Part shown: one piece after another, positions 1 through 64,000 of the stretch | Layout: the number at the start of each line of letters is the position of its first letter | Numbering within the stretch: the stretch's first letter is position 1 | Origin: Acidimicrobiia bacterium | GTDB lineage: Bacteria > Actinomycetota > Acidimicrobiia > Spongiisociales > ZC4RG35 | NCBI GenBank assembly: GCA_035513335.1 | Contig: DATKCE010000031.1 | Coordinates: 20,971-84,970, forward strand | Reading direction: 5' to 3' | Length of the DNA: 64,000 bases | The notes under the pieces: generated by a model | Seen by the model: the letters and a program-made list of their open reading frames with translations, nothing else | What the model was told of the DNA's origin: nothing | Databases searched by the model: none | Made by a program: the position numbers and the translations under genes

Positions 1-12
1 GCATGCGGGAGG

Positions 13-201
13 TCAGGACTCGGTCGGGACTGCGGGCTCGTCGACCTCGGAGTCGGCCTCGGAGTCGGCCTCGGCGACGGCGCCCTTGCCCATGAGACGG
101 GCCTTCCACGCCTTGAAGGCGACGAGTACTCCTGCCGCTCCACCGAGAAGCGCCTGCAGGATGAGGCTTCCCGATCCGGCATCGAGGTATGCAAACAACA
201 T
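13..201 (-). CDS. small hypothetical membrane protein (one N-terminal TM helix, acidic C-tail)
   Basis: 62-aa ORF; hydrophobic N-terminus LILQALLGGAAGVLVAF followed by KAWKAR; repetitive acidic tail. No family recognised. Confidence 0.3.
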   Translation of the reverse strand: MLFAYLDAGSGSLILQALLGGAAGVLVAFKAWKARLMGKGAVAEADSEADSEVDEPAVPTES

Positions 202-276
202 CTTGTTCCTTCCCAGGGACGAGCGGACTTGACGCTAGCCACCATGATCGTCCTACACGAGTGACATGCCAACCCC

Positions 277-1251
277 TCAGACCCGATAGTGAGTCGTCCC
301 CTCGTGCTCGGAGGCGCGTATCCGCCCGATGAGGCGGAGATGCTCGAGATGGGACACCGTCTCCAGGAAGGCGAGGCGCGCCCCTACCGGGTCGAGGTTG
401 GGGCGAAACGACTGGGTCATCACGTTCCAGGCCGTCGTCTCGGAAGTGCGGACCAGGTCGGTCATGTCCCGTAGACGGCGATCGTGGTGGAGGAGGATCT
501 GTCTCGCCCTCTCGTCGCCTTGGTCGATGAGGGTGCCGTGGGCCGGGTAGGTCCGGCCGATCTCCAGCGCTATCAGCCTACGGAGGGAGTCGAGGTACTC
601 ACCCAGGGGGTCACCGATGTCAGTGTCATACATGATCACCGGGGAGATCCGGGGGAGCACGTGGTCTCCCGAGAAGAAGACTCCCGTGCGGGTGTCGCGC
701 AGGCAGATGTGGGCCGGCTCGTGGCCGGGCGTGTGTAACACCACCAGAGACCGACCCGTGCCCAGCGGGATCTCGTCGGCATCGGCCACGAGATGGTCAG
801 GCGGATCGATCAGCGGCATGTAGTCGGGTCGTCGGGTCCGGGTCGTGGCTTCGATCACCTGGTCGGGGACGCCGTGGGAACGGGCGATACCGGTCAGTCT
901 CCTGGCATACCCCGGGGTGTCGTTGTAGCGATCGACGAGTTTGGCGGCTCGTTCGTGCATGACGAAGCGGCATCCCAGCTCCCGCACCAGACGCGAGGCC
1001 ATGCCGACATGGTCGGGATGGAGGTGGGAGACGACAAGTGTGTGCACGGCAGACTCGTCGAGACCCAGGGACGTCAATCCCTCCCGCAGCGCGGACCGGC
1101 CCGGTTCCCAATCGGTGCCACAGTCGATTAGGAGCAGCCCGGTGTCGTCTTCGATCGCATAGGCATTGACCCAAGCCGGAGATTGGAAGGGAAGGGGCGC
1201 TGGGATCAGGTGGATCCCATCACCGAGTGACTGTGGCGATGGGATGGTCAC
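277..1251 (-). CDS. MBL-fold metallo-hydrolase
   Basis: HxHxDH motif (VVSHLHPDHVGM); later His/Asp ligands (HTPGHEPAH, GDHV). Probable GTG start overlaps the stop of the upstream membrane-protein gene (GTGA). The 549-aa track ORF merges two genes and is rejected. Confidence 0.8.
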   Translation of the reverse strand: MTIPSPQSLGDGIHLIPAPLPFQSPAWVNAYAIEDDTGLLLIDCGTDWEPGRSALREGLTSLGLDESAVHTLVVSHLHPDHVGMASRLVRELGCRFVMHERAAKLVDRYNDTPGYARRLTGIARSHGVPDQVIEATTRTRRPDYMPLIDPPDHLVADADEIPLGTGRSLVVLHTPGHEPAHICLRDTRTGVFFSGDHVLPRISPVIMYDTDIGDPLGEYLDSLRRLIALEIGRTYPAHGTLIDQGDERARQILLHHDRRLRDMTDLVRTSETTAWNVMTQSFRPNLDPVGARLAFLETVSHLEHLRLIGRIRASEHEGTTHYRV

Positions 1252-1922
1252 GCGGTCTTCGTCCCCGCCGTGCGTTTCTGCGCCCACCAGCTGCAGCCGA
1301 GAGCGACGATGAGGGTGGCGCCCACGACAGCCCCGGACCAGATCGCCATCCGGCCATATCCACCGACCTCTGCATGATCGAGGAACGGGTACGGGTAGGA
1401 GTCGCTGATTGCTCCGCGCACCAGGGCGTAGCCGAGGTAGAGCACGGGCGGGACCGTCCAGGACACGGCGCTTCTCACGCCTAGGAGAGCGGTGGGCGGG
1501 TGGGCCAGCCAATCGGCGAGGACCGCCGCCGGGCCCACCACGCGCAGGCTCCAATCGATCCATGGCTCGGTGGCCCCGGGGACGATTCCGGGAGAGGCCT
1601 GGAGCCAGACGAAGAGTATGACGGTCATTGTCATGGACACGGTGACGAGTCCCCGGAAGATGGCGAATCGCATCGACCCGCCGAGAGCGGGGCGGATGGC
1701 GTACATGAACAGCATCGCCATCGCCAGGATGTTGCTCAGGACGGTGAAGGAGCCGAGGAACTCGGTCGGCGGTGCCTGGCTGCGGCTCATGCCGACCGCC
1801 AGCCGACCGACCAAGGCCACACCGAGCAGGGAAGCCAGGGCGAGGCGAAGGGAACGAAGGGACGTCTCGCTCATGGGGCGGGGATGGTAAACGCGGATGG
1901 CGGCCCCAAACGGGGCCGCCAT
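1248..1922 (-). CDS. polytopic integral membrane protein, function unknown
   Basis: 224-aa ORF with ~6 hydrophobic helices; in a different frame from the MBL gene; 4-nt overlap suggests co-transcription. Confidence 0.55.
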   Translation of the reverse strand: MAAPFGAAIRVYHPRPMSETSLRSLRLALASLLGVALVGRLAVGMSRSQAPPTEFLGSFTVLSNILAMAMLFMYAIRPALGGSMRFAIFRGLVTVSMTMTVILFVWLQASPGIVPGATEPWIDWSLRVVGPAAVLADWLAHPPTALLGVRSAVSWTVPPVLYLGYALVRGAISDSYPYPFLDHAEVGGYGRMAIWSGAVVGATLIVALGCSWWAQKRTAGTKTA

Positions 1923-1944
1923 CCAATGGATAGGGGGTTTGGGG

Positions 1945-2226
1945 TCAGGCTGAGGGCGACTTCTTGGCGCCGCCGTAGATCAGGACCGCCACCGCCGCCA
2001 CGGCCACCTGGACGATGAGCCTGATCCAGTCGATGCCTGGGGTGTCGCTCCCTCCAAGGGCCTCGTAGGCGAATCCACCGACGATGGCGCCGACGGCACC
2101 CAGCACGATCGTCATCACGATCGAGACGTTCTGTTTCCCTGGCAGTACGAGACGTGCCAGAGGCCCGATGATGATCCCGGCCAAGAGACCCCAAATCAGA
2201 GTGCCCAATACATCTCCCACTTCCAC
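1945..2226 (-). CDS. GlsB/YeaQ/YmgE family stress-response membrane protein
   Basis: 93 aa with Gly-rich TM segments (WGLLAGIIIGPLARLVLPG ... GAVGAIVGGF) typical of this small family. Confidence 0.8.
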   Translation of the reverse strand: MEVGDVLGTLIWGLLAGIIIGPLARLVLPGKQNVSIVMTIVLGAVGAIVGGFAYEALGGSDTPGIDWIRLIVQVAVAAVAVLIYGGAKKSPSA

Positions 2227-2475
2227 CTCCTTACCGGCCGACAGGATTGGGTGACCCTACCGCGACGTGGACGTCGGGTGCCGGTCTCTTCGCGATATGC
2301 GGATGAGACGCGCTCGACTCTCCGTTATGCTTTGTCGTGGCGTCGGGAGATCCGGTGCCACGCCTGGCTTGTGCGCTCCCACCCGTCGGAGACTGCACAT
2401 GGCGATCGGCGGCTTTGGCCGACGATCGCGCAGACAGTCGGTGCAGTGAGTGTGACGGGATCCAAAGGAGCGAAA

Positions 2476-2730
2476 ATGGCAACCAATCTCTTCGTAGGGA
2501 ACCTTCCCTTCTCGACGAGCTCCTCGGAGCTGGAGGAGCTCTTCGGTCGATTCGGCGCAGTGTCCCGCGCCCAGGTGATCACCGATCGCGACACGGGGCG
2601 TTCCCGTGGCTTCGGTTTCGTCGAGATGGACTCCGACGACGAGGCGCAGCAGGCGATCGAGGCTCTGGACGGCTCCGATATCGACGGGCGCCAGATCAAG
2701 GTCAACGTGGCCCGGGAGCGCTCGCGCTGA
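2476..2730 (+). CDS. RNA-binding protein with a single RRM domain
   Basis: RNP2 LFVGNL and RNP1 RGFGFVEM motifs; 84 aa from ATG at 2476 inside the longer track ORF. Confidence 0.85.
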   Translation: MATNLFVGNLPFSTSSSELEELFGRFGAVSRAQVITDRDTGRSRGFGFVEMDSDDEAQQAIEALDGSDIDGRQIKVNVARERSR

Positions 2731-2743
2731 GCCTCTGACGGGC

Positions 2744-2968
2744 CTAACCGTGCTCGACGGGGTCCTTGATCCCGAAGGTGATGTCGAGTGTCACCGAGAA
2801 CACGGTGGGGGCTCCCGAAGAGTCGACCTCCCCGCCGACTTCGACGATCTCGAAGCGGTGGATGTCGGAGATGGTGCTGGCGGCGCGCGCCAGGACGGTA
2901 CGGACGGCATCCTCGATCGAGCCTCCGGCTGTGCCCGACAGTCTGATCGTCTTGGTTATCGATGACAT
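2744..2968 (-). CDS. dodecin family protein
   Basis: 74-aa ORF resembling dodecins (small flavin-binding, beta-alpha-beta-beta). Confidence 0.6.
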   Translation of the reverse strand: MSSITKTIRLSGTAGGSIEDAVRTVLARAASTISDIHRFEIVEVGGEVDSSGAPTVFSVTLDITFGIKDPVEHG

Positions 2969-2981
2969 GTGGAGCGAGAAG

Positions 2982-3869
2982 CTAGCGGGTCGGAGCTATC
3001 GCTGAGGCGACGGAGGCGGCACCACCGCCGAGCAGCAGCGTGTAGTGGTTGACCCCGGGGAGGTACTCCATGCTCACATTGGGGTTCGAGGCGACCAGGT
3101 CCTCGGCGGCTTTGCGGGGGATCATCCCCCCGGGCTGGTCGAGGGTCCCTCGCTCCACCACGATGACGTGGGTGGGAACTTCGAGGGCGGCTGCCGCTCG
3201 GTTCGCCTCGGTCCCCACGGTGATCTCCCGGGCCCCGACCTCGATGGCGGTGGCGTTCGCCGTCACCTCGAAGCGGTCTTCTTTGGGTACGAGCTCGTGG
3301 CCGAGGGCTTGTCTCATCGAGTCGTCCCAGTGGCTCTCGAAGGCAGGGTGGCTCTTCCAGTGGTCGAAGAACGCGTCTTCGCTGTCGAAGCCCATCTCGA
3401 GTCGTCGTAGCGAGGGGCCGACGATCGAGTCGATGATCTCCTCGGGATCGGCGTCGGGATCGCGCGGGATGGGCAGCCCGCCGTCGACCAGGACCATCCG
3501 CTCCACGCGGTCGGCATGGTTGGCCCCAAACAGGGCAGCGACCCAGCCGCCCATCGAGTAACCGGCGACGATGCCGCGAGCGGTGTCGAGGTGGTCGAGC
3601 GCTCGGGCGATGTCGTCGGCCACGGTGGTCAGATCGTATGGCGGCGGGGCGTCGGCGCTGCCGGCGCGGCCCCTCACGTCGAGGGCGATTATCCCCAACC
3701 CGGGAGGCAGGTGCTCGATCACCGCCCCCCACCAGCGGGAGTTGCCGGAGAGCCCGTGAAGCAGCACCACAGTGCCGGCGTCCTGCGTCGATGGCCGGTA
3801 CCACGCATTGATGTGGCCCCCCGGGATCGGGATCGAGACGTCGCGCATCCATCGGAATGTAGCCGTCAA
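2982..3869 (-). CDS. alpha/beta hydrolase fold protein
   Basis: HGLSGNSRWW oxyanion region and nucleophile elbow GYSMGG; 295 aa. Confidence 0.8.
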   Translation of the reverse strand: MTATFRWMRDVSIPIPGGHINAWYRPSTQDAGTVVLLHGLSGNSRWWGAVIEHLPPGLGIIALDVRGRAGSADAPPPYDLTTVADDIARALDHLDTARGIVAGYSMGGWVAALFGANHADRVERMVLVDGGLPIPRDPDADPEEIIDSIVGPSLRRLEMGFDSEDAFFDHWKSHPAFESHWDDSMRQALGHELVPKEDRFEVTANATAIEVGAREITVGTEANRAAAALEVPTHVIVVERGTLDQPGGMIPRKAAEDLVASNPNVSMEYLPGVNHYTLLLGGGAASVASAIAPTR

Positions 3870-4915
3870 CCGTGGAGCTGCTCGCCTCCGACGTAGGTGG
3901 CGACAACGTCGAGATCCTCGTTCAGGACGACCACGTCGGCCCGGCCACCAACCTCGAGGCTTCCCCTCCGTCCCAGTCCCAGGGCCCGGGCCGGATTGCG
4001 AGTGGCACAGAGCAAAGCCTCGTCGAGGCCGGCCGAGGTGGACGCGACCAGATGGGCCATCGCCCGGGTCAGTGTGACGACACTCCCGGCCAGGCGCCCA
4101 TCGCTGGTGCGGGGCCCGTCATCACCCACCGTGATCGGCCCGTCCCCCAGCGGATATGTGCCCGGCCCCAACCCGAGCGCCGCCATGGCGTCGGTGGCCA
4201 GGATGGTGCGCTCGGGCCCGAGCACCCGCCAGGCGACCTCCAGGATCGCCGCGGCCACGTGGATTCCGTCGGCTATGAGGAGACAGTGTGATGACGAGGT
4301 CAGTGCGGCGCCGACGACTCCCGGCTCGCGGTGTCCCATTGGGCTCATCTGGTTGAACAGATGAGTGACCGTCGAGGCGTAGCCGGCGAGGGCTTCCCTG
4401 GCAATGTCGTGGTCGGCAGCGGTGTGCCCGAGGGAAACGACGACACCGGATTCCGCCAGAGCCATGCCCACCTCGGTGGCGCCGGGCAGTTCCGGGGCGA
4501 GAGTGACCATGCGGACCAACCCGGAGCTCGCCCAGCGCTGCGCCGTGAGCAGGTCAGGTTCGACTATGTGCTCCGGGTTGTGGGCGCCGTGCATGCGTGG
4601 CGATATCCACGGCCCCTCGAAATGCAGCCCGAGGACCTCCGCTCCCCGGTAGTCGGATGGTCGTCGGTTGGCGACCACGTCCATGGCGAGATCGGTGACT
4701 TCGTTCGGTGAGGTGACGATCGTGGGAGTGAACCCGGTGACTCCGAGCTCGGGGAGTAGCCGACCGACCTCCCAGATCGTGGTGGGATCCTGGGTGAAGT
4801 CGTGGCCGAAAGCGCCGTTGATCTGGAGGTCGATTAGACCCGGTGCGACGATGTGCCCGCCGGCGTCGACCGTCGGCCCTCCCAGGCGGTCAGCGACGAG
4901 AACTCCATCTGCCAT
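3866..4915 (-). CDS. nagA: N-acetylglucosamine-6-phosphate deacetylase
   Basis: amidohydrolase signature GLIDLQINGAFGHDF plus downstream metal-ligand His/Asp. Start taken at Met31 (MADGVLV) of the track ORF; 4-nt overlap with the upstream gene. Confidence 0.85.
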   Translation of the reverse strand: MADGVLVADRLGGPTVDAGGHIVAPGLIDLQINGAFGHDFTQDPTTIWEVGRLLPELGVTGFTPTIVTSPNEVTDLAMDVVANRRPSDYRGAEVLGLHFEGPWISPRMHGAHNPEHIVEPDLLTAQRWASSGLVRMVTLAPELPGATEVGMALAESGVVVSLGHTAADHDIAREALAGYASTVTHLFNQMSPMGHREPGVVGAALTSSSHCLLIADGIHVAAAILEVAWRVLGPERTILATDAMAALGLGPGTYPLGDGPITVGDDGPRTSDGRLAGSVVTLTRAMAHLVASTSAGLDEALLCATRNPARALGLGRRGSLEVGGRADVVVLNEDLDVVATYVGGEQLHG

Positions 4916-5035
4916 GTGCAGGTCTCGCCGTGAGCCCGAGGCGAGCCGTCCGCCCTGGATGGTGGTCACGGTGCCGAGTGTGGGCCCGGGGCGGAGGGGG
5001 CGCAACTAGACCTGAACCTGTCCTATCTTCTGGGC

Positions 5036-5917
5036 ATGCGGATCGTGGCGGTCCTCGTTGCGACAGTGGCCCTGGCGGCGTGCACAGCCGGCTCCGATGC
5101 GGGACCGGTGACTTCGACGGTGACAGGCGAGACGACGATGGCTCCCACCACCACGACCACCACCGCCCCGGCGACCACCACCACTATCATTCCCACTACC
5201 ACGACCACGAACCGGTTCGCCCGCCCCGAATGGTTGGGCACACGTCCCCTTCCGCTACGTCCCGATGGCCACGGCGAGACCGAGCCCACACCGGACGAGC
5301 TGGTGGACCGTCGACTGGCCACCATCGACCTGCTGGATCCGCCCGCGTCGTCGCGGTTCGAGAGCACCATCGAGCTGCTACCCCCCGATGTCCTGGTCCG
5401 CTCCAGCTGGCGGGACGATTGTCCCGTGGGGGTGGATGACCTGCGCTACCTGACCGTGAGCCACTATGGCTTCGACGGGGAGTTCCACACCGGAGAGATG
5501 ATCGTCAACGTCGCCGTGGCTGAAGACGTGGTCGACGTCTTCGCCAGACTCCACGAGGCGCGATTTCCCATCGAGCAGATGCGGGTGATCCGTGCGGACG
5601 AGATCGACGATCATCCCACCGGAGACTGGAACGAGACCACGTCGTTCGTCTGTCGACCCGCGGTGGGCTCGTCGAATTGGTCACAGCATGCCTTTGGCCT
5701 GGCCATCGACGTCAATCCCTTCCACAATCCCTATCTCAAGGGAGATCTGGTGATCCCGGAACTGGCCTCGGCCTACACCGACAGGGACCACGTGAGACCG
5801 GGCATGCTCGTCGATGGTGACGTCGTGGTGGAGGCCTTCGCCGAGATCGGCTGGACCTGGGGCGGCGACTGGAACAGCCTCAAGGACTGGATGCACTTCT
5901 CCCTGACCGGCCGGTAG
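5036..5917 (+). CDS. peptidase M15 family (D-Ala-D-Ala carboxypeptidase-like) lipoprotein
   Basis: Signal peptide with lipobox LAAC; Thr-rich linker; zinc-ligand motifs SQHAFGLAIDVNP and WGGDWNSLKDWMHF typical of the VanY/M15 family. Confidence 0.8.
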   Translation: MRIVAVLVATVALAACTAGSDAGPVTSTVTGETTMAPTTTTTTAPATTTTIIPTTTTTNRFARPEWLGTRPLPLRPDGHGETEPTPDELVDRRLATIDLLDPPASSRFESTIELLPPDVLVRSSWRDDCPVGVDDLRYLTVSHYGFDGEFHTGEMIVNVAVAEDVVDVFARLHEARFPIEQMRVIRADEIDDHPTGDWNETTSFVCRPAVGSSNWSQHAFGLAIDVNPFHNPYLKGDLVIPELASAYTDRDHVRPGMLVDGDVVVEAFAEIGWTWGGDWNSLKDWMHFSLTGR

Positions 5918-5926
5918 GAAAACGAT

Positions 5927-5963
5927 GGGGGGGGGGCAGCTGTCGCCCGACCGGCGTCTGTTT
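5927..5963. repeat. upstream copy of the imperfect direct repeat flanking dnaE2 (G10 tract + CAGCTG-N4-CCGACCGGCGTCTGTT)
   Basis: G10 at 5927..5936, then CAGCTGTCGCCCGACCGGCGTCTGTT; matches 9451..9476 at 22 of 26 positions. Confidence 0.6.
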
Positions 5964-6068
5964 GAGCGAGCCATCGAGCTGGTGGCGCTGGTACTGAACT
6001 GAGCGGTGTTCCCGCGGCGCGGGCACGAGGTGTCTTGGGACCATGCTCAAAGTCGGGCGACACTATAC

Positions 6069-6082
6069 CGAACATATGTTCG
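6069..6082 (+). promoter_or_regulatory. LexA/SOS box (Cheo-box type) overlapping the dnaE2 start
   Basis: perfect 14-bp palindrome CGAACATATGTTCG (GAAC-N4-GTTC core); one mismatch from TCGAAC-N4-GTTCGA; encloses the in-frame ATG at 6076. Confidence 0.6.
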
Positions 6083-9000
6083 ATATAGTGGGGTGGGTGG
6101 CCCGATACGCCGAGCTCCACTGTCATACCAACTTCTCCTTCCTCGACGGGGCATCGCACCCGGAGGACCTGGTGCAGCGGGCGATGGACCTGGGCTATGA
6201 GGCGCTGGCGGTGACCGACCACAACGGTTTCTACGGAACCTCGCGGTTGTGGCAGGCGGCCAAGGAGACGGGGCTGGCGGTCATCTACGGGGTGGAGATC
6301 TCATTGGAGGCCGACCCCGGCGGTGACCCCAACCCCGTCTCTGGTGCCGAGGAGTGGGACCGGAAGCGTCATGCCCGGAGCAAAGGTGGCCAGGGCCGGT
6401 TGCGGCGGGGTCGATCGATTCGCTCCCACGGTGTCAAGCCGACCCGTCTACCCGAATCGGATCACCTGGTGCTGCTGGCGGGGTCCCCCGACGGCTACCG
6501 GACTCTCTCTCATCTCGTCACCAAGGCGCAGATGCGGGGAGAGAAGGACCATCCGGTCTACACCTGGGACGACCTCGCCGTGGCCGCCACCAACCGGGAC
6601 GTCCACGCCCTCACGGGCTGCCGTCATGGTGCGGTACCCAAGGCGACCTCCGAAGGCCTGGTCGCGGTGGTGAGGGAGACCTCCCGGCTGCGTGAGATGT
6701 TCGGTCCCCGGCTCCACATGGAGTTGTGGCATCACGGCATGCCCGAGGACGACTCCCGCAACGACATGATCTGGGAGGTGGGTCGGAAGCTGGGTGTCTC
6801 GACGGTGGCCACCAACCAGGTGCACTATCACGACCGCTCCGACGCCGACCTGTCCGAGGTGCTGGCCGCGATCGGCGGCCGGAGGACACTGGCCGAGGCC
6901 GATGGGTTCCGGCCGGCCACAGACGAGCGCTACCTGAAGCATCCCAAGGAGATGGAATGGCGATTCTCCCGCTATCCGGGGGCGGTGGAGCGCAGCGCAG
7001 AGCTGGGCCGACGGCTCGCCTTCGACCTGGCCCTGGTGGCCCCCCGGCTTCCGGACTTCCCCATGCCGGGGCATTTCCGCGACGAGATGGGCTATCTCCG
7101 CCATCTCACCTGGGAGGGGGCGAGAGAGATCTATCCAGGATCGGGCCACGGCGTCGCCCCGGCCGCTCGCCGCCGTCTCGAGTACGAGCTCGACATCATC
7201 GAGAGGCTGGGGTTCCCCGGTTACTTTCTGGTGGTCAAGGATCTCGTCGACTTCTCCAGGGAGCAGGGGATCTATTGCCAGATCAGAGGGTCGGGGGCCG
7301 ATTCGGCGGTGTGTCATTGCATCGGGCTGACCCGGGTCGATCCGATCAGGCTCCAACTCCCGTTCGAGCGGTTCCTCTCGGAGGAGAGGGGAAAACCACC
7401 CGACATCGACGTCGACTTCGAGGCAGACCGTCGCGAGGAGGTGATCCAGTATTGCTACCGGCGTTACGGAAGAGAACGGGCGGCGATGGTGGCCAATGTC
7501 ATCACCTACCGAGCCCGGTCGGTGCTCCGTGACGTGGCCAAGACGTTCGGCTTCACCCAGGCTCAGGTCGACGGCTTGTCGAAGTACGTCGACAGCCACG
7601 ATCCGGCCCAATTGCGTGACATGGACATCTCGTTGCCCGAAGGGATCACCTCCGAGATGATCTACGACATCTGCTGGCGGCTCGACGGCTTTCCCCGACA
7701 CCTCGGCATCCACTCCGGGGGAATGGTGATAGCCGACCGGCCCCTCTGGCAGGTGGTGCCACTCGAGTGGGGGCGGATGGAAGGTCGCACGGTCATCCAG
7801 TGGGACAAGGACGACTCGGCCGCGGTGGGCATCGTCAAGTTCGACCTGCTCGGCCTGGGGATGCTCAACGCCCTCCACCTGGCCACCGACCTGGTCGAGG
7901 AGACCCATGGTGTCGAAATCGACCTGGCCCGGATCGCCCAAGAGCCGGCGATATACGAGTCGATGACTCGAGCCGACACCGTTGGCCTGTTCCAGATCGA
8001 GTCGCGTGCCCAGATGGCCACCTTGCCCAAGATGAAGCCGAAGACCTTCTACGACCTGGCCGTCGAGGTGGCACTGATCCGGCCGGGCCCGATCCAGGGT
8101 CAGTCGGTCCACCCTTACCTGCGGCGACGCAATGGTGAGGAGCCGGTTCGCTACCCGCATCCGACCACTGAGCCGATCCTGGAGAAGACCCTCGGCGTGC
8201 CCATCTTCCAGGAGCAACTCATGGAACTGGCCCGGGTCTGCGCCGGTTTCGACGGCTCCCAGGCCGACCGGCTCCGCCAGGCCATGACTCACAAGCGATC
8301 AGCCGAGGCGATGAGCAGACTGCGCGACGAGGTGTATGCCGGGATGGCGTCGAACGGGATCACCGGTCCCGCGGCCGACGAGATCTGGGAGAAACTGCAG
8401 GGTTTCTCGAGCTTTGGCTTCCCGGAGAGCCACTCGGTGAGCTTCGCCTACATCGTGTACATGTCGGCTTGGCTCCGCTTCCACTATCCGGCCGAGTACC
8501 TGGCAGGTCTGCTCAACGCCCAGCCCATGGGCTTCTACAGTCCGAATTCCCTGGTCCAGGATGCGCAACGGCACGGAGTGGTAGTGCTCGCGCCATGCGT
8601 CAACCTCTCTTGGCACGATTGCACGATCGAACCGGTGGACACCGATCCCGACGACGTGGTCTCTCATCTCGGCCAGGAGTGGCGGCGGGGGAGGGGCCAC
8701 GTCGCCGACCCGCTTCGCCCTGCGGTGGCGGTACGCATGGGTCTCCGCTACGTCCGCAACCTGGGGGAGAGGGAGATCACCCGGATCGAGGCGGCCAGAA
8801 TCCTGGGCGGCGAGTTCAGCTCACCGGAGGACCTGGCCTCTCGCTCCGGTCTCGATGTGGCGGCGCTGGAGGGTCTGGCCGCGTCGGGAGCGCTCGGATC
8901 GGTGGGTCTGGGCCGACGCGAGGGTCTGTGGGCCGCTGGTGCGCTGGCCGAGATCGACCCTGAGCGGCTCGCACTGTCTCCGGGGGTGGATGCGCCCACC

Positions 9001-9414
9001 CTGCCGGGGATGACCGATGAGGAGAGCCATCGGGCCGATCTCTGGTCGACATCGGTGTCCACACGGCATCCGATGAGTTTCGTTCGGGATCGGCTCGATG
9101 GCTGTCTCACCGCGGCGGAGGCTCTCGAGGTGCGTCACAACCGGGCCCGGGTCAAGGTGGCCGGAGTGGTCACCCACCGACAGCGGCCCGGGACGGCGCG
9201 CGGTGTCTATTTCCTCAATCTGGAGGATGAGACCGGTCTTCTCAACATCGTGGTGCTCCCCGACGTGTGGGCCCGGCACCGTCGCGTCGTGCGCAAGAGC
9301 CCCGCCCTGGTGATCCATGGCCGTCTCGAGTACCACGACGGGGTCACCAACATCGTCGCCCGTGCCTTCGAACCGATCGGGGTGCAAACGGTCCGGTCAC
9401 GGGATTTCAGGTGA
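6076..9414 (+). CDS. dnaE2: error-prone DNA polymerase (DNA polymerase III alpha-subunit paralogue)
   Basis: PHP-domain start YAELHCHTNFSFLDGAS, polymerase core and OB-fold C-terminus. Track ORF starts at 6043; ATG 6076 and GTG 6088 are alternative starts. A basic low-complexity insert (EADPGGDPNPV...RSKGGQGRLRRGRS) lies in the PHP domain. Confidence 0.9.
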   Translation: MFDIVGWVARYAELHCHTNFSFLDGASHPEDLVQRAMDLGYEALAVTDHNGFYGTSRLWQAAKETGLAVIYGVEISLEADPGGDPNPVSGAEEWDRKRHARSKGGQGRLRRGRSIRSHGVKPTRLPESDHLVLLAGSPDGYRTLSHLVTKAQMRGEKDHPVYTWDDLAVAATNRDVHALTGCRHGAVPKATSEGLVAVVRETSRLREMFGPRLHMELWHHGMPEDDSRNDMIWEVGRKLGVSTVATNQVHYHDRSDADLSEVLAAIGGRRTLAEADGFRPATDERYLKHPKEMEWRFSRYPGAVERSAELGRRLAFDLALVAPRLPDFPMPGHFRDEMGYLRHLTWEGAREIYPGSGHGVAPAARRRLEYELDIIERLGFPGYFLVVKDLVDFSREQGIYCQIRGSGADSAVCHCIGLTRVDPIRLQLPFERFLSEERGKPPDIDVDFEADRREEVIQYCYRRYGRERAAMVANVITYRARSVLRDVAKTFGFTQAQVDGLSKYVDSHDPAQLRDMDISLPEGITSEMIYDICWRLDGFPRHLGIHSGGMVIADRPLWQVVPLEWGRMEGRTVIQWDKDDSAAVGIVKFDLLGLGMLNALHLATDLVEETHGVEIDLARIAQEPAIYESMTRADTVGLFQIESRAQMATLPKMKPKTFYDLAVEVALIRPGPIQGQSVHPYLRRRNGEEPVRYPHPTTEPILEKTLGVPIFQEQLMELARVCAGFDGSQADRLRQAMTHKRSAEAMSRLRDEVYAGMASNGITGPAADEIWEKLQGFSSFGFPESHSVSFAYIVYMSAWLRFHYPAEYLAGLLNAQPMGFYSPNSLVQDAQRHGVVVLAPCVNLSWHDCTIEPVDTDPDDVVSHLGQEWRRGRGHVADPLRPAVAVRMGLRYVRNLGEREITRIEAARILGGEFSSPEDLASRSGLDVAALEGLAASGALGSVGLGRREGLWAAGALAEIDPERLALSPGVDAPTLPGMTDEESHRADLWSTSVSTRHPMSFVRDRLDGCLTAAEALEVRHNRARVKVAGVVTHRQRPGTARGVYFLNLEDETGLLNIVVLPDVWARHRRVVRKSPALVIHGRLEYHDGVTNIVARAFEPIGVQTVRSRDFR

Positions 9415-9450
9415 TATGGCCGGCCAGTCGTACACCTACAGCGGGCGCGG

Positions 9451-9484
9451 CAGCTGCGGGCCGACCGGCGTCTGTTCTGGGGGG
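9451..9484. repeat. downstream copy of the imperfect direct repeat flanking dnaE2
   Basis: CAGCTGCGGGCCGACCGGCGTCTGTT followed by CTGGGGGG (G6), starting 37 bp after the dnaE2 stop. Confidence 0.6.
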
Positions 9485-9579
9485 TGATCTCAGATTGCTA
9501 TGACGCTGTCTCGGTGTGAATGCCCGGCAGCATCCAGGCTGAGGGTCTGGCAGGCAAGCGCCAGAAGTCGGCCCGCCAT

Positions 9580-10200
9580 CTAACGACAGTTGAAGATGTC
9601 CCAACCGCCCCCGTGGTAGACCTCCCACGCCGCGGCGGCGGTCGATGCCTCCGGGTCGATGGCATCGATGCCCCCGAACCCGGCCTTGGCGGCCCTCTCG
9701 TCCCAATAGCGTGGGAGATGGTTGTACAAGCCCACCCCGCCGGTGCGGGCATCGACGGCGTCGGGGTCGAAGCGTGACTCGCACCAGGCGATGCGCACGG
9801 CGCGGTTCACGTCCTGGGGCTCGAAGTAGAGACTGGCCAGGGCCCGGACCTCGACCTCCGACAGCCAACCGACGGTTGGTGACGTGATGGGGGTGGAGGA
9901 CGACTCCGCTTCCTCGTCCACGACGACGCTCTCGGCTTGGGAGTCGGCCGTGTCAGCGGACTCTGCGGTGATGGCCACCGCGGCAGTGGTTCCGTCATCG
10001 CCGAGCAATGCGAAGTTGAGCCCTGCATAGGCACCGGCGGTGTGTCCGATGGCGGCGGCCACAGCATCGGCCTGCACCTCGTCGGGATCGGCTCCAGAGG
10101 TACCGAACGCGGCAAAGCCGGCGATGGCCAGCAGTGCGACGGCTGCCCACCCAGCGACAAATGAGAGACGTTTAGAGCGCATCCAGTTTCTTGACTCCAT
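9580..10200 (-). CDS. secreted transglycosylase-like (lysozyme-like SLT domain) protein
   Basis: N-terminal signal anchor; C-terminal IAWCESRFDPDAV ... GLYNHLPRYW resembles SLT/lytic transglycosylase folds. Ala/Thr/Asp-rich linker. Confidence 0.55.
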   Translation of the reverse strand: MESRNWMRSKRLSFVAGWAAVALLAIAGFAAFGTSGADPDEVQADAVAAAIGHTAGAYAGLNFALLGDDGTTAAVAITAESADTADSQAESVVVDEEAESSSTPITSPTVGWLSEVEVRALASLYFEPQDVNRAVRIAWCESRFDPDAVDARTGGVGLYNHLPRYWDERAAKAGFGGIDAIDPEASTAAAAWEVYHGGGWDIFNCR

Positions 10201-10272
10201 GTGGGTCGGGGACCCACATCCAGGGGGTTAGACCCTACCGAACTGTGGATAACTATGCATCCGCGATCCGGT

Positions 10273-11409
10273 TCAGACGGTTTTCAGCGCCGAGCCCATG
10301 CGCTCCACGATATCGACCAAGATCCCGGTCTCGGTGGCGAAGTTGAGCCGGACGTGCTGGTCGCCGCCACCGCGAAAATGGGCCCCGGCGCTCGTGGCGA
10401 CCCGAGCCCTGTCGACCAGGAAGCGGTAGGGATCGTCGAGCCCATATTCCTCCATGTCGAGCCAGGCGAGATAGGTCCCCTCCGGCGGGGTGAAGCCGGC
10501 TCGGGGGAGATGTTCGGCCACCAGCGCGCTGAGCAGGTCCCGGTTGGCCGCAAGCCGTTTCCTGACCTCCTCAAACCACTCCCGTCCCTTCGAGTAGGCC
10601 GCTTCGGTGGCGATGAGCCCGAATGTCCCTACCCCGACCATGTGGGGGGCGAAGTAGTCCTTCCATGCCTCGCGGTCGGCTTCGTTGGTGAGCACCACCT
10701 GGGCGCACTTGAGTCCCGGCAGGTTCCATGCCTTCGATGCGGCCGTGACCGTGACGGTGTTGGCTGCGTCGAGCAAGGCGACGGGGACGTGGGTCCGGTC
10801 ATAGGTGATGGCGCCGTGGATCTCGTCGGCGATGAACCGGGCGTCGTGTTTCGCCGCCAGCGAGAGCACATCCTCGAGCTCTTCCCGGGTCAGCACCCGA
10901 CCCGTCGGATTCCAAGGATTGCATATGACGACCGACCCGGCACCGGCTTCGAAACCTCGCTCGATCGCACCCAGATCGATGGTGTAGCGCCCGTTCTCGT
11001 CGACCCGGCTCGGGGCCTCGATGATCTCGCGACCGGCCCGTTCGACCATCGAGAAGAAGGGGAAGTAGACCGGTGTGTGTAAAACCACCGGCGACCCGGG
11101 CCGGGTCAGGTGGACGATCGCCCTCCTGATCCCCTCGATCACGTCGGGGGCGGGTAACACCCAGGTGGGGTCGACCGTCCAGTGGAACCAGTCGGACCAG
11201 AAGTCGACGGCTGCCTCGGCCATCGACTCCTCGGCATCCGGGTACGGATAGCCGGTGATGCCATCGTCCACCGCCCGGTGGAGTGCCTCGCTCACCGCCG
11301 GTGCCAGGCCGAAGTCCATCTCCGCTACCCAGGCGGGAAGGACGTCCTCGTCGTAGTAGGTCCACTTGAGACCTCCGATCCGACGAAGACGATCACTCAT
11401 CGTGCTCAT
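10273..11409 (-). CDS. MalY/PatB-family PLP-dependent C-S lyase (cystathionine beta-lyase-like aminotransferase)
   Basis: aminotransferase class I/II fold; PLP-lysine region TVTAASKAWNLPGLKCAQV; 378 aa. Confidence 0.85.
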   Translation of the reverse strand: MSTMSDRLRRIGGLKWTYYDEDVLPAWVAEMDFGLAPAVSEALHRAVDDGITGYPYPDAEESMAEAAVDFWSDWFHWTVDPTWVLPAPDVIEGIRRAIVHLTRPGSPVVLHTPVYFPFFSMVERAGREIIEAPSRVDENGRYTIDLGAIERGFEAGAGSVVICNPWNPTGRVLTREELEDVLSLAAKHDARFIADEIHGAITYDRTHVPVALLDAANTVTVTAASKAWNLPGLKCAQVVLTNEADREAWKDYFAPHMVGVGTFGLIATEAAYSKGREWFEEVRKRLAANRDLLSALVAEHLPRAGFTPPEGTYLAWLDMEEYGLDDPYRFLVDRARVATSAGAHFRGGGDQHVRLNFATETGILVDIVERMGSALKTV

Positions 11410-12487
11410 CCCGCGACCCTATGCGATCCACCACCCAAGACCACTCGGCTCTTTCCGGGTCGAGCAGCGAGAAGTGGTCACACGAGGTGTGGTGATGCTC
11501 GATCCCTTGACGTGCGGCGAAGGCCACGGACCTCGCCACCGGGACGATCTGGTCGTCGTCACCGTGGACCAGGACCGTCTCTACCCCCGCCGGGTCGGGT
11601 TCGGGGGGTGCTCCCTGCCCCAGCATCTCCTGACACTGCACGGCTCCCACGTCTCCGGCCTCCACGGCGGCGGTGAGGGAGAGAAGAGGGCCCAGGGCGA
11701 TGTGGACGTCGACCGGCACCCGTGCTCGTGCCGCCGCCCACATCAGCAGGTAGGCACCAGCCGAGTGACCCACCAGGATCAGGCGGCGCAGGTCGGTCTG
11801 CAGTCGCGGCGCGGAGTCGAGGGCGGTCAGGACGTCGTGACCCGACCCTGGCCAGCCGCCGCCGTCTCCCAGTCTGCGGTACTCGATGTTCCAGGTGCTG
11901 TATCCCCGCCGGGTCAGATCCACGGCGAGACTCTCGGTGAGGTCTCTGGCGAACTCGTGCTTCCACACACCTCCGTGGGCGAGCACTACGAGATCGTCCC
12001 CTCCCCGGCGGAAATCCCCGATGTTGTCGTGATGCGGCCCGTATCGCACCGTCTCGAAGGCTCCTGCCGCCCGGTTGACCAGATGCCGGATGGCGGCCCG
12101 ATAGCCGGCAAACCCCCGCCCGTAGATGCAGAGGTCGCAGACGTCGGTCACGAACGACACCGCTCGCCACGGTTCACGCCGGCGGATGTTCGAGATGTGC
12201 ACCTCCACGACCGGTGCGCTCACCGCGGCGATGGCGTCGGCGATGGCGCGCGAGGTGTGGGTGAAGGCGCCGGGGTTGATGACGATGCCGTCACCGTCGA
12301 AGGAGTGGATGGCCTCGATGATGTGCTCCTCGCCGTTGGATTGCATCGTGTCGATCCGCGCTCCCATCTCCTCTCCCCACTTCGCTATCTGATCTTCCAG
12401 CTCGGCCAGAGTGGTGGACCCGTAGACCTCGGGTTGGCGGGTTCCCAACAGGTTGAGGTTGGGGCCGTTGATTGCCAGGAGACGCAT
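11393..12487 (-). CDS. aroQ: fusion of type II 3-dehydroquinate dehydratase with an alpha/beta-hydrolase (esterase-like) domain
   Basis: N-terminal ~145 aa match AroQ (MRLLAINGPNLNLLGTRQPEVYG, GIVINPGAFTHTS, VEVHISN). C-terminal ~210 aa carry HGGVW and GHSAGA esterase motifs. Confidence 0.75.
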   Translation of the reverse strand: MRLLAINGPNLNLLGTRQPEVYGSTTLAELEDQIAKWGEEMGARIDTMQSNGEEHIIEAIHSFDGDGIVINPGAFTHTSRAIADAIAAVSAPVVEVHISNIRRREPWRAVSFVTDVCDLCIYGRGFAGYRAAIRHLVNRAAGAFETVRYGPHHDNIGDFRRGGDDLVVLAHGGVWKHEFARDLTESLAVDLTRRGYSTWNIEYRRLGDGGGWPGSGHDVLTALDSAPRLQTDLRRLILVGHSAGAYLLMWAAARARVPVDVHIALGPLLSLTAAVEAGDVGAVQCQEMLGQGAPPEPDPAGVETVLVHGDDDQIVPVARSVAFAARQGIEHHHTSCDHFSLLDPERAEWSWVVDRIGSRDEHDE

Positions 12488-13248
12488 CAGGCCACCTCGG
12501 AGAGATGCTCGGCGACGAGTCGCTCGGCGTGATGGGCGATCTCCGGGGGGAGCTCGGCTTCGACCACGGAGAACCTGCGCCGGAACCGGTCCTCGATGCT
12601 CTCCATGACCAGCTCAGGGGTGAGGCCGGGGGAGCGGTCGGCCAGGGAGCCCGCGGTGCGGGGATCCCAGTCGAGGCCGAGCGCCCGGTAGACGGGGATC
12701 AAAACGTCGCGGATCCTGTCACCGTCGTCGACGACCACGACACCGCCGATGTGCGCCGCTCTCCTGACCAGACGCTGACCCAAACCCATCACCTTCACCT
12801 TCCCGCCAACGTTCACCGACCACCGGCCGGGGCAGTATTCGCCGGGGAGTTCACCGATTCTGGCGTCGATCCCGAGCGACTCGAAGGCCTCGGCCATCAA
12901 GGTGGCGACCATCTCGAAGCGATCGTGGATCCTGGTCTTCGGATCGGCCTCGGGGAGAGCCAGGGAGAAGGCGATGGTCAACTCATGGAACACCGCGGCC
13001 CGTCCCCCGGCCAGGCGCTCCACGGCGGCGAAGCCATGGGCCCGGGCGGCCCTGACCGCGGTGTCGTAGCCGGGGGTGACCCGATCGGCGCGGCCGAAGG
13101 CCACCATCGCTCCGGAGACGTGGAGGCGGAGCGTGGGGCCCATCTCCCGGGCCGAGACCGCAGCCAGGATCGAATGACTCAACGCCACGTCCATGGGCCC
13201 CTGGCGGCTCTCGCGGATCAAAGCGAGCGAATTCACCGGATTCAGCAT
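12487..13248 (-). CDS. lipoate/biotin protein ligase family protein (BPL/LPL catalytic domain)
   Basis: 253-aa ORF with LplA/LipB-like catalytic-domain fold; start overlaps the aroQ-fusion stop by 1 nt. Confidence 0.65.
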   Translation of the reverse strand: MLNPVNSLALIRESRQGPMDVALSHSILAAVSAREMGPTLRLHVSGAMVAFGRADRVTPGYDTAVRAARAHGFAAVERLAGGRAAVFHELTIAFSLALPEADPKTRIHDRFEMVATLMAEAFESLGIDARIGELPGEYCPGRWSVNVGGKVKVMGLGQRLVRRAAHIGGVVVVDDGDRIRDVLIPVYRALGLDWDPRTAGSLADRSPGLTPELVMESIEDRFRRRFSVVEAELPPEIAHHAERLVAEHLSEVA

Positions 13249-13333
13249 ACGGAGGGGGACAATGAATCATTGGGCACGACCCCCTGGAACGGAGACTACG
13301 TGTCGAGTCGTTGTGTGTTTGTGACAGATCGGT

Positions 13334-14110
13334 GTGAGATTGGGCTCTGAGACGCCCTCGAGGCTCTTCCCGGTGCTCTCGATGGCGCTCGCCGCCGCCC
13401 TGGTTGCGTGTGGCGGCTCTCCGCTGGAGTCGATCGGTCTGCGCAGCTCGGAGTGGATCAACGAGCCCACGGTCCCGACGACGGTCCCGGTCGTCACCAC
13501 CACGCCTACGGTGGTGGCGATCGATCGGCTGCAGTGGGCCAACGACGACATCGACACCGAGAACCTCGGAGATCACACCGCCCTGCTCGCAGAGGTTTTC
13601 TCCCGGCGTGAGGGCGATCGCTTCATCCAGGCCAGCCGCTACGAGATCGCCGTGGTGCTTCCGGAGCTGACCTTCCCCGACAGGGCTCCCAACGGGGCGG
13701 AATGGGTCTCGTCACAGCTGGTGTTCGATAACGACGGGTCCCTTGCGGACGACCCGACCGCCGCTTTCGGCATCTGGTCGGCCGAGCCCTACTCCCGTTC
13801 CCGCTCCGTGGCGCAGATGCTGGTCCTCCGGGTGGCAACCGACATCGAGGCGGCGAACCAACTCGCCAGTGGTGAGGGTGACCTGAGTTGTGAGCGGTTC
13901 GCCGACCGGACTGTGGCACAGTGCGAAGTCCTGACGATCGGCGATCGACCCAGCTGGCTGCTCTCTCAAGCGGGTGGTTCGACACTGGTCTGGTACGAGG
14001 GGCCGCATCGTTACGAGCTCTTCGGTCGCTCGTTCGTTCCCTCCGGGGTGCTCCGCGACATAAGTGCCGGCATGGTCCCCTTCGGTTCGATTGTGGGGGA
14101 GGCGTCGTAA
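13334..14110 (+). CDS. putative lipoprotein, function unknown
   Basis: lipobox LVACGG after a hydrophobic stretch; alternative start at 13382 (MALAAAL). Confidence 0.55.
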   Translation: MRLGSETPSRLFPVLSMALAAALVACGGSPLESIGLRSSEWINEPTVPTTVPVVTTTPTVVAIDRLQWANDDIDTENLGDHTALLAEVFSRREGDRFIQASRYEIAVVLPELTFPDRAPNGAEWVSSQLVFDNDGSLADDPTAAFGIWSAEPYSRSRSVAQMLVLRVATDIEAANQLASGEGDLSCERFADRTVAQCEVLTIGDRPSWLLSQAGGSTLVWYEGPHRYELFGRSFVPSGVLRDISAGMVPFGSIVGEAS

Positions 14111-14140
14111 GGTCTAGGGCTCCTCTCCAGGAGACGAGTC

Positions 14141-16033
14141 ATCTTCCACAGTGGTGGCTGGTGGAGCTACCTCAAATACGACGAGGAACAAGACCGGCCT
14201 GACATAGACAGGGACCTGCTGAGACGGGTCTGGGCCTACGGCCGTCCCTACAAGCGCGGGCTGGCCGGGATCCTGGCCACCATCGTCGTCATCTCCACGG
14301 TCTCGGTCATCCCCGCGATCCTGATTCGGGAGCTCCTCGACGTGGCGATAGACGACCGGGACGTTAGGTACCTGACCATCCTGGGCTTGGGCATGGTGGC
14401 GGTCCCCTTGGTGAACGCCGTCGTCGGCATCGTCCAGCGGTGGCTCTCCTCGAAGGTAGGTGAGGGGATCATCTTCGACCTCCGCCGTCAGCTCTACGCC
14501 CAACTGCAGAGGATGTCGCTGCGCTTCTTCACGGCCACCAAGACGGGTGAGCTGATGAACCGGCTCAACTCCGACGTCGTGGGGGCCCAACAGGCGATCA
14601 CGGGCACCTTCGTGACCATCGTCTCCAACGTGGTGTTGGTGACCGTGATCCTCATCGTCATGTTCGGCGAAGAGTGGCGTCTCACTCTCCTCGCCATCGC
14701 CGCGCTGCCCCTGTTCGTGATCCCCGCTCGACGGGTGGCCAAGGTGCTGCGGCGCATAACGCAACAGCAGATGGAGCACGAGGCGCGGATGTCGGGGATC
14801 CTTCAAGAGTCGTTCAACGTCTCCGGTGCCCAGCTGATCAGGCTGTTCGGCCGCTGGGACGAGGAGATGGCCCGATTCTCGAACGCCGCCGACAGCGTCC
14901 GCGACTACGGGATCAGGCGAGCCACGGTGGGACGAGGGTTCTTCGCCGCCCTCGGCCTGGTTTCCGCCGTTGGCACGGCCGCCGTGTTCTGGGTCGGAGG
15001 TCTGATGGTCATCGACGGTGACATCTCGAAAGGGACGATCGTGATGTTCGCCACTCTGCTGACCCAGCTCTACGGGCCTCTGTCGGCCATAACCAACTCC
15101 AGAGTCGAGTTCGCCACCTCCCTGGTGTCCTTCGAGCGGGTGTTCGAGGTCCTCGACCTCGACACCGACATCGCCGTTCCGGCCGAGCCCGAGCCACTGA
15201 GCGGCTCGGGCCGGGTGGAATTCGATCGCGTCTCCTTCCGCTATCGGGGTGACGGCCCTGAGGGCTTGGAGGCGGTGCAGAGGTTCAGCTGGCACTCCCG
15301 TGGGGAGGGCCCGGGGGTTGTTCCGCAGCGGTCGTCGCGAGATTGGGCGCTCGAGGACGTGAGCTTCGTCGCCGAGCCGGGGACCCTGACCGCGCTGGTC
15401 GGGCCTTCGGGCGCAGGCAAGACGACCATCTCGTATCTCGTGCCCCGTCTCTACGACGTGACTCAGGGAAGGGTGCTCATCGATGGGGCCGACGTGCGAG
15501 ACGTGGCACTCGAGGACCTGTCCGCCACGGTAGGAGTGGTCACCCAGGAGACCTACCTCTTTCACGACACCATCGCCGCCAATCTCCGGTACGCGCGCCC
15601 CGATGCCGGCCATGCGGAACTGGTGGCGGCGGCGACTGCGGCCAATATCCATCAGATGATCGAGCGATTGCCCGAAGGCTATGAGACCGTGGTCGGGGAA
15701 CGTGGGTACCGCGTGTCCGGCGGGGAGAAGCAGCGCATCTCCATCGCACGGGTGGTTCTCGCCGACCCGAAAGTCCTCATCCTCGATGAGGCGACCTCAC
15801 ATCTCGATTCGCGTTCGGAGTCGTTGATCCAGGAGGCTCTGGAGGCGCTCATGAGGGGACGGACTTCCATCGTGATCGCCCATCGGCTGTCCACGGTGAG
15901 GGCCGCCGACCAGATCCTGGTCATCGATGAGGGCCGGATCGTCGAGCGGGGCAATCACGAGCAACTGGTGGCGCGCAACGGTCTCTACGCCGAGTTGAGT
16001 CGAACTCAGTTCGCCGGCGGTCTCACCGCCTGA
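14141..16033 (+). CDS. ABC transporter, fused permease/ATP-binding (exporter type)
   Basis: 6-TM exporter domain, then Walker A GPSGAGKTT, ABC signature LSGGEKQR and Walker B ILILDEATS. The track ORF starts at GTG 14342, but the in-frame upstream sequence encodes the expected TM1. No ATG/GTG/TTG exists between the stop at 14108 and 14342, so the 5' end is uncertain. Confidence 0.8.
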   Translation: MFHSGGWWSYLKYDEEQDRPDIDRDLLRRVWAYGRPYKRGLAGILATIVVISTVSVIPAILIRELLDVAIDDRDVRYLTILGLGMVAVPLVNAVVGIVQRWLSSKVGEGIIFDLRRQLYAQLQRMSLRFFTATKTGELMNRLNSDVVGAQQAITGTFVTIVSNVVLVTVILIVMFGEEWRLTLLAIAALPLFVIPARRVAKVLRRITQQQMEHEARMSGILQESFNVSGAQLIRLFGRWDEEMARFSNAADSVRDYGIRRATVGRGFFAALGLVSAVGTAAVFWVGGLMVIDGDISKGTIVMFATLLTQLYGPLSAITNSRVEFATSLVSFERVFEVLDLDTDIAVPAEPEPLSGSGRVEFDRVSFRYRGDGPEGLEAVQRFSWHSRGEGPGVVPQRSSRDWALEDVSFVAEPGTLTALVGPSGAGKTTISYLVPRLYDVTQGRVLIDGADVRDVALEDLSATVGVVTQETYLFHDTIAANLRYARPDAGHAELVAAATAANIHQMIERLPEGYETVVGERGYRVSGGEKQRISIARVVLADPKVLILDEATSHLDSRSESLIQEALEALMRGRTSIVIAHRLSTVRAADQILVIDEGRIVERGNHEQLVARNGLYAELSRTQFAGGLTA

Positions 16034-16540
16034 TCCTGGATCTCCCCGGCGAGGGCCTCGCCCCATCGGTCGATGGAGTCCCAGTCGCGGAAATCGCCCT
16101 CGGGAGCCCGTAGGGCGATCACGATCGCCTTCTCGCCCAGGCTCCGCGACGGCCTGTCGATCTTGCCGGAGAACACCTTGTGATCGCGGGCGCCGGTCAG
16201 TTCGCGAACCTCCAAGGTGTCCACGGGGTGCTCATCCGGCTTGGGCGGATCGCCCACGGGACCGCTGGAGAAGATCCAGCACGGTGGGGGTTGCTCCATG
16301 GCCGCCCTCTCTGGGCCAGCCCCAATGCGTCCGAGGTCCAGCGTCCGGCATATACCGCGCTCCCCAGGACGATTGCGTCGAATCTGTCGAGGTCTCCCAC
16401 ATCGTCGGGTCTCTCCTCGATGGCCGGCAACCGCCCCGGTCCAGGGCGCGGGTGATGCGAGCGGCGATCTCGGCCGTGGCACCGTGCTTGGACCCGGCTG
16501 ACACCAGCACGGTGGCCTGCGCCCCATGTGGAGAGGTCAA
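16006..16540 (-). pseudogene. flavodoxin-like fold protein (NAD(P)H-dependent oxidoreductase family) disrupted by two frameshifts
   Basis: N-terminus in frame A (TVLVSAGSKHGATAEIAARITRAL), middle in frame B (FDAIVLGSAVYAGRW), C-terminus in frame C (CWIFSSGPVGD ... GDFRDWD). Frame switches near 16430 and 16300. Confidence 0.5.
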
Positions 16541-16764
16541 TCGATCCCCCTCCCGGCGTCCGGCTCATTGCCAGAACGTATGGCGCCTCCTATCGAGCCG
16601 GCCACGATGACGGCTCCGAGCAGGATGACGAACACGGGCCCGACGAGGCGGAGGTCGACGGAGGAGATGTCCCACCATCCCAGACCCACTGCGGTCAGGG
16701 CTACCCCGGAGACCGCCAGGATCACGCCCCAGAGAAACGTACCCACATGAAGTCGTTCATTCAT
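16537..16764 (-). CDS. small membrane protein (2 TM), last gene of the PspC/LiaF operon
   Basis: 75 aa, two hydrophobic helices; 8-nt overlap with the upstream LiaF-like gene. Confidence 0.45.
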   Translation of the reverse strand: MNERLHVGTFLWGVILAVSGVALTAVGLGWWDISSVDLRLVGPVFVILLGAVIVAGSIGGAIRSGNEPDAGRGID

Positions 16765-17440
16765 CAGTCACTACCACCTTTCCGGCAAAGACCCTCAGGT
16801 CGAGCCTCAGACCCTCGTTCTCACCGCTGAGCCCGGGTGATCGGTACGACTCGTTGATCCCGACGCCGTCGGTGAATCGTTCGAGGACCTCCACCTGCCC
16901 CGCTCCGACCTGTGTCTCCACGGATACGTCTGCTCCCGCCGGCACCCGGACGATCAGCTCGCCCATTCCGACACTTGCGCTCAGACCGGCGGGAACGTCG
17001 ACATCGTCGATCTGTCGCAGGTCGAGGGTCAGCTTCCCCATGGCGAGGTTGTAGTCGGCACGGATGTCGTCCACCGAGGTGATCTCCACCGTTCGGTCTC
17101 CGATGCCGCCCTGGAACCCCTCGAACGGGGCGGCGGCGGTCAAGAGGGTGACCAGCCCGAGAATCGTTCCGAAGACGATCAACCCGCCCTGGGCCCCCTG
17201 GCGGGCGAGGAGCATCAGAGCCAGTCCCGCCACCGTGGTGGCGATTCCGAGGACCGCGGTGACGCTGAGATCGATCAGCGCAATGCGCTCCAACAGCCAG
17301 AGGACGCCGATCAGGACCAGGATCCCGCCACCCAAGATCTGTGGGAGCTGCCGGCCCGGTCTCTCAGATGACGTGGGCCCGGCTGGGGGCTTGTCAACGA
17401 GTGTCACGATTGATACCTCCCAGAACCAATGCCAGACCAC
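16757..17440 (-). CDS. LiaF-like / DUF4097-type cell-wall-active-antibiotic response protein
   Basis: N-terminal TM helices then a beta-rich C-terminal domain (repetitive VxVxxGxG pattern) typical of LiaF/toastrack; overlaps the PspC gene end. Confidence 0.65.
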   Translation of the reverse strand: MVWHWFWEVSIVTLVDKPPAGPTSSERPGRQLPQILGGGILVLIGVLWLLERIALIDLSVTAVLGIATTVAGLALMLLARQGAQGGLIVFGTILGLVTLLTAAAPFEGFQGGIGDRTVEITSVDDIRADYNLAMGKLTLDLRQIDDVDVPAGLSASVGMGELIVRVPAGADVSVETQVGAGQVEVLERFTDGVGINESYRSPGLSGENEGLRLDLRVFAGKVVVTDE

Positions 17441-17864
17441 CGATGACGAGGATGGCCGGCCAGAAGTACTGTCCCAGCCAAGGCGCCATGGTGTTCACGA
17501 GGGCGATGGTGCCCACGAACATCAGGACGATCCCGATCACGACGGCCCCGCTCACTTGTGCGGCCGGCGCCGGATTGACGGACTCACCGGCGGGCTGCTC
17601 GGGAACGATCAGCCACATCAGCAGATAGATCAGAACGCCCGACCCACCGCCGAATGCCAGCACCACGAATCCGATCCGAAACCAGACCGGGTCCAATGCG
17701 AAGTAGTCGCCCAACCCGCCACATACCCCGGCGATGACCTTCTGTTCTCTGCTTCGATAGAGACGTGGCTGTGACTCGGTGGCGGCTACTTCGCCGGTCT
17801 CGACCGGCTCAGACGTTGTCGGCATGAGTGGACTCCTTTCGATGTCCGGCACAGCGGAGGCCAA
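17394..17864 (-). CDS. PspC domain-containing membrane protein
   Basis: PspC motif LYRSREQKVIAGVCGGLGDYFALDPVWFRIGFVVLAF followed by TM helices. Confidence 0.8.
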   Translation of the reverse strand: MASAVPDIERSPLMPTTSEPVETGEVAATESQPRLYRSREQKVIAGVCGGLGDYFALDPVWFRIGFVVLAFGGGSGVLIYLLMWLIVPEQPAGESVNPAPAAQVSGAVVIGIVLMFVGTIALVNTMAPWLGQYFWPAILVIGGLALVLGGINRDTR

Positions 17865-18039
17865 ACCTCCAACTCACCGTCACCCCTGATTGGACCGGCT
17901 TTGCCGCGCCAGGGACAGGGCCATTGGTCATCATCGGTGGGGCCCAACGAGGGGGCTCGGCGCTGGAGGGTCATAACCGGTGCCGAGACCAGGATGAACG
18001 GCTCCGGGAGCGACGTGGCGAAGGCCAGCACCAGAGTCC

Positions 18040-19062
18040 CTAGGCGAGGAACCAGCTGGCTTCCCGGTAGGTGTCCAGGTCGAGGTGGCGAGGCTCGGAG
18101 ACGGCCTCCGCCATGTCGACGGGGACGATGCGTTTGCCCCGGAGGGCTACCATCACCCCGCTGCTCCCCTCCATTGCCAACTCGGTCGCCTGTACCCCCA
18201 TGCGCGTGCCGAGCATCCGGTCGAATGCGGTGGGAGTCCCGCCACGCTGGAGGTACCCCAGGATCGTCGGTCGGGTCTCGTACGTGGTGAGACGCTCGAT
18301 CTCGGACGCCACTTCCTGGCAGACCCCCCCGATCCGGGTGAACCCGTAGGGATCGATGCCCGTCTCCGAGATGGCGCCTCCCGGGTCCGGCGTCCCCTCC
18401 GCCACCACCACCACGGAATAGTCATGTCCCGATTCGTGACGGTTGACGATCCTGCGGGCCAGGTCTTCGTAGTCGACCTCCACCTCTGGCACGAGGATCG
18501 CCTGGGCCCCTCCGGCCATTCCTGCCGCGGCGGCGATCCATCCGGTGGTGCGACCCATCACCTCGATCACCATGATCCGGTTGTGTGACTCGGCCGTGGT
18601 GGCCAGCCGATCGATGGCGTCGACGACGATCTGGACTGCGGTGTGGAACCCGATGCTTACGTCGGTACCGCCGATGTCGTTGTCGATTGTCTTCGGGACT
18701 CCGACGATGGAGAGACCCTCCTTCTCCAGGCGGATGGCCGTCCGCAGCGACCCGTCCCCTCCGATCACCACCAGGGCGTCGATCTCGTGCCGTTCCACCG
18801 TGTTGCGAATCGACTCGTGGCCGTCGCCGTGCTCGTAAGGGTCCTTGCGCGATGTTCCCAAGATGGTGCCACCCTTGCCCACCACGCCCCGCACGTCGTC
18901 TCTGGTCATCGGGCGGGTTGCCCCCTCCATGAGGCCGGCCCAGCCCTCCTCGATACCGACGACCTCCCGTCCCTCGGCCGTGGCCCTGGTCACCACGGCC
19001 CGGATGGCGGCGTTGAGGCCCGGGCAGTCACCTCCTGCGGTGAGGACTCCGATCGAGCCCAT
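18040..19062 (-). CDS. pfkA: 6-phosphofructokinase
   Basis: GGDCPGLNAAIRAVV, VIGGDGS, PKTIDNDI and MGR motifs; 340 aa. Confidence 0.9.
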   Translation of the reverse strand: MGSIGVLTAGGDCPGLNAAIRAVVTRATAEGREVVGIEEGWAGLMEGATRPMTRDDVRGVVGKGGTILGTSRKDPYEHGDGHESIRNTVERHEIDALVVIGGDGSLRTAIRLEKEGLSIVGVPKTIDNDIGGTDVSIGFHTAVQIVVDAIDRLATTAESHNRIMVIEVMGRTTGWIAAAAGMAGGAQAILVPEVEVDYEDLARRIVNRHESGHDYSVVVVAEGTPDPGGAISETGIDPYGFTRIGGVCQEVASEIERLTTYETRPTILGYLQRGGTPTAFDRMLGTRMGVQATELAMEGSSGVMVALRGKRIVPVDMAEAVSEPRHLDLDTYREASWFLA

Positions 19063-19187
19063 CAGTTATTCGTCTGCGTCACGGGTGAGCGATTGTAGGA
19101 GTTGTGCGGTTGCCGCTCGGATCTCGCGACACAACAGGGGCTTTTGGCCCTGGACGACTCGGGTCGGGGGTAGTATGTTCCGAGACT

Positions 19188-19321
19188 GAAGAGCCCGAGG
19201 TGTGAGAACGGGTACCAGGTGACTGCCTGGTTGAGACCGAGACCATAGGATTTTCGGGACCGTAGAACCTGAACCGGCTGATACCGGCGTAGGAACTCAT
19301 TCATCGGGCTCTTCTTTTTTT
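19188..19321 (+). ncRNA. candidate structured small RNA / leader element, unassigned family
   Basis: 11-bp long-range helix GAAGAGCCCGA (19188..19198) with TCGGGCTCTTC (19304..19314), enclosing hairpins ACCAGG-6nt-CCTGGT (19214..19231) and CCGG-6nt-CCGG (19274..19287). Followed on the plus strand by T7 (19315..19321). Local GC clearly below the window average. No long credible ORF. Confidence 0.3.
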
Positions 19322-19418
19322 CTCTTCTCCCCTGTGCCGGTCTCGGTCCTGTCTGATCGGGCTTCCGCCCCGAGGGGATCGGGTCCTGCGACCGTAGCCT
19401 TCACGCCGGGGGATGAGC

Positions 19419-19880
19419 TCAGTCGCCGGCCGGAATGTCGACGTTGAAGGCGTCGAACAAGAGCTCTGCCCCTGACTGGCGATGAAGAGTCAGCCGTACG
19501 AGGAGAGCGTTCACCCGGCGCCGAAGCATCTGCGTGGACCAGTCGGCGCTCATGCTCGTTGCTCGATGACAAGCCGACTCCAGAGACCGATGCTCGTCGC
19601 GAAGAGTCTCCACCGCGGCGTGCAGGTGTGGCGCCCGGTCGAGGATTTCGGTGAACAGGCCGTCCTCCGCCTCGACCTGGGAGGTGTGGTCACTCAGTGC
19701 CGCTTCCAGATGTGAGAGGGCGGTCTCGATCTCGATCCTCCAATCGGCGGCGCCACTGGGCCGGGCGACGGCCCGCTCCAGATCTGTCATGGCGTCGTAG
19801 AGCTCCTGGCGCCGGCTGGCCACCTGGTCATGGGTTTCGATCGACGGCCAGGTGATGTCGTCTGCTCGAAATTCGCTCAT
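19419..19880 (-). CDS. hypothetical protein
   Basis: start taken at Met65 (MSEFRADD) of the track ORF; the upstream extension is a Pro/Ser/Arg-rich high-GC artefact. No family recognised. Confidence 0.45.
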   Translation of the reverse strand: MSEFRADDITWPSIETHDQVASRRQELYDAMTDLERAVARPSGAADWRIEIETALSHLEAALSDHTSQVEAEDGLFTEILDRAPHLHAAVETLRDEHRSLESACHRATSMSADWSTQMLRRRVNALLVRLTLHRQSGAELLFDAFNVDIPAGD

Positions 19881-19947
19881 AGCCGCGATGATGCGGCACC
19901 CAGGTCGCCGGAGAAGGGCACAATGGCCCATTCTTCCAGCCGTTCGG

Positions 19948-20322
19948 TCAGGCTCCCCGGGTGAGGTTCTCGAAGAGCAGGGGCTCGGTGGGGGCGAGCA
20001 GGAGGACCTCGCCGTCGGTCGACATCCAAAGATGAGGGCCGGCCTTGAGCCAGGCGCGACGGGGTAGGGCATCGAGGTTGCGTCGTTTCCGAGCCGTGGG
20101 GGGGACGTAGACGAGGACTTCCGGCGCCGGAGCGCCCAGAGCCTCTATCGAACCTGCCAGGTCGTAGCTACCGAACAAGGCAGCCATGGCCTCCGCAGGG
20201 TCCACGGCTCCGCGGTCGGAGAGCCAGTCGACCGACCCGCACCCTTCGCATGCCGCGACTGCAATCCTTCCCACCCATACCGGTTTGTGCTCGCACCACT
20301 GGTTGGTGTCCATGTCCGACAA
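19948..20322 (-). CDS. hypothetical Cys-containing protein
   Basis: 124 aa; WCEH ... CEGCGS cysteine cluster near the N-terminus. No family recognised. Confidence 0.45.
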   Translation of the reverse strand: MSDMDTNQWCEHKPVWVGRIAVAACEGCGSVDWLSDRGAVDPAEAMAALFGSYDLAGSIEALGAPAPEVLVYVPPTARKRRNLDALPRRAWLKAGPHLWMSTDGEVLLLAPTEPLLFENLTRGA

Positions 20323-20453
20323 CTTACGACAGGGGTGGGACAGAATTCGTGCCGACCCAAGAGTCCCCGTGGATAGGGGACTTTCGGCCGTAGTGGGACA
20401 CTGCGGCTGGGCCGATGATGTGGAAACAGATGCCCATACCTGAGGAGGATGAC

Positions 20454-20834
20454 ATGGAACTCAGAGAGTTGGTCAGTGGCGAGATCGAGACCATCGCCGT
20501 GGAGGCGAAGGCCATCGATGCCGCCATCCAAATGCAGCGTGCCGGTGTCGGCTCGCTGGCTGTGATGGCCAAGGACGACTTCAGCGGGATCTTCACCGAG
20601 CGCGACGTCCTCCGTCTGGTCGCATCGGGCGAGGACGCGGCCTCGGAGACGGTCGGGGAATGGATGACGATGTACCCGGACTCCTTCCTGCCCGACATGG
20701 AGGTCAGTGAGGCCGCCGAGTGGATGCTCGCCGCCGGGTATCGGCATCTCCCGGTGATGGACGAGGGGCGTCTCCTCGGCATGGTGTCGATCAAGGACAT
20801 CCTCTGGGCGCTCAGCGGAGACGCGGTCGGTTGA
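20454..20834 (+). CDS. CBS domain-pair protein
   Basis: two CBS motifs (GIFTERDVLRLV; RHLPVMDEGRLLGMVSIKDILWAL). Confidence 0.8.
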   Translation: MELRELVSGEIETIAVEAKAIDAAIQMQRAGVGSLAVMAKDDFSGIFTERDVLRLVASGEDAASETVGEWMTMYPDSFLPDMEVSEAAEWMLAAGYRHLPVMDEGRLLGMVSIKDILWALSGDAVG

Positions 20835-20835
20835 C

Positions 20836-21300
20836 ATGGATGAGCTGACCCGTGAAGAGGCCATGGAGGTCCTCGAGCGCGAGTATGTCGCCCATCTCGG
20901 GGTGATCGCCGACGAGGCTCCCTACGTGACCCCGATGTCCTACGTGGTCGACGAGAGTCGGATCCTGTTCCGGACGATGCCGGGAAGGAAGCTGGAAGGG
21001 ATCCGCTCCAATCCGTCGGTGTGTATCGAGGTCTCGCGGTTCGACGGAGAGACCGGGGACTGGGTGAGTGTGATCGTGCGGGGCACGGCGCGTCTCGTCG
21101 AGGACCCGGACACGAGACAGCAAACGGTCGTCCGGCTCTTCGAGAAGTACGAGAAGGTAATGGGATCTCCACTATCCCGCAGTGGCGGACTGGTGCCTCT
21201 CGGGGGTGACCCGCAAGTGATCGAGGTGCCCATCGACCACATCTCAGGTATGTCATCGGGGCGCGGCATGCATGTTCGCACCAAGCCGGGAAGGCTCTGA
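20836..21300 (+). CDS. pyridoxamine 5'-phosphate oxidase-family (FMN/F420-binding split-barrel) protein
   Basis: PNPOx-like split-barrel signature (EVLEREYVAHLGVI ... RILFRTMPGRKLEGIRSNPSVCIEV). Confidence 0.75.
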   Translation: MDELTREEAMEVLEREYVAHLGVIADEAPYVTPMSYVVDESRILFRTMPGRKLEGIRSNPSVCIEVSRFDGETGDWVSVIVRGTARLVEDPDTRQQTVVRLFEKYEKVMGSPLSRSGGLVPLGGDPQVIEVPIDHISGMSSGRGMHVRTKPGRL

Positions 21301-21757
21301 GTTGTTCGTCGAGTACTCGACCAAAGTCGAGGCCACCCTGTCGGATGTGGAGAAGAGCCTCGATCGGCTACGTTCCAGCCTCGAGGAGTGGGCTGACATC
21401 GCCTACCGGGAGGGTGAGCAGCTGAGGGCACGAGTCGGTCCGTCGGCGAGCATCGCCCGCGAGGTGAAGCTGGAGATCGGCGGGGCCGAGATCCATCACT
21501 CCGGGCTCGTCTATCCCATTCATTGGACTGCTAACGGGGCGGGTCTCCTCTTCCCCGAGTTGAATGCGGACCTGATCCTGTCGAAGGCTGGATCCCATGT
21601 AACCCATCTGACCCTGCGCGGGACCTACCAGCCGCCTCTGGGATCCCTGGGCCGGCTCGCCGACCGGGTGGTGCTGGGCAGGGTCGCCGACGCAACGGTC
21701 GCCGACTGGATGGAGCGGCTCGCCAAGGCGCTCAGTTCCGAGGCGGCGCCTCGCTGA
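21272..21757 (+). CDS. hypothetical protein
   Basis: 161-aa ORF; start uncertain (overlaps the preceding gene by 29 nt; TTG near 21304 possible). C-terminus converges on and overlaps the histidine-kinase gene. Confidence 0.45.
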   Translation: MFAPSREGSELFVEYSTKVEATLSDVEKSLDRLRSSLEEWADIAYREGEQLRARVGPSASIAREVKLEIGGAEIHHSGLVYPIHWTANGAGLLFPELNADLILSKAGSHVTHLTLRGTYQPPLGSLGRLADRVVLGRVADATVADWMERLAKALSSEAAPR

Positions 21758-22856
21758 CCGGGAAGCGCACCTCCACGGTCGTTCCCACTCCCGGTTCGCT
21801 CTCTACCTGCATGGTGCCCCCGAGACCGTACGCCCGGGTCCGGATGTTGGCCAGGCCCATCCCCATCGAGGTGTGAGCGGCGTCGAAACCGATGCCGTCG
21901 TCGACGACACTCAGGACCAGTTCCCCTCCCGCGCGCCCCAGTCGGATCTCGACGTTGTCGGCGTGCGAGTGTCGGAGGGCGTTGGACAGGGCCTCGGTGA
22001 CGATGAGGAGCAGCTCGTCGTCGGAATCCCGGCTCTGGAACTCGTCGAGGGTCAGTCGCACGCTCGCCGGGTAGACCGCACCCATCCGGGCGACCAGCGT
22101 TTGGATTCGTTCGTCGAGCCCGGCGGCGGGCCGGGCCGTGTCTCGCAACTCGAACACGTATCGACGCAGCCGATTGACCGCCTCGTCGAGGGTGTCGATC
22201 GACTTGTCGAGGACCTCGGCGATCCCGAGGTCGGCCACTTGTGAGGTGAGGCCCTGCAGACCGAGACCGACGGCGAACAGGTCCTGGATGACGGAGTCGT
22301 GCAGATCGCGGGCGATGCGGTGACGATCCTCCATGACGGCGACGTGGCGGAGTCTCGTCTGGAGACGGGCGGTCTGGACGGCCGCACCGGCTATGCGCCC
22401 CAGGGCCTGGACGACCGCGACGTCCTCGTCGGTGAACCCGCCTTCCTTGTCGGCGAGATAGAGGTTTCCGAACGTCTCGCCACCCACGGACACCGGGACG
22501 CCCAAGAACGTCTCCATGGGGGGGTGGTGCTCCGGGAAGCCGACGGCGTCGGGGTGGTCCGCGATCGACTCGAGGATGATGGTCTTGTTCTCCCGGATCA
22601 CCGTTCCCAGCACACCGCGTCCGGTGGGCAGGTGCCCGATCCGATCGGCTTCCTCCTTGGTTATCCCCTGGTAGACGAAGTCAGAGAGGACCTGATGGTC
22701 ACCGAGCACGCCCATCGCCACGTAGGGGGCGTCCGTGGCGGCCATGACCTCTGCCACCAGGGTGCGGAGGACCCGGCCCAGATCCGCCTCACCTTCGACC
22801 GCGGCTGCCTCGGCGATGAGAGGCGCGATGCGGCTCAGTTCGCGCCTGTCGGTCAT
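21732..22856 (-). CDS. GAF-domain sensor histidine kinase (HisKA_3/NarL-partner type)
   Basis: N-terminal GAF domain; H-box DRHRIARDLHDSVIQ; HATPase_c G-boxes (DDGIGF, GMGLANI). Start at Met23 (MTDRREL). Confidence 0.85.
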   Translation of the reverse strand: MTDRRELSRIAPLIAEAAAVEGEADLGRVLRTLVAEVMAATDAPYVAMGVLGDHQVLSDFVYQGITKEEADRIGHLPTGRGVLGTVIRENKTIILESIADHPDAVGFPEHHPPMETFLGVPVSVGGETFGNLYLADKEGGFTDEDVAVVQALGRIAGAAVQTARLQTRLRHVAVMEDRHRIARDLHDSVIQDLFAVGLGLQGLTSQVADLGIAEVLDKSIDTLDEAVNRLRRYVFELRDTARPAAGLDERIQTLVARMGAVYPASVRLTLDEFQSRDSDDELLLIVTEALSNALRHSHADNVEIRLGRAGGELVLSVVDDGIGFDAAHTSMGMGLANIRTRAYGLGGTMQVESEPGVGTTVEVRFPVSEAPPRN

Positions 22857-22883
22857 GATGCGACGATAACCCCGGCTAGCGTG

Positions 22884-23558
22884 ATGGCCATGGCGCTGCG
22901 AGTATTGCTGGTCGACGATCACGAGGTCGTCCGCGCCGGCTTGAAAGCCCTCATCGACTCCCAGGACGACATGACGGTCGTCGGAGAGGCGGGTACCGCC
23001 GAGGATGGGGTGCGCCGAGTGGGATTCGACGAGCCCGACGTAGTGGTGCTCGACGTGAGGCTGCCCGACGGCAGCGGTGTGGAGGCATGCCGCGACATCA
23101 GGGAGCGCTTCCCTGACGTGAAGGTGCTCATGCTCACCTCAGTCGCCGATGAGGAGGCGTTGATGGCGGCGATCCTCGCCGGAGCCTCGGGATACGTGTT
23201 GAAGCGCATCAAGACCGAAGACCTCATCGGCGACATCCGCAAGGTGGGATCGGGGGAGTCGCTGCTCGACCCGGAGATGACAGACCGTCTGTTCCAGCGC
23301 TTACGGGCCGGGTCGTCCGAGGACTCTCTGCTCGGTCAACTCACCAAACAGGAGCGAACGATCGTCGAGCACATCGCCGACGGCCTGACCAACAAGCAGA
23401 TCGCCGACGAGATGTTCCTGGCCGAGAAGACCGTCAAGAACTACGTCTCCAACGTCCTCGCCAAGATGGGGATGAGTCGGCGCAGCGAGGCCGCCGCCTA
23501 CGTGGCTCGGGTCCAGGCCGAGAAGGAGTCCTCGGACCTGCCTGAGAGTTGGAACTGA
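22884..23558 (+). CDS. NarL/FixJ-family response regulator (REC + LuxR HTH)
   Basis: LLVDDHEVVRAGL ... DVVVLDVRLPDGSG receiver; LuxR HTH LTKQERTIVEHIADGLTNKQIADEMFLAEKTVKNYVSNVLAKMG. Divergent from the kinase with only 27 bp between start codons. Confidence 0.9.
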   Translation: MAMALRVLLVDDHEVVRAGLKALIDSQDDMTVVGEAGTAEDGVRRVGFDEPDVVVLDVRLPDGSGVEACRDIRERFPDVKVLMLTSVADEEALMAAILAGASGYVLKRIKTEDLIGDIRKVGSGESLLDPEMTDRLFQRLRAGSSEDSLLGQLTKQERTIVEHIADGLTNKQIADEMFLAEKTVKNYVSNVLAKMGMSRRSEAAAYVARVQAEKESSDLPESWN

Positions 23559-23559
23559 C

Positions 23560-23967
23560 TCACACCGGCTCCAGGACGATTACCGGGATCTCGTCCCGGA
23601 TGGTCCTCTGCTCGTACTCGGCGAAGAAGGAGTAGTCCGACTTCTGGCGCTCCCAGATGGGCGTCCTCTCGTCGCCGTGCAGGACCCGTGCCCGCACCTG
23701 GATCTCGTCGGTTCCCACCTCGATGGTGGTTTCGGGATGGGCCCGCAGGTTGTGGTACCAGTCGGGGTTGGTGTCGGCGCCGCCTTTGGAGGCGAAGATG
23801 GCATAGCCTCCCTCGACTTCTTGGTACATCAGTGGCGTCACCCGCTCGATTCCCGTCCGGGCCCCGCGATGGTGGAGCAAGAGCAGGGGCCTGCCCTCGA
23901 ACGAGCCGCCCATCTGGCCCCCACCGGCCCGGAACTCGTCTATGACGCGGGCATTCCTGTCACTCAT
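23560..23967 (-). CDS. deazaflavin(F420)-dependent nitroreductase family protein (DUF385)
   Basis: N-terminal motif IDEFRAGGG ... LLLLHHRGARTG typical of the F420H2-dependent reductase family. Confidence 0.8.
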   Translation of the reverse strand: MSDRNARVIDEFRAGGGQMGGSFEGRPLLLLHHRGARTGIERVTPLMYQEVEGGYAIFASKGGADTNPDWYHNLRAHPETTIEVGTDEIQVRARVLHGDERTPIWERQKSDYSFFAEYEQRTIRDEIPVIVLEPV

Positions 23968-23989
23968 GTCGAGGATGGAGTTGGCTGAG

Positions 23990-24499
23990 TCATAGCTCGA
24001 TGATGGGCATCTCCATGGTGTCCTCGATCCGAGCGCCGGGTACCAGCAGGACAGGGAGATGTGAGTTGACCATGACCCTCGCCGAGACGCTCCGCCAAGC
24101 CTCCTCGGTGAAGAGTCGACGGGTGGCCCCCATGACCACCAACTCGGCGTTCACCCGCGACGCGGTCTGGATGATGGCCTCGGCGGGGTCGTCACCGTCG
24201 ACGAAGTGGACGTCGGACTCGATCTCCTCCGCAGCCAAGGAGGCACATATCGGATCGACGGCGCGTCGGCCCCTCTCCTCCAGGTACGCAGCCGCTTTCT
24301 CCTCCTCGGTGGAGCCCTGATCAGGGGCGTCGTCCAGGAACGATCGTCTCACATCGTCGTCGAGGGACTCGAGGAACGACCGGGGCACTCTGATGACGGT
24401 CATCACCGATACCGACGTCTCGTCGCCGATCAGCTGTCGGCAGAACTCTGCGGTGGGAGCCGCGGGCAACACGCCAGTCGTGGCTATGAGGATCCGCAC
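23990..24499 (-). CDS. universal stress protein (UspA family)
   Basis: Usp fold with the C-terminal ATP-binding motif VVMGATRR ... VNSHLPVLLV. Confidence 0.85.
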   Translation of the reverse strand: MRILIATTGVLPAAPTAEFCRQLIGDETSVSVMTVIRVPRSFLESLDDDVRRSFLDDAPDQGSTEEEKAAAYLEERGRRAVDPICASLAAEEIESDVHFVDGDDPAEAIIQTASRVNAELVVMGATRRLFTEEAWRSVSARVMVNSHLPVLLVPGARIEDTMEMPIIEL

Positions 24500-24537
24500 C
24501 GCGGGAACATTAGGGTTGGCTGACCGGATAGGCAGAG

Positions 24538-25041
24538 GTGAAAGTGGACCCAGATCTCATCAACAACGTCACGTTCAAGATCCCGAACGCATTGGCCCTG
24601 ATCGGTTCGGCGTCGGGGGAGGAGTGGAACGGGATGACCGCCAGCTGGATCACCCAGCTCTCGATGGAGCCGGTGATCATCGGAGTCGGCATCGACAACA
24701 AGGCGGTGACCCATCGCCTGATCTCTGAAAGCGGGTCGTTCACCGTGAATCTCTGGTCGTCGGAGGACACCAGGCCTTTCGTCAAGTTCTCCAAACCCGC
24801 CGAACGTGACGGAGACACCCTCAACGGCCGTCCGGTGACCACCGCTACCACCGGTGCGCCGGTCTTCGAGGAGGCGATCGCCTGGATGGACTGTGAGGTG
24901 AGGCAGGCGATCAACCTGGGGACCCACACCCTGTTTCTCGGTGAGATCGTCGACGCCGCGATCAACGACGCCGACCAACGCGCCGCCGCCATCTCCGACA
25001 CCCGCTTGAAGTACGGCGGCGTCAAACGCGGCGGTCAATAG
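24538..25041 (+). CDS. flavin reductase family protein (FMN-binding split barrel)
   Basis: flavin-reductase-like domain (GMTASWITQLSMEPVIIGVGI ... HTLFLGEIVDA). Confidence 0.85.
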   Translation: MKVDPDLINNVTFKIPNALALIGSASGEEWNGMTASWITQLSMEPVIIGVGIDNKAVTHRLISESGSFTVNLWSSEDTRPFVKFSKPAERDGDTLNGRPVTTATTGAPVFEEAIAWMDCEVRQAINLGTHTLFLGEIVDAAINDADQRAAAISDTRLKYGGVKRGGQ

Positions 25042-25053
25042 GCAGGAGGGGAC

Positions 25054-25830
25054 ATGGACGTATCGGTAGAGGGCAAGGTCGCCCTGGTCACCGGGGCGAG
25101 CCGTGGCATCGGCCAGGAGACGGCCCGGGAGCTGGCGGCCAGCGGCGCCAGAGGCGTCGTCATCACTTCCCGCAAACAGGAGAACGTCGACCAGTCCCGC
25201 GCCGAGTTGATCGACGCCGGCGTCTACGGGGAGAAGGTCTTGGCGCTGGCGGCCCGGGCCGACGACGAGGAGGCGGCCCACGAGGCGGCCCGGGCGACGG
25301 TGGAGACCTTCGGCTCTTGCGACATCCTGGTCAACAACGCCGGCACCAACCCGGCCTTCGGCAACCTCAGGGAGGTTGACCTGGGAGCGCTCGACAAGAC
25401 CTGGGCCGTCAACATGCGGGCTCCACTGCTCTGGGTCCGGGCCGCCCACGCCGCGTGGATGGGCGAGCATGGCGGTGCGGTGGTCAACGTGGCCTCGGTG
25501 GCCGGTCTTCGCCCCAGCCCGCTCATGGGCGCTTACAACGTCTCCAAGGCCGGCCTGGTGCACATGACCCGTCAGCTCGCCCTGGAGCTCGCCCCCGGGA
25601 TCAGGGTGAACGCGGTGGCTCCGGCTGTGGTCAAGACCCGTCTCGCCGGACTCCTGCTGGAAGACGAGCAGACCACTGCCGCCATGCATCCCCTGGGCCG
25701 GGTGGGCGAGCCCGAGGACGTGGCCCGTCTCATCGTCTTCCTCGCCTCCGACGCCTCGAGTTGGATGACGGGGGCCGTCGTCCCCGTCGACGGGGGCGTG
25801 ACCGGGGCCGGTTCGTCCGGCATCTCGTAG
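25054..25830 (+). CDS. SDR-family short-chain dehydrogenase/reductase
   Basis: TGASRGIG cofactor motif; NNAG; catalytic YNVSK. Confidence 0.9.
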   Translation: MDVSVEGKVALVTGASRGIGQETARELAASGARGVVITSRKQENVDQSRAELIDAGVYGEKVLALAARADDEEAAHEAARATVETFGSCDILVNNAGTNPAFGNLREVDLGALDKTWAVNMRAPLLWVRAAHAAWMGEHGGAVVNVASVAGLRPSPLMGAYNVSKAGLVHMTRQLALELAPGIRVNAVAPAVVKTRLAGLLLEDEQTTAAMHPLGRVGEPEDVARLIVFLASDASSWMTGAVVPVDGGVTGAGSSGIS

Positions 25831-26969
25831 TGGCTCATCCCGCGCCCGATCCCGACCTGGCGTTTCGCTATCTGACCGGAGAGACCGGAGACGCGGCGCT
25901 GCTCGAGCACGCCGCCAGGTTGCGCGACGACGGTAAGGGGCGTGTCATCACCTACAGCCGCAAGGTCTTCATCCCTCTCACGACGTTGTGTGTCGACCGC
26001 TGCTCGTACTGCACCTTCGCAAAGTCTCCGGGGGCGGGGGGCGTGTACCTGGAGCCCGAGGAGGTGTTGGCCGTGGCCCGCGCCGGCGACGCCCACGGCT
26101 GTACCGAGGCGCTCCTCACGCTGGGCGATCGCCCCGAAGAGAGATGGCCTCAGGCTCGTGAGTTCCTGGACGCGAAGGGACATCAGACGACCATTCAATA
26201 CGTGGCGGAGATGTCGACCCTGATCCGCACGGAGACGGGTTTGTTCCCCCACGCCAACCCGGGTCTGCTCTCGGAAGACGACTTCAAGCTCCTCCGGCCC
26301 ACCAATCCCTCGATGGGGATGATGCTGGAGAACATCTCACCCCGTCTCACCGAGCCCGGGATGCCGCATCACGGGACGGTCACCAAGACGCCCTCCAAGC
26401 GGGTGGCAACCATCGAGGCGGCGGGGAGGCAGAAGGTCCCGTTCACCACCGGGATCCTGGTTGGGATCGGGGAGAACAACCGTGAGATCGTGGACTCCTT
26501 GTTCGCATTGCGTGATCTCGCCGCGGGGACAGGAACCATCCAGGAGGTGATCGTCCAGAACTTCCGGGCCAAGGCCGACACCCGGATGCGCCACAGCGCC
26601 GAGCCGGTGCCCCGTTGGTTTGCCCGGGTGGTGGCGCTGGCTCGATGGATCATGGGGGCCGGGGCCAACATCCAGGTGCCGCCCAACCTCACCGAGGCCT
26701 ACGAGATCTACCTCGACGCCGGGATCAACGACTGGGGTGGGGTGTCACCGTTGACCATCGATTGGGTCAACCCGGAGGCGCCGTGGCCGCATCTCGACGA
26801 GCTGTCGGCGCGGACAGCGACCGCAGGGTTCGAGCTGCGTCCGAGGCTTCCGGTCTATCCCGAGTACATCGATGAGGAATGGATAGATCCCCGCTTGGTT
26901 GTCGATGTCAGAGCCGCGAGCGACCAAGATGGCCTCGCCGCAATCGGTTCTATGCCAGGAGTGCGATGA
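25830..26969 (+). CDS. cofG: 7,8-didemethyl-8-hydroxy-5-deazariboflavin (FO) synthase subunit CofG
   Basis: radical-SAM CVDRCSYCTF. GTG start overlaps the SDR stop (TAGTG). Upstream track-ORF extension is a GC artefact. Confidence 0.85.
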   Translation: MAHPAPDPDLAFRYLTGETGDAALLEHAARLRDDGKGRVITYSRKVFIPLTTLCVDRCSYCTFAKSPGAGGVYLEPEEVLAVARAGDAHGCTEALLTLGDRPEERWPQAREFLDAKGHQTTIQYVAEMSTLIRTETGLFPHANPGLLSEDDFKLLRPTNPSMGMMLENISPRLTEPGMPHHGTVTKTPSKRVATIEAAGRQKVPFTTGILVGIGENNREIVDSLFALRDLAAGTGTIQEVIVQNFRAKADTRMRHSAEPVPRWFARVVALARWIMGAGANIQVPPNLTEAYEIYLDAGINDWGGVSPLTIDWVNPEAPWPHLDELSARTATAGFELRPRLPVYPEYIDEEWIDPRLVVDVRAASDQDGLAAIGSMPGVR

Positions 26970-28816
26970 CAGTCACGTATTTGAGGATGAGACCCGCCGA
27001 TATGCTGGCCGAGCCCACCGCGGTGAGCCGCCGGCGTGAGGGGACGACCGCGATCGAGATGGCCGGCCCGACATCGACCGACGTGGCGTCAGCGAACAAG
27101 GCGGGTGTCCTGATCGCATCGAGCACCATGGGGGATGTCGACCCCGCTGGCTGGGTGCTAGCACCCGCCGGGGCCCTCCAATTGTCCCCCGAGCCCTGGC
27201 GTCTCACGGTTCTCGACGAGGGCACCAGGGAGGAAGTGCTCGATGCGCTGGCCCGGACGGGGGCCGCATTCCTCCGAACCACCCGCTCCCACGTCGCACG
27301 GGCTGCCGGGCTCACCGGTCTTCCTTCCATTCGGACTTCGGTGTCGGTGTTCGTCGACGACGTCGACCAGGCCTTGGCTGCGGTCGGCGATGGCGCAACC
27401 GATCTCCTGCTCCGTGACTGGAGTCAGGAGAGGATCGGAGAGTTGAGGGACGCCCTCGGCATCCCGCTCGCCGAGCGCACCCTGTTCCCGATCGGTGTCG
27501 AGATCGACGATGCGCGGGCGGCCCTTCCGAAGGGCGTTTTCACCGCCTGGCTGTCACAGGTCGACGGCTCTGGTGCGGCGCGACCCAGGTACGAGTGGGC
27601 ACCGGGCAGGGACATGGCGCCCCCGGTGCCGGCCCGCCGTATCTCGGCGGAGTGGAGCGATGCGGTGTGGGTCGATGGTCCGGCTCCCGAGGGCCTGGCC
27701 GGCGCCGGGGACCTTCTTCCTGTTCTGGAGCGCTCGTTGGATGGGACGCCGCCGACGGTCACCGAGATCGAGCAGTTGTTCCGGGCGCGCGGTGACCAGG
27801 TGGATGCGGTGGCTCAAGTCGCCGACGTCCTCAGGGAGCGATCGGTGGGCGACACGGTCACCTATGTCGTCAACCGCAACATCAACTACACGAATCTGTG
27901 CTACTTCAAGTGTGGTTTCTGCGCCTTCTCCAAGGGCCCCAAGTCGCTGAACCTGCGTGGCGAGCCGTATCTGATGGGCCTCGATGAGATCGTCGCCCTC
28001 GCCCGCCAGGCCTGGGACCGCGGGGCTACGGAGGTGACCTTGCAGGGCGGGATCCACCCCGACTTCACCGGCAACTTCTATCGGGAGGTGGTGGAGGCGA
28101 TCAAGACCGAGATGCCCGGCATGCACATCCACGGATTCACCCCGCTCGAGGTCTGGCAGGGGGCGGAGACCCTGGGGATCGGTGTGCGCCAGTTTCTCAC
28201 CGAGCTGCGTGACGCCGGGCTGGGCACACTTCCCGGTACCGCCGCCGAGATCCTCGACGACGACGTCAGGGCCCATCTCTGCCCGGACAAGATCCGCACT
28301 TCGCAGTGGGCGGAGGTGATGATCACCGCCCACGAGCTGGGGCTGCGGGCCACTTCGACGATCATGTTCGGGCATATCGACCATCCCCGCTCATGGGCCA
28401 AGCATCTCGAGGTGATCCGTCAGATCCAGAGACGCACCGGCGGATTCACCGAGATGGTCCCGCTGCCTTTCGTGCACATGGGGTCGCCGATCTTCCTGCG
28501 GGGACGGTCGCGCCCCGGTCCGACCTGGGACGAGGCGGTTCTCATCCATTCGGTGTCCCGGATCGCCTTCGACGGTCTCATCGACAACATCCAGGCCTCC
28601 TGGGTGAAGCTGGGCCTCGACGGTGGCGCCCGTCTCCTCGAGGCCGGCTGCAACGACCTGGGTGGGACTTTGATGGGCGAGATCATCACCCGCTCCGCCG
28701 GGGCCGAGCACGGTCAGGAGGTCACCCCCGCCGAGTTCGTGGAGGTCATCGAGTCGGTGGGCCGCACGCCCGCCCTGCGCAACACCACCTACGAGATCCT
28801 CGACCGGGTGGTCTGA
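26966..28816 (+). CDS. cofH: FO synthase subunit CofH with a ~270-aa N-terminal extension of unknown function
   Basis: C-terminal ~350 aa: radical-SAM CYFKCGFCAF and CofH-like downstream motifs. ATG overlaps the cofG stop (ATGA). N-terminal 270 aa match no family recognised. Confidence 0.8.
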   Translation: MTVTYLRMRPADMLAEPTAVSRRREGTTAIEMAGPTSTDVASANKAGVLIASSTMGDVDPAGWVLAPAGALQLSPEPWRLTVLDEGTREEVLDALARTGAAFLRTTRSHVARAAGLTGLPSIRTSVSVFVDDVDQALAAVGDGATDLLLRDWSQERIGELRDALGIPLAERTLFPIGVEIDDARAALPKGVFTAWLSQVDGSGAARPRYEWAPGRDMAPPVPARRISAEWSDAVWVDGPAPEGLAGAGDLLPVLERSLDGTPPTVTEIEQLFRARGDQVDAVAQVADVLRERSVGDTVTYVVNRNINYTNLCYFKCGFCAFSKGPKSLNLRGEPYLMGLDEIVALARQAWDRGATEVTLQGGIHPDFTGNFYREVVEAIKTEMPGMHIHGFTPLEVWQGAETLGIGVRQFLTELRDAGLGTLPGTAAEILDDDVRAHLCPDKIRTSQWAEVMITAHELGLRATSTIMFGHIDHPRSWAKHLEVIRQIQRRTGGFTEMVPLPFVHMGSPIFLRGRSRPGPTWDEAVLIHSVSRIAFDGLIDNIQASWVKLGLDGGARLLEAGCNDLGGTLMGEIITRSAGAEHGQEVTPAEFVEVIESVGRTPALRNTTYEILDRVV

Positions 28817-28872
28817 ACCGTTCTGTGCGGGTCTACGGCGCGTCACGCGCCACAAACCCGCACAGAACGGTT

Positions 28873-31800
28873 TCAGCCCCGGTAGGTGAGCCCCCGTGGG
28901 GCGGTGGCGAAACCCCATTCGCTCAATTGTGCCGCCAGCGGCGAGGCCGAGGCCGGCTGTCCGTTGACGGTGACCAGGGTGAGACGGCGGTGACGGCCCG
29001 CCACCTCGGCCAGCGACCTCGAGATCTCGCCGAAGCGCTCCGGGGTGAAGTCGAACAAGGTGAGGCCGCGGCGTCCTTTGTCGAGGTACCCGACCAGCGC
29101 GCCGTCCAGCAGGAGCACATAAGCGCCGGCATCGCGGGCGAGACGGACGTCGTCGACCTCGGGCCAGGGGAGCACGCCGCCGTAGGGGTTGGCCGGATCG
29201 GTGGCGGCGAGTACGGCGAGACCCGCCACCGACTCGCTGCGGAGGCGATCGACAGCTCCGGGGAGGGCGAACTGAGACCCACCGAGACCCTCGACGAAGT
29301 AACCGCGTCGGATCCGACCGGTCTCTTCGAGGTGGGCGTAGACCGGGTACAGGGCGCTGAACCCACCGGGGAACCCTTCGGCGAGCACCGTACGCCGTGT
29401 CACCACGCCGTGGCGGTCCAGCAGGAGCTCCGCCCAGGCGGCGTGTCGCTCGGTCTCGGTCGCCGCCGCTCTGACCAGGGACCCGGTCAGCGACCAGCGT
29501 CCCTGGGCGTGAGCGGGGAACCGGCTCGACATCGGGCGTCTGCCCCCGGTTCGCCCTCTTCGTCGGGAGACGTAGGCGCGCACCGGGGCGAAAGTGTCGT
29601 TGGTGACATGACCGGCCCAGACCAGGTCCCACAAAGAGTCGAGGACATCCTCGGGGTCGCCGCCCCCAGCGGCGTCGTAGATGTCGTGGAAGAAGCTGGC
29701 ACCACTCGACTCCAGGGCATCGAGGATGGCGACGCCGACGTCGTCGGGTTCGGTGTCGGAGTCGGGGCCCGACCACAGGGTGGCCAGTGTCTCCCGGGGG
29801 TAGAGGGCCACCCGACCGTCCTTCTGTCCGAGGCCACCGGCGCCCACCCAGACCAGGTGGCCGGCCAACACGAGGTCGTCGATTCCCGTCCCGGGGTCGG
29901 CCACTCTGGCGGCGAGCACGTCGCGCTCCAGTGTTGACGCCGGGATTGCGGCTCCGGTGAGCCGGCGAATGGCGTCGGCGAGGGCATTGCGGCCCCTCGG
30001 CGGCTCCGGGCCGACTCCCTGCCAGGCGATCTCGAACCGAGCCAGAGCACTGGCGTCGACGGGCTCGATCTCGGAGCGGAGCCGGGCCAGGGAGCGGCTC
30101 TTGAGCCGCTTCAGGACACCCTCGTCGACCCACTCCCGGCCCTGGCCGTTGGGCCGGAACGCGCCCTGGACCACCCGTCCCGACTGCTCTAACCGTCTCA
30201 GGGCGGTCCCGACGACGCCGACGGGGAGACCGAGCGCCGCCGCCGTGTCAGCGGCGAGGAAAGGGCCGTGGGTGCGGGCATATCGGCCCACCACATCGCC
30301 CAGCGGATCGTCGACCGGCTCGAGGAAGGTGTGGGGCACTCCGGGCGGTGGCTGGACCCCGAGCCCGTCGCGGAGCCGGGCCACATCCTCGATGGCGGCC
30401 CACTTGCTCTCGCCTCCCACGGTGATGACAACGACACGACGCGAGGCGGCCAGGGTCTCGAGGGCGCTGGTCACGTCGACACCGTGGCTGCGCACCTGGA
30501 TGTCATCGATGGTCAGGGGACCGAGATCGCGGAGCAGGTCGTGGACCCCGTCAGCATGCCTGACCTGGCGGTTCTCGGTGAGATGTTGCAGCTCCAGCTC
30601 GACCGCTGCCACCACCTCCGGGTTGAGCAGTTCCCGAAGCTCACCCTCTCCGAGGAGGTCGCGGAGCAGGTCGCGATCGAGGATGAGGGCGGCTGCGCGC
30701 CGCTCTGCCAGGGGTGCGTCGGCCTCGTACATGTATGCGGCGATGAACGAGAACAGCAGCGACGAGGCGAACGGGCTGGGGCTGTGCGTGTCGACCGGGA
30801 CCACCCGGATCTCCCGGGAGCGGATCGCCCCCAGCACTTCCTGGAGGGCGGGCAGATCGAAGTCGTCCTGGAAGATCTCCCGGTAGACCTCCAAGAGGAT
30901 CGGGAAGGAGCCGAATTGCTTGGCGACACCGAGCAGGTCGGCGGAGCGTCGCCGCTGCAGCCAGAGCGGGACGCGCTCCCCGGGGCGTCGGCGAGGGAGA
31001 AGGAGGGCCCGTCCCGCTGCCTCCCGGAATCGGGCGGCGAACAGGGCGGTGTCGGCGAGATGCTCGAAGAGCAGCGGCTCGAGCTCTTCGGGCTCGAGGA
31101 TCAGGTCGTCGGATGTCGGTGGCTCGTCGGAATCGGGGAAGCGGAAGGCGATGCCATCGTCGGACCAGATCACATCGACGTCTGTCCCGTAGCGGGAGCG
31201 AAATCGGTGTCGCAGCGCCATGGCCCAGGGGGCGTGGATCCGGGCGCCGAATGGGGAGAGGAGGACCACGCGCCAGTCGCCGATCTCGTCCCGGAACCGC
31301 TCGACGACCACCGTCTGGTCCGTGGGGAGCACCCCGGTGGCCTCCCGCTCCTCGTCTAGGTAGGCCACCAGGTTCGCGGCGGCGTGCTCGTTGAGGCCGA
31401 ACTCCGACCGGAGCCGCTCGGTTGCCTCGTCGCCGTCGAGGCCGGCGGTCTCGCGAATGAACCGGCCCACCGCGCGTCCGGTCTCCAGCGGGCGTCCCAG
31501 CATGTCGCCATGCCAGAAAGGCATCCTCGCCGGGACCCCGGGTGCGGGGACCACCTCCACCCTGTCGTGGGTGATCTGGGTGATCCGCCAGGCGCTCGAT
31601 CCGAGTAGGAAGGTGTCGCCTTCGCGGGATTCGTAGACCATCTCCTCGTCGAGCTCGCCGACCCGGCTCCCGTCGGGCAACGTCACCCGGTAGAGACCGC
31701 GATCGGGGATGGTCCCGGGGTTGGTCACCGCGAGCTGCCGCGCCCCGGGCCGGGCGGTGACCTCCCCGGTGGCCCGGTCCCAGGTTATGCGGGGCCGCAG

Positions 31801-33243
31801 CTCGGCGAACAGGTCGGAGGGGTAGCGGCCCGCCAGCATGTCCAGGGTCTCGTCGAAGACGGCCCGGGACACGCCGGCATAGGGTTTGGCCCTGCGGACG
31901 ATCTCGTAGAGACGGTCGGCGGTGGTGTCCCCGGAGACCACCTGGGCGACGATCTGCTGGCTGAGCACGTCGATGGGATTGGCCGGGATGCGGGTCGTCT
32001 CCACCTTTCGCTCCGCCATCTGGGCGGAGATCACGGTGGCCACAAGCAGGTCGCCGCGGTACTTGGGGAAGATCTTGGCTCGGGATACCCCTCCCACCTG
32101 ATGACCGGACCTGCCCACCCGTTGCAGCCCCGACGCCACCGAATTCGGGGACTCGATCTGGAGCACCAGGTCGACGGCTCCCATGTCGATGCCGAGCTCC
32201 AGCGACGATGTCGCCACCACGGCCTTGAGCTCGCCCTTCTTCAGCGCCTCTTCGATCTCCAGTCGCTGCTCCCGGGCCACCGAGCCGTGATGGGCCCGGG
32301 CGATCTCGGCGCCGGCGAGGCTGTTGATCTCCGAGCACACCCTCTCGGCGAGACGCCGGGAGTTGGCGAAGACGATGGTGGAGTTGTGAGAGTCGATCTG
32401 GCTGAGCAGTTCGGGGTAGACGGCGGGCCAGATCGAGCGGGTGGGGGTGTTGTCGGGGTCGAGGGGGTCGGGCTCACCGGGCTCGTTCATGTCCGCAACG
32501 GGCACCACGACCTCGACCTCGAGATCACGGTGCTGAGGCACGTCGATGACGGTCACCGGGCGCGGGGTCCACACCTCGTCGGTGACGGTGCCCCCACCGA
32601 GGAAGTCGGCGATGATCTCCAGCGGGCGTTGCGTGGCGGAGAGGCCGATCCGCTGCGGAGAATCGTCGGTGATCTCCTCGAGACGCTCCATGGAGAGGGC
32701 GAGGTGGGCTCCCCGTTTCGACCCGGCTACGGCGTGGACCTCGTCGACGATGACCCAGCGCACCGTGCGAAGGACCGACCGCACTGCCGAGGTCAGCATC
32801 AAGTAGAGGGACTCCGGGGTGGTGATGAGGATGTCCGGGGGGTTGCGTTCCATCCGTCGCCGCTCCTCGGCGGGGGTATCGCCGGTGCGCAGGAAAGTGG
32901 CCAGCTCGGGAAGTGGGTCGTCTCCCAGACGTTCGGCGGCATGACGGATGCCGGTGAGCGGAGCGCGCAGGTTGCGGTCCACGTCGTGGGCCAGTGCCTT
33001 GAGAGGGGATACATAGAGAACCCGGCAGCGTTCCGACCTTTCGGGGGTGGGCTCGCTGAGGAGGCGGTCGAGGGTCCACAGGAACGCCGCCAGGGTCTTG
33101 CCCGACCCCGTGGGGGCGTGGATCAGGGTGTGCTCGCCCTTCGCGATGGCGGGCCAGCCCTCGGCCTGGGCGCGAGTCGGGGCGGCAAAGGAAGCCTCGA
33201 ACCAGATGCGTGTCGCCGGGGAGAAGCTGTGCAGCGCGTCCAC
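28873..33243 (-). CDS. lhr: ATP-dependent DEAD/DEAH-box helicase Lhr (large helicase-related)
   Basis: 1456 aa; Walker A HAPTGSGKT; DEVH box; helicase C domain; long Lhr-type C-terminal extension. Confidence 0.9.
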   Translation of the reverse strand: MDALHSFSPATRIWFEASFAAPTRAQAEGWPAIAKGEHTLIHAPTGSGKTLAAFLWTLDRLLSEPTPERSERCRVLYVSPLKALAHDVDRNLRAPLTGIRHAAERLGDDPLPELATFLRTGDTPAEERRRMERNPPDILITTPESLYLMLTSAVRSVLRTVRWVIVDEVHAVAGSKRGAHLALSMERLEEITDDSPQRIGLSATQRPLEIIADFLGGGTVTDEVWTPRPVTVIDVPQHRDLEVEVVVPVADMNEPGEPDPLDPDNTPTRSIWPAVYPELLSQIDSHNSTIVFANSRRLAERVCSEINSLAGAEIARAHHGSVAREQRLEIEEALKKGELKAVVATSSLELGIDMGAVDLVLQIESPNSVASGLQRVGRSGHQVGGVSRAKIFPKYRGDLLVATVISAQMAERKVETTRIPANPIDVLSQQIVAQVVSGDTTADRLYEIVRRAKPYAGVSRAVFDETLDMLAGRYPSDLFAELRPRITWDRATGEVTARPGARQLAVTNPGTIPDRGLYRVTLPDGSRVGELDEEMVYESREGDTFLLGSSAWRITQITHDRVEVVPAPGVPARMPFWHGDMLGRPLETGRAVGRFIRETAGLDGDEATERLRSEFGLNEHAAANLVAYLDEEREATGVLPTDQTVVVERFRDEIGDWRVVLLSPFGARIHAPWAMALRHRFRSRYGTDVDVIWSDDGIAFRFPDSDEPPTSDDLILEPEELEPLLFEHLADTALFAARFREAAGRALLLPRRRPGERVPLWLQRRRSADLLGVAKQFGSFPILLEVYREIFQDDFDLPALQEVLGAIRSREIRVVPVDTHSPSPFASSLLFSFIAAYMYEADAPLAERRAAALILDRDLLRDLLGEGELRELLNPEVVAAVELELQHLTENRQVRHADGVHDLLRDLGPLTIDDIQVRSHGVDVTSALETLAASRRVVVITVGGESKWAAIEDVARLRDGLGVQPPPGVPHTFLEPVDDPLGDVVGRYARTHGPFLAADTAAALGLPVGVVGTALRRLEQSGRVVQGAFRPNGQGREWVDEGVLKRLKSRSLARLRSEIEPVDASALARFEIAWQGVGPEPPRGRNALADAIRRLTGAAIPASTLERDVLAARVADPGTGIDDLVLAGHLVWVGAGGLGQKDGRVALYPRETLATLWSGPDSDTEPDDVGVAILDALESSGASFFHDIYDAAGGGDPEDVLDSLWDLVWAGHVTNDTFAPVRAYVSRRRGRTGGRRPMSSRFPAHAQGRWSLTGSLVRAAATETERHAAWAELLLDRHGVVTRRTVLAEGFPGGFSALYPVYAHLEETGRIRRGYFVEGLGGSQFALPGAVDRLRSESVAGLAVLAATDPANPYGGVLPWPEVDDVRLARDAGAYVLLLDGALVGYLDKGRRGLTLFDFTPERFGEISRSLAEVAGRHRRLTLVTVNGQPASASPLAAQLSEWGFATAPRGLTYRG

Positions 33244-33307
33244 GCTGCGAAGGTATCAGGCGTTGGTGACAAGTTCCGACCTTGGGGCGAAGTCGAGGGC
33301 GGTGGGG

Positions 33308-34081
33308 CTACGACCGCCGATGAGGTCGTCGGGAGTGACAAGCCACGAACCCACCGAAGGTGAAATCGACTTCCCGGCCATCGGGGAAGAAGTCCGTCGT
33401 CTCGGCGATCAGCCACGCCCGCAGCACATCTTCTGACTCGTCGCCTCGTTCCATCACCGTTTGGAGGTTGCTCTGTGTCAGCAGGTACTTGGCCAGCCCG
33501 GTGGGGTCGAGGCGCACCTGGTGCTGATACCGCTCCATGGCCGTGTGGCGCCACGAGCCCAGATCGTCGGGTGGTCGCCACCATCGGTCTCGGGATGGCG
33601 GATAGCGGTTCAGGTAGGTCTCCCGAAACCACCCAGAGAAATCCTCGACATCTCTCATATGCGCGGTAAACCAGTGGTCGTGGACCACGAGCCAGGCGTC
33701 GGAGGTAGCCACCCTCTCGGCTTCGGTCAGGAAGCGCTCCTGGTCGAACCAGTGCACGGCTGAGCCCACACCGATGAGATCGCAAGAGCCGTCCTCGAGC
33801 GGCATGTCCTCGGCTGCACCGATCCGATAGATCACGTTGGGGGCCGACCTGGCGTGCTCGACCATCGCAGGCGATGCCTCGACCCCGATCACCTCCTCGG
33901 CCAGGGGAGCCAGGGCCATCGTCGATATCCCCGTGCCGGAGCCCACATCGACCGCGCGTCGAAAGCGAACCTCTTTGCCGAGAAGCTTTCGGATGATCCC
34001 GGTCACCCGGTCGGAGTAGTCGGGCCGGCCCGCCGCATAGATCCGCGCTGCCGTCTCGGTGGCGAAGGGGTTGGGGGGCAT
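33308..34081 (-). CDS. class I SAM-dependent methyltransferase
   Basis: motif I VDVGSGTGIST; start at Met59 of the track ORF (MPPNPF). Confidence 0.8.
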   Translation of the reverse strand: MPPNPFATETAARIYAAGRPDYSDRVTGIIRKLLGKEVRFRRAVDVGSGTGISTMALAPLAEEVIGVEASPAMVEHARSAPNVIYRIGAAEDMPLEDGSCDLIGVGSAVHWFDQERFLTEAERVATSDAWLVVHDHWFTAHMRDVEDFSGWFRETYLNRYPPSRDRWWRPPDDLGSWRHTAMERYQHQVRLDPTGLAKYLLTQSNLQTVMERGDESEDVLRAWLIAETTDFFPDGREVDFTFGGFVACHSRRPHRRS

Positions 34082-34145
34082 CGACACCAAAGGTATCGCC
34101 CGTGCCCGACGGGTTTGTGGTTGCGGCTCGGTACCGTTGGTGACG

Positions 34146-34643
34146 ATGCGATTCCTCACCCTGTTTGCTCTCGTCGCTCTCGCCGAGATGCTCACCTTCT
34201 TCTGGGTCGGCGACCGGATCGGTCTCGGCTGGGCACTGGGTCTCGCCCTCGCCACCGCATTGGTCGGGTCCTATCTGGTCCGCAGGGCCGGTCTCTCGGT
34301 GTGGCGGCGGATCCGACACAAGTTGAACGGTGGCGAGTTGCCGGGACGCGAGCTGAGCGACGGAGCTGCCATCCTGGTGGCAGGAGCCTTTCTCATCTCC
34401 CCGGGATTCATAACCGACACCCTCGGCTTCCTCCTGCTGCTGCCGGCCATCCGCTACTTCATCCACCGATCCGTGACGAAACGGTTCCGCAAGCGGGTCA
34501 CCGTGTTCACCTCTGACTATCAGACGGTGACGAGGGAGCCGATCCGTGGAGAGGTGATCGACATCGACCCGGACGAGGTCGACCCAGGCCGAGTCAGGCG
34601 GATAGCTCGGCGGGGAGGGCGTCGACCACGGCCAACTCCATGA
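34146..34643 (+). CDS. fxsA: FxsA-family cytoplasmic membrane protein
   Basis: MRFLTLFALVALAEMLTFFWVGDRIG ... PGFITDTLGFLLLLP characteristic of FxsA; basic C-tail. Confidence 0.7.
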   Translation: MRFLTLFALVALAEMLTFFWVGDRIGLGWALGLALATALVGSYLVRRAGLSVWRRIRHKLNGGELPGRELSDGAAILVAGAFLISPGFITDTLGFLLLLPAIRYFIHRSVTKRFRKRVTVFTSDYQTVTREPIRGEVIDIDPDEVDPGRVRRIARRGGRRPRPTP

Positions 34644-35181
34644 AGATGTCGACTACGGCAGGGTCGAACTGGGTGCCGGCGTTCTTGTTGATCTCATGCA
34701 CAGCGAAATCCACCGGGAGGGCCGGCTGGTAGGCACGCTTCGATGTCATGGCGTCGAAGGCGTCGGCCACCAGGACGATCCGGCTCAACACCGGGATGGC
34801 ATCGCCTGAGAGCCCAAACGGATAGCCCCCACCGTCGTAACGCTCGTGGTGATAGAGAATCGCCTCGGCGATCTTGGGGTCGAGACGGTTGCGGGTCATG
34901 GCGAAACCCAATTCCGGGTGTCGCTCCATGAGGTCACGCTCAGTAGGGTCCAGCGGCCCCGGCTTGCCCAGGATCCCCGGGTCCATGTGGATCTTGCCGA
35001 CGTCGTGGAGCACCCCGGCCAGGGCGAGGCGATCGATGTCTTCCTCCCCCAGCCCGAGACCGCGTCCGAGGTCCACGGCGAGGTTGGAGACGCGGTGAAC
35101 GTGCCCGTGCAAGTCTTCGATGACGTCTTCCATCACCTTGATGAGATAGTTGTCGGAGAGGTTTCTCATGCCATAGCCCAC
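34594..35181 (-). CDS. HD-GYP domain phosphohydrolase (likely c-di-GMP phosphodiesterase)
   Basis: HD motif GVLHDVGK and HHERYDGGGYP HD-GYP signature. Confidence 0.85.
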   Translation of the reverse strand: MGYGMRNLSDNYLIKVMEDVIEDLHGHVHRVSNLAVDLGRGLGLGEEDIDRLALAGVLHDVGKIHMDPGILGKPGPLDPTERDLMERHPELGFAMTRNRLDPKIAEAILYHHERYDGGGYPFGLSGDAIPVLSRIVLVADAFDAMTSKRAYQPALPVDFAVHEINKNAGTQFDPAVVDIFMELAVVDALPAELSA

Positions 35182-35355
35182 GGGGTGAGTCTCGTCGGGA
35201 CTAGTCCGTCTGTGGATAAGTCGTGCGTCTCATTTGCCTGTCGTCTGTCAACCATCGATTCCGTAAACGTCGTGCTGGCCGCTCCGGATACTGCTGCATG
35301 GCGAATTGGGTCCAGAGACCTGGTCCGCCTCGTGCCCCTTCCCGCGGGCCGGGCC

Positions 35356-36141
35356 CTACTCCCGCTTCTCGAGCTTCTCGACGTAATCGGCCACCGCGGT
35401 CTCGTGCTCCGGCGTCGTGTGGGCGATCGCCTGCAATGCAGCGGAGAATTCGAGAAACCCGTCGAGATCCATGGAGCGGGCCTGACGGAGGAGACGCTTC
35501 GCCAGCACAACCGCCGGGCGCGGCTTGGAGGCGATCGTCCTCGCCACCTCGTCGACCCGGCTCTCCAGCTTGTCTCCGGGAACCACCTCGAGGAGGACTC
35601 CGTATTTCTCCGCCTCCGCGGCGGTGATGAATCGTGCGGTCAGAGCCAGCTCGGTGGCCCGCTGCCACCCGACCACCCGGGGGAGGAGCCAGGCGCCACC
35701 GTCACCGGGGATGATCCCCATCTCGATGAAGGTGTGGGCGAAGCGGGCGTTGCGGGAACCAAACCGGAGATCGCAGCCGAGGACCAGGTCGAACCCGGCA
35801 CCAACGGCGGGGCCGTCGACCGAGGCGATGGTGACCAGGTCGGTCGTGGCCAGGAACCGGGTCAGCTGCTGGATGGTGTCCCGGTACTTCTCGATCAGCT
35901 CAGCCGGTGACCCGGAGAACAGTCCCTCGCGTGCCGCCATGTCCTTGACGTTGCCGCCGGCGGAGAAGGCAGGGCCTTCGGCGTCGATGACCGCCACTGT
36001 CACCTCGGCATCGGTCTCGGCCTCGTCCAGGGCGTCGAGCAGGTCCTCGACCATGTCCACGCCGGTGATGGCGTTTCGGATCTCGGGCTCGGCCAGCGTG
36101 ATCGTCATCACACCGGCGTCGGTCTTCGTCTTGATACTCAC
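35356..36141 (-). CDS. enoyl-CoA hydratase/isomerase (crotonase) family protein
   Basis: crotonase fold with AFSAGGNVKDM and GPAVGAGFDLVLGCDLRF. Confidence 0.9.
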   Translation of the reverse strand: MSIKTKTDAGVMTITLAEPEIRNAITGVDMVEDLLDALDEAETDAEVTVAVIDAEGPAFSAGGNVKDMAAREGLFSGSPAELIEKYRDTIQQLTRFLATTDLVTIASVDGPAVGAGFDLVLGCDLRFGSRNARFAHTFIEMGIIPGDGGAWLLPRVVGWQRATELALTARFITAAEAEKYGVLLEVVPGDKLESRVDEVARTIASKPRPAVVLAKRLLRQARSMDLDGFLEFSAALQAIAHTTPEHETAVADYVEKLEKRE

Positions 36142-36899
36142 AGCAGCCCTCTCTCCGCGGCCACTTCGACGAATTCCTTGACGCGTAAGGGGTCGGGCCG
36201 GTTGTCCGGGCTCTGTCCCACCTTGATGCTCGATCCCACGATGATGCTGTCGACGGCACTCAGGACCTGGTCGATGTTGCCGGAATCGACGCCCGAGCCG
36301 GCGACGATGCGGGTTCGGGGAGCCACAGCCTGCCTAACCAAAAGCGCCTCCTCTACGTCCAGGGCCGTTCCGGTGCCGGGACCGGAGACGATCACGGCAT
36401 CGGCCAGGCCACGCTCAACGGTGTCGACGGCGGCCTGGCTGATGTCGGTGCCGGGCGGAGGTGTGGCGTGCTTGACCATGACATCCGCCCAGATCTCGAC
36501 GTCGGGGGCGAGCGTGGCGCGTGCTCTCTGGAGCTCGGCCGCCTTCCCCACGATCGGTCCCTGGTCGGTGTACATGAGGCCGGTGAGGACGTTGACCCTG
36601 ATGAAGCGGGATCCCGTGGCTGTCGCGATGACGAGGGCCGCTAGGGCATCGTTGCGCAGGACGTTGACCCCCACCGGGACACCGAGTCCGGCTACCTCGT
36701 GCACGGCCCGGGTCATGGTGGCGATGGTCTCTGGGGGCACCGAGTCCGCGTAGAAGGGGGCGTCGCCGAAGTTCTCCACCATCAGGGCGGGGAAGCCGGC
36801 GTCGACGAGGATACGGGCGTCCGCGGCGGCGGTGGCGATCACTGCGTCGATGGAGCCGGTGAAGCGTGGCGCGCCGGGGAGCGGCAGGAGGTGAACCAT
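36138..36899 (-). CDS. BtpA/SgcQ-family TIM-barrel protein
   Basis: MVHLLPLPGAPRF start (Met219 of the track ORF) and a BtpA-like beta/alpha barrel. Confidence 0.75.
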   Translation of the reverse strand: MVHLLPLPGAPRFTGSIDAVIATAAADARILVDAGFPALMVENFGDAPFYADSVPPETIATMTRAVHEVAGLGVPVGVNVLRNDALAALVIATATGSRFIRVNVLTGLMYTDQGPIVGKAAELQRARATLAPDVEIWADVMVKHATPPPGTDISQAAVDTVERGLADAVIVSGPGTGTALDVEEALLVRQAVAPRTRIVAGSGVDSGNIDQVLSAVDSIIVGSSIKVGQSPDNRPDPLRVKEFVEVAAERGLL

Positions 36900-36925
36900 C
36901 CCCACGAGTTGGGGAAGCGGTTCGA

Positions 36926-37657
36926 TCACAGGAAGGTCTGGGCCAGCTCGATCGCCTTCTCGGCGTGCTCGCCGGTGACTTTGAGTCTGGTGTCCTTCGG
37001 ATCGATGCGGCACACGGCGATGCGAGCCCAGTCGGAGGCAGACCCCTTGATGAGCTGGTCGGTGTCTTGCGGCCCGTAGACCCACTTGGAGTAGCCGGGG
37101 CCGATCACCTCGATGCGGACCGGCTCGTAGTGCTCGCCGGCCTGTTTGAAGGCGTAGGGGAGGGTCTTCCAGCCGAACCAGCACACGTGACGGATTCGGG
37201 GGGTGTCCTCGACCTCGATGCCCAGCGTGGCGTAGATGTCCAGCCCATGCATCCAGGTCTCGGTGAGCCGGAACGTGGCGAATGTCCGTGCGCTCATGTC
37301 GCCCGCCATCCAGGGGATCCGGTCCTCGGCATTCATGTGCGAGAGGGGCTCGACGACCTTGGCTCGGCCGCCCCGCCACCACTCGATGACATCCTGGGGG
37401 CGCATCTTGCGCCCTTTCTTGATCGGACGTTGCCGCAGAGGCTCGATGTCGGCCGCGGCCTGCCATTCCCCGATCTTGTCGCCGTTCTGGAGTGCATCGG
37501 CGCCGAGGTCCTCGAAGTCGGCGAGGTGGGAGATGGTGTCCCGTACCGTCCACGGCTTGTTCGGGGTCACCAGGTCCCAGACCTTGATCGGGATCCTCTG
37601 CAGAGACTGATCCAGGAACTGTTGTTCAGCTACTAGGTCTGAAAGGATGTCGCGCAC
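36926..37657 (-). CDS. maleylpyruvate isomerase N-terminal (DinB_2) domain protein, Actinobacteria-specific family
   Basis: N-terminal WTVRDTISHLADFE motif typical of mycothiol-dependent maleylpyruvate isomerase-like / TIGR03083 proteins. Confidence 0.65.
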   Translation of the reverse strand: MRDILSDLVAEQQFLDQSLQRIPIKVWDLVTPNKPWTVRDTISHLADFEDLGADALQNGDKIGEWQAAADIEPLRQRPIKKGRKMRPQDVIEWWRGGRAKVVEPLSHMNAEDRIPWMAGDMSARTFATFRLTETWMHGLDIYATLGIEVEDTPRIRHVCWFGWKTLPYAFKQAGEHYEPVRIEVIGPGYSKWVYGPQDTDQLIKGSASDWARIAVCRIDPKDTRLKVTGEHAEKAIELAQTFL

Positions 37658-37706
37658 CCGGCAATTCTAGTAGCGAATCTGTGGAAATCCCCAAGACGAG
37701 CGTCTC

Positions 37707-38810
37707 TTACCAGGGTCTTTCTGCTTGCTCCTCGCTCATGCTGGCCGGAATCTCGGTGGTTTCGGGCAGGCTGGCCAAGTCGTTGAGACGATCGATCAGC
37801 TGGCGGAGACGGCCGAACTGCCGTCGGTCGAAGTAGAGGGTGATCCGCTCCATGTCGAGGGCGTCGTCGTCCTCGATCTCTGCCTCGTTCGGCCCGGTCT
37901 TCTCGATCTCGCCTTCGACCACTATGTCGGCGAACTGCTCGTTGAGCTCGACCAGTTCGTCGTCCGTGGGAGCCTGACGGAGCCTGAGGATCAGTCTGCC
38001 CGCGGTGAAACGCTGGGAGTGATAGTTGGAGTAGAACTTGAAGATCTCCTCGCATGCCGCGTCGAGGTCGGTGGTCTGGAGGAAGAGATTCAGATCCGCC
38101 TCCGAGATCAAGCCCATGGCGAGGAGCTTGTCGGTGATGAACCCGATGAGTGGGCCCCAATAGCCGGTGCCTTCGGCTTCGAGGAGGACTATCGGGTGGA
38201 GGTCGGACTTGCCGGTCTGGAAGAGTGTGATCAGCTCGAACGCCTCGTCGAGGGTGCCGAACCCGCCGGGCATGATGACGAAAGCTTGGGACTCCTTGAC
38301 GAATCCGAGCTTGCGAGTGAAGAAGTACTTGAAATTGACCGTGCGGTCGTCGTCGATGTAATCGTTGGCCGTGGCCTCGAACGGGAGCCGGATGTTGACC
38401 CCGTAGGAGTTGTCGATGCCCGCTCCCTTGCTGCCGGCTTCCATCAGGCCGGGACCGGCACCGGTGATGACACCCCACCCGTGAGTGGCCATCGTGGTGG
38501 CCAGTTTCTCGGTGAGCTGGTAGTTGGGATCCCCCTCCCGGATCCGCGCCGAGCCATAGATGGTGACCTTGGGCTCGGGGTGACGGCTGAACACCAGGTT
38601 GGAGTAGCGCATCTCTTTGACCGCGGTGTTGATCAGCTTGAGGTCGCCACGTGAAGCGCGGTCCCTGTGCAACTTCAGGACGGTGATGATCAACTCCGCG
38701 ATGAGATCCTGGTGGTCGTTTTGCGAGGAATCGGCGATGAGGCTGCGAAGGCGCTCGTTCAACTCCTCGTTGCCGAGGTCATATGCCATCGATGGCACCG
38801 TACCCGACAC
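37707..38810 (-). CDS. LOG-family protein (cytokinin riboside 5'-monophosphate phosphoribohydrolase-like), long form
   Basis: GGGPGLMEA and PGGFGTLDEAFE LOG motifs; C-terminal acidic extension. Confidence 0.85.
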   Translation of the reverse strand: MSGTVPSMAYDLGNEELNERLRSLIADSSQNDHQDLIAELIITVLKLHRDRASRGDLKLINTAVKEMRYSNLVFSRHPEPKVTIYGSARIREGDPNYQLTEKLATTMATHGWGVITGAGPGLMEAGSKGAGIDNSYGVNIRLPFEATANDYIDDDRTVNFKYFFTRKLGFVKESQAFVIMPGGFGTLDEAFELITLFQTGKSDLHPIVLLEAEGTGYWGPLIGFITDKLLAMGLISEADLNLFLQTTDLDAACEEIFKFYSNYHSQRFTAGRLILRLRQAPTDDELVELNEQFADIVVEGEIEKTGPNEAEIEDDDALDMERITLYFDRRQFGRLRQLIDRLNDLASLPETTEIPASMSEEQAERPW

Positions 38811-38813
38811 GGC

Positions 38814-39845
38814 TCACTGCGAGGAGAAGGGCTTCTCCGCGGGTCCCTTGCGGACCACGGCGTTCCAGACGGTCTCGTAGTGGTCGCGGTCGAAACGATC
38901 GACCTGGGGTAGCACGAACTCCTCCCAAGCCTCCCGGAGGGGGTCGTCGCGGTCGGCGTAGATGAGCAGTCCGGTGGGGAGACGATCGAGCACCGAGCGC
39001 AACGAGAGCGGGGTCTCGACCCGGGTTCCGGTGTCGGTTTCGTCGAAAGAGGCGTTGATCTCCACGGTCAGGCGGGCGATCGCCTCGACGTAGGCGTCCC
39101 CGAGGCTGGGATAGCGGCGCTCCAGCATCGCCCTGACCTGCTCTTCGGCCGGGAACGATTTCTCCCATATCGCCCATCGATCGGCGAAGGCCTTGTTGAG
39201 GGTCTGGGTGCCGGCGTAGTCACGGATGTCGGTGGGGTTCATTGTGCCGAAGATGCGAACGTCCTCACGCAAGCTCACCGTCTCACCGTTGGGGAGGTCG
39301 AGAGCGGCATAGCGATCGAGCAAGGCGTGGAGGGCGAACAGGGTCTCGGCACCGGCGGCGTTCAGCTCCGACAGGTTGAGCAAGGCGGGGCCGCGCAGGG
39401 CTCGGGTGATGTCCCCGTCCTCCCAGCGGGACTCGGTCCCGCCCTTGCCGTCGCCATGGAGATGGGTCGACCCGATCAACGTCACGTCGCGGACCTCTCC
39501 GGTGAGGGGGATGCGGAAATAGGGGAGTGACATCGCGGCGGCAAACTGCTCTATGTCGTGGTCCTTCCCGGTACCCATGTGGCCGCGAACCGCGACGTGC
39601 AGCGGCACCAGGCCCTCCGCTCCGGTGCGACGAGCCTCTTCCACCTGGGCGAAGCGGTAGAGCATGCCCAGGTCGACATAGTGAGGGTCGGGTTCGGGGA
39701 TCTTCCGACGCCTCAGCTCGGCGTCTTCGATGTCGTCGGTGATGTCGAACGTCTCCAGCTCGATGGACGGCCCTTCACCGCTGGGATCTTCGAATACGAC
39801 TGTCTCAGGCAATTGCTGTCTCCTTGTCTTGAAAGTCCGTGGCAC
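38814..39845 (-). CDS. AAA_5 (MoxR/CbbQ/NorQ-type) ATPase with non-canonical Walker motifs
   Basis: P-loop region VRGHMGTGKD (Asp where Thr/Ser is expected); Walker-B region LLNLSELNAAG (Ser for Asp); sensor FGTMNP; paired with the downstream VWA gene. Confidence 0.75.
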   Translation of the reverse strand: MPRTFKTRRQQLPETVVFEDPSGEGPSIELETFDITDDIEDAELRRRKIPEPDPHYVDLGMLYRFAQVEEARRTGAEGLVPLHVAVRGHMGTGKDHDIEQFAAAMSLPYFRIPLTGEVRDVTLIGSTHLHGDGKGGTESRWEDGDITRALRGPALLNLSELNAAGAETLFALHALLDRYAALDLPNGETVSLREDVRIFGTMNPTDIRDYAGTQTLNKAFADRWAIWEKSFPAEEQVRAMLERRYPSLGDAYVEAIARLTVEINASFDETDTGTRVETPLSLRSVLDRLPTGLLIYADRDDPLREAWEEFVLPQVDRFDRDHYETVWNAVVRKGPAEKPFSSQ

Positions 39846-41892
39846 GCAGCCACCAGGTGTCCATGCCCGAGTAGGCGAGACTGCGCCTGAGGGCGCCGCG
39901 TGCTCCTTCGATCATGGCGTTGGCCAGCTGGTCGGGCTCGTCGACCACCTGGTGGCGTCGGTATGCCTGGTCGACGGTGTGGTCGCCGATCCCGATACCG
40001 ATGACGGTAGTGCCGGAGGCTTCGATGGACTCCACCGAGGTGGTCAGCGCATCGACCGACCCGCGGGTCATCCCGTCGGCGAGCACCATCAGGATGCGGA
40101 CGTCGGCTCCTAGCCGCCCCATCCGCTCAGCGGCGTGGACCACATTGAACTCGTCCACGTTGGCCGCTTTCTCGAACAGGGACACCGGAGGAGCGGAGCG
40201 CGCGTCGCGGCGGGCGAGGGTGGCTGCGCGTCGCGGGTTCATCGCCGTGAAGAAGAGACCGGCCAGTGTGCTCTGCGAGTCCCGCCAGCGACGGTCGAAG
40301 GGCTTGACCATATAGTGATTCACCGTCGAGGTGAGCCGGTCCGCCGCCGACCCTTGCGAACGTTTCAACCCCGCAGTCGCCGCCGACCGACTCCGGACAT
40401 AGCTCTCCTCGGAGTCGTCGGGCCGGGCGGCAAACCCCCGATTGAACAGAGCCACCTCGAAATCGATCTGGAGCTCGTTACAGAGCCTGGCCATGCTCCA
40501 TGCGCCGAGGACCGCGGCGGGCATCGCCCATTGAGTCCCGGCGTGAGCCTTGCGGCCGGGGCTTAGCATGGATGCCGACCCGTCGACGAGGAGGGAGACC
40601 GCATAGCGTCGCCTGGTCCGTGATGCCCTGCGCTCGTAGAGACGCTGATAGAGCCCGGCGCCGATGAAGAGCGCGGCGTGTGGCGAGACGTCGCCCTGGT
40701 CGAAACCGGAGCGCAAACCTCGGCGCTGGTTGGCTGCGAACAGAGGGAACAGCTCTCCGGAGACGTGGCGCTGGTCGACAGCCCATCGTTTGGATGCCTC
40801 GGCGATGGCTTCGGTGCCCTCCGCGCCGAAGCCGGCGAACGCGGCCGGGATCGGGGTGACCACGAGCTTTCCGCCCTGGCCGGTGGGGAGGAATACCTCC
40901 GGTGCCTGGCTCACCCGGAGCAGCTGGTTCGTCGACTCGTCGTCGGCCACGTCCGATGCCCCTTTGCGATCGGAGGGACCTGATCGGGCATCGGCGGCCC
41001 TCCTGGCGTTCTGGTACGACTCGGTGTCGGTGACGATGGGCGAGATGAGGCGGACACTGTCGACCCCCTCCGCCGCCTTCTCCGCGTCCATCTTCTGTGC
41101 CGACTTGCGCTGGGCGCCGCTGGCCGTCTCCGGCACCTCGGTCATCAAGCCGTTGGCCCTGGCGATGGCCTCCAGTTCGAGGGCGAGTTGGGCGACGTAC
41201 CACGGGTCCTCCGAGGCCGCCGCCTCTTCGCAGTGGCCGGTGGCGTCGGCCAGGGCTACCGCCGCCCTGGCATCGAAACGCTTCTCGAGGACTTCGCGCT
41301 CGACATATCCGGCGGTGAGGAGGAAACACCCCAGCACGAACTGGCTGAGGGCCCCCGACCGGGCGATCGCCTGGCTGAGAGAGGACAGGTACAGGTCCTG
41401 GAGCACCGAGCGCGCCCCGGGATAGTGGGAGAGGCCGTGGGCCTCCTGACGGGCGTCCTCCAGGGAGAAGAACAGGACTTCCGCCACCGGCCTCTCCGTT
41501 CGCTCCAACGCAGTGAGCAGGTCTACCTCGGCATCGGTCTTCAACTCGCTGTCGACTGGCCAGTCCTCGGGCAGGGTGCGCACCTCGTCGAGGTTGGTGG
41601 ACACCAGGTGCATGACCTCGTGGAGCGCCGACGCCAGGGCCACCTCGTCAGGGGTAACGGGGGCACTCCGGTGGTAGGCCGCCTGGAAGATCCGGGGGTC
41701 GCAGGTGATCTCGTCCGGTGAAGACGACGACTCAGGCCCGAGCCGCACCCTCAGATTCGGGTTCTCGGAGAGGCTCCTGGCGAGACGGGTCACGGCAGGG
41801 GCAACTCGCTGATATCGGCCCACCACGGCCTCGATGGCCTGGTCTTCGGGGCCGATCAGGTCGGTCAGGAAAGTCTGTTCGCGTGCGCGCAC
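39805..41892 (-). CDS. VWA-domain protein (CbbO/NorD/CobT-like partner of the AAA ATPase)
   Basis: C-terminal VWA with MIDAS LLVDGSASM ... ILMVLADG; large N-terminal helical region containing an HEVMH (HExxH) motif. Confidence 0.8.
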   Translation of the reverse strand: MRAREQTFLTDLIGPEDQAIEAVVGRYQRVAPAVTRLARSLSENPNLRVRLGPESSSSPDEITCDPRIFQAAYHRSAPVTPDEVALASALHEVMHLVSTNLDEVRTLPEDWPVDSELKTDAEVDLLTALERTERPVAEVLFFSLEDARQEAHGLSHYPGARSVLQDLYLSSLSQAIARSGALSQFVLGCFLLTAGYVEREVLEKRFDARAAVALADATGHCEEAAASEDPWYVAQLALELEAIARANGLMTEVPETASGAQRKSAQKMDAEKAAEGVDSVRLISPIVTDTESYQNARRAADARSGPSDRKGASDVADDESTNQLLRVSQAPEVFLPTGQGGKLVVTPIPAAFAGFGAEGTEAIAEASKRWAVDQRHVSGELFPLFAANQRRGLRSGFDQGDVSPHAALFIGAGLYQRLYERRASRTRRRYAVSLLVDGSASMLSPGRKAHAGTQWAMPAAVLGAWSMARLCNELQIDFEVALFNRGFAARPDDSEESYVRSRSAATAGLKRSQGSAADRLTSTVNHYMVKPFDRRWRDSQSTLAGLFFTAMNPRRAATLARRDARSAPPVSLFEKAANVDEFNVVHAAERMGRLGADVRILMVLADGMTRGSVDALTTSVESIEASGTTVIGIGIGDHTVDQAYRRHQVVDEPDQLANAMIEGARGALRRSLAYSGMDTWWLRATDFQDKETAIA

Positions 41893-41975
41893 AAGCCGTT
41901 CATTGTCTCATGCCTCGTCAAGCGACTCACATCGACCCTTCTGCTTTCGCCGCCGATACCTATACCCTGCGCCGC

Positions 41976-43232
41976 GTGCACTACGACTTCACCACTCTTC
42001 CCAACGGCCTGAGGGTGATCACCGAGCCGATGCCGTCTCTCAGGTCGGTGGCGATGGGCTGTTGGATCGACACCGGCACCAGGGACGAGAACGGGAACGA
42101 GGCCGGAGTCTCTCACTTCCTCGAGCATCTGTTGTTCAAGGGCTCGGAGAAGCTCTCCGCCCGCGAGGTCAACGAGACCCTCGACGCCATCGGAGCGGAA
42201 TCCAACGCGTTCACGTCGAAAGAGGCGACCTGCTACTGGACGCGTCTGCTCGACCAGGACCTGGCCGTCGGGTTGGACGTGTTGGCCGAGATCATCCAGC
42301 GGCCCGCGTTCCGGGTCCGCGAAATCGACTCGGAGCGCCAGGTGGTGGTGGAGGAGATCAACATGAACGAGGACGACCCGTCCGACGTCGTCTTCGAGAA
42401 CTTCACCACCGCCGTGTTCGCCGGCCATCCTCTCCAGGAACCGGTGCTCGGGACCCGGGAGTCGATCCGGGCAATGACCCGGGACGACATCCATGGCTAC
42501 TGGAAGCGTCGCTACGGGACCGGCTCGTTGGTCGTGGCCGCGGCCGGCTCGATCGACCACGAGAACGTCGTCGAGATGGTGGCTGAGCGTTTCGGCGACT
42601 GGTCCGGTGATCTGGTGGACCATCAGAGTCGGCCGGCCCAGGTCGTTCCCACGGTGAACCTGACCAGACGCGAGACGGAACAGGCCCACCTGGTTCTCGG
42701 CGGCCCCGGTCTGGCCCGGAGCGACGAGCGTCGTTGGGCCTTCGAGGTGCTCAACCACGTCATGGGCTCGGGAATGTCGTCGCGGCTGTTCCGTGAGGTA
42801 CGTGAGGAGCGGGGGCTTGCCTATGCGGTGTACGGGTTCAAGCTCGCCTACTCCGACAACGGGGCCTGGGGTGTCCACGTCGGAACCACCCCTCATCAGA
42901 CGGACACCGCCCTGAACGTGATCCGCGACGAGCTCACCAAAGTCGTGGAGGAAGGGATCACGCGCGAGGAATTGGAGCGGGCCAAGGGCTCGATGCGGGG
43001 CGGTCTGGCACTGTCCCTCGAGGACGCCAACAGTCGGATGGTCCGTCTCGGCCGTGACGAGCTCGCCGGGATGCCCCATCTGTCGGTTGACGAGCGTCTG
43101 GAGAAGCTGGACGGCGTCGATCTCGACATGGTCAGGTCGGTGGCTACGGACGTCTACGGCGGCCCCGTCAGGGTGATGGGCGCGGTCGGCCCCTTCGAGG
43201 AACACGAGCTAGACCAATACTTGGAGGTTTGA
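41976..43232 (+). CDS. M16-family zinc peptidase (insulinase-like)
   Basis: HxxEH inverted zinc motif HFLEHLLFKGS. GTG start at 41976 (VHYDFTTLPNGLRV) preferred over the track start. Confidence 0.85.
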   Translation: MHYDFTTLPNGLRVITEPMPSLRSVAMGCWIDTGTRDENGNEAGVSHFLEHLLFKGSEKLSAREVNETLDAIGAESNAFTSKEATCYWTRLLDQDLAVGLDVLAEIIQRPAFRVREIDSERQVVVEEINMNEDDPSDVVFENFTTAVFAGHPLQEPVLGTRESIRAMTRDDIHGYWKRRYGTGSLVVAAAGSIDHENVVEMVAERFGDWSGDLVDHQSRPAQVVPTVNLTRRETEQAHLVLGGPGLARSDERRWAFEVLNHVMGSGMSSRLFREVREERGLAYAVYGFKLAYSDNGAWGVHVGTTPHQTDTALNVIRDELTKVVEEGITREELERAKGSMRGGLALSLEDANSRMVRLGRDELAGMPHLSVDERLEKLDGVDLDMVRSVATDVYGGPVRVMGAVGPFEEHELDQYLEV

Positions 43233-43384
43233 GTCGATGGCGGCCCGACTTTGCCGGGCTGCCTCCAGGGCAAATGGTTTAGACGTCTGGGGGAGTCACC
43301 CAAAGTCGGCGATCTGAGACCTGAGTTCGTCCGGCAAACAGGCGCCGGTCGGGCCGCAGCTGCCGCGCCCGCAGGAGGTGCCGT

Positions 43385-43735
43385 TCAGTTCCCGAAGCTG
43401 AATTCCATCGACATGGGCTTCTCGCCGATGTTGACGGTGCCGGCCAGGGGGTCGGCGGGACGCTCGATGACCAATGCGCCGCCGAGATCGTGGATGCCGT
43501 CGGAGGAGGGCCAGCCCAGGGTCTTCACGGTGGAGACGTTGCCGGCCAGCGAGGTCCAGAGGATGGAATGGTGCGATTGGGTGAGGCGGATGAGAGTATC
43601 CGCCTCACCAATCGGCGACATGCTCTCGCCGGGTCCCCCTGCCGTGAAGACGGCGACAGCGCCCCCGGCTGCCGACAACGTCATCAGAGCGGCCAATCCC
43701 AGCCCGACGAGACGGTGTGTGATCACTCTCTGCAT
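43385..43735 (-). CDS. secreted hypothetical protein
   Basis: 116 aa with N-terminal signal peptide; no family recognised. Confidence 0.45.
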   Translation of the reverse strand: MQRVITHRLVGLGLAALMTLSAAGGAVAVFTAGGPGESMSPIGEADTLIRLTQSHHSILWTSLAGNVSTVKTLGWPSSDGIHDLGGALVIERPADPLAGTVNIGEKPMSMEFSFGN

Positions 43736-43768
43736 GCTTTGACCACGGTACGTGTGCGGAGGTCGGAT

Positions 43769-44143
43769 TCAAATGGCCATTTCAACTAGAGACGAAAGGA
43801 CTAGTCCATAGCCCAGGGCGAGGATGACGGTGGCGAAGACCCCAAAAAGGACCCCGCGGGACCTCGATTCGGAGAGCCGGGCGACGAGAAAGCCGATCAC
43901 CACCCAGATGGTCACGTCGAGCGGCCAGGCCACCACCAGGTCGCCGAAGAAGACGCCGAACACGGCAGAGATGGGCAGCCCGGCATATAGGAGGGTCAGG
44001 GCCACCGTCTCGCAGCCATCGGCACACTCCGGCTGGTTCACCAGGCTGAGACCGACCGCCATGAAGACGAGAGCGACGGTTACGAGGACCGCCGCGGCGA
44101 TGACGGCATCGCGGCAACCTGGAGGCTCGGGGCTCTTGGACAC
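43769..44143 (-). CDS. hypothetical membrane protein
   Basis: 124 aa, 3-4 hydrophobic helices. Confidence 0.45.
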   Translation of the reverse strand: MSKSPEPPGCRDAVIAAAVLVTVALVFMAVGLSLVNQPECADGCETVALTLLYAGLPISAVFGVFFGDLVVAWPLDVTIWVVIGFLVARLSESRSRGVLFGVFATVILALGYGLVLSSLVEMAI

Positions 44144-44224
44144 GCCGGGATCGTATGACCGGTCGGTCTCCTAGTCTGGGTCGGACACCCATTAGGTTGT
44201 CGCCACCAACGCAACAGGAGACCC

Positions 44225-44677
44225 TTGACCTATCGCGACATCCTTCTCGTCCTCCACATCGCCGGAGCCGGGACCTGGCTGGGAGCCAATGTCGTCCAGG
44301 CCGTCGTGCCTCCGGCGGCGGCGATATTGGGCGCTACCACACTCGCCGGCTGGTACCGCCTCACCTCGGTGCTGGCCCGACGTCTCTACATGCCGGCGAC
44401 TCTGCTCATCCTGATCACCGGGGTGCTCCTGGTGCTCCAGGACGCCCGCTACGGGTTCGGGACCACGTTCGTGACCATCGGCTTCGGCATGATCGTGGTA
44501 GGCGCCCTCCTGGGGGCGCTCATGTTCGGGCCGGGAGGAGAGACGGCGGCCGAGGCGGTCGAGTCGGGTGATGGCCCGGCGATCAGGCTGGCCGTCACCA
44601 GGATCACCAGATGGGGGCTGATCGACACACTCCTACTCATGCTCACGATCACGGTCATGGTGTTACGTCTCGACTGA
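44225..44677 (+). CDS. DUF2269-like integral membrane protein
   Basis: 150 aa, four TM helices. Confidence 0.55.
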   Translation: MTYRDILLVLHIAGAGTWLGANVVQAVVPPAAAILGATTLAGWYRLTSVLARRLYMPATLLILITGVLLVLQDARYGFGTTFVTIGFGMIVVGALLGALMFGPGGETAAEAVESGDGPAIRLAVTRITRWGLIDTLLLMLTITVMVLRLD

Positions 44678-44694
44678 CCCGTACCATCGCCTTC

Positions 44695-46017
44695 GTGGTC
44701 CCGCGACGAAGCCTCCTGTTGTCTATCGCCCTGGTGGCGGCGTGCACCGGCGAGCCCGGCGGCGGCGGCGTCAAAATCACCGAGACGATGCCTTCCACGT
44801 CCTCCACCAGCACCACCACGACCTCTCTCACCACGACCTCTCCCACTACGACGTCTCCCACCACGACCACGACCCAACCCCTGGTCAACGTCTCGGGGCG
44901 GGTCGCCAGAGACGACGGCACCCCGGTGCCCAGAGCCTTCGTCGAGATGGGCGAGATGAGATCGCTCACCGGCCCCGACGGTTGGTTCTCCTTCGAGACG
45001 CCCGCACCGGGGACCATGACGGTCTCGAAGCCGGGATGGAGCAGCGCCGAGCTGATGTGGGAGGAGGGGACCGCGTTCTACCGGGCAGTCATCGAGCCAC
45101 AGACGATTCGTGGCATCAGGGTGGGCGCGGAGGCGGCTCAGAGCGACCGGTTGTTCAACGGTCTGTTGTCGCTGGCCGACGATACCGCCGTGAACGCCCT
45201 GGTGTTCGACACCAAACAGGAGGGCGGGCGGGTGCTCTACGACACCAGGGTGTCAGACGCTCACCGGATCGGGGCGGTCGAGGAGTTCTATGACCCGGTC
45301 GAACGGATCGCCCAGGCACATGAGCGCGGCCTCTACACGATCACACGGATCGTCACCTTCGAGGACGGCCAACGCGCCGCCGCCTTCCCGGAGGACAGAC
45401 TGGTGGGGCCATGGCTGGACCCGTCAGCACCGGGGGCGCGCTCCTACAACCTGGAGCTGGCCGAGGAGGCGTGTGACATCGGGTTCGACGAGATCCAGTT
45501 CGACTACGTCCGATACCCGTCGGGAAGCACCGCCGAGCGGTCCGGCCAGCGGGACCTCACCCAGGATCAGCGTGTCGACGCGATAGGCGGGTTCCTGCGG
45601 GAAGCACGCCAGCTCCTCCATCCAATGGGCTGTGCGGTGAGCGCGGCGGTCTTCGGCATCGTCGTCTCCTCCTCGAACGACCAGGGCATCGGTCAGATGC
45701 CCGAGGCGGTTTCGACTCAGGTAGATGTGCTCAGCCCGATGGTCTATCCGAGTCACTATTCGCCGGGATGGCTCGGGTTCGAGGACCCCAACGACCACCC
45801 CTACGACGTGACCGCCGACGCCCTGGCCTCCGCCAGTCGGCGTATGGCGGACGGAAGTGAGCTGCGGCCATATCTGCAAGCGTTCTGGTGGTCGAACCAG
45901 CAGATCCGGCGGTCGATCCAGGCTGCCGAGGACGCCGGCACCGGCTGGTTGCTCTGGAACATCATGAGCAACTTCGACCGGGCGGCAATACCCACCGACG
46001 CCGATCTGGGCGGCTGA
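44695..46017 (+). CDS. putative glycoside-hydrolase-like (DUF4015-type TIM barrel) lipoprotein with a CarboxypepD_reg-like domain
   Basis: GTG start gives signal peptide with lipobox LVAAC; Ser/Thr-rich linker; C-terminal domain matching the uncharacterised GH-like family. Confidence 0.65.
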   Translation: MVPRRSLLLSIALVAACTGEPGGGGVKITETMPSTSSTSTTTTSLTTTSPTTTSPTTTTTQPLVNVSGRVARDDGTPVPRAFVEMGEMRSLTGPDGWFSFETPAPGTMTVSKPGWSSAELMWEEGTAFYRAVIEPQTIRGIRVGAEAAQSDRLFNGLLSLADDTAVNALVFDTKQEGGRVLYDTRVSDAHRIGAVEEFYDPVERIAQAHERGLYTITRIVTFEDGQRAAAFPEDRLVGPWLDPSAPGARSYNLELAEEACDIGFDEIQFDYVRYPSGSTAERSGQRDLTQDQRVDAIGGFLREARQLLHPMGCAVSAAVFGIVVSSSNDQGIGQMPEAVSTQVDVLSPMVYPSHYSPGWLGFEDPNDHPYDVTADALASASRRMADGSELRPYLQAFWWSNQQIRRSIQAAEDAGTGWLLWNIMSNFDRAAIPTDADLGG

Positions 46018-46093
46018 TCAAGGGACTCCCCAGCCTTTTCGCGCATCGAACGAGCGGATAGGGCGCCATTCCGTGCTCAAAACGGAGAGAGCC

Positions 46094-47746
46094 TCATTCG
46101 CTGCTCCCGGTACGGACATCGGGGGCGCCCATTCGAGCCGCATCGGCGGTGTGGTCGTCGGGTTGTCGCTGCGAGTCGAGCTCGGCCCGGACTCTCGCCT
46201 CATAGTGGACGATCTCACGCTCGGTGGTGTCTTCGTCCCAATGCAGGATCTCGCCCATCACCGCGGCCACGGTGGGCGAGGCGGCGACACCGCGGTGGGT
46301 GGTCTCGATGGAGAGGCGGGTGCGTCGGGTGAGCACGTCGTCAAGGTGGAGCGCCCCTTCGTGGGTGACGGCGTACGCAACTTCGGCCACCAGATAGGGA
46401 GCGTCTCGGACGACACGCTCCCCGTAGTGGGGGTTGGCCGCGATCGATTCGCCGATGTCGGTCTTCAAGCTCCCATATCGGATGTGGATCCGCTCGTCGA
46501 GGGGAGCCGTGGCCCCGACCAGCGGGATGGTGGCGGTGGGCGATGGTGAGAGCTCGCCGTCCAGATAGGGAGCAACGGCATCTACCGCGTCGGACGCCAT
46601 CACCCGGTAGGTAGTGTATTTGCCTCCGGCGACGGAGACCAGACCGTTGCCCCGGTCGATGACAGCGTGCTCCCTGCTCAGCTTCGAGGTCTCATTCGAC
46701 TCTCCCTCGAGCAAGGGCCGGAGACCCGCGTAGACACCGACGACGTCGTCGATCGACAGCGGCCGGCGCAGGGCCGTGTTCACCCAAGAGATCAGATACT
46801 CGATGTCCGAGCGGCTGGCTGCGGGATGGGCCCGGTTCAGCGACCACGGAGTGTCCGTGGTGCCCACGATCCAATGGCCGTCCCACGGGATGACGAACAG
46901 CACGCTGGCCTCGGTCCGTAACAAGATCCCCGTTTCGGAGTCGATCCGGTCACGTGGGATCATCAGGTGGATACCCTTCGAGGCCCGGACATCGTTCCGG
47001 TGCTCACCCACCAGCGCTTCGATGTCGTCGGTCCAGACCCCGGTGGCGTTGACCACCGAGTCGGTCTCGATGTCGACGTCACGGCCCGTTTCCAGATCGC
47101 GCGCCCGAACCGTCCGGATCCGTCCCCCGTCCTCGTCGATGCCGACGACCCGGGTGCTGGTGGCGAGGAGAGCTCCATATGCGGCCGCGGTTCGTGCGAC
47201 CGCCAGCGTGTGCCTGGCGTCGTCGACCACCGAATCCCAATAGAGGACGCCACCGAATGCGTCCAGGCCGGGGGAGATGCGGCCGACGCCTTCCTGGCCG
47301 AGGTGGCGATGCCATGGGAGTGGGTTGTCGGCCAGCCGGGCGAGTATCTCGTACCAGAAGACCCCGGCGCCCACGTAGATCCTCTCCCAGAAGCGATGCT
47401 TCAGCGGATAGATGAACGGGGTGGGGCGTACCAGGTGGGGGCAAAGCTCGTTGAGCATCAGGTTTCGCTCCCGAAGGGCCTCACGGACCAGGCGGAAGTC
47501 GAACTGTTCGAGGTAGCGCAGGCCCCCGTGGAACATCTTCGAGGAGCGGCTGGATGTCCCCGAGGCGTAGTCGCGCTGTTCTACCAGGGCGACGCGCAGA
47601 CCCCTGCTGGCGGCGTCGAGCGCGGCTCCGGTCCCGGTGATTCCGCCACCGACGACGACCACGTCGAAACGCTGCGACGACATCCGGTCGAGGTGTTCGT
47701 TGCGCTGGGGTGCGTTGAGAGCGGAGGGATCGTCAGCGGGGAACAC
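46094..47746 (-). CDS. glpD: FAD-dependent glycerol-3-phosphate dehydrogenase
   Basis: FDVVVVGGGITGTGAALDAASRGLRVALVEQRD dinucleotide fold; GlpD-type C-terminal domain. Confidence 0.9.
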   Translation of the reverse strand: MFPADDPSALNAPQRNEHLDRMSSQRFDVVVVGGGITGTGAALDAASRGLRVALVEQRDYASGTSSRSSKMFHGGLRYLEQFDFRLVREALRERNLMLNELCPHLVRPTPFIYPLKHRFWERIYVGAGVFWYEILARLADNPLPWHRHLGQEGVGRISPGLDAFGGVLYWDSVVDDARHTLAVARTAAAYGALLATSTRVVGIDEDGGRIRTVRARDLETGRDVDIETDSVVNATGVWTDDIEALVGEHRNDVRASKGIHLMIPRDRIDSETGILLRTEASVLFVIPWDGHWIVGTTDTPWSLNRAHPAASRSDIEYLISWVNTALRRPLSIDDVVGVYAGLRPLLEGESNETSKLSREHAVIDRGNGLVSVAGGKYTTYRVMASDAVDAVAPYLDGELSPSPTATIPLVGATAPLDERIHIRYGSLKTDIGESIAANPHYGERVVRDAPYLVAEVAYAVTHEGALHLDDVLTRRTRLSIETTHRGVAASPTVAAVMGEILHWDEDTTEREIVHYEARVRAELDSQRQPDDHTADAARMGAPDVRTGSSE

Positions 47747-47770
47747 CCACCTCAGCTTACGATCGGGATC

Positions 47771-48664
47771 ATGAAGATCGGTGTTCAGCTACCCGAAGTG
47801 GAAAGAGAGATCCGTTGGCCCGAGCTGCGTGATGTCGCTCTCGCCGCGGAGGAATGCGGGTTCGACTCGGTGTGGGTCGGCGACCACCTCCTCTATCGCA
47901 ACCCCGACGACGTGACGCGGGGGCCCTGGGAGGCATGGTCGCTGCTCGCTGCTCTGGCCGAGGCGACCGAGCGGGTGGAACTGGGCCCGCTGGTGGCGGC
48001 CACCTCGTTCCACAACCCGGCAATGATCGCCAAGAAGGCGGCGACGGTCGACGAGATCAGCGGCGGTCGGCTCATCCTCGGACTGGGCGCGGGCTGGAAC
48101 CGGGTCGAGTTCGATGGTTTCGGGTTCCCCTATGACAACAGGGTCTCCCGGTTCGAGGAGGCGTTCACCATCATCAGGACCCTCGTCCGTGAGGGGGCGA
48201 TCGACTTCGAAGGCACTTACTACACCACCCGCGATCTCGAGCTCCTGCCACCGTCGAGATCGGACATGGACATCCTCGTCGGGTCCAACGGTCCCCGAAT
48301 GCTGCGGATCACCATGCCCGAGGCCGACATGTGGAACACCTGGCATGTCGACTACGGCAACCGGGCCCCAGGGCTGACGCCGTTGCTGGAGAGGGTGGAC
48401 CGCGTCTGTCGTGAGGTTGGCCGTGATCCGTCGGATGTGGAGCGGACAGCCGCGGTCTACGTCCAACTGTCACGGGGCATTGGCCGCAGCGCGGGGAGCA
48501 GCGAGAAGCCCGAGTCGGTGCCCATCGCCGGCAGCCATGACCAGATAGCCGCGGCGCTGGCGGAGTTCTCCGGCGCCGGCATCGGGCATCTCCAGGTCGT
48601 GCTGGACCCGATCGACGCCGAGGGGGTGGAGGAGCTGGCCGAGATCGTCGGCCCGATTCGATAG
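47771..48664 (+). CDS. LLM-class (luciferase-like) F420-dependent oxidoreductase
   Basis: FDSVWVGDHLL and LGLGAGW motifs of the LLM family; upstream track-ORF extension rejected. Confidence 0.85.
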   Translation: MKIGVQLPEVEREIRWPELRDVALAAEECGFDSVWVGDHLLYRNPDDVTRGPWEAWSLLAALAEATERVELGPLVAATSFHNPAMIAKKAATVDEISGGRLILGLGAGWNRVEFDGFGFPYDNRVSRFEEAFTIIRTLVREGAIDFEGTYYTTRDLELLPPSRSDMDILVGSNGPRMLRITMPEADMWNTWHVDYGNRAPGLTPLLERVDRVCREVGRDPSDVERTAAVYVQLSRGIGRSAGSSEKPESVPIAGSHDQIAAALAEFSGAGIGHLQVVLDPIDAEGVEELAEIVGPIR

Positions 48665-48675
48665 GGTCAGGAGGT

Positions 48676-49305
48676 ATGAGACTCTCGACCAACAGCTTCG
48701 ACGACGGCGATCCGATCCCGGCCCGATATGCCTTCGCCAAGCCCGACCCCGACTCCAGGGTGACACTGTCCGAGAACGTCAACCCACATCTCGAGTGGAG
48801 CGATATCCCGGAGGGGACCAAGTCGTTTGCGCTAATCGCTCACGATCCCGACGTCCCCAGCAGAGGAGACGACGTCAACCAGCCCGACCGCGAGGTGCCC
48901 GAGGACCTTTCCCGGGTCGACTTCTTCCACTGGGTCCTGGTCGATATCCCGGCGAACAAGAGGTCTATCGCCGAAGGGGAGTTCTGCGACGGGGTGGTGC
49001 CCGGCGGCCAGGATGCCCAGGAGGGCCCCCATGGGACCCGACAGGGCCTCAACGATTTCACGGGCTGGTTCTCAGGAGACGAGGACATGGAGGGGAAGTA
49101 CTACGGCTATGACGGCTGCGCTCCTCCGTGGAACGACTCCATCCCCCACCGCTACGTGTTCACGGTCTACGCCCTCGACGTAGAGAAAGTGAACGTCGAT
49201 GGTGACTTCACCGGCCACGACGTCAGGGAGGCTATCGAGGGCCACGTCCTGGCTGAGGCCTCGATCACCGGCACCTACACCCAGAACCCCCGCCTCACCG
49301 ACTGA
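48676..49305 (+). CDS. YbhB/YbcL-family Raf kinase inhibitor-like (PEBP) protein
   Basis: PEBP signature (LIAHDPDVPS ... FHWVLVDIP ... HRYVFTVYALD). Confidence 0.85.
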   Translation: MRLSTNSFDDGDPIPARYAFAKPDPDSRVTLSENVNPHLEWSDIPEGTKSFALIAHDPDVPSRGDDVNQPDREVPEDLSRVDFFHWVLVDIPANKRSIAEGEFCDGVVPGGQDAQEGPHGTRQGLNDFTGWFSGDEDMEGKYYGYDGCAPPWNDSIPHRYVFTVYALDVEKVNVDGDFTGHDVREAIEGHVLAEASITGTYTQNPRLTD

Positions 49306-49375
49306 CCGAAACCGTTCTGTGAACGTGTCGCGTGAATATGTCTCGCGCAGCATTCACAGAACGGGTTCCGGACCG

Positions 49376-49885
49376 TCACTCTTCGGTGATGGTCACCTTG
49401 TTGATCACGGCGTCCTCGCGGGGGCGGTCGGAGGCGTCGGTATCGGAGGTGGCAATCGAGTCGACCACGTCCATCCCCGAGGTCACCTTGCCGAAGATCG
49501 TGTAGCTGTGGGGGAGCCCGGTGTCCTGGTGCATGATGAAGAACTGGCTGCCGTTGGTGTTCGGCCCGGCGTTGGCCATCGCCACGGTCCCACGGGAGTA
49601 GTCTCCCGGCCCCTCGGTTTCGTCACGGAAGCGGTATCCGGGGCCGCCGCGGCCGGTGCCGGTGGGGTCACCGCCCTGGATCATGAAGTTCTCGATCACC
49701 CGATGGAACACGACCCCGTCGTAGAACCCGTCGTGGGCCAGAAAAACGAAGTTGTTGACGGTCAGGGGAGACCGCTGGGGGTCGAACTCGATGACGACCT
49801 CACCGTGGTTGGTGTCGAGGGTCGCCGAGTAGGACTTGGCGAGATCGATGGTCATGTCGGGCGCGGATTCGTACTGCTTGGTCAT
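49376..49885 (-). CDS. peptidyl-prolyl cis-trans isomerase, cyclophilin type
   Basis: cyclophilin motifs FHRVIENFMIQGGDP, GTVAMANAGPNTNGSQFFI. Confidence 0.9.
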   Translation of the reverse strand: MTKQYESAPDMTIDLAKSYSATLDTNHGEVVIEFDPQRSPLTVNNFVFLAHDGFYDGVVFHRVIENFMIQGGDPTGTGRGGPGYRFRDETEGPGDYSRGTVAMANAGPNTNGSQFFIMHQDTGLPHSYTIFGKVTSGMDVVDSIATSDTDASDRPREDAVINKVTITEE

Positions 49886-49953
49886 GGGTTCCTTTTGTCG
49901 ACGATGATCGGATTGCCGTCGTATCCGACCTGGCGTGCCCCGGGTAGGTCAGG

Positions 49954-50532
49954 CTATCCGAAGTATGCGGGCTGGTTTCCCTCGGCCCATTTGATCGAGC
50001 ATCCCATCGAGGGGTATTGCTGGTCGGGGACCGGCTCGCCGGCGAGGACAGCGTCCATCGCCGCACGCAGCTCCCTGCCGGTCACCGGGACTCCCGAGTC
50101 GGGCCGCGACTCGTCCATCCGTCCCCGGTACACGAGCTTGCGGTCCGGCCCGAACAGAAAGAAGTCAGGGGTGCACATCGCGGTGTACGCCGCGGCGACA
50201 TCCTGGGTCTCGTCGAACAGGTAGGGGAACACATAGCCGTGGGTCTCGGCCTCCTCCTTCATCAGCTCCGGCGAGTCGCCCGGGGAGATCTCCGGGTCGT
50301 TGGAGCAGATCGCCACGATGCCGATTCCGGAGTCTTCGTAGTCCCGGCCGATTCGTGCCAGCTCGGGGCGGACGTGCTTCACATAGGGGCAGTGGTTGCA
50401 GATGAACATCACCAGCACCCCCGTCTCGTCCGCGTAGTCGGCGAGAGACACCGTCCTTCCGGTCACCACGTCGGGGAGTGAGAAGTCGGGCGCCTCGGTG
50501 CCGAGCTCGAGCATTGTCGATGTAACAGCCAT
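49954..50532 (-). CDS. thioredoxin-fold thiol-disulfide oxidoreductase / peroxiredoxin-like protein
   Basis: APDFSLPD ... VLVMFICNHCPYV (CxxC-type active site) in a Trx fold. Confidence 0.8.
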   Translation of the reverse strand: MAVTSTMLELGTEAPDFSLPDVVTGRTVSLADYADETGVLVMFICNHCPYVKHVRPELARIGRDYEDSGIGIVAICSNDPEISPGDSPELMKEEAETHGYVFPYLFDETQDVAAAYTAMCTPDFFLFGPDRKLVYRGRMDESRPDSGVPVTGRELRAAMDAVLAGEPVPDQQYPSMGCSIKWAEGNQPAYFG

Positions 50533-50622
50533 GGTCCGAGTCTACGAGCTGCTCAGAGTTCCGAGGGCCCCAGGTGTAGGTGCTCCTCCGCTTCCAGGGC
50601 GTCTGCCGGTAACCTTGTCGAC

Positions 50623-51516
50623 GTGACCGCAGCACCAAACGCACCGTTCGGCCTCCTGGCCACGGCGATGGTGACCCCTTTCGACGACTCCGGGGAAGTG
50701 GACCACCAGCGAGCCCATGATCTCGCCCGTCACCTCACCGAGCACGGCACCGACACCCTCGTAGTCGCCGGCACCACCGGGGAATCACCCACGCTCAGCG
50801 ACCAGGAGAAGGTCGCCCTCTTCAAGACGGTCGTCGATGCCGTCGGGGAGAAACAGACCAAGGTCGTAGCCGGCACCGGGACCTACGACACGGCCCATTC
50901 CGTGGAGTTGACCGAGCAGGCGGCAGAGATCGGCGTCGACGGGATCCTCGCCGTGACCCCGTATTACAACAAGCCGTCGCAGGGCGGTCTCGTCGCCCAC
51001 TTCGCCGCGATCGCCGACGTCGGTATCCCCGTCATGCTCTACAACATCCCTGGCCGAACCAGTCGTATCATCGAAGTCGACACGCTGGTCGAGTTGGCCG
51101 CACATCCCGACATCGTGGCGGTCAAAGACGCGGTCATGGATCTCGAGTTCACCTCCTCCACCGTGAACCTGGTACCCGGCCTCGCCGTGTACTCGGGGCA
51201 GGACAGCCTCACGCTGCCGATGCTCTCCGTGGGAGCGGTGGGTGTGGTCTCGGTGATCTCTCATCTCGCTGGGCCGACGGTCAAGGCCATGCTCAAGGCG
51301 GCGGGCGCCGGCGAATACGAGCGGGCGCGCCATCTCCATCACCAGCTCCTCCCGCTCTGCTACGCCTGCTTCCTCGAGCCGAACCCGTCGCCGGTCAAGG
51401 GGGCTCTGAGCAGGTTCTGGGAGCCGGTGGGAGACGTGCGTCTCCCGCTGGTGGCAGCCTCTGAGGACACCCTCGCCGAGGTGGAGAAGGCAATGGGGGC
51501 GATTCAGCCCTCGTGA
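50623..51516 (+). CDS. dapA: 4-hydroxy-tetrahydrodipicolinate synthase
   Basis: MVTPF, GTTGES and YNIPGRT motifs; Schiff-base Lys region VAVKDA. Confidence 0.9.
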   Translation: MTAAPNAPFGLLATAMVTPFDDSGEVDHQRAHDLARHLTEHGTDTLVVAGTTGESPTLSDQEKVALFKTVVDAVGEKQTKVVAGTGTYDTAHSVELTEQAAEIGVDGILAVTPYYNKPSQGGLVAHFAAIADVGIPVMLYNIPGRTSRIIEVDTLVELAAHPDIVAVKDAVMDLEFTSSTVNLVPGLAVYSGQDSLTLPMLSVGAVGVVSVISHLAGPTVKAMLKAAGAGEYERARHLHHQLLPLCYACFLEPNPSPVKGALSRFWEPVGDVRLPLVAASEDTLAEVEKAMGAIQPS

Positions 51517-53147
51517 GCGTCTCCGTCACGTTCCTGGGTGGGCTCGGGGAGATCGGGCGCAACTGCGCCGCCCTCGAGGTCGAGGGGAAGATCGCCCTCA
51601 TCGATGTCGGTCTCATGTTCCCCGAGGAGGACATGCTCGGGGTCGACCTGGTGTTCCCCGACTGGTCGTGGCTGGTGGAGCGTGAGAAAGACGTGTCGCT
51701 CGTCGTCCTGACCCACGGCCACGAGGACCACATGGGGGCCCTCGCCTACTTCTTGCGCGACATACAGGCACCGGTCTACGGGACCGAGTTGAGCCTCAAG
51801 ATGGCCGAAGGGCGGGTCGAGGAGGTCGGAGTCGAGGCCGACCTGCGCACGGTTCAGCAGAAGAAGTGGGTGAGCCATGGGCCGTTCAAGTTCATGCTCA
51901 TACCCGTGAGCCACTCGGTCCCCGACGCCTCGGCAATCGCTTTCGAGACGCCCGAAGGGGTTGTGCTCCACTCCGGAGACTTCAAGCTCGATCCGACACC
52001 CATCGATGGGCGTCCGACCGACCTGCCTGCTTTCGCCTCTCTCGGCAATCGGGGCGTGCGGCTCTTGCTCGGCGACTCCACCAACGCCGAGAAGGAGGGG
52101 TTCGAGCCTTCCGAGAGCTCCGTTGGGCAACCCATCGCCGACGTGATCCGGGATGCTCCCGGTCGGGTCATCGCCGCCTGCTTCTCGTCGCATATGCACC
52201 GCGTGCAGCAGATCGCCGATGCCGGTGTCGCCGCGGGCCGGAAGATCTCATTCTTCGGCAGGTCGATGCACCGCTACACGACTCTGGCCACCGAGCTCGA
52301 CATCCTCCATGTGCCGAAGGGCTCCGTCGTCGACGTCAAGGAGATGTCCGGTTTTCAACCACACCAGCAGCTGCTGATCACCACCGGTTCCCAAGGAGAG
52401 CCGTTCGCCGCACTATCTCTGATGTCACAGGGCCGGCACAAGTTCGTGGAGCTGGGGGAGGACGACACGGTCCTCATCTCCGCCAAGCCGATCCCCGGGA
52501 ACGAGACCGCGGTGTCGAAGGTGATATCGAATCTGATGCGACGCGGCGCCCGGGTGGTGCACGGCCGCAACTCTCACGTCCACGTCTCGGGGCATGCCGC
52601 CCGGGACGAGCTGCTCACCTTCCTCAACCTGGTGAGGCCGAAGGCGTTCGTCCCGGTCCATGGGGAGTACCGCCACCTCGCCGCCCACGCCGATCTCGCC
52701 CGGACGATGGGGGTCCCGCAAGTGGACGTTCTCGAGGACGGTGACCGGGTCACCGTCGACGGTGACCAGACCTACGTCGAGCGGCGGGCCGTACCCGCCG
52801 GCTACGTCTACCTGGACGGCTCCGCCGTGGGCGATGTCCAGGGAGGGGTGCTTCGTGACCGGTCCCACCTCGCCGACGAAGGCGTGGTGGTGGTGACTGT
52901 TGGCATCGACCACGACAACGGTGACATCGTCTGGGGGCCGGACCTCGACAGCCATGGGTTGATGGACGACCCCAGCGCGGTCCTGGACAAGGCCGCCGAC
53001 GCGGTCCGCTCGGCGATCGAGTCCCACGACTCGGGACGGACCGACCACGCCGAGATGCAGAAGGCGGTCCGCCAGGCGGTTGGCAAGGTGATCCGGGCGG
53101 AGACCGCTCGTCGCCCGGTCATCCTCCCCATCGTCATGGAAGTCTGA
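51513..53147 (+). CDS. rnj: ribonuclease J
   Basis: MBL/beta-CASP with LTHGHEDHMGAL. GTG start overlaps the dapA stop (GTGA). Confidence 0.9.
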   Translation: MSVSVTFLGGLGEIGRNCAALEVEGKIALIDVGLMFPEEDMLGVDLVFPDWSWLVEREKDVSLVVLTHGHEDHMGALAYFLRDIQAPVYGTELSLKMAEGRVEEVGVEADLRTVQQKKWVSHGPFKFMLIPVSHSVPDASAIAFETPEGVVLHSGDFKLDPTPIDGRPTDLPAFASLGNRGVRLLLGDSTNAEKEGFEPSESSVGQPIADVIRDAPGRVIAACFSSHMHRVQQIADAGVAAGRKISFFGRSMHRYTTLATELDILHVPKGSVVDVKEMSGFQPHQQLLITTGSQGEPFAALSLMSQGRHKFVELGEDDTVLISAKPIPGNETAVSKVISNLMRRGARVVHGRNSHVHVSGHAARDELLTFLNLVRPKAFVPVHGEYRHLAAHADLARTMGVPQVDVLEDGDRVTVDGDQTYVERRAVPAGYVYLDGSAVGDVQGGVLRDRSHLADEGVVVVTVGIDHDNGDIVWGPDLDSHGLMDDPSAVLDKAADAVRSAIESHDSGRTDHAEMQKAVRQAVGKVIRAETARRPVILPIVMEV

Positions 53148-53255
53148 CACCTCACCGCATACTCAGGGCGCCAGACTTCGCCGAGCGGGGCCTGAAACCC
53201 TGGGTTCGCTCAATTCACGGCAATTGGCGATTAGGTGGGTATTGTTTTCTGTCAC

Positions 53256-55550
53256 ATGCCAACCCGGACATCCACCCGCAAGGGCTCCGGGCGGAGACGG
53301 GTGTCCTCGAAGAAGAACAAGAAGCCTCAGACGAAGTCCCTCTCGCAGACGCTGGCTGCGGTGCGCGACTCGGTCAGGAACACACTCGGTCGTCAGACCG
53401 ACGACGTCTGGGGTCTCTTACTACTAGTCCTCGCCATCCTGGTGACCCTGGCCTTCTTTGGTCTCGCAGGGCCGGTCGGGGAGGGATTCGAGCGAGGGTC
53501 CCGCTTCCTCTTCGGGGTATGGCGCTACGCCCTCCCGGTCGCGCTGGCAGGGGTCGGCATCGCTTTGATCGTCGGCAAACCGCGGGACGGAGCGCGCAAG
53601 CTGGTCTTCGGTGGCATCACCACGTTCATAGGCACCCTCGCCCTCTTCCACCTCCTCACCGGAGCCGTGGCCTTCCGCTCCTCCCTGGAGCTGGTCCAGG
53701 AGCGTGGAGGGGCCGTCGGCTCTCTGATCGCCTTCCCGATGCGAAGGGTCCTGGGCCACTGGGGTGCCTTCGTGGTGCTCGCCTCCTCGATCGGCATGGG
53801 GGTGCTGATCATGACCCAGACTTCGGTGAGGGAGCTGGCCAACGGCATCGCCGACCTGTGGAGGAACCTGCGCCAGCTCGCCCGTGAGGTCATCGCCGGC
53901 GAGCAGGACGAGCGCGGAGCCCACCTCGCCCGTCCGGTCCAGATCGTCGAGCCGGTCCCGCGGGGGAAGCACCAGCGGCCCGTCGACCAGAGGCCACCCA
54001 AGAAGGAGAGGGGCGAGGCGGAGCCGGTGGCGCCGATCGAGAAGGCCCCCGAGCCCGAGCCGGTGCCGGTGACGCTGGATCTGACCAAGAGCGACTACGA
54101 GCTGCCACCACTGTCGCTCCTCGACGGAGGCACCGGCGGAGAGGTGAACAAGCGGTCCCTGGAGGAGACGGCCCGCCAGCTCGAAGACACCCTGCTCCAA
54201 CACGGTGTCGACGCCCAGCTCACCAAGATCGTGCCCGGCCCCACCGTGACCCGCTACGAGATCGAGCTCGCTCCGGGAGTGAAGGTCAATCGGGTATCCA
54301 ACCTCTCCCACGACATCGCCTACGCGCTGGCCACCCCCGATGTGAGGCTCCTGGTCCCCATCCCCGGCAAGTCGGCCATCGGGGTCGAAGTGCCCAACGT
54401 GAAACGACGCCTGGTCGCCCTCGGCGACATCCTCTCCGCCCCGGAGGCGGCCAAGCCCGCCCATCCCCTCACTGTGGGTCTGGGGATGGACATCTCGGGC
54501 CAACCCAGGCTGCTCAACCTCTCCGAGCTGCCCCACCTCCTCATCGCCGGCGCCACCGGCGCCGGGAAGTCGTCCTGTATCAACTCGATCGTGACCTCAC
54601 TGCTGATGCGGACCCACCCCGACGATGTCAGGGTGATCATGGTCGACCCCAAGCGAGTCGAACTCGGCCAGTACAACGGTGTCCCTCACCTACTCACCCG
54701 GGTCATCACCAACCCCAAGAAGGCCAACGAGGCGCTGAAGTGGGCGGTGGCCGAGATGGACCGCCGCTACGACCTGCTCGCCGACGGAGGGGTGCGGGAC
54801 ATCGAGGGCTACCGGGAGAAGCTAGACGTCGGTGGCCTCGATCCTGAGGGCTTCGACCGCTTCCCCTACGTCGTGGTGATCATCGACGAGCTCAACGATT
54901 TGATGATGGTGGCCGGGCGCGAGGTGGAGGAGTCGATCGTCCGCATCGCCCAGATGGCACGCGCCGTGGGCATTCATCTCGTCATCGCCACCCAGCGTCC
55001 TTCGGTTGATGTCATCACCGGCGTCATCAAGGCCAACGTCCCCAGCCGCCTGGCCTTCAGCGTCGCCTCTCAGACCGACAGTCGTGTCATCATCGACGGG
55101 GCCGGCGCCGAGAAGCTGGTGGGCATGGGCGACATGTTGGTGGTCACAGCCAAGGAGCCGAGACCGCAGCGCATCCAGGGCGCCTGGGTCCGCGAGACCG
55201 AGGTGCACGCCGTGGTCGACTGGGTGAAGAAACAGCGTGAGGCTCGATATCAGGACCAGCAGGTGCTCGAGGCCGCGGCGGCCGCGGCCGCCTCCAGGGC
55301 CGAGGAGGAGGACGACGAAGACGCCGACCTGATCCGACAGGCGATGGAGCTGGTGGTGCGGTCTGAGCTCGGCTCGACCTCCATGCTGCAGCGCAAGCTG
55401 AGGATCGGGTTCGCCCGAGCCGGCAGGGTGATGGACTCCCTGGAGCGGATGGGTGTCGTCGGACCGTCGGTGGGGAGCAAGGCGCGTGACGTCCTGATGA
55501 CGGTCGAGGAGCTCGAAGGGGTGCTCGAGGCCGAATCGGCCGGTGTGTGA
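53256..55550 (+). CDS. ftsK: DNA translocase FtsK
   Basis: N-terminal TM helices, Pro/Glu-rich linker, motor domain with Walker A GATGAGKS, and a C-terminal gamma winged helix. Confidence 0.9.
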   Translation: MPTRTSTRKGSGRRRVSSKKNKKPQTKSLSQTLAAVRDSVRNTLGRQTDDVWGLLLLVLAILVTLAFFGLAGPVGEGFERGSRFLFGVWRYALPVALAGVGIALIVGKPRDGARKLVFGGITTFIGTLALFHLLTGAVAFRSSLELVQERGGAVGSLIAFPMRRVLGHWGAFVVLASSIGMGVLIMTQTSVRELANGIADLWRNLRQLAREVIAGEQDERGAHLARPVQIVEPVPRGKHQRPVDQRPPKKERGEAEPVAPIEKAPEPEPVPVTLDLTKSDYELPPLSLLDGGTGGEVNKRSLEETARQLEDTLLQHGVDAQLTKIVPGPTVTRYEIELAPGVKVNRVSNLSHDIAYALATPDVRLLVPIPGKSAIGVEVPNVKRRLVALGDILSAPEAAKPAHPLTVGLGMDISGQPRLLNLSELPHLLIAGATGAGKSSCINSIVTSLLMRTHPDDVRVIMVDPKRVELGQYNGVPHLLTRVITNPKKANEALKWAVAEMDRRYDLLADGGVRDIEGYREKLDVGGLDPEGFDRFPYVVVIIDELNDLMMVAGREVEESIVRIAQMARAVGIHLVIATQRPSVDVITGVIKANVPSRLAFSVASQTDSRVIIDGAGAEKLVGMGDMLVVTAKEPRPQRIQGAWVRETEVHAVVDWVKKQREARYQDQQVLEAAAAAAASRAEEEDDEDADLIRQAMELVVRSELGSTSMLQRKLRIGFARAGRVMDSLERMGVVGPSVGSKARDVLMTVEELEGVLEAESAGV

Positions 55551-55621
55551 GGGCGTATCGGTGAGCCCGTGACGCGTTTAAGCTCGCGTCCTCAGGGGCT
55601 GATCACCACAAGGAGAGAAGC

Positions 55622-56788
55622 GTGAGCTCACGCAAGTCGGGGCTTGGTCGCGGGCTGGACGCTCTGATTCCGACCGCCGGGCCGACATCGGGCGCCGTGA
55701 CACGGCAGACTCGAGAGAATGACAGGCCAGCGATGTTCGGTCTGATCAATCCCGACGGGTCGGTTCGGGACCGGCTTCCGATAACCGTCGACGAGATGAA
55801 AGCGCTCTACGCCGACATGGTCGAGGCGCGCACCTTCGACTCCAAGTCGATGGCGATGCAACGCCAGGGCCGTCTCGCCACCTATGCCCCGTTCCGGGGC
55901 CAGGAAGCAGCCCAGGTGGGTGCCGCGGCGGCGCTAGGCGACGGCGATTGGGTCGCCGCCACCTATCGGGACGCCGCCCTCAACTGGCGGGCCGGTTATC
56001 CGTGGGAGTTGCTGATCCTCGGTCGCACCGGAGACGAACGTGGGGGAGAGCTCCCCGATGGCGTCAACGTCCTTCCCCCTTCGATAACTGTCGGGGGCCA
56101 CATGATCCACGCCGTGGGGCTGGCATGGGCGGAGAAACTGTCCAACGGCGACCGCATCGCTCTCACCTCCTTCGGGGACGGGGCCACGTCGGAAGGCGAC
56201 TTCCACGAGGCGATGAACTTCGCCGCCGTCTACCAGACCCCGACCGTTTTCTTCTGTCAGAACAATGGGTACGCCATCTCGTACCCAATCTCGGAACAGA
56301 CCCGGTCCGAGTCGATCGCGATCAAGGCCGAGGCATACGGCATGCCCGGGATCCGAGTGGATGGCAACGACGTGATCGCGGTTCTCGTCGCGGTCCGTGA
56401 GGCGGCGGCTCTTGCCCGCTCCGGGGAGGGGCCGAGTCTCATCGAGGCGGTCACCTATCGGCTGGGCCCACATACGACCGCGGACGACCCCACCCGCTAC
56501 CGCGACCAGGAGGAGACGGACGCGTGGGAAGAGAGAGACCCGCTGGTCAGGGTGAGGAGACTGTTGGAGCAGCAGGGGGCGTGGTCGGAAGAGTGGCAGG
56601 CCCAACTGGAGCAACAGGCGTCGCAGCGGATCGAGAGTGCGGTCGAGTGGGCGGAGTCGGTCCCGCCTCCCACGTTCGAAGAGATGCTGAGCCGTGTGTT
56701 CGCCGAGCCGACCCAGCCTCTACGACAACAGCTCCGTGAGGGTGGCGACGGAGGGGGCAGCGGAGGGGGCGAGGTGTCGCGTGCCTGA
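55622..56788 (+). CDS. pdhA: 2-oxoacid dehydrogenase E1 component alpha subunit (TPP-dependent; PdhA/BkdA type)
   Basis: TPP motif GDGATSEGDFHEAMNFAAV ... FFCQNNGYAIS; RBS AGGAGAG upstream. Confidence 0.85.
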   Translation: MSSRKSGLGRGLDALIPTAGPTSGAVTRQTRENDRPAMFGLINPDGSVRDRLPITVDEMKALYADMVEARTFDSKSMAMQRQGRLATYAPFRGQEAAQVGAAAALGDGDWVAATYRDAALNWRAGYPWELLILGRTGDERGGELPDGVNVLPPSITVGGHMIHAVGLAWAEKLSNGDRIALTSFGDGATSEGDFHEAMNFAAVYQTPTVFFCQNNGYAISYPISEQTRSESIAIKAEAYGMPGIRVDGNDVIAVLVAVREAAALARSGEGPSLIEAVTYRLGPHTTADDPTRYRDQEETDAWEERDPLVRVRRLLEQQGAWSEEWQAQLEQQASQRIESAVEWAESVPPPTFEEMLSRVFAEPTQPLRQQLREGGDGGGSGGGEVSRA

Positions 56789-56806
56789 GGTCAACCTCGC
56801 CCAGGC
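56768..56806. repeat. 39-bp exact direct repeat, copy 1 (spans the pdhA stop codon)
   Basis: GGCGAGGTGTCGCGTGCCTGAGGTCAACCTCGCCCAGGC, identical to 56871..56909. Confidence 0.8.
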
Positions 56807-56870
56807 TGTGAGAATTGAGGGGGGGCGACCCCCCTCGGCCCCCCCGCTCGCGATGGCCGCTCGAGTCGCT

Positions 56871-56909
56871 GGCGAGGTGTCGCGTGCCTGAGGTCAACCT
56901 CGCCCAGGC
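56871..56909. repeat. 39-bp exact direct repeat, copy 2 (contains the pdhB GTG start)
   Basis: identical to 56768..56806; period 103 bp. Intervening 64 bp contain G7 (56819..56825) / C6 / C7 forming a G:C hairpin. Confidence 0.8.
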
Positions 56910-57861
56910 GTTGAACGGGGCGCTGGCCAGCGCACTGGAGACCGATGACCGGGTGGTCCTCCTCGGCGAGGACATCGGGCGCACCGGCGGGGTGTTCCGG
57001 ATCACCGACGGGTTACGCGATCGTTTCGGGGAGAACCGGGTGTTCGACACACCAGTGGCCGAGTCGGGGATCGTCGGTTCGGCGTTCGGCATGGCCATCG
57101 CCGGGATGAGGCCCGTGGCCGAGATCCAGTTCATGGGCTTCTCATATCCGGCCTACGACCAGATCATCAACCACGTCGCCCGGATCCGGAACCGCACCAA
57201 CCACCGTTTCACTGCACCGATGGTGATCCGCATGCCATATGGCGGGGGAATCGGCGCCGCTGAGCACCACTCGGAGTCGACGGAGGCGATCTACGCCCAC
57301 ATCCCGGGAATCAAGGTGGTGGTGCCCTCCACGCCATACGACGCCCGCGGTCTACTGTTGGCGGCGATCGAGGATCCCGACCCTGTTGTCTTCCTGGAAC
57401 CGATCCGGCTCTACCGGGCGGTGAAAGAGGACGTCCCCGACATTCACTTCTCGGTGGAGATCGGACCGGTGCGCGTCGAGCGGACCGGCGACGAGATCAC
57501 TTTGATCAGCTGGGGGGCGATGATGAAGGAGACCCGTGCCGCCGCCTCCCGACTCGAGGAGGACGGAGTCTCCGTGGAGGTCATCGAAGTGCACACTCTG
57601 TCCCCTCTCGACCGTGACGGCATTGTCGCCTCCGTGGACAAGACCGGCCGCGCCGTGGTGATCCATGAGGCCGCACTGACCGGAGGCTTCGGCGGCGAGA
57701 TCGCCGCCACCATTCAGGAGCGAGCGCTCTATTCACTCCATGCGCCGGTGCGGCGCGTCACCGGATGGGACACTGTCTTCCCGCTGAAGCGGTCGGAAGG
57801 TCACTACCTTCCCGACGTGGAGCGGATCGTGAACGCCGCCTACGAGACACTGGAGGTTTGA
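56884..57861 (+). CDS. pdhB: 2-oxoacid dehydrogenase E1 component beta subunit
   Basis: transketolase-like fold (VNLAQALNGALASALETDDRVVLLGEDIG). GTG start lies inside repeat copy 2. Confidence 0.85.
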   Translation: MPEVNLAQALNGALASALETDDRVVLLGEDIGRTGGVFRITDGLRDRFGENRVFDTPVAESGIVGSAFGMAIAGMRPVAEIQFMGFSYPAYDQIINHVARIRNRTNHRFTAPMVIRMPYGGGIGAAEHHSESTEAIYAHIPGIKVVVPSTPYDARGLLLAAIEDPDPVVFLEPIRLYRAVKEDVPDIHFSVEIGPVRVERTGDEITLISWGAMMKETRAAASRLEEDGVSVEVIEVHTLSPLDRDGIVASVDKTGRAVVIHEAALTGGFGGEIAATIQERALYSLHAPVRRVTGWDTVFPLKRSEGHYLPDVERIVNAAYETLEV

Positions 57862-59246
57862 TGGCCCGCGAGTTCAGGCTCCCCGACATCGGAGAGGGCC
57901 TCACCGAAGCCGAGATCGTGCGCTGGCTGGTCCAGGTGGGCGAGGAAGTCCAGGCCGATCAGCCGATCGTCGAGGTGGAGACCGACAAGGCCGTGGTCGA
58001 GATTCCCTCACCGTATGGCGGAGTGATCATTTCTCATGGTGGAGCCGAAGGCGACGTCATCGAGGTCGGCGCAGTCCTGGTCACCATCGGCGAGCCGGGG
58101 GAAGCGACGCCGGAGGCGTCTGAGGGGGGAGATGGGGAGGTGGCGCCGGAGGGTGCGGATGCGGACGTAGTCGGGGCCGACTCGGAACCGGAACCGATCG
58201 TCGGCACACTGCGTGGCGACGTCGAGACGCTGACCCCGTCCCGGTCCCAACCTTCGGTGGCGCCCGCGGTGAAGGCACTGCCCGTGGTGCGCAAGCTGGC
58301 CCGCGACAACGACATCGCTCTCGAGTCCATCCAGGGGTCGGGCCCGGGTGGTCGGATCCTGCGTGAGGACGTGGAGGCCGTCATCGTCGCCCGATCCGAG
58401 ACAGTGCCGTCCGGGGGGCATCATGCCGTCGACTACGAGCCGGTGGGGGCGGGGCATGGGGTCTCCGACTTCGATGAAGAGGCTCGTGCCGAGGTGGAGT
58501 CCCAGCCCCCGGAGGAGCCGGAGTCCGCACCAGGGCCGGAGTCTGCGCCAGTCGAGACGAAGGTGGAGGACGGGCGCCGACCCATGTCCCGGACCCGTCG
58601 CACCATTGCCGCTCACATGGCGAAGAGCTGGTCGGAGATCCCCCACGTGACCACCTTCGACGATGTCGACGCCACCCGTCTCCTCGAGGTGCGCCGGGCG
58701 CTCGGTGACCGCCATGGGATGAAGATCCCGATGGAGGCGCTGGTGGTCAAGGCGGTCCTGCCCGCCTTGGAAGAGTTCCCCGAGTTCAACTCGAGCATCG
58801 ACGGGGACGATCTCGTGTTCCACGCCTCGAGAGACATCGGCATCGCTGTCGACACCCCCGACGGCCTCATGGTGGCGGTGATCCGCGACGCCGGGGAGAA
58901 GAGCGTGATGGAGTTGGCGGCAGAGGTGCGCAGATTGGGCGAGGGTGCCCGCGAGCGCACGCTCACCCCCGACCTGTTGAGTGGTCAGACTTTCACCGTC
59001 TCCAACATCGGCGCCGTGGGTGGTGGTCACGGCACGCCGATCGTGCCTCACGGGACCGTCGCCATCCTCTCGGTTGGCTCCGCACGGCTCCGCCCCGTCG
59101 TCTACGACGAGGACCTCGGAGTGGCGCCGGTGATGCCGCTCTCATTGTCCTACGACCACCGGGTGATCGACGGTGCCGTGGGTCGCCACTTCATGTCCCT
59201 CGTGCTCGAGAACCTCGAGGAACCGGCACTCTTTCTCGCGGGCTGA
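57861..59246 (+). CDS. dihydrolipoamide acyltransferase E2 component
   Basis: lipoyl domain (ETDKAVVEIPSP), Ala/Pro/Glu linker, catalytic domain with DHRVIDG. ATG overlaps the pdhB stop (TGATG); RBS GGAGG. Confidence 0.85.
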   Translation: MAREFRLPDIGEGLTEAEIVRWLVQVGEEVQADQPIVEVETDKAVVEIPSPYGGVIISHGGAEGDVIEVGAVLVTIGEPGEATPEASEGGDGEVAPEGADADVVGADSEPEPIVGTLRGDVETLTPSRSQPSVAPAVKALPVVRKLARDNDIALESIQGSGPGGRILREDVEAVIVARSETVPSGGHHAVDYEPVGAGHGVSDFDEEARAEVESQPPEEPESAPGPESAPVETKVEDGRRPMSRTRRTIAAHMAKSWSEIPHVTTFDDVDATRLLEVRRALGDRHGMKIPMEALVVKAVLPALEEFPEFNSSIDGDDLVFHASRDIGIAVDTPDGLMVAVIRDAGEKSVMELAAEVRRLGEGARERTLTPDLLSGQTFTVSNIGAVGGGHGTPIVPHGTVAILSVGSARLRPVVYDEDLGVAPVMPLSLSYDHRVIDGAVGRHFMSLVLENLEEPALFLAG

Positions 59247-59249
59247 GCA

Positions 59250-60200
59250 GTGACCAACGACGACGAGATCCTCTTGTTCGCGGGTAACGGAAGCAAGATT
59301 TTGGGTCAGCGGATCGCTGACGAGCTGAGAATCGATGTCAGCCAGGGGGATACCAGCGTGTTCCCCGACGGGAACCTGTTCGTCAAAGTGGGGGCGAACG
59401 TGCGGGGGCGACACGTGTACCTGGTGCAGTCGACGGTGTTTCCGAGCAACGACAACTTCATGGAGCTGTTGTTCTGGATCGACGCCTTCAAACGGGCGAG
59501 CGCCGAGTCGGTGACCGTTGTCATACCGTATTTCAGCTATGCCAAAGGGGACAAGAAAGACGAGCCGAGGGTCTCGATTCGGGCACGTGTCTGTGCCGAC
59601 GCGATCGAGTCGGCCGGCGCGGATCGGGTGGTGGCGATGGATCTGCATGCTCCTCAGATCCAGGGCTTCTTCCGCATCCCGGTCGACAACCTCTACGGGA
59701 TGCCGGTGCTCTGCGATCAGATCGAAGAACTCGATCTCGAGAATCTCGTCGTGGTCTCACCAGACGCCGGGTTCGCCAGGCAGGCCAGGAGGTTTGGCGC
59801 GACCCTGAGCGCATCGGTGGCCATCGCCGACAAGGAGCGCCGGGGTCACGATCAGCATCCCGAGGTGTTACGGATCATGGGCGAAGTGGAGGCCAAGACA
59901 GCCTTGATCGTCGATGATTTCACCCTCTCGACCGGCACGCTCGTGTCCGCAGCAGAGGAGCTGATGAGGCGTGGCGCCGCCACGGTGTACGCTCTGGTGA
60001 CCCACGGTGTCTTTGCGGAGGGCTCGATGGAGCGACTCGATGACAGCCCTATCGTGAAGTTGTTCGTCACTGACACCGTCGAGAACCAGCCGGTTACATT
60101 CTCCGAGAAGGTCGACGTCGTTTCGGTGGCTCCGCTGTTCGCCGAGGCCATCACCCGCATCCATCACCGGGCGAGCATCAGCGAGCTCTTTCCGGGCTGA
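59250..60200 (+). CDS. prs: ribose-phosphate pyrophosphokinase
   Basis: VIPYFSYAKGDKKD and DLHAPQIQGFF motifs; PRPP-binding loop. Confidence 0.9.
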   Translation: MTNDDEILLFAGNGSKILGQRIADELRIDVSQGDTSVFPDGNLFVKVGANVRGRHVYLVQSTVFPSNDNFMELLFWIDAFKRASAESVTVVIPYFSYAKGDKKDEPRVSIRARVCADAIESAGADRVVAMDLHAPQIQGFFRIPVDNLYGMPVLCDQIEELDLENLVVVSPDAGFARQARRFGATLSASVAIADKERRGHDQHPEVLRIMGEVEAKTALIVDDFTLSTGTLVSAAEELMRRGAATVYALVTHGVFAEGSMERLDDSPIVKLFVTDTVENQPVTFSEKVDVVSVAPLFAEAITRIHHRASISELFPG

Positions 60201-60254
60201 GCCGGCATGCCTAGCCTCGCGGTGACCGGCCCCAGACAGATCTACCGAGGCTGA

Positions 60255-60821
60255 ATGCCCCACGTACACCTCTTCGACTACGACGAGACCACCGGTATCG
60301 CCAGACGCGAGTACGACGCCGCGCTGCGCCGGGCGGGGCGAATCTGGAACATCGTCTCCATCCAGTGCCAGCTCCCCGAGGTGATGCGCGATTCGATGCG
60401 CATCTACCAGTCGATCATGTTCGGGCCGTCACCGCTGACGAGGGCGCAGCGGGAGATGATGGCGGTGGTGACATCACAGGTGAACGAATGCCACTACTGA
60501 ATAGCGGCGCACCTCCACGATCTCCGGGACGAGATCGAAGACCAGCAGATTGCAGACGGGATCGCCGTCGACTGGCGTACGGCCGATCTGGAGCCTGCCG
60601 AGGTCGCCCTCTGTGAGTACGCCGAGAAGCTGACCAGAAGGCCCGCGGATGTCGGGCCCGAGGACATCGACCGGCTCCGCGCCGCGGGCTTCGACGACCA
60701 GGGGATCTCCAGCGCCACCCAGGTCGTCGCCTACTTCAACTACATCAATCGGATCGCAGAAGGGTTGGGTGTGCCGATGGAAGATTGGCTGAACGCGGAC
60801 GGAACTCCCCGCGAGATCTAG
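60255..60821 (+). CDS. carboxymuconolactone decarboxylase / AhpD-core family protein with in-frame UGA (candidate selenoprotein)
   Basis: Reads VNECHY[TGA]IAAH at 60481..60512 where the family motif N-x-C-x-Y-C-x-x-x-H has its second Cys. The frame stays open to TAG 60819..60821 and encodes the family C-terminal half (VVAYFNYINRIAEGLGV). Confidence 0.5.
60518..60537 (+). promoter_or_regulatory. SECIS-like hairpin downstream of the in-frame UGA
   Basis: 7-bp stem CGATCTC/GAGATCG with 6-nt loop CGGGAC (G at loop position 2). Stem starts 17 nt and loop ~24 nt after UGA. Confidence 0.35.
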
Positions 60822-60832
60822 CCTCGCATCTC

Positions 60833-62320
60833 ATGGGCAAAGACAACGACCAGGTCAAGGAGAAGAAGAAGAAGAAGCCGAAGGCGAAGCAGGCGAAGCT
60901 GGAGGACCGGAAGGTCAGCAAGCAGTTCACCGGGAAGTTCGGCAAGGAGAAGGTGGCCTACACCACCATCGCGGCCACGCAGTCATTCGAGAGCAACGAC
61001 GAGCCGGTCTCCTTCTTCCACGTCTCGTATACCAAGGACGACGCCGATCCCGCCACCCGCCCGATTCTGTTCTGTTTCAACGGTGGCCCCGGCTCGTCGA
61101 CCGTGTGGCTCAATCTGGGCTTGTTCGGTCCGAAACGGATGCAGTTCGACGACGACGGATTCAAGGTCGGCATGCAGGGCCGCCTGGTGGACAACGAGCA
61201 ATCCATCCTCGACGTGGCCGACGTGGTCTGCATCGACGCCATGGGCACGGGGTTCAGCCGCACGGCGAAAAAGGGCGAGGAGAAGAAGTTCCACCACTTC
61301 AAGAAGGACATCGAGGCGTTCGCCGAGTTCATCGTCCACTACCTGAACCGCAACGGGCGGTGGGCGTCTCCGAAATACCTCGCAGGGGAGAGCTACGGCA
61401 CCCTGCGCGGTGCGGGGATCGCACATGAGTTGTTCGCCAAGCATCACGTCGAGTTCAACGGGATCGTCTTCATCTCGATGATCCTCAACTATCAGACCTC
61501 GGCCATCGATAGAGAGACGATGCTGGTCCACCCCGGCAACGACCTGCCCTTCGCGGTGTACCTGCCCACCTATGCGGCCACGGCCTGGTATCACGGCAGG
61601 TTGCCGAAGAAGCACCAGGAGAGGCCGTTGCGGGACTTCCTCGACGAGGTGGAGGAGTTCGCCCTCGGCGAGTATTGGTCGGCGCTGGCCCAAGGAGATC
61701 AGCTCGACGAGACCTGGCAGAAGAAGGTTGCCGAGAAACTGGCGGAGTACACGGGTCTCGACGCCGGGTTCATCGACCACTACAACCTGCGCATCCACAT
61801 CATGCGGTTCTGCAAAGAGCTGCTCCGTGATCAGCGGCGCACCGTGGGGCGGATAGACTCCCGCTTTCTCGGCATCGACCGGGTCTCCGCCGGTGACAAC
61901 CTCGAGGCCGACCCCAGCACCGATGCCACCGGAGGCGTGGCCGCGTCGGCGCTCAACCAGTACCTGCGTGAGGAAGTCGGGTTCGAGTCCGACGACATCT
62001 ACAACGTGATGGCGATGGACGTGTGGAAGACCTGGGACTACGAGGACTTCAAGGGCCGGTACGTGGACACCTCGGAGAACTTCCGCGAGGTGCTGTCGCG
62101 GTCACGGGGCACGAAGGTGCTGATCGCCAACGGCTATTACGACCTGGCCACCCCCCATTTCGCCACCGAGTACACCGTGTCGCACATGGGACTCGACCCC
62201 GAGGTGAGGGAGAACATCACCCTGACCTACTACGAGGCCGGTCATATGATGTATGTCCATCAGCCGTCGCTGAAGCAGTTGGCCGCCGACCTCCGCGAGT
62301 TCGTCGAATCAACTTGCTAA
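60833..62320 (+). CDS. peptidase S10-family (serine carboxypeptidase-like) protein with Lys-rich N-terminus
   Basis: FNGGPGSS (S10 GGPG motif) and catalytic-Ser motif GESYG; N-terminal KEKKKKKPKAKQAK encoded by an (AAG)5 repeat. Confidence 0.75.
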   Translation: MGKDNDQVKEKKKKKPKAKQAKLEDRKVSKQFTGKFGKEKVAYTTIAATQSFESNDEPVSFFHVSYTKDDADPATRPILFCFNGGPGSSTVWLNLGLFGPKRMQFDDDGFKVGMQGRLVDNEQSILDVADVVCIDAMGTGFSRTAKKGEEKKFHHFKKDIEAFAEFIVHYLNRNGRWASPKYLAGESYGTLRGAGIAHELFAKHHVEFNGIVFISMILNYQTSAIDRETMLVHPGNDLPFAVYLPTYAATAWYHGRLPKKHQERPLRDFLDEVEEFALGEYWSALAQGDQLDETWQKKVAEKLAEYTGLDAGFIDHYNLRIHIMRFCKELLRDQRRTVGRIDSRFLGIDRVSAGDNLEADPSTDATGGVAASALNQYLREEVGFESDDIYNVMAMDVWKTWDYEDFKGRYVDTSENFREVLSRSRGTKVLIANGYYDLATPHFATEYTVSHMGLDPEVRENITLTYYEAGHMMYVHQPSLKQLAADLREFVESTC

Positions 62321-62324
62321 GGCA

Positions 62325-62348
62325 CCAGGGCCGGTATACCGGCCCTGG
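62325..62348. terminator. bidirectional hairpin terminator between convergent genes
   Basis: perfect 10-bp stem CCAGGGCCGG/CCGGCCCTGG with 4-nt loop TATA, 5 bp after the S10 stop and 39 bp before the opposing stop; flanking U-tract weak. Confidence 0.45.
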
Positions 62349-62386
62349 GGGATCCAAAACGAGTCCCGAGCCTGGGTGCGTGGAGA

Positions 62387-63835
62387 TCAGCCATCCGAGT
62401 GTCTGTCGACGACGGCGAGCACCTCGGGCATATCGAGTTGGGGGTAAGGGTCGGGGGCCATCAGCCCCAGGATCCGCGACTGCGAGCGCGCCGACACGAT
62501 GACCCGGTCCGACCAGCGGTCTGCCAGATCGTCCGGCGGCATGCGACAGCACGATGGGTCGGGACAGGTTGATGTCTTTCGTCTTCCGGTGTCACGACCC
62601 CGGAACCAGCGGGCGTCGTCGAAGCGCACGCCCAGGGTGATGGCGTGAGCCGGCTCACGTCCTGCCTCGACATGCGTCGTGCAGAAGTAGGTGCCTGCGG
62701 GAGTGTCCGTGTATTGATGATGGGTCCCGAACTTGTCCGGGGATTCGAAGGTGACCCGGGCACCCCAGTGTCGGCAGAGACGCTGGGTCTCGATCCCTTC
62801 GTACTGGTCGCGCGGCACCGGCACACCGTCGTTGGCGTAGCCCTTCACCACGACCCCGATCTCGTCGCTGATCAGGAGATGACAGTCGATCCCGAGGTGT
62901 CGAGTCAACAGGTTGGCAGTCCGCCAGGCAGCCATCTCGTACGAGACGTAGAACAGCTCCTTCACATCCTCGACGTCGATGTCGTGGTTCTCCTTCGCCA
63001 CCAGGAGCCGAGCTGCCACGGCATCCTCGGGGGCGAGGACGGCGGCGGCGAAGTAGGCGGTCTCCATCCGCTGGCGGAGAAATGTGTCGAGGTCCGGGTC
63101 GCGCTCGTGGCCGAGGATGAACCCGGCGATGGTCTGGAGAACGGCCTTGCGTGCCTGCCGGGTACGCAGCTCGTTGCGCTGGGCGATATAGATGCGCCGG
63201 TTCCCCGTGTCGATGATGGAGCGGGCGAACGAAGGCATGTCGTCGATCGGGTTCAGCTCGAATCCGATGCTGGCGGTCAGATCCATGAGATTCCGCGAAG
63301 AGAACGGGCCCTCTCCGGTGTAGCCCGACGAGTCGAGGGCGTCTCGGGCGGCTACCTCGATCTCCTTCAAGTAGCCATCGTTCTCCATGAGGTGGTCCTG
63401 GACCGACCCGTTGGCCCTCCTCACTTCGTCAGAACCGGCACTCTCGAGGCTCGACCGCTCTCTGAGGGCATCATGGAGTCCGACGATGTGAGCCAGGGTC
63501 TGGTTGTCCACCCTGGCTGAGGGTTTGATGGTGGGGATGCCGAGACTCTCGAACAGCGAGCTCTCCTGCGCACGAAGCAAGGCGATCTCCAGCGCATCAC
63601 GTCTGCTCGGCGGCGTGCCATCGAACAGCTCTGCCACCTCGACGCCGAGGGCCTTGGCGATGTCGACCAGGAGATTGACCCGCGGCTCCTTCTTGCCGTT
63701 CTCGAGGAGAGACAGGTAGGGGGCAGGCTTGCCAACGAGCTCGCCGAGCTGGTCGAGCGTGAGGCCGACCTCGTTGCGGTGGTACCGAACCCGACGTCCC
63801 AAGACCAATGGTTCCAGCGGCTGAGGTTCGCTCAT
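62387..63835 (-). CDS. XRE-HTH transcriptional regulator with ImmA/IrrE-type (DUF955) and DUF2083 domains (RamB/PrpR-like short-chain acyl-CoA regulator family)
   Basis: N-terminal HTH (LGRRVRYHRNEVGLTLDQLGELVG ... LSLLENGKKEP); central DUF955-like region; Cys-containing C-terminal domain; 482 aa. Confidence 0.8.
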   Translation of the reverse strand: MSEPQPLEPLVLGRRVRYHRNEVGLTLDQLGELVGKPAPYLSLLENGKKEPRVNLLVDIAKALGVEVAELFDGTPPSRRDALEIALLRAQESSLFESLGIPTIKPSARVDNQTLAHIVGLHDALRERSSLESAGSDEVRRANGSVQDHLMENDGYLKEIEVAARDALDSSGYTGEGPFSSRNLMDLTASIGFELNPIDDMPSFARSIIDTGNRRIYIAQRNELRTRQARKAVLQTIAGFILGHERDPDLDTFLRQRMETAYFAAAVLAPEDAVAARLLVAKENHDIDVEDVKELFYVSYEMAAWRTANLLTRHLGIDCHLLISDEIGVVVKGYANDGVPVPRDQYEGIETQRLCRHWGARVTFESPDKFGTHHQYTDTPAGTYFCTTHVEAGREPAHAITLGVRFDDARWFRGRDTGRRKTSTCPDPSCCRMPPDDLADRWSDRVIVSARSQSRILGLMAPDPYPQLDMPEVLAVVDRHSDG

Positions 63836-63918
63836 TTGTAGTCCTCTCTGAAAGATATACTGATCTTATCGTGTTTGTAACCTGCACCTAAAGGGTATAA
63901 ACAAGAGACTAACTTCTT

Positions 63919-64000
63919 ATGAACCAGTTCCAGGAGAGCGAGATCGAACGTCGGGTGCTGACTCCCGACGCGGTCGCCTTCCTGATCGATCTCGAGAACG
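63919..64000 (+). CDS. aceB: malate synthase, N-terminal fragment (continues past window end)
   Basis: MNQFQESEIERRVLTPDAVAFLIDLEN resembles malate synthase A N-termini; preceded by an AT-rich 83-bp divergent promoter region. Confidence 0.5.
   Translation, partial: MNQFQESEIERRVLTPDAVAFLIDLEN

Follow-up and report, generated by a model that had tools for sequence, protein, structure and literature searches.

The repeats flanking dnaE2 in an Acidimicrobiia bacterium probably belong to a dispersed family of hairpin-forming elements

The dnaE2 locus

The window, the whole 64,000-nucleotide stretch of an Acidimicrobiia contig analysed here, carries dnaE2 between a peptidase gene and a convergent SLT-like gene, with a repeat element on either side of dnaE2 and a third one far downstream:

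5036..5917, + strand: M15_4 peptidase gene, upstream neighbour (Pfam PF13539, E 4e-23)
5926..6070, + strand: unit A, long-class repeat element (CM R1 match, 82.7 bits, E 6e-19)
6069..6089, + strand: LexA-type SOS box CGAACATATGTTCG (6069-6082), then -10-like TATAGT (6084-6089), from the sequence
6097..9414, + strand: dnaE2, error-prone DNA polymerase, ImuC (Pfam PHP, DNA_pol3_alpha, finger, HHH_6 and OB; homologues of 1105-1112 aa)
9415..9432, - strand: perhaps what remains of the 3' end of a unit facing the other way, TATGGCCGGCCAGTCG against ATGGCCGGCCGAC, adjoining the dnaE2 stop
9440..9585, + strand: unit B, long-class repeat element (CM R1 match, 110.2 bits; seed member)
9580..10200, - strand: SLT-like gene, convergent downstream neighbour (weak Pfam SLT match, E 8e-4, under the curated cut-off)
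43231..43373, - strand: unit C, long-class element, 34 kb from dnaE2 (CM R1 match, 111.9 bits; seed member)

The start of dnaE2 is ambiguous (ATG at 6043, ATG at 6076 or GTG at 6097). The product reaches 1272.8 bits against the NCBIfam model NF004225 'error-prone DNA polymerase' (cut-off 939) and 699.6 bits against the DnaE1 model NF004226, under the cut-off of 1002; judged by its sequence, the gene is a bona fide DnaE2 and not part of the repeat family. Upstream of it, CGAACATATGTTCG, which from the known actinobacterial LexA consensus we take to be a LexA site, begins 7 nt past the end of unit A, and the block GAAC-N4-GTTCGATATAGT is invariant in three relatives (L001, L002 and L005). The peptidase stop codon (TAG, 5915-5917) lies 9 nt ahead of unit A, which occupies the gap from that stop to the SOS box, while the tail of unit B overlaps the stop of the SLT-like gene, whose place beside dnaE2 is conserved in relatives. 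The neighbours, earlier named as a peptidase and a transglycosylase, are an M15_4 peptidase and a weakly SLT-like protein. In Actinomycetota, dnaE2 usually lies apart from imuA'/imuB; that it stands alone here is therefore no sign of an insertion. Its composition is not deviant either, with a GC3 of 0.82 inside the 0.79-0.86 of its neighbours.

Two motif copies around dnaE2

A preliminary description of this DNA had reported a direct repeat with a 26-bp core on both sides of dnaE2 and had proposed that the gene is a cassette, inserted or excised between site-specific repeats. The two sequences, their places and their direct orientation are as described: copy A, CAGCTG-TCGC-CCGACCGGCGTCTGTT, lies at 5937-5962 (+) with G10 directly before it (5927-5936), and copy B, CAGCTG-CGGG-CCGACCGGCGTCTGTT, at 9451-9476 (+) with GCGGGCGCGG before it (9441-9450) and CTGGGGGG after it. 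The cores agree at 23 of 26 positions rather than the 22 first counted, since TCGC and CGGG have a G in common. The distance given from the dnaE2 stop (TGA, 9412-9414), 37 bp, is right for the CAGCTG of copy B but not for its G-rich leader, which lies 27 nt past the stop. The 3.5-kb segment between the copies does hold only dnaE2 and the LexA-type box. The G-tracts noted beside both cores are present, but they are not signals of their own, because G10 stands in place of the leader GCGGGCGCGG and the G6 beside copy B lies within the second-stem 5' arm of unit B.

The repeat around dnaE2 is real and non-random; with up to three mismatches, the core pattern is expected 0.00 times in the window (100 shuffles), against three copies seen. 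The third copy (43337-43362, minus strand, one mismatch), found by the same pattern search, lies 34 kb away between unrelated genes, so the motif is not confined to the surroundings of dnaE2. Two direct copies that share a 16-nt core without a mismatch and enclose exactly one gene and its SOS box would suit a single-gene mobile cassette whose repeats are attL/attR-like or attC-like and able to support excision. Such a cassette fits poorly with a third copy in an unrelated context, and no integrase or recombinase was found among the 21 window proteins scanned.

Anatomy and covariation of the repeat units

The 26-bp motif is merely the 5' end of a unit of 110-165 nt, typically ~145 nt, in which a leader (GCGGCAGC) is followed by a 9-bp stem, a 9-nt bulge (CGGCGTCTG), a second stem, an interior, two complementary 3' arms and a (C/A)ATCA tail. 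The outer positions of stem 1 vary, and the 9-nt bulge, on the 5' arm, is invariant; together with its closing pairs it is kept unchanged across >40 species-level MAGs. The second stem has at least 8 bp and begins TT/AA. The interior is variable and comes in three discrete size classes, of which the long one carries the conserved motifs GUGAnUCCCC and GGAGGCA. Searches of the window with nhmmer and the covariance model (CM) returned exactly three units, with these parts:

Unit A (+): G10 (5927-5936) and CAGC instead of the leader; stem-1 5' arm TGTCGCCCGAC (5941-5951); bulge CGGCGTCTG (5952-5960); stem-2 arms TTTGAGC (5961-5967) and GCTCAAA (6045-6051); stem-1 3' arm GTCGGGCGACA (6052-6062)
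Unit B (+): leader GCGGGCGCGGCAGC (9441-9454); stem-1 5' arm (9456-9465); bulge (9466-9474); stem-2 5' arm (9475-9480); stem-2 3' arm CCAGAA (9561-9566); stem-1 3' arm GTCGGCCCGC (9567-9576); tail CATCTA (9577-9582)
Unit C (-): leader (43359-43372); bulge CGGCGCCTG (43339-43347); stem-1 3' arm (43240-43249)

The arms of unit A pair in the DNA fold, and its CM score is partly high by construction because the unit is among the seed sequences of the model. In unit B, which has orthologues in L001 and L014, the CTA of the tail doubles, on the opposite strand, as the SLT-like gene's stop codon. Unit C has a convergent gene on either side, an M16 peptidase gene (Pfam; ends at 43232) and a 116-aa ORF (43385-43735, minus), and occupies the gap between their stops. 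The stretch at 9415..9432 may be what is left of a further unit, as suggested by a comparison by eye with L147, L149 and L179; in these, a unit or remnant in minus orientation begins TAATGGCCGGCCGAC directly at the dnaE2 stop. Each copy of the motif around dnaE2 ends a complete hairpin unit of its own, with a covarying partner arm 100 nt away, which speaks against a cassette. So does the finding that identity between units A and B is just 49% (longest exact run 16 nt) while B is nearer to C (61%), so that the pair does not derive from one duplicated attachment site.

For 48 aligned long units, RNAalifold gave 19 pairs with compensatory changes in 11 of them. As the units in this test had been pre-selected for partial pairing, the 96.6% of cells found paired is inflated, whereas the double-change counts against the slid controls are not: 106 double-change cells stand against 26 in shuffles, none of 500 shuffles matching the observed count, and sliding the partner gives no more than 23. 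Orthologous copies covary as well, unit B of the window and that of L001 differing by the compensatory pair CGGG/CCCG versus CAGG/CCTG. Single-sequence fold energies of the units are no better than those of shuffles (z -0.1 to -1.6).

A covarying long-range helix with conserved unpaired nucleotides is also what a functional RNA would display, and each unit might encode a strand-specific structured sRNA or a cis-regulatory RNA, such as one controlling dnaE2 expression; the conserved interior motifs of the long class and the end of unit A just 7 nt short of the SOS box would fit. We consider this highly improbable. Stem mismatches are about equally often G.U (33) and A.C (37), which gives no sign of strand-specific RNA in the stems, and the units have no orientation bias to transcription (in tandem contexts, 23 co-oriented and 32 anti-oriented). 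Inspection by eye of the listed unit flanks showed no conserved promoter. Rfam 15 gave no match in the whole window at gathering thresholds, and nothing on units A or B when the region 5900-9620 was searched at E<=10. None of the relatives examined carries a unit upstream of dnaE2, and the units are therefore not part of dnaE2 regulation in general.

The sole attI-related Rfam match, AAC_AAD_leader, falls within dnaE2 (6625-6715, minus strand; E 0.8, 19.8 bits against a 56-bit cut-off).

Dispersal and placement of the units

A scan of species-representative genomes placed units in at least 117 stretches from >40 Acidimicrobiia MAGs, several per MAG, and among the matches listed the family is specific to Acidimicrobiia. 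The viral contigs searched held no units. Tandem arrays of 3-6 units with a 140-170-nt period occur in L075, L103, L023 and L066. The core motif of the preliminary description is hence a dispersed repeat, with a third copy in the window and many more elsewhere, which counts against the cassette.

Units gather in short gaps beside stop codons, in either orientation, and are gained or lost among close relatives. By the gene calls of an in-house GC3-based caller, 37 lie between convergent genes, 23 in tandem contexts co-oriented, 32 in tandem contexts anti-oriented and 4 between divergent genes, and in 26 of 57 cases the 3' end of the unit falls -3 to +5 nt from the stop codon of the facing gene. 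This enrichment at stop codons and between convergent genes, with near absence from divergent promoter regions, is what one would expect if the units were maintained by the host as bidirectional transcription terminators, mRNA 3'-end protectors or sites for a bulge-reading host protein, spread by duplication and recombination and kept by selection. The palindrome-like units would work in either orientation, compensatory change preserves their stems even between orthologous copies, the bulge is invariant in many species, and in relatives unrelated hairpins of terminator type fill the same convergent gap, which suggests that the gap position 'wants' a hairpin. We nevertheless regard host maintenance as the sole explanation as unlikely. 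Convergent terminators need no common 16-nt core, no leader or tail, no size classes and no arrays of 3-6 units. No U-tract follows the hairpin on either strand, many relatives lack a unit in the corresponding gaps, the stops being as close as 1-4 nt in some of them, and units decay to remnants inside one population. Units at unrelated loci are related in sequence and have therefore been copied from a common source, that is, they have proliferated. The two explanations overlap, since mobility and co-option go together in REP, ERIC and Correia elements.

The dnaE2 locus in relatives

The order dnaE2, SLT-like gene, DHquinase, LplA is kept down to 81% DnaE2 identity in relatives without units, and the gene order of the window is shared with L001, L002 and L005. 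In L123, L124 and L125 (DnaE2 81-86% identity) the dnaE2 and SLT-like stops lie 1-4 nt apart with no unit between them, and L005 has dnaE2 at the same locus with no recognisable unit. L001, whose DnaE2 is 99% identical, has no upstream copy; its flanks are 94.7% and 96.4% identical to those of the window and only 5919-6066 is replaced. Both L001 and L002 carry one unit only. Across the 26 metagenome loci in which dnaE2 adjoins the SLT-like gene, a unit sits in the gap in six (three per orientation) and upstream of dnaE2 in none; the relatives examined likewise have no full unit upstream of dnaE2. Other relatives often have some unrelated terminator-type hairpin in the gap between dnaE2 and the SLT-like gene.

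At more distant loci the dnaE2 / SLT-like junction is variable, with 1.4-3.5 kb inserted in eight loci and with no dnaE2 in the sequence at hand in ~15 others (including L164, L183, L184 and L191, 5.5-6 kb each), as a mobile dnaE2 might leave it. Against this, the 23 of 80 loci compared with the neighbour-gene set include no deletion allele with the peptidase next to the SLT gene, and in relatives dnaE2 is at its locus although no more than one unit accompanies it. Together with the dispersal of the motif, the separate anatomy of units A and B and the unremarkable composition of the gene, these observations make a mobile dnaE2 cassette extremely improbable. The gene has been inherited vertically as part of the chromosome, with an SOS-box promoter of its own, and in the lineage of the window both of its flanking gaps happen to hold units.

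Turnover of the units

Several comparisons catch units in change. In orthologous gaps, L002 and L128 have the unit in reversed orientation relative to the window, and 5'-truncated remnants differ in length between L126 and L127, which have an identical flanking protein, and likewise between L149 and L150. We infer from such turnover and from the dispersal that the units are mobile. In the 8-kb stretches around ~120 units we found neither a transposase or RAYT gene nor a longer autonomous element sharing the unit ends, although RAYT genes are usually single-copy and stretches of this size could miss one. In four inverted unit pairs the intervening genes look housekeeping from their translations, and a long ORF in L044 is by eye a YcaQ-type protein. 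The inverted terminal arms vary and covary at their outer positions, and partial extra arms blur the ends, so that neither a target-site duplication nor a clean filled-versus-empty junction can be made out.

Bulge invariance, the compensatory pair in unit B and the alternative hairpins in the gap look like selection for host function rather than pure parasitism.

Discussion

Our favoured explanation, to which we give a probability of roughly 0.83, is that the two motifs are the 5' ends of independent units, A and B, of a hairpin-forming non-coding interspersed family, with no role in moving dnaE2. The preliminary description is therefore partly supported: its headline, insertion or excision of a dnaE2 cassette between site-specific repeats, is refuted by both tests that it had itself named, through the dispersal of the repeat and through repeat-free relatives, whereas its fallback, a genome-wide repeat family that happens to flank dnaE2, matches the evidence.

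The family is best read as a new REP/MITE-like one, and we found no published description of it in the literature. Like the REP/BIME elements of Enterobacteria and Pseudomonas, which are mobilised by RAYT Y1 transposases, the units are extragenic, multi-copy, imperfect palindromes with covarying stems and conserved unpaired nucleotides, enriched after stops and between convergent genes, rare at divergent promoters, with both orientations represented and with clusters or tandem arrays. REPs, however, are 20-40 nt long with a 5' GT[AG]G, while the units have 110-165 nt, begin GCGGCAGC, carry the conserved unpaired block CGGCGTCTG and lack GT[AG]G; they also differ in their long variable interior with three size classes and their 9-nt one-sided bulge, and no unit-flanked RAYT gene was found in the 8-kb stretches. 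In length, conserved inverted ends, variable centre, discrete size variants and location in transcribed intergenic regions near gene ends, they resemble the bacterial MITE-like elements ERIC/IRU (~127 bp) and Correia/NEMIS (~105/155 bp), but there is no sequence similarity to ERIC or Correia, the arms vary and covary instead of forming a fixed TIR, the invariant bulge is asymmetric, and neither a TA or other target duplication nor a parent IS could be found for the units. MIRUs (mycobacterial interspersed repetitive units), the intergenic repeats best known from Actinomycetota, share with the units that phylum, intergenic gaps of compact operons, tandem arrays and ends that overlap flanking stop codons. 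Their direct tandem units measure 46-101 bp, follow the orientation of the operon and contain short ORFs; they are not long covarying hairpins, whereas our units occur in both orientations.

Integron cassettes with attC sites and attL/attR islands resemble the locus in that direct repeats, each part of an imperfect palindrome, flank a single gene; here, by contrast, the gene is served by a promoter and SOS box of its own, the repeats belong to a genome-wide family and relatives have dnaE2 without them. The units were also considered as attC sites and rejected, as no integrase occurs among the proteins scanned and the unit boundaries have no GTTRRRY core, the copies reading TGAG, CTGG and TGCC after ...CTGTT. 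The imuA-imuB-dnaE2 'mutagenesis cassette' likewise has a DnaE2 with a LexA-type box upstream, but there 'cassette' denotes an SOS operon and no mobile unit.

On the preferred reading as an interspersed repeat family, the units would spread as selfish non-autonomous DNA, REP- or MITE-like, the recognised feature being the hairpin with its invariant bulge, read by a putative enzyme acting in trans. They would be tolerated next to stop codons, since a hairpin past a stop codon is harmless or even useful, and may serve there as terminator or 3'-end stabiliser. More tentatively, and we would not yet bet on it, they may represent an undescribed type of hairpin element, in which the 9-nt one-sided bulge CGGCGTCTG between freely covarying stems is the recognition determinant, which is copied by a single-stranded-DNA enzyme (Y1/RAYT-like or other) targeting the nucleotides beside stop codons, and which is retained across Acidimicrobiia as a bidirectional terminator or 3'-end hairpin. 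If so, the arms of each element would stay complementary in place through selection or self-templated repair.

A third copy and a partner arm define the repeat unit

Reading the window sequence confirmed both repeats that the preliminary description had placed beside dnaE2, and a pattern search for their core, for which chance predicts 0.00 matches at up to three mismatches, returned three copies in the window, the third with one mismatch:

5937-5962, + strand, core of copy A, CAGCTG-TCGC-CCGACCGGCGTCTGTT, preceded by a G10 run (5927-5936)
9451-9476, + strand, core of copy B, CAGCTG-CGGG-CCGACCGGCGTCTGTT, with GCGGGCGCGG before and CTGGGGGG after
43337-43362, minus strand, third core (unit C)

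The cores of A and B are identical at 23 of 26 positions, a repeat finder lengthened the match between them to 34 nt (85% identity), and alignment of the three copies with their flanks gave a longer leader, CACCTnCnGCGGGCGCGGCAGCTGCGG, common to B and C. When the matches listed from other genomes are read in register, a conserved partner arm (...AA-GTCGG-x'-(C/A)ATCA), complementary to the variable positions of the motif, lies about 60, 80 or 103 nt downstream of it. Three unit size classes are found, and the three window units, all of the long class, pair as follows:

Unit A (5926-6070, +): TGTCGCCCGAC (5941-5951) with GTCGGGCGACA (6052-6062), plus TTTGAGC with GCTCAAA
Unit B (9440-9585, +): GCGGGCCGAC with GTCGGCCCGC (9567-9576)
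Unit C (43231-43373, minus): GCGGCCCGAC with GTCGGGCCGC

Since the positions written as N4 pair with the downstream arm in all three units, N4 is not a spacer but the covarying outer part of the stem; on the 5' arm, the invariant CGGCGTCTG forms a bulge of 9 nt. In unit A, and in no other of the 48 aligned long units, the leader GCGGGCGCGG has a derived form, the G10 run, which could be prone to slippage and is located about 130 nt ahead of the SOS box of dnaE2; unit B carries a G6 run inside its second stem. Behind many full units lies an additional, partial 3' arm, CAGTCGGCCxGCAATCA.

Covariation supports a palindrome

Single-sequence folds of full units recover the basal stems with energies that are not significant against a 66% GC background, so the case for structure rests on covariation among the 48 aligned long-class units. 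RNAalifold returned 19 pairs, 11 of them with compensatory double changes, and 96.6% of cells are paired on this structure, a percentage somewhat inflated by pre-selection of the units for partial pairing, which leaves the contrast with slid controls unaffected. Both sides are changed in 106 cells, as against 26 ± 4 in shuffled alignments (0 of 500 shuffles reached 106), and sliding the partner by 1-3 columns left at most 23 such cells. G.U combinations (33) are no commoner than A.C (37) among 95 distinct arm combinations, unlike RNA read from one strand; the pairing behaves like that of a DNA palindrome, or of a hairpin used on both strands. A local RNA hairpin formed by the 26-36-nt motif and its immediate flanks was rejected, its energies being no better than those of shuffles (z +0.4 to +0.8); the true partner arm lies about 100 nt downstream. 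Rfam held no family for the units, either across the whole window at gathering thresholds or around A and B at E<=10.

The units form a dispersed, class-restricted family

Within the window, matches to R1, a covariance model of the long-class units built here, are exactly units A, B and C, all three of which were seed members, and nhmmer recovered the same three independently. Elsewhere, in a scan where each species was represented by a single genome, at least 117 stretches match the pattern GGCAGC-N4-8-CCGACCGGCGNCTGTT, and the matches listed span more than 40 assemblies. Nearly all listed matches are in metagenome-assembled genomes (MAGs) labelled Acidimicrobiia, Acidimicrobiaceae, Actinomycetota or, in MFD bins, 'Acidobacteriota'; eight from other phyla have no convincing partner arm, and no copy was found in the viral contigs scanned. 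Together with the covariation, these results show that the units, palindromes of 110-165 nt whose stems covary and whose bulge is invariant, belong to a dispersed family restricted to one class, the genome-wide repeat family that the preliminary description had kept as its fallback. The carriers of full units also include many MFD bins (for example loci L008, L010, L019, L020, L022 and L023) that bear the title 'uncultured Acidobacteriota bacterium', and one 85%-identical DnaE2 homologue is labelled 'Acidobacteria bacterium'; all these records are probably mislabelled Acidimicrobiia.

dnaE2 is resident while the units come and go

The genes around units A and B are as first described, a peptidase, a polymerase with a LexA-type box and an SLT-like neighbour:

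5036-5917, M15_4 peptidase gene
6069-6082, LexA-type SOS box of dnaE2, CGAACATATGTTCG
9580-10200, minus strand, gene for an SLT-like protein (weak assignment)

The dnaE2 product has the full Pol III alpha domain set and scores 1273 bits against a cut-off of 939 for the NCBIfam model 'error-prone DNA polymerase'. TATAGT (6084-6089) directly follows the SOS box and is followed by GTG at 6097, an arrangement from which dnaE2 is probably leaderless; the longest ORF (ATG 6043) would pass through the SOS box, and annotated starts of orthologues differ between database annotations (1105, 1112 and about 1120 aa). The -35 position falls within the 3' arm of unit A and is different in every relative. 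In the peptidase gene, an imperfect tandem repeat with a 24-nt period (5132-5208) encodes a Thr/Pro-rich low-complexity linker (TTTTTTAPATTTTIIPTTTTT).

DnaE2 homologues come mostly from Acidimicrobiia or Actinomycetota MAGs, and wherever a source name is given it is either error-prone DNA polymerase or DNA polymerase III subunit alpha. The gene order peptidase / dnaE2 / SLT-like / aminotransferase is common to the relatives listed here, the closest assembly to the window being GCA_964645875.1 (L001).

Units at the dnaE2 locus in relatives (DnaE2 identity to the window; upstream gap; downstream gap)
L001: 99%; no unit; unit present, window orientation
L002-L004: 92%; 77-nt gap with a collapsed remnant; unit present, opposite orientation
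L005: 90%; no unit; none recognisable

In three further relatives (L123-L125, DnaE2 81-86%) the order dnaE2 / SLT-like / DHquinase / LplA is kept, with convergent stops 1-4 nt apart. Relatives thus keep dnaE2 in place without units (L005, L123-L125), and the core recurs in an unrelated context (43337-43362) and in at least 117 stretches elsewhere; together these observations overturn the proposal that dnaE2 is a cassette inserted between direct repeats. Its GC3 equals that of its neighbours, and neither a recombinase nor a Y-family polymerase was found among the 21 window proteins scanned. Loss of dnaE2 by homologous recombination between A and B is also unlikely, since the units share 49% identity overall (B and the distant C share 61%) with a longest exact run of 16 nt, and no deletion allele occurs among the loci checked. 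In Actinomycetota, an SOS-regulated dnaE2 usually stands alone. The case is an ordinary one in which one repeat element happens to occupy each adjacent gap, and there is no evidence here for an SOS mutagenesis polymerase travelling as a one-gene cassette.

A metagenome search with the SLT-like protein returned 80 loci, in 26 of which dnaE2 is directly convergent with the SLT-like gene. Six of these 26 carry a unit in the intervening gap, three in each orientation, and none carries one upstream of dnaE2; the remaining gaps are 6-25 nt long, or are filled by unrelated hairpins resembling terminators or by unit remnants truncated at the 5' end. The unit C site, between the M16 peptidase gene and orf116 (a 116-aa ORF, 43385-43735, minus strand), is occupied in L128 by a full unit that faces the other way, and in L126 and L127 by remnants that differ in length despite an identical flanking protein. 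Unit orientation is thus opposite between lineages at two orthologous convergent gaps (L002:13363-13507, -; L128:3796-3940, +; L130, L142, L147, L151, L179 and L199), which implies repeated independent insertion or inversion of whole units. Remnants (L126:3755-3780, L127:3383-3442, L002:9937-9971 and the dnaE2 / SLT-like gap of L149 and L150) nearly always lack the 5' part and keep the 3' arm and the tail, the portion in which the stop codon of the facing gene lies or begins. Close relatives thus show that units are rapidly gained, lost, inverted and truncated.

Between the window and L001, identity is 94.7% and 96.4% on the two sides, and 5919-6066 alone is replaced; at this position L001, L005 and L014 have a structured spacer of another kind. 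In this conserved element of about 115 nt (L001:9862-9992, L005:9865-9993, L014:1009-1132; DNA fold z = -5.3), an outer inverted repeat, TTCCTAATGCA...TGCATTAGGAA, is accompanied by two GGGCCGG(A/T)ATA(T)CCGGC palindromes. A search of other loci found no match; a related perfect 24-bp palindrome, CCAGGGCCGGTATACCGGCCCTGG, lies in the window just past a stop codon (62326-62349), and the two may represent a second small repeat family.

What follows the SLT-like gene varies among more distant relatives, in which the ABC transporter / LplA / DHquinase synteny on the left is retained. Eight loci have 1.4-3.5 kb inserted before dnaE2 (L154, L165, L172, L190, L192, L194, L196 and L197), and others have no dnaE2 within 5.5-6 kb (L164, L183, L184 and L191), where genes for a histidine kinase, JmjC, an HNH/DUF222 protein, a cupin and an FtsH-like protein take its place.

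Units adjoin stop codons and would spread as non-autonomous DNA

We classified 120 units by gene context, with genes called by a simple GC3-based method that agrees with database gene calls around dnaE2 and missed the M16 (pitrilysin-family) peptidase gene at 41718-43232. The longest ORF of that gene encodes 504 aa, as against 417-440 aa in homologues, so its true start is probably about 190-260 nt further downstream.

Gene context of classified units (number of units)
Between convergent genes: 37
In a tandem gene pair, co-oriented: 23
In a tandem gene pair, anti-oriented: 32
Between divergent genes: 4

As a rule, 13-36 nt separate the stop of a same-strand gene from the 5' end that follows it, and the 3' tail falls within -3 to +5 nt of the facing gene's stop codon, which it often supplies, in 26 of 57 cases: the tail of unit B (CAT/CTA, divided at the slash) includes the stop of the SLT-like gene, and that of unit C adjoins the TGA of the M16 peptidase gene. 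Units are thus shown to be enriched next to stop codons, without orientation preference. Tandem arrays of 2-6 units occur (L023, L066, L075 and L103).

That the units are terminators or 3'-end hairpins maintained by selection for a host function has real support. Orthologous unit B differs between the window (9456-9465 / 9567-9576) and L001 (13357-13499) by a compensatory pair, CGGG/CCCG versus CAGG/CCTG, in a gap 81% identical overall against 96% for the flanking genes, and its stem is maintained in place; other lineages keep different hairpins in the same dnaE2 / SLT-like gap. A host function alone leaves the shared core, the size classes and the tandem arrays unexplained. We favour proliferation as selfish, non-autonomous DNA comparable to REP, ERIC and Correia elements, in which an enzyme supplied in trans would recognise the hairpin and bulge, and units would persist where the hairpin is harmless or useful. 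The selfish and host-function readings overlap, as is also the case for REP elements. Around the units examined we found no transposase, autonomous parent element or target duplication; a candidate TA duplication at unit B (9415-9416, 9581-9582) is not common to L001. The ORFs that inverted unit pairs enclose in L044, L063, L079 and L110 resemble, in translation, housekeeping genes rather than a mobilising gene, and no 5' motif has its 3' partner 0.5-3 kb away.

By behaviour the nearest known repeats are REP/BIME and the MITE-like repeats of ERIC or Correia type, and by phylum MIRU; the units lack the sequence and size features that define REP, and they are not attC sites. The family was not found in full-text literature searched also with the core sequence itself, a corpus that leaves out most subscription journals, and it seems to be undescribed. 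Acidimicrobiia are abundant in soil and water and almost entirely uncultured. Repeats of this kind break short-read assemblies and MAG contigs, and they lead to misannotation both between genes and at gene starts and stops, since several units supply or overlap stop codons; R1 could be used to mask or census them. With their differences between populations in presence, orientation and truncation, the units are markers of very recent divergence, and in compact genomes they may influence how transcription terminates.

Follow-up and report, generated by a model that had tools for sequence, protein, structure and literature searches.

The structured gap that adjoins the pfk gene can be identified with high confidence as a TPP riboswitch read from the plus strand, that is, as a member of a known RNA class. 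By the window we mean the whole stretch of DNA analyzed, 64,000 nucleotides long. Our main reading, to which we give a probability of about 0.7, is that this part of the window holds a plus-strand unit composed of a promoter, the TPP riboswitch and a terminator-like end, that the unit would work as an OFF switch, and that it has been orphaned by a deletion. The orphaning is likewise assigned with high confidence, while our confidence in the mechanism and in the current function in this genome is low to moderate. It is the architecture and the context of the element that are unusual for its class; its function is predicted from sequence.

The first-pass annotation had proposed a small RNA or riboregulator here without assigning it to a family; its stretch, 19063-19418, is bounded by the pfk start on one side and, on the other, by the stop codon of a convergent minus-strand gene at 19419. 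Its view of a structured, plus-strand regulatory RNA stands, and the family can now be named. The Rfam scan which it suggested returned, at a permissive threshold, a plus-strand match to RF00059, the TPP riboswitch family (cmscan, 53.8 bits, E 1.5e-9), that spans model positions 1-105 of 105 and is the sole Rfam match in 18800-19800 at E up to 1. The gathering threshold of RF00059 is 54.3 bits. The window copy falls 0.5 bit short of it and is therefore missed by default annotation; the default Rfam scan of the window at the gathering cut-off reported nothing. Scores in the 10 syntenic contigs range from 52.9 to 58.3 bits, and the orthologues in L083 (54.5 bits) and L146 (58.3 bits) lie above the threshold. 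The UGAGA motif of the pyrimidine sensor and the ACCUGA and CGUAGG motifs of the pyrophosphate sensor helix are all found in the window copy and are invariant in eight lineages. One junction G is absent from the window aptamer (GGA-A vs GGGAA in RF00059). We consider the aptamer an ordinary member of RF00059, with predicted TPP binding.

The predicted fold agrees with this assignment. The segment 19183-19325 has a minimum free energy (MFE) of -56.8 kcal/mol (z = -4.0), and none of 200 shuffled sequences folds as well. Both the MFE and the centroid folds give a three-way junction with P1, P2-P3 and P4-P5, which is the RF00059 family structure. The helix-closed multiloop described in the first-pass annotation is reproduced by the MFE fold. 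Its two hairpins were found as given there: ACCAGG-TGACTG-CCTGGT (19214-19231) is part of the aptamer stem P3, and CCGG-CTGATA-CCGG (19274-19287) is the stem P5. In the orthologue alignment, standard pairs occupy 97.3% of the pair cells vs 29-49% when the partners are slid. An inverted-repeat finder reported a 19-nt arm pair, 84% complementary, at 19188-19206 / 19296-19314. The lower GC content noticed earlier was also confirmed, with 0.59 across 19100-19400 vs 0.65-0.69 in the flanks. Coordinates of all features are collected in Table 1.

Table 1. Features of the pfk-riboswitch region, in window coordinates.
Feature	Position	Strand	Basis
pfk (ATP-phosphofructokinase, 340 aa)	18040..19062	-	PF00365, E 8.7e-105; GC3 frame fits
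Candidate pfk -10 hexamer TACAAT	19094..19099	-	conserved in syntenic loci; putative
Conserved 17-mer box GGGGCTTTTGGCCCTGG	19137..19153	+	near-invariant in orthologues; putative
Candidate riboswitch -10 TATGTT	19174..19179	+	conserved; putative
P0 helix, 5' arm GAAGAGCCCGA	19188..19198	+	sequence, fold, inverted repeat; invariant in 8 lineages
TPP riboswitch aptamer (RF00059)	19198..19311	+	cmscan, MFE fold, orthologue scores
P1	19202-06/19296-300	+	RF00059 alignment and MFE fold
P2	19208-11/19260-63	+	RF00059 alignment and MFE fold
P3	19214-20/19225-31	+	RF00059 alignment and MFE fold
UGAGA motif	19232-36	+	RF00059 alignment
Variable P3a stem	19237-44/19248-57	+	RF00059 alignment and MFE fold
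P4	19268-71/19290-93	+	RF00059 alignment and MFE fold
P5	19274-77/19284-87	+	RF00059 alignment and MFE fold
P0 helix, 3' arm TCGGGCTCTTC	19304..19314	+	sequence, fold, inverted repeat, orthologue alignment
U7 tract directly after P0	19315..19321	+	sole run of at least five T in 64 kb
Leader/promoter remnant of the deleted small gene	19322..19409	+	aligns with the leader of relatives
Decayed copy of the 17-mer box GGGTCCTGCGACCGTAG, 2 mismatches	19381-19397	+	box search
Deletion junction, 268 bp (L002 3391-3658)	19408..19410		blastn and alignments, 7 relatives
Convergent 153-aa gene, hemerythrin-like in some homologues	19419..19880	-	codon-position GC fits minus strand

The aptamer is extended by a helix that lies outside the RF00059 model. 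This helix, P0, is G+C-rich, has 11 bp, lengthens the stem P1 and stacks on it across a 3x3 internal loop. Reading of the sequence and the alignment placed both of its arms, and the T7 that follows it directly, exactly where the first-pass annotation had them. T7 is the only run of at least five T in the 64-kb window, whose GC content is 65.8%, so its place right after the helix is not due to chance. Because the 3' strand of P0 runs at once into U7, the terminator stem and the closing stem of the aptamer are the same helix; and as P0 both extends P1 and abuts U7, the whole aptamer lies inside a terminator-like hairpin. P0 and U7 are thus modeled as an intrinsic-terminator-like end of an RNA of about 135 nt, in agreement with the plus-strand transcript of 130 nt or more with a terminator-like end that had been proposed from the letters. 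The G+C-rich stem directly before the U-tract that is typical of intrinsic terminators is present (11 bp, extended by P1, then U7), but the compact hairpin with a short loop is not, the loop being the 105-nt aptamer. That loop explains why a consensus terminator scan called no terminator at the riboswitch. The U-tract varies among relatives: L002, L145 and L146 keep U6-7, and it persists where four-fold sites have diverged by about 50%; a C interrupts the tract in L003 and L083, L147 has a truncated one and L152 has none. As L152/L153 keep P0 and have no U-tract, termination cannot be the mechanism everywhere.

Upstream of the aptamer, the 17-mer box is centered about 41 nt before the predicted transcription start of the riboswitch and is nearly invariant in all orthologues, while its flanks diverge. 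It resembles the DevR/DosR box and is probably an activator site. The candidate -10 hexamer lies within GGTATGTT, which is conserved in all orthologues, with TAGGTT in L152; TAGTAT at 19171-19176 overlaps the hexamer. The riboswitch RNA would probably start near 19185, 3 nt before P0. A sigma-70 consensus scan found no promoter for the riboswitch, as is expected of an activator-dependent actinobacterial promoter. Related boxes occur in the window at 19137-53, 19381-97 and 20377-93, the last of them upstream of a CBS-PNPOx operon; these are three vs 0.29 expected, with a box pattern that was derived from the same three sites. Besides pfk, genes nearby encode a GAF-HisKA_3 kinase, a NarL-type regulator at about 22900-23558, Usp and CBS proteins, and PNPOx-like and F420H2-dependent enzymes.

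In M. tuberculosis the DevR contact motif is built of GGGACT half-sites, and the proximal box lies 33-34 bp from the start (PMC3177182). The window box has the GGGACT half-site with a partly palindromic partner, its 3' edge is about 35 nt from the start at all three sites (starts being predicted), and a kinase of the GAF-HisKA_3 type and a NarL-type regulator are encoded nearby. Unlike the DevR/DosR promoters, the right half-site here is GGCC(C/G)TAG and not AGTCCC, and two of the three sites show only one box per promoter; binding to them is predicted. We infer that the riboswitch unit is part of a DosR-like regulon, and that the downstream (cargo) genes have promoters of their own.

It is useful to follow the element across relatives of this genome. 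When its pfk protein was used as the query, the window grouped with uncultured Acidimicrobiaceae and Acidimicrobiia. Syntenic contigs were collected via pfk, the small downstream protein and the convergent gene (L002, L003, L083-L086, L145-L148, L152-L153). L085 and L086 begin inside the aptamer, so that only the 3' arm of P0 and the leader are visible; all the other contigs carry the complete riboswitch, which in L152/L153 was detected by nhmmer. The riboswitch was not found near pfk in L004-L008, where pfk is 65-76% identical, nor in L149-L151.

How much has the riboswitch changed along these lineages? Among eight distinct versions, the 127-nt unit of P0, aptamer and P0 differs at 0-11 positions (0-9%), whereas the four-fold degenerate sites of pfk differ by 12-75% between the same lineages and the 125 nt that separate pfk from the riboswitch by 5-44%. 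Fifteen columns of the unit are variable. Eight of them are in loops or junctions, five belong to the closing pair of P3 or to the variable P3a stem, and the remaining two are in P1, which they weaken in L152 only. P0, P2, P4 and P5 show zero variation among the eight versions. The comparison for compensatory changes, also suggested in the first-pass annotation, gave no pair changed on both sides, the orthologues being 97% identical and so too alike for a covariation signal. The riboswitch is under strong purifying selection, and the support for it comes from selection and the match to the model rather than from covariation.

Some 100 nt after the riboswitch, L003, L083, L145 and L146 have an ORF that encodes about 85 aa and two transmembrane helices; in the more distant L152/L153 it is a Usp gene that this riboswitch precedes. 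The cargo therefore varies by lineage (small membrane protein, Usp or none), and pfk and the convergent gene stay. In none of about 10 lineages is the riboswitch followed by a thiamine gene, which is atypical for RF00059.

In the window this cargo has been lost. Comparison with relatives shows a deletion of the 3' part of the leader and of the whole small gene, with a junction that a G-run makes ambiguous by 2-3 nt. The same junction is present in the independently assembled Logan contig L144, and the small gene persists in L154 and L155, two contigs with a hemerythrin-like protein that shares 88-89% identity with the one in the window. By manual count, the remnant leader differs from that of L002 at roughly 12% of positions, close to the 12% at pfk four-fold sites. 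The 153-aa convergent protein exactly matches an NCBI MAG protein (tag VMP13_06585), and one of its homologues carries PF01814. Between U7 and the stop codon of the convergent gene (19419) there are 97 nt and no same-strand gene. By removing the small gene, the 268-bp deletion has left the riboswitch facing the 3' end of the convergent hemerythrin-like gene, and we regard the element in the window as an orphaned TPP riboswitch.

Damage to the cargo is found in two other cases as well. In L147/L148 a larger deletion, which arose independently, has also cut into the U-tract. In the L002 group a single nucleotide is missing just behind the GTG start of the small gene, so that the first helix is no longer in frame. 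Here, as in the window, the aptamer and P0 have been left untouched each time. The chances of so few changes under neutral decay are 0.13, 0.044 and 0.24 (product 0.0014), given an arbitrary prior of uniformly timed cargo loss and sequences that are metagenome consensus. These values are suggestive of retention of the riboswitch after cargo loss. The orphaned riboswitch may have become a relic very recently, or it may control antisense transcription.

Most likely the riboswitch is a TPP-dependent transcription terminator. The RNA would begin near the predicted start and fold into the standard TPP aptamer with its P1-P5 three-way junction. Binding of TPP would pre-organize the junction and P1, so that P0 could zip while RNA polymerase is still on the U-tract, and transcription would end with the short RNA (OFF). 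In the absence of TPP, closure would be slower and more polymerases would read through. In relatives, read-through would reach the gene of the ~85-aa membrane protein or, in the more distant ones, the Usp gene; in the window genome, antisense RNA of the convergent hemerythrin-like operon would be its only product. Folding assigns about 18.5 kcal/mol to P0, which should form with or without TPP at equilibrium; as no conserved anti-terminator was found either, control by the ligand would have to be kinetic. Neither folding nor RNAalifold turned up a conserved competing structure; for the leader that separates the riboswitch from the small gene, RNAalifold returned no more than weak hairpins of poor conservation. 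A 10-nt perfect complement (19235-44 / 19339-48) was considered as an anti-aptamer candidate; it is conserved in no relative and was treated as a chance match.

The stable folding of P0 and the lack of a conserved competitor would also suit a constitutive terminator, the long clamp keeping the aptamer folded; the product would be a small RNA that is stable, binds TPP without switching, and acts in trans or not at all. The predicted start only 3 nt before P0, as in a compact RNA gene, points the same way. Such a terminator would however be pointless before an intact small gene, unless that gene depended wholly on its own promoter; no target in trans has been identified and L152 has no U-tract, so we hold this reading to be unlikely. 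A more serious competitor, though still a doubtful one, is that the riboswitch has been selected as a free-standing regulator which needs no downstream gene on the same strand and exerts antisense control or acts in trans through its short RNA. Three lineages with a lost or damaged small gene have kept the aptamer and P0 intact, and the low neutral-decay chances argue for this reading, as do the remnant leader, which diverges at about the neutral rate and whose box has decayed, the replacement of the cargo beside a constant pfk and convergent gene, and the box and promoter that the cargo genes appear to own; for the antisense layout there is also a precedent (PMC2258182). Against it, the losses of cargo may be very recent, the neutral-decay test depends on its timing prior and on metagenome consensus sequences, and no metabolic logic evidently connects TPP with a hemerythrin-like gene. 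The antisense layout, moreover, inverts the riboswitch logic and is rare (PMC2258182), and the absence of the riboswitch from L149-L151 and L004-L006 indicates that it is dispensable in related genomes. Somewhat less probable again is an extended form of this reading, in which the element would be a free-standing, box-driven RNA gene of a DosR-like (hypoxia/redox) regulon in this clade of Acidimicrobiia, kept regardless of any same-strand gene, that couples thiamine-cofactor status to the stress regulon via antisense or trans action and not through thiamine genes in cis.

Two further readings would place the function on the minus strand. The first-pass annotation had taken the region, on that strand, for the 5' leader of pfk, and one could accordingly think of a leader or regulatory structure of the pfk mRNA. 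It is true that pfk adjoins the riboswitch in every lineage that bears the latter, and that the upstream operon is co-stranded with pfk, so that read-through transcripts could cross the region. But the riboswitch is divergent from pfk, the match to the covariance model is specific to the plus strand, and an aptamer on the strand opposite pfk does not support a leader role. A -10-like hexamer also lies between the two, about 30 nt upstream of the pfk ATG; it reads TACAAT, TACACT or TAAGAT in all syntenic loci and is likely to be the -10 element of pfk. If it is real, the 5' UTR of pfk would not reach the riboswitch. Relatives with a 66-76% identical pfk have no such element, and we find a leader function for pfk very improbable. 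Still more remote is the idea of a real small gene in the minus-strand ORF 19062-19304 (80 aa), although gene callers predicted it on two public contigs and its stop overlaps the pfk ATG in a TGATG. The ORF exists and, as had been noted before, is without recognizable homology, with no match in Pfam. We rejected it as a gene: 1- and 2-nt indels occur in the orthologous spacers, the frame is lost in L003 and L145-148, and the part within the riboswitch is invariant at all three codon positions, as expected from constraint on RNA.

TPP riboswitches are the most widespread riboswitch class; examples of RF00059, or the THI element, are the leaders of thiM and thiC in E. coli and of tenA in B. subtilis. 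To our knowledge, they have almost always been read as cis-regulators of thiamine genes. The window copy shares with the class the full-length aptamer, the P1-P5 junction and the three sensor motifs, as well as a predicted terminator-based OFF logic, which many Firmicute TPP riboswitches use (PMC2258182). It differs in that no separate terminator and anti-terminator lie downstream, P1 being lengthened by 11 bp to abut the U-tract, and in its cargo, which is a small membrane protein, Usp or nothing in place of a gene for thiamine biosynthesis or transport.

Closest in topology is the HMP-PP riboswitch (thiS motif), whose very compact ligand-binding domain lies inside the hairpin of an intrinsic terminator (Atilho et al. 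2019, PMC6478431). The likeness concerns only this nesting of the aptamer in the terminator hairpin and the ligands, both being thiamine-pathway compounds, with binding predicted here. The HMP-PP aptamer is tiny, sits in an otherwise classic terminator stem and senses HMP-PP, whereas here a full-size 105-nt TPP aptamer forms the loop and the ligand is expected to favor termination (OFF). In the HMP-PP riboswitch, ligand binding reportedly prevents termination (ON). No match to the thiS motif was found in 18800-19800 (Rfam, E up to 1).

Riboswitches that control antisense RNA are also known, as in the case of the B12 riboswitch and AspocR in Listeria. Another is the SAM-I riboswitch of Clostridium acetobutylicum, convergent and antisense to ubiG-mccBA, an arrangement that is rare (Barrick and Breaker, PMC2258182). 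In the window and in L147/L148, similarly, a riboswitch with a predicted promoter and terminator is directed at the 3' end of an opposite-strand operon with no gene between. Here, however, the layout arose through deletion of the intervening gene, the antisense transcript is predicted, and TPP has no evident link to the target operon. The SAM riboswitches SreA and SreB of Listeria are terminated riboswitches that act in trans and still control genes in cis. A short riboswitch transcript, ended by its own terminator, could likewise survive as a separate RNA, but for the window riboswitch a trans target was not identified. A literature search for TPP riboswitches together with Usp, pfk, DosR or Acidimicrobiia, or in a stand-alone or convergent position, found nothing specific.

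This clade departs from the usual picture in three respects: a standard aptamer scores just below the Rfam cut-off, the expression platform is a lengthened P1 that abuts a U-tract, and the riboswitch is conserved while the gene downstream is swapped, frameshifted or deleted. If it proves ligand-dependent, this platform would be very economical, a full-size counterpart of the HMP-PP switch. Should the element still function in the window genome, it would be a case in nature where one deletion has made an antisense or stand-alone regulator out of a riboswitch; otherwise it would offer a dated snapshot of the way in which riboswitches are orphaned. With either outcome the "empty" 350 bp are fully explained.

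The small protein encoded downstream in relatives deserves a separate description. An exhaustive search at E up to 1e-3 gave a family with 126 cluster representatives. Their lengths span 47-255 aa and mostly fall within 80-110 aa, and the conserved pattern is G..VGG.VGAIVAVN.VI..G...GYEAS..EVF...GP.LGV..ARR.RR. The protein belongs to no Pfam family. Weak hits of one sequence only (E 7e-4, 2.6e-3) raised the possibility of a ThiW fragment, which was rejected; ThiW is absent from the hits of 31 family members, which gave only weak matches to unrelated membrane-protein families. No TPP aptamer was found upstream of the gene in 57 metagenome loci by regular-expression search, an Rfam scan of 20 of these loci gave nothing, and a general link between the family and the TPP riboswitch was rejected on these grounds. 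The link is specific to this lineage. The only regular-expression matches, in L116/L117, are downstream of the gene and look like chance. Dev-like boxes were not found upstream of family members elsewhere; in the riboswitch-bearing lineages the cargo genes seem to have a box and promoter of their own. According to the alignments, as read by eye, most DNA differences between L002 and L003 in the small gene are synonymous, and from these sequence comparisons we take the two-helix membrane protein gene to be a real gene. Its predicted transcription start in relatives coincides with the G of its GTG, which would make its mRNA leaderless.

It is useful to follow the fate of the small gene downstream of the TPP riboswitch (RF00059) across the syntenic Acidimicrobiia contigs, the same gene that a 268-bp deletion has removed from the window (Table). 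The family is uncharacterised, with 126 representatives at 50% identity, and comprises two-helix membrane proteins of about 85 aa in which a loop, GYE(A/S)S, is conserved and the tail is rich in Arg. Pfam has no model for it, and 10 of 31 family members gave weak matches to Holin-X, an actinobacterial family.

In a sub-lineage of four contigs (L002, L084, L085, L086) a deletion of 1 nt directly 3′ of the GTG start (alignment A2, column about 320) shifts the first transmembrane helix out of frame. The L002 copy additionally carries a premature stop. Judged from sequence, these four contigs probably carry the gene as a pseudogene, beside an intact riboswitch. Contigs L147 and L148 have an independent, larger deletion, in which the small gene has gone together with its leader and most of the U-tract (U7 in the window), and the stop codon of the convergent hemerythrin-like gene now lies about 40 nt from the riboswitch.

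The start region of the small gene has a conserved four-codon mini-ORF (ATG CTC GAC GGG TGA), which overlaps the GTG start (GGGTGA), and a −10-like hexamer, GATGCT, 6 nt upstream of this GTG. Because of both features, a leaderless or coupled start is suggested.

The convergent gene probably encodes a protein of 153 aa from a start at 19880, in agreement with the gene call of the public records, rather than the mechanical ORF of 217 aa. Its homologues of 193 aa gave a weak hemerythrin signal (PF01814). In the relatives its stop codon is no more than about 5 nt from that of the small gene, and the convergent transcripts must therefore overlap.

Positions of genes and sequence elements in the window and in syntenic contigs
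Feature	Sequence	Position	Strand
PspC-domain gene and LiaF-like gene, downstream of pfk	window	17394-17864	minus
17-mer box	window	19137-19153, 19381-19397, 20377-20393	
17-mer box	window	20354-20367	minus
Convergent gene, mechanical ORF (217 aa)	window	19419-20072	minus
CBS	window	20415-20834	plus
PNPOx-like protein	window	20836-21300	plus
GAF-HisKA_3 kinase	window	21732-22922	minus
NarL/LuxR-type response regulator	window	within 22299-23558	plus
F420H2-dependent quinone reductase	window	23560-23967	minus
Usp	window	23990-24499	minus
Small two-helix membrane protein gene	L003	3384-3644	minus
	L083	679-1014	
	L145	4533-4778	minus
	L146	4552-4767	minus
Mini-ORF at small-gene start	L002	about 3630-3660	minus
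	L003, L083, L084	equivalent positions	
Independent, larger deletion	L147	4375-4414	
	L148	1229-1268	

A perfect 10-nt complement joins the aptamer core (19235-19244, GACCGAGACC) and the remnant leader (19339-19348). It is peculiar to the window genome and not conserved in relatives, and so is probably a chance pairing.

The 17-mer GGGACTTNYGRCCSTAG resembles the mycobacterial DevR/DosR box. At three predicted transcription starts it lies about 35 nt upstream, and its 3 matches against 0.29 expected were obtained with a search pattern derived from these same sites. By gene content (CBS, the PNPOx-like protein, the GAF-HisKA_3 kinase, the NarL/LuxR-type response regulator, the F420H2-dependent quinone reductase and Usp; Table), 19948-24499 looks like a DosR-type stress island. 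This stretch is adjoined by pfk.

Synteny downstream of pfk is not conserved between the window and L145-L148, which have a P-type cation ATPase at the equivalent place. Two Logan contigs of run SRR8556377 matching the window both break within the riboswitch, L001 ending at about 19311 and L144 starting at about 19285, and share no more than about 26 nt. Variation between strains, or a branch of the assembly graph at this place, may lie behind the break.

Follow-up and report, generated by a model that had tools for sequence, protein, structure and literature searches.

Two minus-strand genes of the window (the whole 64-kb stretch of DNA analysed here) encode a CobT-like adaptor and a CobS-like MoxR-class AAA+ ATPase (Table 1), a pair with kinship to machines by which metals are inserted into enzymes. 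Because both lie on the minus strand, the pair opens a string of genes. ORF analysis of the window gives the transcription order VWA (the adaptor), AAA (the ATPase), LOG, DinB/MDMPI, BtpA and ECH, which is the opposite of an initial sequence-only reading in which the pair terminated a long operon. The longest AAA_5 ORF covers positions 38814-39845 (-). The AAA_5 protein of that reading is present, but its length of 343 aa is not retained: homologue starts align with L12 of the ORF, that is TTG 39812, 7 nt past AAGGAG, and judging from these alignments this codon is most likely the true start, giving 332 aa. It overlaps the VWA stop codon (TTGCCTGA). The two genes share an 8-nt overlap, a Shine-Dalgarno sequence lies ahead of the AAA start, and the genes are translationally coupled. 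The GC content of the pair is the same as that of its surroundings. A local sequencing error or a pseudogene was ruled out, as the motifs are invariant and codon variation is synonymous.

Table 1. Features of the adaptor and ATPase genes
Feature	Position in the window	Strand	Basis
CobT-like adaptor gene, 695 aa (zincin-like N-domain, linker, finger, VWA/MIDAS)	39805..41892	-	ORF
CobT_N-type (zincin-like) N-domain, aa 1-255	41128..41892	-	AF2 model, Foldseek, hhalign
HEVMH (H91, E92, H95), putative zinc-binding/catalytic motif	41608..41622	-	helix 81-98; conservation
EDARQE (D146, E150), candidate third metal ligand, next long helix	41443..41460	-	alignments
Low-conservation charged linker, aa 256-330	40903..41127	-	pLDDT < 50 at residues 282-316; variable in alignments
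Finger/shaft, aa 374-429, predicted AAA+ pore insertion	40606..40773	-	almost invariant in close homologues
VWA domain, complete MIDAS (D437, S439, S441, N578, D606)	39865..40605	-	alignments, fold match
CobS-like MoxR-class AAA+ ATPase gene, 332 aa	38814..39812	-	Pfam AAA_5, CobS-like matches; TTG start
Walker A GHMGTGKD: Lys94 kept, K+1 Ser/Thr to Asp95	39561..39584	-	aligned to GTGKS of CobS
Walker B LLNLSE: Asp to Ser159, catalytic Glu160 kept	39366..39383	-	aligned to CobS DE, midasin DELN
Sensor 1 FGTMNP, N203	39234..39251	-	FGTMNP/YGTMNP in 120/120 homologues
Arg finger R223 (FADRW)	39177..39179	-	FADRW in 120/120 homologues; aligns with DRW of CobS
Sensor 2 Arg R283 (PLSLR)	38997..38999	-	PLSLR/PMSLR in 120/120 homologues

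The ATPase and its Walker residues

The ATPase matches the Pfam AAA_5 profile (E 8e-13, 49 bits against a cutoff of 22). Its sequence matches in the PDB are midasin, CobS (2e-11), CbbQ (E 1.6e-9) and NorQ (E 6e-7), while identity to phage CobS is about 26% across 85% of the length. The score with the NCBIfam CobS equivalog (TIGR01650) is 48.7 bits for a cutoff of 558.55, which leaves the protein outside this equivalog. It has the full MoxR-class set of an AAA_5 domain with Lys, Glu, Asn and both Arg residues: P-loop Lys94, Walker B Glu160, sensor-1 N203, Arg finger R223 and sensor-2 R283 are all aligned and invariant. The FGTMNP sensor had already been read as intact, and it is kept with either Phe or Tyr at its first position. 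The region of N203 aligns with MNP/NPS of outgroup partners and with the sensor-1 region of CobS, where sensor 1 is N186. In the alignment with the NorQ/CbbQ-like partner of locus L086, R283 falls in the sensor-2 Arg region. The Arg finger of CobS is R210 (bioRxiv 10.64898/2026.07.21.739949).

The two Walker motifs depart from the canonical GxxGxGK[S/T] and hhhhDE, and the exchange is fixed family-wide. Of 120 database homologues, 119 have GHMGTGKD (once GHMGSGKD) and 118 have LLNLSELN or LINLSELN. Among 84 related loci, 80 show GHMGTGKD and 78 the Walker B motif, the misses falling on truncated or gapped contigs. Every intact family sequence examined, about 200 from three clades, carries the swap, and the D95/S159 pair is fixed across these clades although their adaptors are just 30-50% identical. 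Only synonymous variation is seen in the codons, with GAC or GAT for D95 and all four TCN codons for S159. The outgroup partner ATPases examined (n=3) have GKS or GKT in Walker A and DE or EE in Walker B, with no swap. The sequence-only reading was correct in reporting GHMGTGKD in place of the P-loop, and orthologues with canonical GKT/DE, which it named as a refutation, were not found among the 120 homologues. Its replacement of hhhhDE by LLNLSELN is only partly right, since the Asp alone is lost and the catalytic Glu stays. The term "degenerate" does not apply: Ser/Thr to Asp is matched by Asp to Ser and the other catalytic residues are all retained.

The Walker A [S/T] at K+1 is directly hydrogen-bonded to the Walker B Asp, and the two are otherwise strictly conserved (PMC9599734). 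Their short hydrogen bond has been proposed as the universal proton trap of P-loop NTPases, and a single replacement at either position kills activity in other members (PMC9599734). A literature search found no precedent for a GKD/SE swap, a text search being no proof of absence. As read from the alignments, the swap is a precise reciprocal exchange and not degeneration, and strong purifying selection acts on the entire site. The ATPase site is probably a compensated variant rather than a decayed one. The exchange of Asp95 and Ser159 would preserve a carboxylate-hydroxyl pair beside Mg-ATP. From these residues we infer that ATP binding is kept and hydrolysis retained, with kinetics or metal dependence probably altered. 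As a counterpoint, the losses caused by single replacements in other NTPases mean that hydrolysis could be lost here.

The adaptor protein

The adaptor has no match in Pfam (E 0.01) or NCBIfam and remains below the gathering scores of Pfam CobT and CobT_C. Its C-terminal half aligns with CobT-like proteins by hhalign (prob 99.9, E 4e-31), and the family profile matches solved CobT (E 1e-4). The layout is of the CobT type: a single helix, a sheet of three strands and a bundle of helices come first, followed by a disordered linker, a pre-VWA shaft and the MIDAS residues D, S, S, N and D. The adaptor is 100% identical to an Acidimicrobiia MAG protein. An exact-protein lookup returned no record for it, and a close homologue took its place.

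The AF2 model of the N-domain (pLDDT 85.4, pTM 0.82) shows the helix, the three-stranded sheet and then the helical bundle; AF2 models here rest on shallow alignments of 21-24 sequences. A Foldseek search of BFVD retrieves phage CobT-like/VWA proteins (prob 1.0, TM-score up to 0.63). The same search of the PDB gave no meaningful match and no similar solved zincin. Pfam searches with N-domains at E up to 10 yielded nothing significant, with a SprT-like hint at E 0.26. With CobT-like proteins, hhalign (prob 85.6, E 5.5e-6) sets the HExxH and ED..E motifs in register. The 695-aa ORF carries LASALHEVMHLV, whose HEVMH aligns with the invariant HExxH of CobT-like proteins. HE..H is retained in close homologues, in the intact relatives of 47-53% identity (P0241, P0245, P0247, P0253) and in the relative of 30% identity (P0248). 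E150 lies on helix 135-153 and is invariant in the family alignments; D146 and E150 align with D102 and E106, which are invariant in CobT-like proteins (vEDxxIE). The alignment of the EDARQE stretch with EQARVE of solved CobT is weak and below significance. The arrangement expected of a zincin, HExxH on the post-sheet helix and Glu on a later one, is kept down to 30% identity.

The metalloprotease-like motif reported by the sequence-only reading is present, and it is conserved as far as the 30%-identity relatives. It is not peculiar to this protein, as 36 of 42 CobT-like outgroup proteins share HExxH. Structure prediction places it in a helix of a confidently predicted domain. It is no special acquisition: HExxH is the ancestral motif of the CobT-type N-domain, and together with the downstream Glu it characterises the CobT-like superfamily at large. 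The CobT_N-type domain has been reported to resemble peptidase M48C (bioRxiv 10.64898/2026.07.21.739949), and a peptidase-VWA fusion was noted previously in jumbo phages (PMC7824862). Since the HExxH...E site is intact here, in contrast to bona fide CobT with its peptidase-like N-domain, metal binding by the N-domain is probable. Its motifs, together with the preprint statement on CobT_N, suggest that metal binding or peptidase activity may be its function.

In the full-length AF2 model the linker and the finger are disordered. The linker has counterparts in the disordered ~90-aa linker of CobT (bioRxiv 10.64898/2026.07.21.739949) and in that of NorD (PMC13036017). The finger aligns with the CobT-like pre-VWA segment and has low pLDDT at 391-427, as expected for a segment ordered solely inside the ring. 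The canonical VWA/MIDAS (DGSASM) announced for the 695-aa protein is borne out, with DGSAS at 40570-40584 and all five MIDAS residues invariant. D437, S439 and S441 match the DxSxS motif formed by D422, S424 and S426 of CobT, while N578 and D606 align with its N518 and D546. Among PDB structures, the VWA domain comes closest in fold to the NorD VWA as bound to NorQ (E 2e-6) and to the MIDAS domain of MDN1.

Distribution, gene context and alternative readings

Relatives occur in 348 GTDB species. The best 80, all of at least 72% identity, are labelled Acidimicrobiia, with broader actinobacterial names or, for several, as other phyla. More than 1,000 database sequence clusters were found for the adaptor family, and a search of 1.84 billion proteins connects the family to CobT-like proteins at E 1e-11 or weaker. 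The pair is retained even in a marine lineage of 32% GC. Judged by these comparisons, it is a deep, lineage-specific branch of the CobS/CobT-NorQ/NorD class of MoxR AAA+/VWA machines, and it is likely to be vertically inherited and confined to uncultured Acidimicrobiia. VWA and AAA lie side by side in the window and wherever a related locus extends far enough to tell, in the 53% and 30% clades as well, and the pair is more conserved than the genes around it. An apparent loss of the AAA gene in locus L081 proved to be a scaffold gap, and a 69-aa neighbour gene seemingly shared by the two distant clades was discarded since the two proteins are unrelated.

The sequence-only reading had proposed that the enoyl-CoA hydratase, BtpA, DinB_2, LOG, AAA and VWA genes might form one system. 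Most of the 80 related Acidimicrobiia loci do keep the order, their genes closely spaced or overlapping, and MDMPI_N and BtpA are still less than 2 kb from the pair in the 30% clade. However, these 80 loci, retained from the genome scan, belong to a single lineage and are at least 72% identical, so that inherited synteny could explain the order. Inserts of 0.9-2 kb, once with an alpha/beta-hydrolase, separate AAA from LOG at several loci of close relatives, and ECH is present at 20 of 80. YajQ and OTCase-family genes follow the pair in the 53% clade; the 30% clade lacks LOG and has two genes of the opposite strand in between. Housekeeping genes (M16 peptidase, dapA/dapB, RNase J, Lhr) make up the surrounding block. 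Because distant relatives keep only VWA and AAA together, LOG, DinB, BtpA and ECH represent synteny and not a system, and a multi-enzyme unit is improbable. Slighter still is the probability of a defence or conflict system, or of mobile-element cargo comparable to viral cobST. HExxH-bearing CobT-like outgroup proteins do occur in phages and mobile elements, and MoxR-VWA pairs are part of conflict systems (PMC7159879). Against this, PADLOC matches neither protein nor the neighbours, generic HD matches aside, and IMG/VR holds no match to the family-specific Walker A peptide. There is no close phage or plasmid relative, the plasmid matches being only Acinetobacter CobT-like VWA proteins (29% over a third of the protein). 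GC matches the surroundings, and all 80 loci kept share the chromosomal position and are very highly conserved. CobS and CobT are the closest named families, which could point to a genuine aerobic cobaltochelatase for vitamin B12 with CobN encoded elsewhere. This is very improbable given the equivalog score and Pfam CobT/CobT_C results, the remote E-values to CobT-like proteins and Walker residues unlike those of functional CobS (G71-S78, D141-E142; bioRxiv 10.64898/2026.07.21.739949). No CobN-like protein was seen among the large ORFs scanned in the window.

The fixed motif change could also indicate a pseudo-ATPase, binding ATP without hydrolysis, whose ring, static and stabilised by nucleotide, would serve the VWA/zincin adaptor as a scaffold or switch. 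Retention of Lys, sensors and Arg finger is compatible with ATP binding, and both replaced residues are described as indispensable for P-loop catalysis, single substitutions inactivating other NTPases (PMC9599734). We nevertheless regard it as rather unlikely: the invariant Glu160, sensor-1 Asn, Arg finger and sensor-2 Arg have roles in hydrolysis rather than binding, and a reciprocal exchange between touching residues looks compensatory. The AAA+ protein is moreover the more conserved partner between clades (55-67% identity against 30-50% for the adaptor). In a bolder version, the protein would be a fully functional ATPase with an inverted Walker pair, the first natural case, in spite of the view that these two positions are the sole strictly conserved residues handling protons and Mg across all P-loop NTPases. 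It would drive a chromosomal CobT-like adaptor, whose intact HExxH...E would turn the machine into a MIDAS-targeted protease or metal-delivery device that runs on ATP and serves an important Acidimicrobiia client. We put this forward tentatively, as conceivable but short of probable.

Related machines and proposed action

The pairing of a MoxR-class AAA_5 ATPase with a VWA/MIDAS protein of the CobT/NorD/CbbO kind, suggested at first sight, is supported by profile, PDB and hhalign matches, and the profile searches place the pair nearest to the CobS/CobT, NorQ/NorD class. CobS and CobT of CobNST (Brucella 9ujv, 9uka; bioRxiv 10.64898/2026.07.21.739949) are its best named sequence relatives. Like CobS, the ATPase is an AAA_5 protein about 330 aa long that carries helix-2 and pre-sensor-1 inserts and is extended by helices at its C-terminus. 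Like CobT, the adaptor combines a peptidase-like N-domain and a disordered linker with a shaft predicted to enter the pore and a VWA domain whose MIDAS has five residues. Unlike them, the pair falls far under equivalog thresholds, places the adaptor gene before the ATPase gene, combines an intact HExxH...E with Walker A Ser to Asp and Walker B Asp to Ser, has no CobN among the large ORFs scanned and appears restricted to Acidimicrobiia. NorQ/NorD, the FeB-insertion chaperone of cNOR (9qh6, 9qh8, 9qhe; PMC13036017, PMC9976466), also joins a MoxR-class hexamer to an adaptor with N-domain, linker, finger and VWA. The NorD VWA is the best solved fold match of the adaptor VWA. However, NorQ has canonical Walker motifs and resembles the ATPase little in sequence (E 6e-7), the pair has no NOR genes close by, and the gene order is reversed. 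Viral and mobile CobT-like/CobS-like pairs, such as the jumbo-phage MoxR-vWA with an N-terminal metallopeptidase (PMC7824862) and viral cobST (PMC8651126), share the CobT-type N-domain (HExxH, ED..E), a linker to the VWA and an AAA_5 partner (fold match prob 1.0), and the pair of this type in L085 has the same adaptor-then-ATPase order. They are found on mobile DNA, with canonical GKS/GKT in the partner ATPases examined, whereas the present family is chromosomal, apparently vertically inherited, highly conserved and swap-bearing. The Rubisco activase CbbQ/CbbO is likewise a MoxR AAA_5 ATPase with a VWA/MIDAS adaptor and remodels a metalloenzyme, but the pair has neither a Rubisco context nor the CbbQ_C domain and its adaptor is of a different family.

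The reading that we prefer, and consider fairly likely, is that the two genes encode a motor-adaptor chaperone of CobS/CobT-NorQ/NorD type, with CobST (bioRxiv 10.64898/2026.07.21.739949) and NorQD (PMC13036017) as templates and the twisting/stretching of NorQ/NorD as the model of its action. By homology with these solved complexes, the 332-aa AAA+ protein would form a hexamer. The adaptor would dock its zincin-like N-domain onto the small AAA+ subdomain, and the finger (aa about 374-429) would enter the pore and touch the helix-2 inserts. The VWA/MIDAS site and the N-domain would face a presumed client protein. Driven by nucleotide, the finger and VWA would rotate or be pulled against the N-domain, stretching the linker and remodelling the client, and the presumably metal-binding N-domain may deliver metal to the client or cleave it. 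Gene neighbourhoods offered no client candidate, VWA and AAA being the only constant genes.

The adaptor is named "hypothetical protein" wherever any source names it, and a family model could annotate more than 1,000 clusters. The family highlights that many CobT-like adaptors retain an intact zincin site. As a natural family under strong selection with an inverted Walker pair, it provides a ready test of the proton-trap model (PMC9599734) and of Mg coordination. With it, the small group of motor-adaptor chaperones (CobST, NorQD, CbbQO) gains a member that is chromosomal and seems to be important, and since the pair persists even in the 32% GC marine lineage its client probably belongs to core physiology.

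The gene pair and its surroundings

The source of the window is an uncultured member of the Acidimicrobiia, and an Acidimicrobiia MAG encodes a protein 100% identical to the adaptor. Translation recovered all peptides quoted in the sequence-only reading. The 343-aa AAA_5 protein described there keeps its domain assignment but not its length. The first residue of ATPase homologues corresponds to L12 of the ORF, and the start codon is most likely TTG 39812, located 7 nt 3' of AAGGAG. This start overlaps the VWA stop codon (TTGCCTGA), which gives a 332-aa ATPase and translational coupling of the two genes.

Transcription runs from right to left, so that the pair heads the gene string rather than terminating it as had been supposed: VWA, AAA, LOG-like, DinB/MDMPI (TIGR03084), BtpA, enoyl-CoA hydratase (ECH) and HD-domain protein. 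An M16 peptidase gene lies upstream in divergent orientation. Its longest ORF shares 175 nt with the 5' end of the adaptor gene. The M16 homologue in the related locus L088 is 418 aa long, which probably places the true start in the window near 41976; with this start, the two genes are probably separated by a divergent promoter region of ~80 bp.

Features of the gene pair and of other genes in the window
Feature	Position	Strand	Basis or remark
Adaptor ORF, 695 aa	39805-41892	-	ORF translation
HEVMH (adaptor)	41608-41622	-	Verified by translation
DGSAS (adaptor)	40570-40584	-	Verified by translation
AAA_5 ORF (longest)	38814-39845	-	ORF translation; Pfam AAA_5 E 8e-13
GHMGTGKD (ATPase)	39561-39584	-	Verified by translation
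LLNLSE (ATPase)	39366-39383	-	Verified by translation
FGTMNP (ATPase)	39234-39251	-	Verified by translation
M16 peptidase (longest ORF)	41718-43232	+	
LOG-family protein	37707-38810	-	Long form, 367 aa
HD_5/HD-domain protein	34594-35181	-	
DUF4015 putative glycosyl hydrolase	44611-46017	+	Long Thr/Ser/Pro-rich low-complexity stretch after N-terminal region
Radical-SAM + CofH_C protein, 645 aa	26879-28816	+	FO-synthase or MqnC-like; no Pfam family match in first ~330 residues

When GTDB species were scanned with one genome each, 348 species had relatives. The best 80 of these, all at least 72% identical, are MAGs, most of them labelled Acidimicrobiia, some under broader actinobacterial names and several as other phyla. 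Their common order is M16(-) followed by VWA, AAA, LOG, DinB, BtpA, (ECH), HD and Lhr, with ECH found in only 20/80 loci. In several loci (L001, L003, L004, L008 and L088) AAA and LOG are separated by inserts of 0.9-2 kb, an alpha/beta-hydrolase gene in the case of L088. Since such inserts occur in close relatives, the downstream genes are not fixed partners of the pair. Two clades of distant adaptor relatives have other neighbours. The genes after the pair are YajQ and an OTCase-family gene in the 53% clade (P0241). In the 30% clade (P0248), a marine lineage of 32% GC, it adjoins dapA/dapB without LOG, and two opposite-strand genes separate it from MDMPI and BtpA. The six-gene uncharacterised system suggested earlier is therefore not sustained: only the two genes of the pair, inherited vertically, form the functional unit, and the rest is synteny. 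The wider region carries housekeeping genes (DnaE, FtsK, RNase J, 2-oxoacid dehydrogenase, Lhr), and no CobN-like protein occurs among the large ORFs scanned in the window. Examples of complete MAG chromosomes with the pair are OZ244163.1 and OZ244166.1. Several results speak against a mobile or defence origin of the pair: GC content is even along the window, PADLOC returned no match, the family Walker A peptide has no match in IMG/VR, and no close plasmid or phage relatives were found.

Other genes of the region have features of their own. The LOG-family protein carries its core (TIGR00730) at ~aa 81-256, with extensions of ~80 aa (N-terminal) and ~110 aa (C-terminal), and part of it weakly matches the PpnN nucleosidase model. 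The HD-domain protein gives weak Cas3-HD and Cas10 matches in PADLOC; they reflect a similarity general to HD domains, and the gene has no CRISPR context. The DUF4015 gene, upstream of the pair, keeps its synteny in 51/80 of the best related loci.

Two exchanged Walker residues in the ATPase

The ATPase scores 48.7 bits with the CobS model TIGR01650 (equivalog cutoff 558 bits) and matches CobS in the PDB (9ujv, E 2e-11). Midasin, CbbQ and NorQ are also among its best named relatives, and phage CobS is ~26% identical over 85% of the length. Key residues of CobS are Walker A G71-S78, Walker B D141-E142, sensor 1 N186, Arg finger R210 and sensor 2 R271 (bioRxiv 10.64898/2026.07.21.739949). On this mapping K94, E160, N203, R223 and R283 are all kept, and only two positions differ: Asp95 replaces the Mg-ligating Ser/Thr after the P-loop Lys and Ser159 replaces the Walker B Asp. 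Alignment to CobS and midasin reads Walker B as LLNL-S-E, with the Asp replaced and the catalytic Glu kept. The Walker motifs are thus altered, as claimed, at the Ser/Thr and Asp positions, but not at the catalytic Glu. The sensor, said to be intact, is so: it reads FGTMNP or YGTMNP in 120/120 database homologues, and N203 is kept.

Among the same 120 homologues, Walker A is GHMGTGKD (once GHMGSGKD) in 119 and Walker B is LLNLSELN or LINLSELN in 118, while FADRW and P[LM]SLR are each present in all. The two Walker motifs are found in 80 and 78, respectively, of 84 related loci; the loci missing them are truncated or gapped contigs. At the codon level these loci vary between GAC and GAT for D95 and among all four TCN codons for S159; both synonymous codons occur for each of H91, E92 and H95 in the adaptor motif HEVMH. 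This synonymous variation is a signature of purifying selection. Sequence error or decay as the origin of the motif change is ruled out by synonymous-only variation at conserved sites. One TARA scaffold (L081) has a run of N with duplicated flanks at ~4300-4500, inside the ATPase gene; the seeming loss of the gene is an assembly artefact, the N run having hidden it from gene calls.

Identity among the three family clades is 55-67% for the ATPase and 30-50% for the adaptor. Orthologues with canonical GKT/DE motifs had been envisaged, but the partner ATPases of the 53% and 30% clades both carry GHMGTGKD and (L/I)INLSELN. Those of three outgroup adaptors have GKS or GKT in Walker A and DE or EE in Walker B. 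The swap is therefore a synapomorphy of the pair's family.

According to a study of 3,136 P-loop catalytic sites, the two residues concerned are the only strictly conserved proton-translocating Walker residues; they are linked by a short hydrogen bond, and replacing either abolishes activity in P-loop NTPases (PMC9599734). The Asp95/Ser159 exchange is best read as a probable compensated inversion, not as degeneration, because it is reciprocal, the residues are in direct contact and every other hydrolysis-specific residue is kept. A literature search, not exhaustive, found no precedent for such an inverted Walker pair and we know of none. It is the distinctive feature of the gene pair.

The adaptor and its HExxH motif

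The adaptor matches no Pfam, NCBIfam or PADLOC model. A phmmer search of 1.84 billion representative proteins gave 178 matches at E <= 0.001: its own family, the 53% and 30% clades, then CobT-like proteins, which match in the VWA region only (E 1e-11 or weaker). Profile-profile comparison with 17 CobT-like proteins aligned the finger and VWA half (probability 99.9%, E 4e-31) and the N-domain (probability 85.6%, E 5.5e-6). The CobT-like set is clearly related to the solved Brucella CobT (E 2e-57). CobT has a disordered linker of ~90 residues, a shaft (Q373-R413) that enters the CobS pore only with nucleotide bound, and VWA MIDAS residues D422, S424, S426, N518 and D546 (bioRxiv 10.64898/2026.07.21.739949). 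The full-length adaptor model is of low confidence at the linker (282-316) and finger (391-427) and confident in the VWA domain, whose best PDB matches are the VWA of NorQ-bound NorD and the MDN1 MIDAS domain. The canonical VWA/MIDAS attributed to the protein is confirmed, with five invariant residues (D437, S439, S441, N578, D606). D437-S439-S441 conforms to DxSxS, and the alignment pairs N578 and D606 with N518 and D546 of CobT.

In the profile comparison, HEvmH falls in register with the invariant HEVxH of CobT-like proteins, and LEDARQE with their invariant vEDxxIE. The motif is thus not in a non-conserved stretch, the case that had been raised against it. HExxH is therefore a real and conserved motif with zincin-like surroundings. 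It is not a peculiarity of the adaptor, since 36/42 long outgroup proteins have HExxH at residues 58-115; the CobT-type N-domain carries it as an ancestral motif. Jumbo phages were already noted to encode a MoxR ATPase whose vWA partner has a metallopeptidase fused at its N-terminus (PMC7824862).

Proposed mechanism and place of the pair

CobST (bioRxiv 10.64898/2026.07.21.739949) and NorQD (PMC13036017) serve as templates, and the pair is proposed, from sequence and models, to work alike. The AAA+ protein would assemble as a hexamer, and the adaptor N-domain would dock on the small-subdomain helices of the ATPase, whose C-terminal region (~DPLR to the end) is strongly conserved. The nearly invariant finger would insert in the pore, held by the helix-2 inserts, which are longer by 5 residues. 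Nucleotide cycling would make the finger and VWA domain rotate against the N-domain, and this rotation may stretch the linker and remodel a putative client, which the MIDAS site and the N-domain would hold. That HExxH...E is intact suggests metal binding by the N-domain, which could pass metal to the putative client, like other metal-insertion chaperones of the class; alternatively, it could cleave the client.

Other pairs were observed among the loci. HExxH CobT-like/AAA_5 pairs lie in mobile elements at L085 6001-9522 and L087 3899-7863, adjoining replication and establishment genes (including integrase, ParA, RPA, PolIII-alpha-UDG fusion, PcfJ, DpnD-PcfM), a hint that these mobile pairs have a role linked to replication or establishment. 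At L086 1722-4545, the closest adaptor relative outside the family (P0327) is without HExxH; its partner is a CbbQ_C-type ATPase, encoded before it, and a COXG gene adjoins.

Placement by profile search, as had been advised, makes the pair CobT/CobS-like, with NorD the best VWA fold, but not CobS or CobT proper: the ATPase does not reach the TIGR01650 equivalog cutoff for CobS, nor the adaptor the Pfam membership of CobT. The pair belongs to a new, deep, chromosomal branch of the broader CobT-like/CobS-like group.
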